DNA of 20,000 nt from an uncultured virus (IMG/VR IMGVR_UViG_3300022552_000007) (Duplodnaviria; Heunggongvirae; Uroviricota; Caudoviricetes): the IMG/VR virus record IMGVR_UViG_3300022552_000007; one strand, given 5' to 3'. Positions 1-20,000 of the stretch are shown in pieces; the first letter of the stretch is position 1; each line of letters starts with the position of its first letter. The position numbers and the translations under genes were made by a program. The notes below the pieces were generated by a model that made no database searches, had not been told where the DNA came from, and saw only the letters and a list, made by a program, of their open reading frames with translations.

Positions 1-2832
1 CGGTACGCCGAAGGGATGATTCCGATCTTGGAAAACATTGCTGCCAAGACCCTCATGACTGGTGAGCAAGTCACTGCTTTGGCCAATGCCTTTGCTCGCG
101 TTGGCGTGTTCCTCGATCCGGGCAATACCCGGCAGATGGCAGCTTTTACCGCCGTGGCCAACGCTCTGCCCATTTTGACCCGTGGGCAGGAAATCATGAA
201 ACAGATCAATACGGAAATCCGCGCTTTGACCCAAGGCACCAACATGGCCACTTCCATGTTGCTTACTACCCTTCATGCCTTAGACCCCTTGATTAAAAAA
301 CACATCATTAAGTGGCGTGAAGAAAACACCGTGTTGGAACATATTGGTGAAATGCTTTCCGGTTTTATTCCGGCCTCAAAACTCCTGGCCGAACAATGGC
401 AGGCCATTAAGAATGCGTTGATTACGGTGTGGAAGCAGACGTTGCGTGGCGGAATGCTGGGCGCTTACAAAGAGATCATCGCAATCGTCAAGAAGCTGAC
501 TGAATGGATTAAGGTACACCGGGATCAAATTTCGCAAGGGTTGGCGACTGCGTGGGCAGTGGTGTTGGAAACAATAAAATTGGTCGGAAACGCCCTGCGT
601 CCTTGGGGGCCGCTCATCAAAGAAGTGGCGCATGAATTACAATTTGTGGCTTCTTTATATGTTCGAATTGCAGGGCTGATAAATGATGCGGCAGCGCGGC
701 AAAAGGGCATTATTTGGCATACTATACAATGGGTTCAATATCTGAAAGCTGCGTATATGTGGCTGGGCTATGTTGCCACGTTTGATTTTAAAAACGCTAG
801 AAAAGCTGTTGATGAGATGCAGGCGCGTTTTGATGCTATTTTCAATGATATAGCCGGTGCGTACAAGGAAAATCCCATAGAAGAAGTTGTGGATACCATC
901 GAAAGTTCTGCAAAAAGAACTAGTAAGCTGATGAAGATCCTGGAAATGGACACCAGCAAAGCCTTTCAAAAAATTGGGGAAGGTGCATTGGGCGTGAGGG
1001 ATTCTTTATCAAAAGCTGCGGAAGCGCTTGATTTTACCCTGCCATCTATCACTGCTTTTCAGGCCGAAGAAACTGCGCATCTCTTTGAAAAGGCAGTGGA
1101 GGATGCTGAAAAGTTGGTCAATGCTTCCACCATCAAATTGAACACGCTCCAGAAGGCTTGGGTTTCGGGCAACCGCGAAGCATTGATGGCCATTTTGCGC
1201 GGAATGAATGAAGATGCTACATGGACTGCCTCAGAAATGGACGAGGTTTATAGGTCCACCGTTGAAATGTTGAAATATATAATAGATTCGACAACGGGAG
1301 ACCTTGAGCGCTTGCGCAAAGAATATGAAAAAACAATGAAAAAGCTGCGGGAAGAATCGGCTGTTGGGCAGGCTTTTAAGTTGTTGGGCTTTAAAACGAG
1401 CGCGGGCAAACAATCGGAAGAAAAAGAAATACGTGATGCGTATAAGATTGTCGTCACCAATATTGAAAAGGAATTAGTGCGAGCCAGGGCGGAACTAGCT
1501 CAGTTCGAACGTGCGGGCGTACCGGCTCCAGGAGTGGTCAGTGCCGCGGTTCTTGCCGATTTAGAACAAAAAAAGAAAGCATACCGCGAAAAGATTCAGG
1601 GCTTGGAAACGGATTTGAAGGCTGCGGGCAAACGAATGCAGGAAGCCATAGACAAAATTTACGGTGTGGGCAGCCGTCGTCGCGGCGGCAAGTCCCAATT
1701 CCAGACCGATCTGGAAAATTGGAAAAAGACCGCAGAAGAATTGCAGAAGGAATTGCGTTACCTGGGCGTGGAAGGTATCGAAAAGGAATTGATGGAAATC
1801 GAAGACCGATACCAGGAATTGCGCAACATGCCGCGGGCAGACAAAGGTTTAATAGATGAGTGGAAAAGCAAGAAAGTGGTTCAGGCTTGGATCGAAGAAG
1901 GCAAGCAGCTAAAGGATCTGGACCCGCTACTCCAGAAACACAAGGGGATGTTGGAAGCGGAGCGTCGGGCACAGGAGCTTCTTGGGGAAGCTGCGGAACA
2001 GGCTCGTTGGAAGGAAATTCAGGCATTGGCGAATGTCGGCGATGCTTACAAGGAATTCCGCGCCGCTTCTACCGATGAAGAAAAGCAGCGAATCGCAGAA
2101 ATGATTTACGCGAGCAAAAAGTGGCAGGATGCCTATCGACTGTCGTTGGATGATTACGCAGCGCACGCAGCAAAGGTTGGCGGGCAGGTGTACGATGTGA
2201 TGACAGATGCCCTGTACAAGACGGAAGATGCCTTGATGGAATTCTGTATGACGGGCAAGGCGAGCTTTGCCGACCTCGCCAATTCTATCATAGAAGACAT
2301 CATGCGGATCTACGTCCGTTCGCAGATCCTTGGTCCGATTGCGGAAGGTATTGGTCAGGGCGATTGGTTGACGAAAGCAGTTGGTTTTGTGGGCGGCATT
2401 TTATCCGGCGGTAGCGGTTTCGCAGGTCCGACACATATCGGGGCGGGAGGAACTACGGCCTTTAATATGGCCAAAGGCGGTTTCCTGCCCAACGATACCA
2501 GTCATGTAAATAAGGTGCTCACCAAGCCTACCTTTATTCCCTTTGCCGCAGGGGGCGTGCTTGCGGGCGAAGCAGGCAAGGAAGCCGTCATGCCGCTTAC
2601 TCGCACCAGCTCGGGCAATTTGGGAGTGGAAGCTATTGGTCTGAAAAGGGGTCAAGGTGTTACGGTCAACATTCACGAAGCTCCCGGCACTCGCGCCAAT
2701 GTGCAAACTAGTGATGACGGGATGAGCGTGGATGTGTTCATTGAACAGATTGAAAACACTATTTCCGGTCGGATTTCTCGGGGGACCGGGCTTGGTTCTT
2801 TCCTTGACAGCCGATATCGTAGGAGGATGTGA
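1..2832 (+). CDS. Phage tail tape measure protein (5'-truncated by the window edge)
   Basis: The frame is open from base 1. The protein is long, Ala/Glu/Lys-rich and helical. Its C-terminus has lambda-type TMP motifs (EDALMEFCMTGKASFADLANSIIEDI; AKGG...FAAGGVLAGEAGKEAVMPLTR...LGV), and tail-tip genes follow. Confidence 0.92.
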   Translation, partial: RYAEGMIPILENIAAKTLMTGEQVTALANAFARVGVFLDPGNTRQMAAFTAVANALPILTRGQEIMKQINTEIRALTQGTNMATSMLLTTLHALDPLIKKHIIKWREENTVLEHIGEMLSGFIPASKLLAEQWQAIKNALITVWKQTLRGGMLGAYKEIIAIVKKLTEWIKVHRDQISQGLATAWAVVLETIKLVGNALRPWGPLIKEVAHELQFVASLYVRIAGLINDAAARQKGIIWHTIQWVQYLKAAYMWLGYVATFDFKNARKAVDEMQARFDAIFNDIAGAYKENPIEEVVDTIESSAKRTSKLMKILEMDTSKAFQKIGEGALGVRDSLSKAAEALDFTLPSITAFQAEETAHLFEKAVEDAEKLVNASTIKLNTLQKAWVSGNREALMAILRGMNEDATWTASEMDEVYRSTVEMLKYIIDSTTGDLERLRKEYEKTMKKLREESAVGQAFKLLGFKTSAGKQSEEKEIRDAYKIVVTNIEKELVRARAELAQFERAGVPAPGVVSAAVLADLEQKKKAYREKIQGLETDLKAAGKRMQEAIDKIYGVGSRRRGGKSQFQTDLENWKKTAEELQKELRYLGVEGIEKELMEIEDRYQELRNMPRADKGLIDEWKSKKVVQAWIEEGKQLKDLDPLLQKHKGMLEAERRAQELLGEAAEQARWKEIQALANVGDAYKEFRAASTDEEKQRIAEMIYASKKWQDAYRLSLDDYAAHAAKVGGQVYDVMTDALYKTEDALMEFCMTGKASFADLANSIIEDIMRIYVRSQILGPIAEGIGQGDWLTKAVGFVGGILSGGSGFAGPTHIGAGGTTAFNMAKGGFLPNDTSHVNKVLTKPTFIPFAAGGVLAGEAGKEAVMPLTRTSSGNLGVEAIGLKRGQGVTVNIHEAPGTRANVQTSDDGMSVDVFIEQIENTISGRISRGTGLGSFLDSRYRRRM

Positions 2833-3182
2833 TGGCTGCTGTAGCATGGCCAGAAACATTGCCAGCGCCACTACATGAACATTCTCAGGAATACGTCAAT
2901 GGACTTGCAAATCCAGATGAAGTGCTATGGCCGCAAAGGGTGCGTCGCATCCCGGATTTGAAAGATTCTCTTAGGTGGGTATTCACTCAAGAGCAGATGG
3001 AATCGTTTCGGGATTTTTTCTACACCGATTTGAATGCGGGCTGTGCCTGGTTTTCGGCTGATTGGGTGTCTTTGCTTTTTGATGACGCGGATTATGTGCG
3101 GTTTGACGGGGTTTATTCCAGTCAGTTGATAGGCGATGGCTTGTGGTCGGTGTCTGGTGCGGTGGAGGTCATGCGGATATGA
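2832..3182 (+). CDS. Minor tail / distal tail (Dit-like) protein, paralogue 1
   Basis: TGATG overlap with the TMP stop and an AGGAGG RBS at 2821-2826 favour the ATG at 2832. Motifs WPETLPAP...WVFTQEQMESFRDFFYTDLNAGCAWF...VRF...WSVSGAVEV are typical of the small gene after TMP in siphoviruses. Confidence 0.75.
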   Translation: MAAVAWPETLPAPLHEHSQEYVNGLANPDEVLWPQRVRRIPDLKDSLRWVFTQEQMESFRDFFYTDLNAGCAWFSADWVSLLFDDADYVRFDGVYSSQLIGDGLWSVSGAVEVMRI

Positions 3183-3565
3183 CGTTAACTTCCTGGCCAA
3201 GTGGGGTGTCTGCGCCAAGCGTGGGCGATTTGCGGATTATTCCCACAGAATCTGTCAAGATCCGCAGGTTGGAAAGTGGCCGAGTGGAGGTTCGTCGGTT
3301 TGGTTCAGGAGCACCTTACCGTTTCGAGGGCAGCATTGAGATGAGTCAGACAGAATATGAGACATTTTGTCAATGGTACGAAGGCGACCATGAGCTCGGC
3401 ACAGTGTGGAGCGAAGCGGATTGGCTATCTACCATTGGATTTTCTTCCGATACTTATGTTGTTCGTGTTATTGTGCTACCAAAGGCAGCTCGGCACAACG
3501 GGCACCGGGCAACGGTTTCTTTCAACTTACTAGTGCAAGATAGGGCAAAGGTAAGTGAAGCGTGA
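3179..3565 (+). CDS. Minor tail / Dit-like protein, paralogue 2
   Basis: ATGA overlap places the start at 3179 (MTLTSWPSGVSAP...). It shares WPxxxxxP, RRxESGRxEVRRFGSG and GxxWxxADW motifs with its neighbours. Confidence 0.7.
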   Translation: MTLTSWPSGVSAPSVGDLRIIPTESVKIRRLESGRVEVRRFGSGAPYRFEGSIEMSQTEYETFCQWYEGDHELGTVWSEADWLSTIGFSSDTYVVRVIVLPKAARHNGHRATVSFNLLVQDRAKVSEA

Positions 3566-4869
3566 CGCGGCTCGTATATTTACCGACATCTGTAAGTTGG
3601 CCGGAGGGGGTTCCGCCCCCACTACGGTGGAAGGTTGGCACGTCTCCGCTGCCCACGGTAAAATCACGAAGAACAGAAAGTGGAAGAACCGAAGTTCGTC
3701 GGTTTGGTTCAGGGGAACCAGACAAATTGGAGGCCGTGTGGCTACTGACCGCAAGCGAGTACCAAATTTTCCGTCGTTTCTACGAAGGTCCGCCTTGGTA
3801 CGCAGAAGACGGCGTGCGGCTGGATTGTCAATTAGGCACCGTGTGGATAACGGCGGATTGGCTTTGGGAACTCGGTTATTACCATCACGAGATCCGTTTT
3901 TGGAGTTCCCCCCGAGTCCGGCGCTTTGGCGCAGCGGTGGAAGTTACCGCGACCATGTTAATTCAGCACGAGGATCGCATTATGCGGGAATGGCCACTAT
4001 GGGAATGGACTTGTTTTCCAATGGCGGCCCGCGTCACCCATTTTTACTCCGAGCAGTTGATTCACGGACTTTCGACGGCACGGGTAACGGATTTATACAG
4101 CGAGCAGTTGATTCACGGACTTGCGAAGGTTCGGGTAACCCATTTCTACAGCGAAGTCCTTTACCTTCCGAAGGCAAAGCCGCGGGTAACCCATTTCTAC
4201 AGCGAAGTCCTTTACCTTCCGAAGGCAAAGCCGCGGGTAACCCATTTCTACAGCGAAGTCCTTCGGGAAGGTGGCGCTGTTGCCAGGACCACCCGTTTTT
4301 ACGCAGAAGTGCTTTTCAGTATTCCGTGGGGCGGAGGCCCCGGCAGCGAAGGAGGAATGTTTGATGGTATTTGCAGGGTTGCTTCCAGAGGGGTTTCTTT
4401 ACTGGATGGCCGGGCGCATATCCTTCCGAATCAGTTCGATGGTAAGGCGGTGGTTAAGGATGTTGCTACCGATCAGTTTGACGGCAAGGCAACTTTGGGC
4501 ACTCCTGTCGTGGAACAGTTCGATGGTCAGGTGTTGGTTGAGCAAGCTCCTGTTAATACCTTTGATGGCAAGGCCGTGGTGGTGTTGCCTGTTTACGCTC
4601 GCATTACTCAACAGTACGCGGAGGTGGCCGGAAAAGATTTGTCAGACGAAGCTCGTGTCACTCAACAGTACGCGGAGGTGGCCGGAAAAGATTTGTCAGA
4701 CGAAGCTCGTGTCACTCAACAGTACGCGGAGGTGGCCTGGCGGCCGCCTTTAAACAGGTTTGATGGAAAAGTTCGCATTAAAGATGAAAATACAATTTCC
4801 TTTGATGGAGAAGTTCATATTAAGGATGAAAACACAGCTTCATTTGATGGAAAGGCCGTTGTTGAATAG
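3562..4869 (+). CDS. Tail protein: N-terminal Dit-like domain plus C-terminal repeat scaffold (RxTxxYxE and FDG repeats)
   Basis: GTGA overlap with the upstream gene. The first ~140 aa are clearly paralogous to 3179-3565. The remainder consists of 17-aa, 18-aa and ~14-aa repeats. Confidence 0.75.
   Translation: MTRLVYLPTSVSWPEGVPPPLRWKVGTSPLPTVKSRRTESGRTEVRRFGSGEPDKLEAVWLLTASEYQIFRRFYEGPPWYAEDGVRLDCQLGTVWITADWLWELGYYHHEIRFWSSPRVRRFGAAVEVTATMLIQHEDRIMREWPLWEWTCFPMAARVTHFYSEQLIHGLSTARVTDLYSEQLIHGLAKVRVTHFYSEVLYLPKAKPRVTHFYSEVLYLPKAKPRVTHFYSEVLREGGAVARTTRFYAEVLFSIPWGGGPGSEGGMFDGICRVASRGVSLLDGRAHILPNQFDGKAVVKDVATDQFDGKATLGTPVVEQFDGQVLVEQAPVNTFDGKAVVVLPVYARITQQYAEVAGKDLSDEARVTQQYAEVAGKDLSDEARVTQQYAEVAWRPPLNRFDGKVRIKDENTISFDGEVHIKDENTASFDGKAVVE
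4027..4314 (+). repeat. Intragenic 51-nt (17-aa) tandem repeat, 6 units, xR(V/T)TxxY(S/A)E(Q/V)L
   Basis: Arg codons fall at 4030, 4081, 4132, 4183, 4234 and 4285. The stretch 4132-4263 is a perfect repeat (2 full units plus 30 nt). Confidence 0.95.
4597..4737 (+). repeat. Intragenic 54-nt (18-aa) tandem repeat, about 2.6 units, AR(I/V)TQQYAEVAGKDLSDE
   Basis: Units start at 4597, 4651 and 4705 and are near-identical at DNA level. Confidence 0.95.
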
Positions 4870-4884
4870 TAAGGGGGGTTGGTT

Positions 4885-5928
4885 ATGGCGATACATCTTA
4901 TGACAGGATTTGAGGGATGTAATAGTGTAGGAGAATGCTATGCGATTTTAAATGCCTATGCGCTTTATCTAAGTCATGGAAGCAGTAATTTTGAACCGAC
5001 CGGTGGGTTCAATTCGTCCCGAGGATTGCGGCTAAATGTGGATGATAGCATTGTTGACAACAGAGGAGTTCGTTTACTATGCATTTTGCCAACTGCGCTT
5101 GTTGGAAAAACAGTGGCTGCCGGTTGTTATTTTAAGGCGTCTGTTTTGGGGTATAAGTTGGACAATTACGGATCAGGAACAATTCTCGGCTTTCATGGCC
5201 CTGATATTAAAATTATGAGTACTTCTATAGGAGGATTGAAAATTTTTCGTGGGTCAACAGAACTGAAGGAAATCGCCGCTGGCCTTGTTGCAAATCAATG
5301 GTTCCATATTGAAGTGTGCTTATTTTCAGATGCTTCAGCGGGCACTATTGTAATAAAAGTAAACGGACATGAAATATGTAATGAATCTGGCTTGAATACA
5401 GACGGCCAAGATATCACAGGCATTCGATTGAGCTCACCATACACAAAGCATGGCAATTCGTATTATGATAACATCTACTTTGCAGATGAACTCCAGGGAA
5501 TGCTCCAAATGTCTTTAGCTCGCCCAAACGGTGACTATGACGCGGACGATTTTACTTGTTCATCAGGGACAGATCGTTATGCTTTGATTGATGAGGATTA
5601 TGACGGCGACGCTTCTTATATTGAAAGCGACACAGTTGGGCATCAAGCTATTTTTGATTATGAGGATTACGCGGCAGGTGGTACTGTTGTTGCTGTTCAA
5701 GTGAATACCATAGCAAAACAGACAGATTCAGGCAGATCTATCAAGCATGTTTTTGTTCAAGATTCATCAGTGTATGATGGAGATGAATTTGCTCTTGGAT
5801 TAGATTATCCTGGGCAAGGTGCGTTGATTCCACCATATTTTGAAGTGTTGAACACTCTTCCAGACGGTTCTGCTTGGACAACGTCTGGTTTTAACGATCT
5901 TAAAATCGGAGTTGAAGTGAGCGCGTAA
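4885..5928 (+). CDS. Virion protein with a ConA/LamG-like N-terminal domain and an acidic beta-rich C-terminal domain (putative adhesin), paralogue 1
   Basis: AAGGGGGG at 4871-4878 favours the ATG at 4885. LamG-like motifs NQWFHIEV...GTIVIKVNG...YYDNIYF are present, and the gene lies in the tail operon. Confidence 0.65.
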   Translation: MAIHLMTGFEGCNSVGECYAILNAYALYLSHGSSNFEPTGGFNSSRGLRLNVDDSIVDNRGVRLLCILPTALVGKTVAAGCYFKASVLGYKLDNYGSGTILGFHGPDIKIMSTSIGGLKIFRGSTELKEIAAGLVANQWFHIEVCLFSDASAGTIVIKVNGHEICNESGLNTDGQDITGIRLSSPYTKHGNSYYDNIYFADELQGMLQMSLARPNGDYDADDFTCSSGTDRYALIDEDYDGDASYIESDTVGHQAIFDYEDYAAGGTVVAVQVNTIAKQTDSGRSIKHVFVQDSSVYDGDEFALGLDYPGQGALIPPYFEVLNTLPDGSAWTTSGFNDLKIGVEVSA

Positions 5929-5940
5929 GGAGAAGCAGTC

Positions 5941-7155
5941 ATGGCCAACATAGAATTTTTTACCGGTTTTGATGGGATGGGCACCACTGCCGATATGTAT
6001 GCTTTTTTCGAAAATAGAGGCACAATAGATAATACGTATAATGCTTTTCTTGATACCACCAATGGCTATAACGATTCTCATTGTTTACAATTGAAAGCAA
6101 CTCTTACAAGAGATGCGCCTTGGATAGAAAAAGAAGTCATTGCAGGAAAAGTGAAGACCATAGGATTTCATTGTAAAATACCCGATAGCAATATCTATGC
6201 TTCGACGTTGGTCACGATCCGTTTTTCCTCTGGACGGAATTACTACGTGAAGGCGCCCGCTGGTGGGGAAGGCATTAGTATTTATGAACACAGTACAAAG
6301 CTCGCGGATAGTGGCGGAATCGGCGTTCCTGGCACTCTTAGCCATCTTGAAATAAAAATGCATAGCGATTCAGTAAATGGGTATTTCGGTGTGAAGTTAA
6401 ACGGGATTTTGATCATTGATTATTACGGCCCAACTAACGGTTCCGATGTTATTGCGTTTCGTCTTCACGGATTGAATTGCGTGGATCTTAAAGTGTATAA
6501 CAGTTATTTCGACAATCTTTTCATTGCTGATGATTGGGTTGGAGAATGCCGGGCCGTTGTAAAGCGCCCTTCACAGGATATTATTTCCGAGTTTGAACCG
6601 AGTAATGTAAGCGCATTCAATTATACAATGGTGAATGATGCGGGCGGGCACGACGCTGATGAGACTTACAATGAGACAGAAGACAGCGCCATTGATCTTT
6701 TTGAATTCGAAGATTTCGATCAGGATGTGTCCATTAAGGCCGTAAGTCTTGTGGGTGTCGCCAGAAAAACAGATGTGAGCGAATACCCGGTTATGTTTCG
6801 GTTTTTGGCACATGACGGCGATGTTTCTTGGGATTCTTCCGGCGCTGTTGATTCTTCCGGTTCCGGCGACTCTTCATTATCTTCTGAGGAATATAATGAA
6901 TTGATCGAAGAAATGTATTACGGCAATGAATACGCGCTTGATACGGTGTACCCGCAGGCACTTAATTCTGGCTATTTTCAATGTTTTTCACAAACCCCCA
7001 ACGGAGAAGAATGGACAAAAGAGGTTTTTGAAAACTATCTATGGGGTTATTGGGGTCGGGTACCGGTGCTTTCCACCACCAATTTTGACGGCAAGGTGAA
7101 ACTTATCCGGGATCTGAATTTCGACGGCAAAGCAGAGGTGACAGATGGAACTTAA
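5941..7155 (+). CDS. Virion protein with a ConA/LamG-like domain, paralogue 2, ending in two FDGK motifs
   Basis: AAGGAG RBS. It aligns by eye with 4885-5928 (TGFDG/TGFEG, HLEI/HIEV, KLNG/KVNG, SYFDNLFIAD/SYYDNIYFAD, PNGEEWT/PDGSAWT). Confidence 0.65.
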   Translation: MANIEFFTGFDGMGTTADMYAFFENRGTIDNTYNAFLDTTNGYNDSHCLQLKATLTRDAPWIEKEVIAGKVKTIGFHCKIPDSNIYASTLVTIRFSSGRNYYVKAPAGGEGISIYEHSTKLADSGGIGVPGTLSHLEIKMHSDSVNGYFGVKLNGILIIDYYGPTNGSDVIAFRLHGLNCVDLKVYNSYFDNLFIADDWVGECRAVVKRPSQDIISEFEPSNVSAFNYTMVNDAGGHDADETYNETEDSAIDLFEFEDFDQDVSIKAVSLVGVARKTDVSEYPVMFRFLAHDGDVSWDSSGAVDSSGSGDSSLSSEEYNELIEEMYYGNEYALDTVYPQALNSGYFQCFSQTPNGEEWTKEVFENYLWGYWGRVPVLSTTNFDGKVKLIRDLNFDGKAEVTDGT

Positions 7156-7624
7156 TGATGCCATAAAACAAGCATACGAGTTCGCCCCTGCGGACGAAAT
7201 CTACTACGATACACTTCAGTTAGATAATGACTGTTTCACGGAACCAATCAAGGTAGTGGACAGTTACGAGGAGTTGGTGACGAACCAAGGAACTTTTCTC
7301 CCGGTAAGATTTAGTTTCAAGCTTCCCGAAGTGGGCAGTGGCATCCGCGGCCAAATGACCATTACCGTGATGGGAGTGCCTTTGTCTGCGAGAAATATCA
7401 TTCGGGTGGCGGCTAGCCAGACATACGTGACTACGGTGACCTACCGTCAATATCTCAAAGGCGACATGGACCCCAGTGCGTATTTTCCAGTGCCGTTGTC
7501 GGTGCAAAAAATTGTTGAGAATTATGATGGAATAGAATTCACGGCAGTCGTGCCGGATCTGACAGCGCTGTATTTCCCCCGTCGTCTGATGGATACCACC
7601 AATTTACCAGGGGCGCGATTCTAA
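7145..7624 (+). CDS. DUF1833-family minor tail (hub) protein
   Basis: AYEFAPADEIYYDTLQL...FLPVRFSFKLPE...VTYRQYL...FPRRL matches the family pattern, and the gene sits directly before NlpC/P60 and the tail tip gene. Confidence 0.8.
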   Translation: MELNDAIKQAYEFAPADEIYYDTLQLDNDCFTEPIKVVDSYEELVTNQGTFLPVRFSFKLPEVGSGIRGQMTITVMGVPLSARNIIRVAASQTYVTTVTYRQYLKGDMDPSAYFPVPLSVQKIVENYDGIEFTAVVPDLTALYFPRRLMDTTNLPGARF

Positions 7625-8034
7625 TGGAACACTGGTCTGACAAATACATTGGGCTGCCTTGGACGGAGGAACAAGACTGCTTTTTCCTAGTGAAAGAGGT
7701 CCAGGAAAAGGAATTCGGAAGAGATATTTTCGTGGATATCCCGCATTTTCAGACGCACAAGAATCCCGCCCTGTCCATTGCCAAGCTGTTGACAAATGAA
7801 CAATTTGTCAAAAAGCTGAAGACTGTACACTGGTATGAAGTGGATAAAGCATCTGATGGAGACATCCTATTTCTATCCCAACGGACGGTCCCGCATCATG
7901 TTGGAGTGGCGGCTTTCGTGGGCCATCAAATGGAAGTGCTGCATTCTTTGGATGGAATTGGTGTTTTGCGAAGTACAATGCTGTCTTTGCGTGCCAACGC
8001 CTGGAAGGTAGCTAGGATTGTGACATGGAGATAA
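7624..8034 (+). CDS. NlpC/P60-family tail assembly protein
   Basis: KYIGLPW...DCFFLV (catalytic Cys)...GDILF...HVGV...VLHS; TAATG overlap with the upstream gene. Confidence 0.85.
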   Translation: MEHWSDKYIGLPWTEEQDCFFLVKEVQEKEFGRDIFVDIPHFQTHKNPALSIAKLLTNEQFVKKLKTVHWYEVDKASDGDILFLSQRTVPHHVGVAAFVGHQMEVLHSLDGIGVLRSTMLSLRANAWKVARIVTWR

Positions 8035-10919
8035 AACACTGCTGGAATCCAATAACGCTGTCTGATGGGGATTGTAAAGCATATAATATTCCGGATCGCA
8101 CCACTCCCAATCAGATCATTCAGGAATGCGGTCTAACTTTTCGGCGGCCGTTCATTTTGATTGTCAATGGCGAAGCAATTGATCGCAACGAGTGGGATGT
8201 CTTCTTCATTTATGAGGAAGACACGGTTCATTTTGTTGAATTGCCTGGGTTTGGTGGCGGTGGTGGTGGCAGTAACCCATTGCGAGCGCTCGCTTTCGTT
8301 GGATTGATGCTCCTTGCCCCAATGGTGGCGCCTTTGCTAGGTGCGACAAGTCCTTTCTGGTCTGCCGTAATTACTGGATTGGTGACTATCGGCGGTTCCA
8401 TGCTGATCAATGCCCTGCTACCGCCGACGTCTCCGACGGGGCCATCGTTGCCGGAGGTTGACCAGCCTTATTATCTACAATCATCCAATCAATTACGCCT
8501 GGGATCGCCTTTTGTTGAGCATTTTGGACGTATTCGTCTTTTTCCAGATCTTGTTCAGGGGAGCTATACGCAGTATGAACCGATTGGAGTGGTGGGGCCG
8601 CAGGACCGGGTCATGCAGCATCTATATTTTCTTGGTGTGATTGGTGTCGGAGAATATGATATCGAGGATGTTTGTATAGACAAGACCCCCATTGATGATT
8701 TTGCGGGTTCTTCATATGCGATCATTGAGCCGGGCGTCATTCCCAGTATTGTATCCTACGTTGTTTATACAACGACTGCAATCAGTGGACAAGAAGTGCC
8801 TGACGAAGATCCGCTTGTGGCGATTGTTAACCCGGCAGGAACCTCTATTTGGAAGATTTCTTTAGATATCACGTGGCCGGGCGGTTTTTACTACATGGGA
8901 GATGAAGGAGATCTTGGCCGGGCGGGGATGAGAATTTATGCTTCCATAAGGACTGTCGGCAACGATGGGACTCCCATTTCTTCTTGGTCGCAGGTGGTAA
9001 ACAAACTTTGCTATGGCAGTTACCCGGAACCTACTGCGGTGACTATTGAGTTTTTGACTCCTGACCCCACTGCGCGGTACGAGATTCGCGTTTGGCGGTC
9101 AGAAAAAAACTTTGACCGCCATGTTTGCTATACCTGTTATGCTGGCGATATTCGAGCTTTTGGTCCTTCGCAAGGAAGTTACGGCGACGTGACTTTGCTG
9201 GAAGCTCGACTGCGTGCTAGCAAACAACTCACTGGCCAAGTCACGAACAAGATAAATGTAATCGCCACGAGAAAGCTTTATCAAGTAGAAAGTTCGGGTT
9301 TTGGATCTGTGAAAATTCCCACTCGTTCGCCCGTGGACGCTGCTGCGTATGTAGTAACATGCGATAATGGAGGCCGACAACCGGATACTGTGGTGGATTG
9401 GGAAGCAATGGTTGAATTAAGGAATACGCTGGAATCTGCTGGTTACTACTTTGACCACCGCTTTCAGCAGCGTGTTTCTGTGATGGAAGCAATTTCCACA
9501 ATTGCGTTGGTGGGAAGGGCCTTTCCCTATATGCCGGGCGGGAAATTTACATTGATTCAGGATCGAGAACAAGCGAGCCCAGCCAGAAAATTCACCCGTG
9601 ATGATTATACTGAAGGCAGTTTCAGCATTGAACACCTGTATCGAACAGCAGATTCTCCAACTGGGGTGGAAATTCATTACATTGACGCGGACACGTGGCA
9701 ATCGGATAAGGTGGTGTGTTATGATCTTGTTGGCAGCACAGAAAACCTGGCGGTCAGGGATTTGACGGGCTGCACCAACCGGCAACATGCCTATGATATT
9801 GGCATGTACCTATACAAGGAAGATCGCTATAATCGTTCCTTTGTTTCTTTCACGACCGGATTGAAGGGCCACTTGCCGATACCGAGTGAGCGCGTGCTAG
9901 TAGAGCTACCTTCCGTAGATTTCCAACGATCTGGATTCATTCATAAGATCGACGGTTCCAACATTCATTTAAGTGAAGAAGTTGATTTTGGCGATAGCGA
10001 AACGGGCTTGTTATACCTGTCTGATAACACAGGGGGGTTACTTGGGCCGTTTACTGTTTCCCCTGGTGCCGAACCCCATATCGTCGTTGGTGATCTTGGT
10101 GAATACGACGATTCTTCCTCTGCACAAAATGCTACTTTAGAAGAAACTCCTGATGGCGCGGTAAAATATCTGTTTGCTCTGAATGTTTCCGAAATGACAT
10201 CAATTCGTGTAACCAAGGTCGAACCTGCGGGGCAAAACAGTGTTCGCATCAGCGGTAGTATTTACAATAGTGAGGTGTATTTGGACCCCGGCACCGCCCC
10301 GGAAAGTGGCGTGCCGATGACCGAATACATTGAAGGTGTCCGTTTCCAATTTTACGGTGTGGTGGAAGACAATTGGCCTATTGGTGGAGACTATATTTAT
10401 TATATTCAATGGCAAGGACTCGCCACCGAAGTCCGGATTGAACTGGATATCGGAACTGGGTACACGATTGTAGCGGATCATTTTACAGAAGCATACAAGA
10501 CCATTACTACGTTTGGGCCAGAACCTTACGTAAGGATCACACCTTACGTAAACGGGGTACTGCGCACTTCGATGGCCGAGGTGTTGGAATCAGATGCTAT
10601 CCATACGCCGCAGAATGTTGATATAGATGTGAGCGGTTTTGGCCTTGGTGTAACCATTACGGCATCGTGGGACGCCGTGACGGATGCTGTATCATACATT
10701 GTTTACTTGTATTCAGGCAGCACTGAGCAGGGGCATTTTTATACTGCGGGCACTTCTTATACTTTTGATAAAACCAGCGCGTCTCGGTCTTATGATGTCT
10801 ATGTGGCGGCAGTTGATGCGGCCGGTTTCCGAGGTTTGGCCGGTCATGCTTCTTATTCACCACCAGCCGAAGAAGCGCCAACGCAGTCTGATTGGGAACT
10901 TTACGGGGGAGGACCATAA
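8025..10919 (+). CDS. Tail tip / host specificity protein (TipJ-like) with an N-terminal gpI-like region and a C-terminal FN3 domain
   Basis: 964 aa. A Gly-rich plus hydrophobic segment follows the N-terminal domain, then NQLRLGSPFVEHFGR..FPD, LGVIGVGEY and LTGCTNRQHA motifs. The C-terminus is FN3-like (PQNV...ASWDAVTDAVSYIVY...YDVYVAAVD). Confidence 0.85.
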   Translation: MEIKHCWNPITLSDGDCKAYNIPDRTTPNQIIQECGLTFRRPFILIVNGEAIDRNEWDVFFIYEEDTVHFVELPGFGGGGGGSNPLRALAFVGLMLLAPMVAPLLGATSPFWSAVITGLVTIGGSMLINALLPPTSPTGPSLPEVDQPYYLQSSNQLRLGSPFVEHFGRIRLFPDLVQGSYTQYEPIGVVGPQDRVMQHLYFLGVIGVGEYDIEDVCIDKTPIDDFAGSSYAIIEPGVIPSIVSYVVYTTTAISGQEVPDEDPLVAIVNPAGTSIWKISLDITWPGGFYYMGDEGDLGRAGMRIYASIRTVGNDGTPISSWSQVVNKLCYGSYPEPTAVTIEFLTPDPTARYEIRVWRSEKNFDRHVCYTCYAGDIRAFGPSQGSYGDVTLLEARLRASKQLTGQVTNKINVIATRKLYQVESSGFGSVKIPTRSPVDAAAYVVTCDNGGRQPDTVVDWEAMVELRNTLESAGYYFDHRFQQRVSVMEAISTIALVGRAFPYMPGGKFTLIQDREQASPARKFTRDDYTEGSFSIEHLYRTADSPTGVEIHYIDADTWQSDKVVCYDLVGSTENLAVRDLTGCTNRQHAYDIGMYLYKEDRYNRSFVSFTTGLKGHLPIPSERVLVELPSVDFQRSGFIHKIDGSNIHLSEEVDFGDSETGLLYLSDNTGGLLGPFTVSPGAEPHIVVGDLGEYDDSSSAQNATLEETPDGAVKYLFALNVSEMTSIRVTKVEPAGQNSVRISGSIYNSEVYLDPGTAPESGVPMTEYIEGVRFQFYGVVEDNWPIGGDYIYYIQWQGLATEVRIELDIGTGYTIVADHFTEAYKTITTFGPEPYVRITPYVNGVLRTSMAEVLESDAIHTPQNVDIDVSGFGLGVTITASWDAVTDAVSYIVYLYSGSTEQGHFYTAGTSYTFDKTSASRSYDVYVAAVDAAGFRGLAGHASYSPPAEEAPTQSDWELYGGGP

Positions 10920-11263
10920 TGTCAGACTTGAAAATTTCATGGGCTGCGGTTGAGAGCACTGAATACCCGGATCAAGTGGGCTATGTGATTTATGAACGTG
11001 TATTGGATTCTGCCGACCCGGATGATTCCAGCTTTGATCCGGATTTTGACCCCGCTACCCAAGGCACGGAAGTAGCGGTGCTTTACCCGCAATACCTTGG
11101 CGGAGACGCCTATGTCAGCGCTCAAACCTATGTGATTTTAAGTGGTTATGATTTGAGCCCCGGCAATTACTATTCTTTTAAAATCGCTGCTTGGAATCCA
11201 TCGGTTACTTATGAAAGTCCGGAAGCATTGAATTGGTCAAGTGTGCTGGAAGTCGATACATGA
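10919..11263 (+). CDS. Small acidic FN3/Ig-like virion protein
   Basis: TAATG overlap plus GGAGGA RBS gives a start at 10919. FN3 pattern LKISW...GYVIY...LSPGNYYSFKIAAWN. Confidence 0.65.
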   Translation: MSDLKISWAAVESTEYPDQVGYVIYERVLDSADPDDSSFDPDFDPATQGTEVAVLYPQYLGGDAYVSAQTYVILSGYDLSPGNYYSFKIAAWNPSVTYESPEALNWSSVLEVDT

Positions 11264-11291
11264 TTGCGCACAAAATGAAAGGAAGCATAGC

Positions 11292-11675
11292 ATGAAATTC
11301 CTCCAGTTTCTTCTTAAATTGATCCTTTGCAAACCGGTCCTCCAGGCCATCGCAACCAAATTGGATGGCTATAAAACCGTGCTGGGCTTTGCTGGTTCGG
11401 GCCTACTGGCAGTGGTGTATTTCATTTACACGCTGTTTCCTGATATGATAGACCCATCCGTGGTAGATCCCAAAACCATAAACACTGCGTTGGAAGCTGC
11501 CGTAGGATCGTTTCTTGCTTTGGCATTTGGCGGAATGGGGCATAAAGTGATAAAAAAGAAAAGAAAAGAAGAAGACATTGAGCGGCAATTAGAAGAACTG
11601 AAAAAGAAGATTCAAGAATATGAACAATCCAACGGCACCATTACGAGTAATTACACGGAGTATGAACAACATTGA
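11292..11675 (+). CDS. Putative holin-like membrane protein
   Basis: AAAGGA RBS before the ATG at 11292. Two hydrophobic segments are framed by LDGYKT and GMGHK, followed by a highly charged coiled-coil tail. It lies at the end of the late operon. Confidence 0.55.
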   Translation: MKFLQFLLKLILCKPVLQAIATKLDGYKTVLGFAGSGLLAVVYFIYTLFPDMIDPSVVDPKTINTALEAAVGSFLALAFGGMGHKVIKKKRKEEDIERQLEELKKKIQEYEQSNGTITSNYTEYEQH

Positions 11676-11815
11676 AATTCCACGATAAATGGGAAATCGA
11701 CCCAGTGCGAGAAAAAAAGCCTTTGCGGATAGGGGTTACTCTTCCATTGGATCGTTACTGGTGGCGCAAATGGTTGCGTCGCGTTCATAAAACCCTAAGT
11801 AAGAGGAGGAAGTAA
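11672..11815 (+). CDS. 47-aa cationic Trp-rich peptide (not in the ORF track)
   Basis: A TTG start overlaps the upstream TGA and the ORF fills the gap exactly: MKFHDKWEIDPVREKKPLRIGVTLPLDRYWWRKWLRRVHKTLSKRRK. Confidence 0.45.
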   Translation: MKFHDKWEIDPVREKKPLRIGVTLPLDRYWWRKWLRRVHKTLSKRRK

Positions 11816-11816
11816 A

Positions 11817-12086
11817 ATGCAGATTCTTCAAATGGTAAAGTGGATCTTGAGCATCGTGCCGGAAATCGCCAACATCATCGTCATGCTGGAAAAAACCCTG
11901 CCGCAAGCCAAGGTAGGCACGGAGAAGCTGGCAGCCTTGCGAGGGATTCTGCTGGCAGCCTACGAGGGGATCGATCTTGTATGGGGGTCCATCGAGAAGA
12001 TCGTAAAGGTTCTGGTCGCACTGTGGAACAAATGCGGCTGGCCAGTAGAAGAAGAGGCGCCGCAGCCCCCGGCACCGTCCGATTAA
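11817..12086 (+). CDS. Amphipathic helical protein, possibly holin/lysis associated
   Basis: Strong GAGGAGG RBS. The GTEKL motif and IVKVLVALWNKCG resemble LL-H-type holin-like proteins; this is recognition by eye only. Confidence 0.55.
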   Translation: MQILQMVKWILSIVPEIANIIVMLEKTLPQAKVGTEKLAALRGILLAAYEGIDLVWGSIEKIVKVLVALWNKCGWPVEEEAPQPPAPSD

Positions 12087-12113
12087 ATTAATTTAAAAGC
12101 GTTTGTTTGGCCG

Positions 12114-12145
12114 AATGCCCCTATCCGTTATTGGATAGGGGCATT
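12114..12145. terminator. 13-bp perfect hairpin between the convergent arms, probable (bidirectional) terminator
   Basis: AATGCCCCTATCC-gttatt-GGATAGGGGCATT at the convergence point. A canonical U-tract is weak on both strands. Confidence 0.6.
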
Positions 12146-12188
12146 GGATTTGGATGGGTATGGTTGGTGGGAGATTATGGAGGCGGAT

Positions 12189-12275
12189 TTACAAACGCTC
12201 AACCCACAGCAGCACCAGCAGAACCGCGAGAACATTCAGCAATATTATTCCAATGAGATCCCAAAGCATATTCAT
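12189..12275 (-). CDS. 28-aa single-TM micro-protein
   Basis: MNMLWDLIGIILLNVLAVLLVLLWVERL starts 4 nt after the kdsB-like stop, with AGGA upstream. Confidence 0.5.
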   Translation of the reverse strand: MNMLWDLIGIILLNVLAVLLVLLWVERL

Positions 12276-12279
12276 GATC

Positions 12280-13008
12280 CTAGCGGAAAAAAATTCGTGC
12301 TGCAATTATATCATTCGTCGTATTGATGTCAATCCATTGGGAATCTTTTTCCAGTGGCAATCCATAGATTGGCAGTCGGTAGTGAATGAACCGGAGTTGT
12401 TCTAGTCCTTCTTGTTTTTCCAATTCCACCTGTCTGAGCCAATGAAAATGCCATAGCGATGTTTCGTTGAAAGTGTAAACCCCACAATGCCGATATGCAT
12501 ATGGAAACCAATGTCGTGTAAAGTACACCAACAAACACCCAGCGCCTCTGATTGCATAAACAGCGCTATCCGAATGTCGTTCCCTTTCGTACACGTCTCT
12601 GTATAAAGTACACATAAAAGGGCCGTCGTGCTTTGTAGGAACATTAAGCAGTTCCAATTTTTTCCAGGTTTCCTTGGGCACCGCAATATTATCGCCCTGG
12701 AAATTAATGGCGAAGTCCACGCCTTCCATCAGGTTTGGATATCGCTTCACTGCCACCGCGATTCTGTCCGTTCCGCAGTGGCAGTATTCTTCATCCGTTT
12801 CATTTGTTAAAACTAAATCAAATTTTACTGAACGATCAATGCCTTTCATCAACGCCGCCGCATCGGCCTTGGGGCAAACCAATACGGGCCGTTGCGGGCA
12901 TTGTTCAATGGCTCGTTGGATTACCGTCTTGCCGCAAATGTCAATTAGCGGTTTGTTTGGCAGCCTGGATGAACCCAAACGCACGGGGATGAAAATTTGG
13001 TAATTCAT
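12280..13008 (-). CDS. kdsB: 3-deoxy-manno-octulosonate cytidylyltransferase (CMP-Kdo synthetase)-like protein
   Basis: IPVRLGSSRLPNKPLIDICGK, GTDRI, INFQGD, YFTR, RHCGVY and LEKQEGLEQLR are all KdsB-family motifs in the expected order. GAGGGG RBS. Confidence 0.85.
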   Translation of the reverse strand: MNYQIFIPVRLGSSRLPNKPLIDICGKTVIQRAIEQCPQRPVLVCPKADAAALMKGIDRSVKFDLVLTNETDEEYCHCGTDRIAVAVKRYPNLMEGVDFAINFQGDNIAVPKETWKKLELLNVPTKHDGPFMCTLYRDVYERERHSDSAVYAIRGAGCLLVYFTRHWFPYAYRHCGVYTFNETSLWHFHWLRQVELEKQEGLEQLRFIHYRLPIYGLPLEKDSQWIDINTTNDIIAARIFFR

Positions 13009-13027
13009 TCTGCCCCTCTATTTTCCA

Positions 13028-13297
13028 TTATTGTAGTGTCATTCTGTCAGCTTCTTTCATCAATGCACTTTCTTTTGATGCGTTTTCCGTTAATTTTGCT
13101 ATCAATGCAACATAAAACAAGGGGTTATTTTGTTTAATATTTTCGATTAATGAAAATATTAATGCGGTATAGTGTTCAGTAGTGCCGTAACTTATTGTTT
13201 TATAGCCATTGTCGTGTTCAAAAGAAAACAAAAATGACGGCAATTCCTCAGCATTTTCCAGCTTTTCGTATATCTTATGCAGTTCTTTTAGTGTCAT
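13028..13297 (-). CDS. Hypothetical protein, paralogue of 13882-14181
   Basis: AAGGAAG RBS; shares KIY..L...PSF.FS.E...LIFSLI..I...N with 13882-14181. Confidence 0.7.
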   Translation of the reverse strand: MTLKELHKIYEKLENAEELPSFLFSFEHDNGYKTISYGTTEHYTALIFSLIENIKQNNPLFYVALIAKLTENASKESALMKEADRMTLQ

Positions 13298-13346
13298 TTT
13301 TCTTCCTTCTTTATATTCAGCGTTCTTTGTTTCCTTCTGTTCGTTA

Positions 13347-13481
13347 TTATTTTAACCACGCATTAATTTCCACAAAAATGATAATTAAAAATAATGATAA
13401 TGCTGTCCAAATGCCTGTTTCAGTGTAAACACCAAAAATAAGGGCCAATGATAAAATCCATCGTATTATAGGTGTTCTCAT
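13347..13481 (-). CDS. 44-aa two-TM micro-protein
   Basis: AGGGGGAG RBS; MRTPIIRWILSLALIFGVYTETGIWTALSLFLIIIFVEINAWLK. Confidence 0.65.
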   Translation of the reverse strand: MRTPIIRWILSLALIFGVYTETGIWTALSLFLIIIFVEINAWLK

Positions 13482-13649
13482 TATTACTCCCCCTTAGGCC
13501 TCAAGGCGTCGCTGTTTTCACCTAAATATTTTTGAAGATTAGATAATCATTTCCGTCGAGCCAAACCGGCGAACACGCCCGACGGAAATGTTCCGTTTTT
13601 CCAGTTGGCCATCCCCTTTCTCATCAATGATATATTTTATAAACGCCGG

Positions 13650-13802
13650 TTATTCCCAAAACCGCCTGACCAGAAGCCAGCCAAGTGATGACATAAACCA
13701 CGCCCATGCTTCCCACCACGTACTTTTGCGACGAAAAAACACAATACAAAGAAATGTCAAACTAATCCCAATGCCAACGGTGGATATTGTGGTGGGTGTC
13801 AT
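13650..13802 (-). CDS. 50-aa Trp-rich membrane micro-protein
   Basis: GGAG RBS; MTPTTISTVGIGISLTFLCIVFFRRKSTWWEAWAWFMSSLGWLLVRRFWE. Confidence 0.55.
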   Translation of the reverse strand: MTPTTISTVGIGISLTFLCIVFFRRKSTWWEAWAWFMSSLGWLLVRRFWE

Positions 13803-13885
13803 TTTATTTTTCTCCAACACTTATTCAGCGTTTCGTTTTTGCATTCCGTGACTATCAGTATCCATTGGCTAATCACATTGTTCAT
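13799..13885 (-). CDS. 28-aa micro-ORF
   Basis: ATGA overlaps at both ends; MNNVISQWILIVTECKNETLNKCWRKIK. Confidence 0.35.
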   Translation of the reverse strand: MNNVISQWILIVTECKNETLNKCWRKIK

Positions 13886-14181
13886 TGTATTACTACATTT
13901 TCCGGCATTTTTGATTGAGATGTTTCTTCCTTTTCCTTGGCGCTTATTATGTAATCCAACAGCCTTAGTAATAACAAAACATGAATGTATCTATTGCCCC
14001 GCTCAATTTTTTTTATCAACGAAAAAATCAACGAAACATCGTGGGCGAAACTGCTTCGTCCAATGGTGGCAATGCTGCCTTTTTCTTCATAAGAAAATAT
14101 GAACGAGGGATTCTTTTCATCATCTTTGATTGCATCCAATTCCATATATATTTTTTTCATTCTTTTTGTTGTTTTATTCAT
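13882..14181 (-). CDS. Hypothetical protein (99 aa), paralogue of 13028-13297
   Basis: AAGGAG RBS before the ATG at 14181. The longer tracked start at 14409 overlaps other genes. Confidence 0.7.
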   Translation of the reverse strand: MNKTTKRMKKIYMELDAIKDDEKNPSFIFSYEEKGSIATIGRSSFAHDVSLIFSLIKKIERGNRYIHVLLLLRLLDYIISAKEKEETSQSKMPENVVIQ

Positions 14182-14353
14182 CGATCTTCTCCTTTCGCTG
14201 CCTTGAGTTTGGGTACCAGGAATCCGGATAGGAATCCGGAATCGAAACCCATCCCATGCCACCGCACCCGTGGCAGATAATGGTGTAGGCCGTGCTGTCC
14301 GCATTGACCTTTCCACTTCCTTTGCAAACCGGGCATATTTCTGCGTGTGCCAT
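14174..14353 (-). CDS. DnaJ-type zinc-finger miniprotein (59 aa)
   Basis: AAAGGAGG RBS; two CxxCxGxG motifs (CPVCKGSG, CHGCGGMG). Confidence 0.75.
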   Translation of the reverse strand: MAHAEICPVCKGSGKVNADSTAYTIICHGCGGMGWVSIPDSYPDSWYPNSRQRKEKIDE

Positions 14354-14354
14354 T

Positions 14355-14594
14355 TTAATAATCCTCCTTTTCGGACTCCTCCCCGATAATAGCTTTGAAG
14401 TGGTCCCATTCATCTGGAGTGGCATTGTAGTAGTTGAGCAATTCCGCAGTAAACCCGATCAGTTCTTGAAGTCTGGCCCCGGCTCGTTTGGCGCGTTCTG
14501 CTGCTCGGGTTGTCTTTCCCTCCGTCCATTTTTCCATGGCTTCTTCCACGACCTCGTTTACGGGCGAATAAACCAATTTATCTTCAGTCTTCAT
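14355..14594 (-). CDS. Hypothetical protein
   Basis: ATGA overlap with the upstream gene, AGGGG RBS, tight packing. Confidence 0.65.
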   Translation of the reverse strand: MKTEDKLVYSPVNEVVEEAMEKWTEGKTTRAAERAKRAGARLQELIGFTAELLNYYNATPDEWDHFKAIIGEESEKEDY

Positions 14595-14941
14595 AACTTC
14601 CCCCTAAACAAATATTTAATCCTTTGCCGAAAGGAAGCATTTTTGTAAACAGACAATTCTATTTCCCTCGCTTCCAAGCACATCCAAGTCTTGTAGTAGG
14701 CGTTCTGCGTTGCGGTAAATCTTTTTTCCAAATCTTCCCAAGCTTCATACAATAACCCGAGAACATCCTGTGCTTGCTTTGAAGCGGCGACAACAACCTT
14801 TTCGCCATCTGGTCTGGTGAACTTTCTTCCTTTGATGAGTTCTACGCAAAACTCCGCTTGTGTTGGATCAACGCAATTATCGTAAACCTCAACGGGGTCC
14901 ATATCTGTCTCGAAGAAATCAATGTTCTTAATTACAATCAA
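14591..14941 (-). CDS. Hypothetical phage protein
   Basis: TTG start with GGAGGT RBS; C-terminal coiled coil ending ASFRQRIKYLFRGKL. Confidence 0.7.
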   Translation of the reverse strand: MIVIKNIDFFETDMDPVEVYDNCVDPTQAEFCVELIKGRKFTRPDGEKVVVAASKQAQDVLGLLYEAWEDLEKRFTATQNAYYKTWMCLEAREIELSVYKNASFRQRIKYLFRGKL

Positions 14942-14946
14942 TTTCT

Positions 14947-15117
14947 TTACCTCCGTCTATTAATTGTTTTCAGGCTCGGTCCCAACTCCCAAAAATGTTC
15001 GTCAACAAGCTGCGAATACTCGACTGGCAAATCTTTGGAGTGTTCTTTGATGTAATTGTATAGCTCCTGCAATTTAGTTTCGGCTTGCTCAGTTGTCATG
15101 ATTCGCTCCGTCAGCAT
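14947..15117 (-). CDS. 56-aa hypothetical protein (not in the ORF track)
   Basis: MLTERIMTTEQAETKLQELYNYIKEHSKDLPVEYSQLVDEHFWELGPSLKTINRRR fills the gap between its neighbours. Confidence 0.6.
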   Translation of the reverse strand: MLTERIMTTEQAETKLQELYNYIKEHSKDLPVEYSQLVDEHFWELGPSLKTINRRR

Positions 15118-15123
15118 GTTTTC

Positions 15124-15591
15124 CTAGTCATCAAGCCACCCAAGATAATCAAGTGTGGCGATAATGTGTTTTTGCATATTTTCAGGAATATGGTATCTTT
15201 CGAACGCCTTGGGTAAAGAATCTTTGAAGGAAAGATTTGGGCTTCTTCTGCTTGCCGCCTTCCAATCCGCCAACATTTCCAGAATATCCAACAAATTCAT
15301 GTCAGCAAACCCACCTTCATGAAAGCCGGTATGATGCCTGTTGTTACAATAGTGGTGATCAATGGCGGGCTTGATTGTATCAACACATTCTTGATATTCT
15401 GGACTGCCGTAATTGGCCTTTTTGAATTTTGGCCTTGTTTTTACAAAAGCATCAAACTCGAATTCTTCCAGCTTTGATCTATCGTGTTTAACGCCACGTT
15501 GCTCAAGATCGGATCTCATAACAGCAAGGTTTTCTGCAACCTCGGAAATATGCCGCAAAATGTCAGTTAAAACTTCAAGTTCTGTATTCAT
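15124..15591 (-). CDS. DUF5662-family (HD-like, His-rich) protein
   Basis: HDRSK...HHYCNNRHH...MNLLDILEMLADWKAA motif set; AAGGA RBS. Confidence 0.8.
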   Translation of the reverse strand: MNTELEVLTDILRHISEVAENLAVMRSDLEQRGVKHDRSKLEEFEFDAFVKTRPKFKKANYGSPEYQECVDTIKPAIDHHYCNNRHHTGFHEGGFADMNLLDILEMLADWKAASRRSPNLSFKDSLPKAFERYHIPENMQKHIIATLDYLGWLDD

Positions 15592-15662
15592 GCTTTTATT
15601 CCTTTAACCAGTTGGATGTCTTTTTCTAATTAACAACTTCAAGTTCGTCATTCCTTCCTATC

Positions 15663-15842
15663 TTAGGAGTCTTCCAATGCACTGTTAAGTGCTTCGCAAA
15701 GTGTATCTCGAAATCTCACGTCTTTGGGGCTACTGCTGCTGCCCAAGTCGCCGTAAAGAGGGCTGCACACAGTCCGTTTCAACCAATGAGCTTCTTCTAC
15801 GCTCATTTCAAGCGTAACCTTTTTTGTTAAATCAACTTTCAT
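15663..15842 (-). CDS. 59-aa hypothetical protein (not in the ORF track)
   Basis: AAAGGAGG RBS; MKVDLTKKVTLEMSVEEAHWLKRTVCSPLYGDLGSSSSPKDVRFRDTLCEALNSALEDS. Confidence 0.7.
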   Translation of the reverse strand: MKVDLTKKVTLEMSVEEAHWLKRTVCSPLYGDLGSSSSPKDVRFRDTLCEALNSALEDS

Positions 15843-15858
15843 AAAGCCTCCTTTTAGT

Positions 15859-15920
15859 TTTGCTGACGGGCCGGGATTCCCCGCCCCGGCTCCTGCTATG
15901 CGGTCACCGCCGTCAGCAAA
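15859..15920 (-). ncRNA. Candidate structured intergenic RNA element (branched stem-loop)
   Basis: A perfect 11-bp closing stem TTTGCTGACGG/CCGTCAGCAAA encloses a GCCGGG/CCCGGC hairpin and occupies nearly the whole intergenic gap. Confidence 0.4.
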
Positions 15921-15923
15921 TTG

Positions 15924-16115
15924 CTACATCCAATGACCATATCGCGCATCATGCGGCAACTTGGGCACATCGTCCCACGTAAACGGAAGCTCCAGTTGAA
16001 TAGGTGGAGCCTTTCGGGCATTGATCATGCGAAAATGTATATGAAATAATTTCAACCACTGCTCTTGTTCCGATTTTGAAATAGAAACAAAGTCTTTGGC
16101 GATATGAGCGCTCAT
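15924..16115 (-). CDS. 63-aa hypothetical protein with a QLELPF motif
   Basis: ATGA overlap with the SbcC-like stop; GGAGG lies upstream. Confidence 0.55.
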   Translation of the reverse strand: MSAHIAKDFVSISKSEQEQWLKLFHIHFRMINARKAPPIQLELPFTWDDVPKLPHDARYGHWM

Positions 16116-16711
16116 CGTCCCACCTCCACCACGTTATCCGCAGCCTCTGCCAGCTTTTGCGAGTGCGTTACCATAATAAACTGCACTCCGGCCTGTTCCG
16201 CTATTTCTCGTAGCACCTCCCCAGCTACGGGGTGTAAGTCTTCCTGCAAAAACCTGAACGGCTCATCCATCAACATAATGGGCCGGGGCCTGGGTCGCAA
16301 TTGGCCCCACAAGGCCACCCTAAGCCCCCAGGCGGCCACTTCGACCGGCCCACCACCCGCTAATAGCTGCCCACTTGGCAATACCGGTTTAAAGCGCTGT
16401 CCTGAACGTTCGAATTGTATTGTAGCATCTATGGTGCCACGAGCAGTAGGTGTAAATTCAATCACTACCCGGTACGGATCAGGAAATACCGAACGCAATG
16501 CGTGAGAAGCCACTGAAGACAGTCGTGCGGAGATTCGTTGCTGCAACGATTCGCCCACAGTAGTTACAATTGTCATGGCGGCTTCGCACAAACGCTTTTG
16601 CCGCATGGCTTCCTTGCGATTGTCCAGCGCTTCGGCCTTTTGTGCTTCGTACACGCTGCGTCTTCCGGCAGCTTCGGCTACTTTTGTTTTCAACTCCGCG
16701 AGCCTATTCAC
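16112..16711 (-). CDS. Rad50/SbcC-like ABC ATPase, C-terminal half only
   Basis: A coiled coil is followed by a signature-like LAGGG, Walker B IMLMDEP and H-loop IMVTH; there is no Walker A. The GTG at 16711 has an AGGAG RBS. Confidence 0.8.
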   Translation of the reverse strand: MNRLAELKTKVAEAAGRRSVYEAQKAEALDNRKEAMRQKRLCEAAMTIVTTVGESLQQRISARLSSVASHALRSVFPDPYRVVIEFTPTARGTIDATIQFERSGQRFKPVLPSGQLLAGGGPVEVAAWGLRVALWGQLRPRPRPIMLMDEPFRFLQEDLHPVAGEVLREIAEQAGVQFIMVTHSQKLAEAADNVVEVGR

Positions 16712-16946
16712 CGGCCAACTCCTCGATCTCATCCAACAGTTTGTTCAATTCCACCTGCACTTTTTCCAACTCTTTTTTCCACTTGTTTACTACCTTTTGT
16801 GCTTTGGCTCGGTCTTTGGTCTTGGTCAGCTTTTCTAGTTCATCCTCCAACCCTTCGATGCGTCCCCAAAGTTGATCGACATTACTCTGCGCTTCCGCCA
16901 ACATTCGTTCATATTTTTGAATTCGCTCTAGTTTATCCATTTTCAT
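16704..16946 (-). CDS. 80-aa coiled-coil protein between the Mre11 and Rad50-C genes
   Basis: Heptad-rich sequence that overlaps both neighbours. Confidence 0.75.
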   Translation of the reverse strand: MKMDKLERIQKYERMLAEAQSNVDQLWGRIEGLEDELEKLTKTKDRAKAQKVVNKWKKELEKVQVELNKLLDEIEELAGE

Positions 16947-17821
16947 TATTCCCCCAGTATCTTCCTTTGGACTTCCGCCCGTGTTTTGCGTTTCCGGAAA
17001 TAGGTTTCCAACGCTGATCTAAAATCCAATTCATCTCCATCCACTGCCGCATCCAACAATTCGCCCACAGCTTCCAAGTTTCCCGCCCATGCCGCAGCTA
17101 ATTCTTCCTTGGAAGTGTCTATCACTGCTTTTGGATTATACGGTGGCTCTGCCCGCTCCACCTGCCCATCTTCGTAGTAATAGAACCCTGGTGCGTGAGT
17201 CTCAGTCGTGCGCTGCCGTGTCATGCTGCCGGGGTTCACCAACCAGCGCCCCTTGTACTCTTCTACAAAAGGTTGATGGTTATCTCCGGTGACGATCAGA
17301 TCGTACTGTGGAAATTGCTTGAGCAGTTTCTTGGCCATTGTCGCTGATTCTGCTTGTCCCGGATATGTAGCATCCTTTGGGTCCTTTAGCACCATTAAAT
17401 GAGCCACTGCAACGCGGGCTTTTTTCTGGCTTTTTTGTATCTTTTCGCCCCAAGCGAACCCTGCTACGTGATCTATACAATTTCGCACTGCGCCTGCTGC
17501 TAATAAAACGCCTAAATTACTGCGGTGAAGTTGATTCAACTGGTGGTATGGCAAATCATGCTGCCCTGGAATTACAAATATCGGGACATTGGACCATTTA
17601 TTAAAAACATTGATAACCCGCCAAAACATCCAGGAAGGCCAGCCCGTGGCTCGGTGGCAAATATCTCCCGCCATTAAAACAGTGGCGTGTTTTTTGTCCG
17701 CAAACTCAAGGATAAAAGACAATTTCTTGAGTTGGGTATCCACCCATTCGTCGGTGCTTTCCGCTCGACATAACGGCTTGTCCGGCCGTAGGTGCAGGTC
17801 CGCACAGCAGACATATCGCAT
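16946..17821 (-). CDS. Mre11/SbcD-like metallophosphoesterase nuclease
   Basis: ADLHL, AGDI, PGQHD, AH, GDNHQ and NPGSMTR motifs; adjacent to the Rad50-like gene; AAAGGA RBS. Confidence 0.88.
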   Translation of the reverse strand: MRYVCCADLHLRPDKPLCRAESTDEWVDTQLKKLSFILEFADKKHATVLMAGDICHRATGWPSWMFWRVINVFNKWSNVPIFVIPGQHDLPYHQLNQLHRSNLGVLLAAGAVRNCIDHVAGFAWGEKIQKSQKKARVAVAHLMVLKDPKDATYPGQAESATMAKKLLKQFPQYDLIVTGDNHQPFVEEYKGRWLVNPGSMTRQRTTETHAPGFYYYEDGQVERAEPPYNPKAVIDTSKEELAAAWAGNLEAVGELLDAAVDGDELDFRSALETYFRKRKTRAEVQRKILGE

Positions 17822-17843
17822 TTTGTTATTCCTTTCTTATGAA

Positions 17844-17984
17844 TCATTCTTTTAGCGGCATGGCGTTTTCCATGTCGAGCATCTGCTGCCATAGGTCGGG
17901 AAAGTGCCGGCGTAGAGTTCTCAGCTCTCCAAGACGCTGAAGCGGGCAACAGAAACACGACACGCGGTCCCACGGTAAAAACAC
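17844..17984 (-). pseudogene. C-terminal remnant of a phage PAPS-reductase-family protein
   Basis: Manual translation gives VFLPWDRVSCFCCPLQRLGELRTLRRHFPDLWQQMLDMENAMPLKE. RVSCxCCP...EL...FPxLW is the C-terminal Cys motif of that family, and the N-terminal domain is absent. Confidence 0.55.
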
Positions 17985-17986
17985 CC

Positions 17987-18202
17987 CTATTTCATTTCAA
18001 GCCACTCCCTGATAATCAGCGGGATAAAGTCGTCAAAGTCATCCACTTCGCTGACCTTTATTCCCCAGGTTGCCATCCGGCGCAATAGCGATAGCGGGAC
18101 AACATGGATGGCCGATAGGCCGGGAAGTGCCATAGACTCGTTAAGATCGATAGCCGTTCTGTTGTCTTCGTAGTGCAACTTGCAGGGCAATAACTTTTTC
18201 AT
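17987..18202 (-). CDS. Hypothetical protein
   Basis: GGAAGG RBS; tight packing with its neighbours. Confidence 0.6.
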   Translation of the reverse strand: MKKLLPCKLHYEDNRTAIDLNESMALPGLSAIHVVPLSLLRRMATWGIKVSEVDDFDDFIPLIIREWLEMK

Positions 18203-18206
18203 TTAA

Positions 18207-18485
18207 TCACCTTCCCTGATCTGCTGCTACTGCCTCCATGCCATGCTTGTACCCGTGCATGAACGCCATCAGATAGTGAAACCCGATCCTGGCAATCTCA
18301 TCCCCTGCCGCGCCGTGAGTCTCAAGCACTTGGCGGATGTGCTGCCAGTGGTGATCTGCGAGCTTCGCTGCCGTCAGATAGTGAAACCCGATCCTCGTAA
18401 TCTCGTCCTCTGTCGCACCACGAGCCTCAAGCACTTGGCGGATACACTTCAAGTGTTGGTTTGCAAGCTTCTCGGCTGTTTCCAT
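18207..18485 (-). CDS. Hypothetical protein with an internal 35-aa duplication
   Basis: AAAGGA RBS; KLA...IRQVLE..GA..DEI.RIGFHYL occurs twice. Confidence 0.75.
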   Translation of the reverse strand: METAEKLANQHLKCIRQVLEARGATEDEITRIGFHYLTAAKLADHHWQHIRQVLETHGAAGDEIARIGFHYLMAFMHGYKHGMEAVAADQGR

Positions 18486-18578
18486 CGGTTGTTCCTTTCA
18501 TCCTGCAAACATTTTCAATCGGGCACCCGTCTTCAAAAACCCCTTCCTTCTACCTCATACACAAATCCGGCCGCACCA

Positions 18579-18869
18579 TCATGGCTCTATTCTCCTGCTA
18601 TCCAGGCCTGCCAGGATTGCCAGGCGTGCCTGCTTCCGCCGCTTGTAGGCGTCAATCAATTCGCCATCAAAAATCAGGCGCATCTGCTCCAGCATGATTT
18701 CCACGTCCGCAATCTCCTCTAGCAAGCCGGTCAGCGATACACGATCCCGGCGGAAGCGGTTCACCGCGGCCACCAGTTCGCCACACTCTTCTACCAGCAT
18801 ATTTAGCTGGCTCTCCGCCCCCCACTTCTCCAAGGCCGTGCGGTAAACCCGCGTTGCGCCTTCCATCAT
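18579..18869 (-). CDS. MazG-like nucleotide pyrophosphohydrolase
   Basis: WGAESQLNMLVEECGEL...EEIADVEIM (EExxE...EExAD) motif; AAAGGA RBS. Confidence 0.8.
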   Translation of the reverse strand: MMEGATRVYRTALEKWGAESQLNMLVEECGELVAAVNRFRRDRVSLTGLLEEIADVEIMLEQMRLIFDGELIDAYKRRKQARLAILAGLDSRRIEP

Positions 18870-18962
18870 CGTTTCCTTTCATCCTATTCAAGCGCCCAAT
18901 CCACTTACCCATTTGTCTAATTGATCTTCTACTTTCATGATTTCCCTAAATACATTGAATTC

Positions 18963-19724
18963 TCACCACGCTTCTGCTTCCTCTCGTGTCAGAAAGAAAT
19001 GAATGCCGTGGCTGCAATATATCCGCTCGTCTGGATCATACTTATCTGGTGCGGTGCATTTACCGACGCGATAGATTGTTTTTGAGTCATAACCCCCACA
19101 ACACTCCTTTAAAGGGTGTCCATTTTTACCTTCAATTTCGAGAGTAATCACATACTCTGCGCGGCATTTTCGGTTTGTTAAGCAGAATGTTCGTCTGGCC
19201 CATGAGGGGATTTTGAGTTTGATTATTTCTCCGTTCCTGCCCTTTTTCCAAGCTACAAATGAACCAGAAGAGGGCACTATACTTTGTGGGCTTAATTTTG
19301 CGTTCCACAGTTTAGCTCCATTCAGAGCAGCATTTCTTAGATCAGCATTTCTTAGATCAGCATTTCTTAGATCAGCATTTCTTAGATCAACATTTCTTAA
19401 ATCGGCACCATTTAAATTAGCTTCGCATAAATTAGCCCAGCACAGAGAAGCCCCCCTTAAATTAGCATTTCTTAAATTAGCTTTCTTTAAAGTAGCTCTA
19501 AGTAAAACAGCCCATTTTAAAGTAGCTTCATTTAAATTAGCTTTATATAGATCAACATAGCTTAGATTAGCGCTTGTTAAATCAGTTTTACATAAAAACG
19601 CTTGCCGTAAATTGGTTTTGCGCAGATTGGCTTTGCTCAAATCAGCCCAACTTAAATCAGCGCCTACTAGTGTACCCCCATCTACAGACAGGAGAGTTTT
19701 GCCAGATTTAGATTTGATTTCCAC
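18963..19724 (-). CDS. Pentapeptide-repeat protein with a C-terminal DUF5758-like domain
   Basis: A(D/N)Lxx repeats are followed by AWKK...IIKLKIP...RKCRA...YRVG...CSHGIHFFLTREEA. GTG start with AGGAG RBS. Confidence 0.88.
   Translation of the reverse strand: MEIKSKSGKTLLSVDGGTLVGADLSWADLSKANLRKTNLRQAFLCKTDLTSANLSYVDLYKANLNEATLKWAVLLRATLKKANLRNANLRGASLCWANLCEANLNGADLRNVDLRNADLRNADLRNADLRNAALNGAKLWNAKLSPQSIVPSSGSFVAWKKGRNGEIIKLKIPSWARRTFCLTNRKCRAEYVITLEIEGKNGHPLKECCGGYDSKTIYRVGKCTAPDKYDPDERIYCSHGIHFFLTREEAEAW
19328..19387 (-). repeat. 15-nt perfect tandem repeat x4 (DLRNA units)
   Basis: CAGCATTTCTTAGAT occurs four times on the + strand, plus one degenerate copy. Confidence 0.9.
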
Positions 19725-19756
19725 CTTAGTCTCCTGAATTGACTCTATTCATAGAG

Positions 19757-19954
19757 CTAATACGCCAAGTAACACGCCAAGCACAGCGCACCAAATGGCA
19801 CACCAAAAAGCAAGCCGATCACCATTCCGGCCTTGACCCCGGCAGTAAATCCACTTGCGTAGATTTGCCGGTGTAAATTTTTTGTGCTTTCTATTCGCTG
19901 CTTAATTTCCTGTACAGAATCAACGTATTGGCCTTCTTCTTCAAACCTAAACAT
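19757..19954 (-). CDS. 65-aa protein with a C-terminal TM helix
   Basis: AAAGGAGG RBS before the ATG at 19954; hydrophobic Gly-rich C-terminus. Confidence 0.65.
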   Translation of the reverse strand: MFRFEEEGQYVDSVQEIKQRIESTKNLHRQIYASGFTAGVKAGMVIGLLFGVPFGALCLACYLAY

Positions 19955-20000
19955 CACGGGCCTCCTTTCTTGATGGGCTGCCCGCACAAGGGGCATATTG
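19954..20000 (-). CDS. 3' end of a gene entering from beyond the window, ending ICPLCGQPIKKGGP* (Rad50 zinc-hook-like)
   Basis: Manual translation of 19998-19954; TGATG overlap with the next gene. Only 14 codons are visible. Confidence 0.5.
   Translation of the reverse strand, partial: ICPLCGQPIKKGGP

What the first reader, a model, noticed from the sequence alone, without database searches (positions are those of the whole stretch)
3562..7155. Repeat-scaffold plus lectin module: possible donor-strand docking system for multiple adhesins on the tail
Seen: a Dit-like domain is fused to nine copies of RxTxxYxE(V/Q) (6 at 17-aa spacing, 3 at 18-aa spacing), and two paralogous LamG-like proteins follow directly. 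All of this sits between the Dit-like genes and DUF1833. Inference: each motif looks like a single amphipathic beta strand. The 4885-5928 protein stops right after WT..GFNDLKIGVEV. From memory of similar phage domains (not verified), an R-x-T-Q-x-Y-x-E-V strand follows at this point in cis. The scaffold may therefore supply the missing strand in trans, as in pilus donor-strand complementation, with repeat number setting adhesin valency and repeat type (THFYSEV vs TQQYAEV) selecting the paralogue.
Basis: partly seen in the sequence, partly recalled or inferred. Interest (0 to 1): 0.8.

Follow-up and report, generated by a model that had tools for sequence, protein, structure and literature searches.

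The report
Plug-and-socket lectin docking on phage tail
A phage tail protein carries nine copies of a short strand motif that probably act as plugs for the conserved rear domain of the two sugar-binding-type proteins encoded next to it, a gene pairing found in many unrelated phages.

Summary
The 435-aa product of 3562-4869 carries nine R-x-T-x-x-Y-x-E units (six 17 aa apart, three 18 aa apart; shuffles give 0.007). Two paralogous ConA/LamG-like proteins follow, and the region lies between the tape-measure gene and DUF1833.

The docking idea is largely supported:
- **Gene pairing.** Searching collections for the motif returned 10 distinct loci with visible neighbours. In 9, the motif gene lies directly beside a gene of the P0002 family. 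One is Caulobacter phage phiCbK (69-aa three-motif protein, then the family member).
- **Reverse search.** Starting from the family, motif-profile hits occurred only in ORFs beside family genes.
- **Complex model.** The third TQQYAEV unit sits on the P0002 C-terminal domain (ipSAE 0.87, best control 0.02), on its most conserved residues.

Not supported:
- The family normally ends where P0002 ends (148 of 149).
- The P0002 monomer model is complete (pLDDT 95), so a missing strand is not shown.
- "Dit-like" rests on gene position only.
- Repeat-type selectivity for each paralogue is untested.

The closest known system is the rope-and-bead fibres of podophages A1002 and GP4, which use different protein families.

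The parts
1..2832 (+). Tape-measure protein (5' end cut by the window); context that places the module at the tail tip
   Evidence: PF09718 E 3.5e-22; phrog_1716 and phrog_339
2829..3182 (+). Small paralogue 1 (117 aa) of the scaffold's N-terminal domain
   Evidence: phrog_384 E 8.5e-6; alignment A5
3143..3565 (+). Small paralogue 2 (140 aa) of the scaffold's N-terminal domain
   Evidence: phrog_384 E 1.1e-5; 39% identity to the scaffold N-domain in A5
3562..4869 (+). Scaffold ('rope') protein P0001, 435 aa: N-terminal phrog_384-type domain followed by two kinds of repeat
3562..4026 (+). N-terminal domain (about residues 1-155). Presumed tail-tip ring or anchor domain, by gene position only
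   Evidence: phrog_384 E 2.8e-8 over residues 9-153; no Pfam, PDB or gpM similarity
4030..4311 (+). Block A: six plug units, RVT[HD][FL]YSE[QV] (last one RTTRFYAEV), 17 aa apart
   Evidence: TRF periods of 51 nt, the stretch 4132-4263 100% identical
4357..4596 (+). FDGK block 1: six units of about 14 aa (two degenerate, four strict)
   Evidence: related LDGK repeat proteins
4600..4734 (+). Block B: three plug units R[IV]TQQYAEV, 18 aa apart. The third unit (residues 383-391) is the one docked in the complex model
   Evidence: (4606-4737, 100% identical)
4756..4866 (+). FDGK block 2: three units, 14 aa apart, at the scaffold C-terminus
   Evidence: TRF period 42 nt
4885..5928 (+). P0002, lectin-like 'bead' 1. 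ConA/LamG-like jelly roll (residues 1 to about 205, numbered from 4879) plus a conserved C-terminal beta-sandwich 'socket' (206-349)
   Evidence: phrog_2448 E 1.4e-15; AF2 pLDDT 95.1; Cip1 Z 18.5; predicted interface
5941..7155 (+). P0003, lectin-like 'bead' 2 (404 aa). Same two domains, a Ser/Gly-rich insert, and a C-terminal tail of two FDGK units (7084-7152)
   Evidence: phrog_2448 E 2.8e-10; BLASTP to P0002 E 2e-19
7145..7624 (+). DUF1833 minor tail protein, downstream boundary of the module
   Evidence: PF08875 E 7.4e-11; phrog_396 E 4.6e-20

Best explanation
The region encodes a multivalent plug-and-socket attachment system at the tip of a lambda-like siphophage tail.

**Rope.** P0001 is the rope. 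Its N-terminal domain, a paralogue of the two small genes that follow the tape-measure gene, presumably sits in the tail tip. This step is inferred from gene position only. Its C-terminal 280 residues are an extended chain with nine short strand motifs, consensus [A/L/V]-R-[V/I]-T-x-x-Y-x-E-V.

**Beads.** Each motif is a plug for the conserved C-terminal beta-sandwich of a P0002-family protein. That protein's variable N-terminal ConA/LamG-like domain is the outward-facing head, probably glycan-binding. In the model the plug lies antiparallel to strand 273-280. It is covered by the interdomain linker 206-216. Its arginine lies against the family's near-invariant D-x-D-x-x-Y-x-E loop.

**Valency.** One rope could hold up to nine heads of two kinds. 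Gain or loss of whole units in the perfect DNA repeats changes that number.

**What is shown and what is not.**
- Shown: the repeats, the paralogy, the fold of P0002, the recurrent gene pairing, and the copy-number variation.
- Modelled, not shown: the contact itself.
- Inferred: location on the virion, stoichiometry, sugar binding, and which paralogue uses which block.
For: **1. Motif-first searches.**
- DNA patterns for (V)TQQYAEV and R[VIM]TQQY[AV]EV, and tblastn with the repeats, were run.
- They gave 10 distinct loci with tandem or terminal motifs and visible neighbours: L007, L009 (near-identical to L033), L017, L028, L031, L032, L034, L035, L036 and phiCbK L038.
- In 9 of the 10, a P0002-family gene lies directly beside the motif gene (hmmsearch with the A2 profile, E 3.5e-43 to 4.3e-101). 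The phiCbK family member comes from the tblastn hits in phiCbK-like records and its sequence.
- The 17 loci without a tandem motif hold no family gene.

**2. Position of the motif.** In all 8 co-oriented cases outside the window the motifs sit at the terminus next to the family gene. They are N-terminal in the downstream protein (L007, L031, L032, L034, L036) or C-terminal in the upstream one (L009, L035, phiCbK).

**3. Family-first sample.**
- Of 30 loci (L040-L069), 21 hold a family gene.
- A motif HMM built from 55 unique units hits 9 of these 21. It also hits L039, a locus from a separate search.
- Every hit is in an ORF beside a family gene. There are none in the 9 loci without the family.
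- Diverged repeats are seen by eye directly downstream in 5 of the 10 further family loci inspected: L040, L055, L057, L062 and L064. L063 carries the same downstream ORF as L057.

**4. Stand-alone plug proteins.** phrog_13560 matches the L028 ORF (E 9.4e-12). phiCbK gp316 is 69 aa with 3 units.

**5. Complex model.**
- ipSAE was 0.87, 0.81 and 0.88 (median 0.87); the best of 3 controls was 0.02.
- This mark was reached by 116 of 157 solved complexes and 2 of 215 mismatched pairs. These counts hold only roughly because my own alignments were used.
- The runs share at least 96% of contacts. The partner's pLDDT was 48-52.
- No solved relative of the family exists to copy from.

**6. Conservation of the site.** Predicted interface residues are more conserved than the rest (top-residue frequency 0.55 against 0.38, Mann-Whitney p 1e-8; within the C-domain 0.54 against 0.42, p 7e-4).

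**7. Copy-number variation.** P0006 matches P0001 in every aligned column (alignment A3) and lacks exactly one unit of each block.
Against: - The contact is a model only, and the partner's own pLDDT is about 50.
- Only P0002 with block B was modelled. P0003 and block A were not.
- The P0001 monomer model is useless (pLDDT 30.8).
- Three cultured phages with a family member (Kimi, Pam4, Delta) show no motif within 6-7 kb. Four family loci (L044, L048, L065, L069) show none by eye. L017 has motifs but no family gene in the 6 kb held.
- In the phiCbK record the neighbouring tail proteins are noted as virion-associated, but gp316 and gp315 are not.
- The conservation test does not separate buried from exposed residues.
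- The tail-tip location of the N-domain rests on gene order alone.
- Relative L003 keeps both blocks with only one lectin gene.
Confidence: 0.6

Rival explanations
1. Strict donor-strand complementation. The C-terminal domain of the lectin proteins is an incomplete fold with an open groove, and the plug supplies the missing strand, as in chaperone-usher pili.
For: In the complex model, alternate plug residues (R383, T385, Q387, A389, V391) touch residues from several strands at once (259, 261, 273-280, 343-345). There are 156-158 confident contacts for 18 residues, which suggests deep burial.
Against: The monomer folds confidently without the strand (pLDDT 95.1, pTM 0.92; last strand 342-347 in place). 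The family ends at this point in 148 of the 149 members that reach the profile end. No member carries the strand in cis (0 of 154). I could not inspect coordinates for a groove.
Confidence: 0.15
2. Transient assembly factor. The P0002-family protein binds the motif of its neighbour during folding or assembly, like a tail-fibre assembly protein, and is not a lasting part of the virion.
For: The motif sits at the very N-terminus of large downstream fibre-like proteins. In the phiCbK record gp315 and gp316 lack the virion-associated note that the neighbouring tail proteins carry, and they lie last in the tail module.
Against: A structural relative in Achromobacter phage AchV4 is named a virion structural protein. 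The family has a variable lectin-like head and occurs in arrays of up to five paralogues (L039), which is typical of receptor-binding diversification. Nine sites on one chain are hard to explain for a chaperone.
Confidence: 0.12
3. Self-contained fibre. The RVT and FDGK repeats fold together, possibly as an oligomer, into a beta-rich stalk. The lectin genes are neighbours only because both belong to the tail module.
For: FDGK/LDGK units of 14 aa form long runs behind LamG heads in other phage proteins and look like shaft repeats. DSSP on the low-confidence P0001 model gives strands at the units.
Against: The RVT motif occurs in any number from 1 to 9, in 66-80-aa stand-alone proteins, and at either terminus. 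It lay beside a family gene in 9 of 10 motif-first loci, and every motif-profile hit in the family-first sample was in an ORF beside a family gene. FDGK repeats do not travel with it outside this lineage. The complex model scores far above its controls.
Confidence: 0.08
4. Recombination linker. The conserved units at gene boundaries serve mainly as homology patches for swapping tail modules, not as binding sites.
For: The motif lies at the junction between the two genes in all 8 co-oriented cases outside the window. The DNA repeats in the window are 100% identical.
Against: Conservation is at the protein level across very different DNA. The 55 unique units share R, T, E and V positions. Key positions map to a conserved protein surface in the model.
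Confidence: 0.05

Closest known systems
Chain-like ('rope-and-bead') fibres of podophages A1002, GP4 and VP1 (PMC13730344; sections 9 and 11 and passages read)
   Same: One extended rope segment fused to a structural tail protein (the fibre-dock domain of nozzle-rope gp39) offers many successive sites, 11 in A1002. Each bead forms an augmented beta-sheet with the rope. Two different bead proteins (gp40, gp41) occupy different stretches of one rope.
   Different: Those beads are dimers of about 140-170 aa with the gp80 fold. Here the beads are 350-400 aa two-domain proteins with a ConA/LamG head, and they match no Pfam family. Here the rope is fused to a small domain encoded right after the tape-measure gene of a siphophage. 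The plug is a defined, widely conserved 9-residue motif that also occurs in free 66-80-aa proteins. Docking here is modelled, not solved.
Donor-strand complementation in chaperone-usher pili (recalled knowledge; no paper read here)
   Same: A short amphipathic strand from one chain is taken up by a beta-sandwich of another chain.
   Different: No chaperone or usher is present. The acceptor is predicted complete on its own. Many plugs sit on one chain rather than one per subunit in a head-to-tail polymer.
Caulobacter phage phiCbK gp316 and gp315 (NC_019405, both annotated as hypothetical proteins)
   Same: gp316 has three R[VL]TQxTVEV units 17 aa apart. The P0002-family gene gp315 follows directly, at the end of the tail module.
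   Different: The plug protein is free-standing (69 aa) and not fused to a tail domain. There is one lectin gene. Position 6 of the motif is T rather than Y.
Adaptor-mediated branching of receptor-binding proteins, such as lactococcal TP901-1 BppU/BppL and multi-tailspike phages (recalled knowledge; not examined here)
   Same: Many receptor-binding modules are hung on a tail-tip scaffold to give high avidity or several specificities.
   Different: Those systems use folded adaptor domains and trimer-to-trimer contacts, not a tandem array of short linear strand motifs.

Membership tests
P0002 family (phrog_2448; two-domain phage lectin-like proteins) | Full-length match to the family profile | tested here: met
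   phrog_2448 E 1.4e-15 (P0002) and 2.8e-10 (P0003). A profile search finds 11,994 representative clusters at E <= 0.001.
P0002 family (phrog_2448; two-domain phage lectin-like proteins) | N-terminal ConA/LamG-like jelly roll plus C-terminal beta-sandwich that ends at ...W..(x)..G.(K/E)V | tested here: met
   AF2 pLDDT 95.1. Cip1 3zyp Z 18.5, rmsd 2.6, 184 residues aligned. Viral models align over the whole length, TM 0.82. C-terminus as in 148 of 149 members.
Rope-and-bead chain-like fibres (A1002, GP4, VP1) | Rope protein with several successive docking sites, fused to or bound to a tail structural protein | tested here: met
   Nine motif units behind a domain encoded right after the tape-measure gene. 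The attachment of that domain to the tail is inferred.
Rope-and-bead chain-like fibres (A1002, GP4, VP1) | Bead protein with the gp80-type fold, acting as a dimer | tested here: not met
   P0002 and P0003 match no Pfam family at E <= 0.01 and fold as LamG plus a sandwich of 349 aa. Oligomeric state was not tested.
Rope-and-bead chain-like fibres (A1002, GP4, VP1) | Beta-sheet augmentation between bead and rope | tested here: inconclusive
   The model puts plug residues 383-391 antiparallel to strand 273-280 (ipSAE 0.87, best control 0.02). There is no experimental structure.
Donor-strand complementation (chaperone-usher type) | Acceptor domain lacks a strand and has an open hydrophobic groove | tested here: inconclusive
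   The monomer model is complete and confident, and the family ends here. However, the model buries alternate plug residues between several strands. Coordinates could not be inspected.
Donor-strand complementation (chaperone-usher type) | Dedicated chaperone and usher genes | tested here: not met
   Pfam and PHROG scans of the window's tail genes name none. PHROG scans of the rest of the window name none.
Distal tail protein (Dit) or lambda gpM | Sequence or profile similarity to a known Dit or gpM | tested here: not met
   No Pfam family at E <= 10. No PDB chain at E <= 10. hhalign against lambda gpM gives probability 0.4%.
Distal tail protein (Dit) or lambda gpM | Gene directly downstream of the tape-measure gene; tube-like ring fold | tested here: inconclusive
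   The position is met. The fold is unknown because the P0001 model has pLDDT 30.8.

The most novel reading that the evidence does not exclude
A general attachment code exists in tailed phages. The conserved C-terminal domain of a very large lectin-like family (about 12,000 clusters at 50% identity) is a universal socket for the strand R-[VI]-T-x-x-Y-x-E-V. Any protein that carries 1 to 9 such plugs becomes a carrier of exchangeable sugar-binding heads; carriers seen here include a tail-tip domain, a fibre, another lectin and a free 69-aa peptide. Slippage in the plug array retunes valency between near-identical phages. Placement of the plug at the gene junction favours assembly of the pair as they are translated from one mRNA.
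Probability: 0.45. Interest if true: 0.8.

Novelty: new variant of a known kind. Interest (0 to 1): 0.72.

Why it matters
- **A function for two unannotated families.** The work gives a testable role to a very large phage protein family (phrog_2448 type, 11,994 representative clusters) and to a small family of repeat peptides (phrog_13560). Both are present in the model phage phiCbK.
- **A wider principle.** If the docking is real, rope-and-bead fibres, so far solved only in a few podophages with other proteins, are one case of a broader design. Short linear strand motifs would serve as modular sockets for receptor-binding heads, with valency set by repeat number.
- **Practical use.** It would help predict host-recognition proteins in metagenomic phages. 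It would also offer a simple handle for studying how phages display several binding heads at once.

Tried and rejected
- **P0001 structure.** AF2 with 5 sequences gave pLDDT 30.8 and is unusable. The Atlas's own model is also poor (pTM 0.27), and its feature hits scored 0.85 or less.
- **P0001 in cultured phages.** tblastn of P0001 against cultured phages found nothing.
- **The search for related loci with family alignments.** P0018 as a single query found nothing, and P0002 found one locus. A DNA pattern for the DGDTTYV loop replaced these searches.
- **TQQYAEV pattern scan.** Most of the 20 hits were chance matches in unrelated proteins. They served as a control.
- **Genome collection.** It gave only L029 (a single motif, probably chance) and L030 (a 1.1-kb contig whose neighbours cannot be seen).
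- **N-domain identity.** The PDB profile search, Pfam and hhalign against lambda gpM were all negative. DUF1833 against lambda gpL by BLASTP gave nothing.
- **C-terminal domain fold.** Fold searches were filled by the N-terminal LamG domain, so the C-terminal domain was barely tested.
- **Paralogue selectivity.** Comparing socket residues of P0002 and P0003 was not decisive. T277G and V345A make the pocket smaller-sided, while I343W makes it larger.
- **Literature.** Four searches found no paper on this motif or family. Only the A1002 paper describes an analogous system. The searches do not cover most subscription journals.
- **Read laying.** All runs were contigs that break at the perfect repeats. 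No contig bridges a repeat block, so copy number in the population cannot be read directly.

Full report
**Setting.** The window holds the tail module of a lambda-like siphophage on the + strand.
- A tape-measure gene (PF09718, E 3.5e-22) is followed by three paralogous genes: 2829-3182, 3143-3565 and 3562-4869. All three match phrog_384.
- Two phrog_2448 genes come next (4885-5928 and 5941-7155).
- After them lie DUF1833 (phrog_396, minor tail protein), a phrog_329 minor tail protein and a J-like central fibre.
- The rest of the window, on the - strand, holds replication-type genes.
- The window matches a 16.6-kb viral metagenome record, G001.

**The observation.** It is correct.
- The 435-aa product P0001 carries nine R-x-T-x-x-Y-x-E units. 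Six are 17 aa apart (residues 157-250) and three are 18 aa apart (347-391). They are the only such units in the six frames of the window.
- Shuffles of the protein give 0.007 on average, at most 1 in 20,000.
- Two stretches of the DNA repeats are 100% identical: 4132-4263 with period 51, and 4606-4737 with period 54.
- The two following proteins are paralogues (E 2e-19, 24% identity).
It occurs seven times strictly and twice in degenerate form in P0001. It occurs twice more as the C-terminal tail of P0003.

**The lectin-like proteins.**
- A profile of P0002, P0003 and four relatives finds 11,994 representative clusters at E <= 0.001 among 1.84 billion representatives. This is one of the large phage families without a name.
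- With 70 sequences, AlphaFold2 gives P0002 a pLDDT of 95.1 and pTM of 0.92.
- Residues 1 to about 205 form a ConA/LamG-type jelly roll. The best matches are Cip1 (3zyp: Z 18.5, rmsd 2.6, 184 aligned), TtX122A, and PL14, PL20 and PL36 lyases. By sequence there is only a weak hit to glucuronan lyase (E 0.086).
- Residues 206-349 form a beta-sandwich whose last strand, 342-347, is in place.
- Predicted viral structures align over the whole length (TM 0.82). Several phages carry multiple paralogues, among them Achromobacter AchV4 ("virion structural protein") and Serratia JS26.
- The family ends where P0002 ends. Of 154 members held, 149 reach the profile end, and 148 of those have at most 8 residues beyond it. 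The single exception is the P0003-type representative with the FDGK tail.
- None of the 154 carries the R-x-T-x-x-Y-x-E motif.

**The motif travels with the family.** This is the main new result. I searched for the motif itself.
- *Viral contigs.* A DNA pattern for TQQYAEV hit 20 loci. Most are chance matches in unrelated proteins. Three have tandem units:
  - L007/L010: a 444-aa fibre-like protein that starts with three units.
  - L009: a protein with two LamG domains that ends with three units.
  - L017: two units.
  - In L007 and L009 a P0002-family gene lies directly beside the motif gene (E 1.6e-44 and 3.1e-50). None of the other 17 loci holds one.
- *Metagenome contigs.* A stricter pattern hit 7 loci, one of which is the window's own contig. 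All six others have a family gene directly beside the motif gene (E 3.5e-43 to 4.3e-101). L033 is near-identical to L009.
- *Cultured and deposited phages.* tblastn with block B found one huge uncultured phage. There, an 81-aa ORF with four units lies beside two family genes.
  - That ORF matches phrog_13560 (E 9.4e-12).
  - By tblastn it also matches the phiCbK group (17 Caulobacter records).
- *phiCbK.* The 1412-aa tail protein gp317 is followed by gp316, which is 69 aa with three R[VL]TQxTVEV units 17 aa apart. The family member gp315 comes next, and then the endolysin gene.
- *Tally.* Nine of 10 distinct motif loci with visible neighbours have the family gene next door.
- *Position.* In all 8 co-oriented cases outside the window the units lie at the protein terminus that faces the family gene.

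**The reverse search.**
- A DNA pattern for the family's DGDTTYV loop gave 30 viral loci, 21 of them with a family gene.
- An HMM built from 55 unique units hits 9 of these 21. It also hits L039, which holds five tandem family paralogues followed by a 658-aa protein with three N-terminal units.
- Every hit is in an ORF beside a family gene. There are none in the 9 loci without the family, and none elsewhere.
- By eye, diverged repeats of the same build lie directly downstream in 5 of the 10 further family loci inspected: L040, L055, L057, L062 and L064. L063 carries the same downstream ORF as L057. Examples are RTTNIGAIVEF, RVSSLGVEVL and VTQDxxELA.
- None is evident in L044, L048, L065 or L069. 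None is found in phages Kimi, Pam4 or Delta.
- Some loci look like duplicates: L041 and L068, L052 and L060, L040 and L066.

**The modelled contact.** One complex job was run with P0002 (70-row alignment) and P0001 residues 340-400.
- The ipSAE was 0.87, 0.81 and 0.88 (median 0.87). The best of three controls was 0.02.
- This mark was reached by 116 of 157 solved complexes and 2 of 215 mismatched pairs. These counts hold only roughly because my own alignments were used.
- The runs share at least 96% of contacts. The partner's pLDDT is 48-52, so its own fold is uncertain.
- The docked piece is residues 379-396, which contains the third TQQYAEV unit.
- It lies antiparallel to strand 273-280. It touches the linker 206-216, the loop 236-251, residues 257-261 and 343-347, and the N-terminal strand 5-13.
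- R383 lies by residues 246-249 of the near-invariant D-x-D-x-x-Y-x-E loop.
- No solved relative of the family exists, so a pass from memory is unlikely.
- The predicted interface residues are more conserved than the rest of the protein (0.55 against 0.38, p 1e-8; within the C-domain 0.54 against 0.42, p 7e-4). This test does not correct for burial.
- P0003 keeps D242, D244, Y247 and E249.
- The model supports binding but does not show it.

**What remains open.**
- *Complementation or augmentation.* The monomer model is complete, so strict donor-strand complementation is not shown. Edge-strand addition under the interdomain linker fits as well.
- *Which paralogue uses which block.*
  - Relative L003 (62% identical scaffold) has both blocks but only the P0003 orthologue.
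  - Its block B reads Y-x-T-Q-Q-R-A-E-V, with R1 and Y6 exchanged.
  - This could mean that block B belongs to P0002 and drifts once P0002 is lost. It is a single case.
- *The N-terminal domain.* It is "Dit-like" only by position. It matches no Pfam family or PDB chain, and shows no similarity to lambda gpM.
- *The FDGK units.* They belong to a wider 14-aa (F/L)DGK repeat that forms long runs behind LamG heads in other metagenomic proteins and looks like a shaft repeat. Outside this lineage it does not accompany the plug motif. Why P0003 ends in two such units is unexplained.

**Copy number.** Relatives carry 6+3, 5+2, 6+2 and 5+3 units.
- P0006 matches P0001 in every aligned column (alignment A3). 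It lacks exactly one 17-aa unit and one 18-aa unit.
- Contigs of public runs break at the perfect repeats. In run X1, which may be the source of this DNA, the repeat unitigs have about twice the depth of their flanks, as the assembled copy number predicts.
- In run X2 the block A unitig has the same depth as its flank (4.7 against 5.16). This is a weak hint of one unit fewer.

**Comparison with what is known.**
- The nearest solved system is the chain-like fibre of podophages A1002, GP4 and VP1. I read sections 9 and 11 and further passages of PMC13730344.
- In A1002 the rope-like fibre-dock domain of nozzle-rope gp39 binds 11 dimers of two bead proteins, each through an augmented beta-sheet.
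- The logic is the same here. The bead family, the plug motif, the carrier protein and the phage type all differ.
- Four literature searches found no description of this motif or family. Most subscription journals are not covered.
It is an unchecked AI note, not independent support.

**Verdict.** The docking idea is supported by strong gene linkage and one well-controlled model. The mechanism detail (a missing strand, paralogue selection) is not established. This is a new variant of a recently described kind, and it is likely widespread.

Noticed in passing
window 4357-4596, 4756-4866, 7084-7152; proteins P0010-P0012, P0167-P0174: A 14-aa (F/L)DGKxx(V/I) repeat is shared by the scaffold and the C-terminal tail of P0003. 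In other metagenomic proteins it forms runs of up to about 25 units behind LamG (PF13385) or SPRY heads. It matches no Pfam or PHROG family and looks like an unnamed fibre-shaft repeat.
   Followed up: partly
L003 8294-9346 (also P0008, P0009): In a relative that lacks the P0002 orthologue, block B reads Y-[VI]-T-Q-Q-R-A-E-V. The arginine of position 1 and the tyrosine of position 6 have changed places, in three near-identical copies.
   Followed up: partly
window about 6800-6860 (P0003 Ser/Gly-rich insert): Run X3 has an 18-nt insertion behind 6831, which adds one more hexapeptide of the SSGAVD type. The L003 orthologue also has an extra copy. This is a second small repeat-number polymorphism, inside the lectin's C-domain insert.
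   Followed up: no
window 2829-4026: Three paralogous copies of one small domain follow the tape-measure gene (117 aa, 140 aa and the first 155 aa of the scaffold). Each starts with W-P-x-x-[VL]-[PS]-x-P. They have no detectable relative in Pfam or PDB.
   Followed up: partly
L032 7-2295 (-), L034 740-1963, L036 5926-6984: Plug-bearing partner proteins in other phages share TxxFTE(T/Q) repeats and a conserved C-terminal domain (LRNP(E/Q)F...RINR.TRGG...). This domain resembles the window's phrog_384-type domain in pattern but matches no PHROG or Pfam family.
   Followed up: no
L005 7071-10943 (Pseudanabaena phage Pam4): The 1291-aa protein after the Pam4 family member starts with a different duplicated peptide (VGAVAPxxLA, twice). 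It may be an unrelated analogue of the plug, or chance.
   Followed up: no
L039 1313-6944: Five tandem P0002-family paralogues in a row, followed by one protein with three plugs. The numbers of heads and plugs do not match one to one.
   Followed up: no
window 18963-19724 (-): A 253-aa protein with four matched stretches of phrog_7713 (unknown function), so it is internally repeated. It lies in the replication-side module.
   Followed up: no
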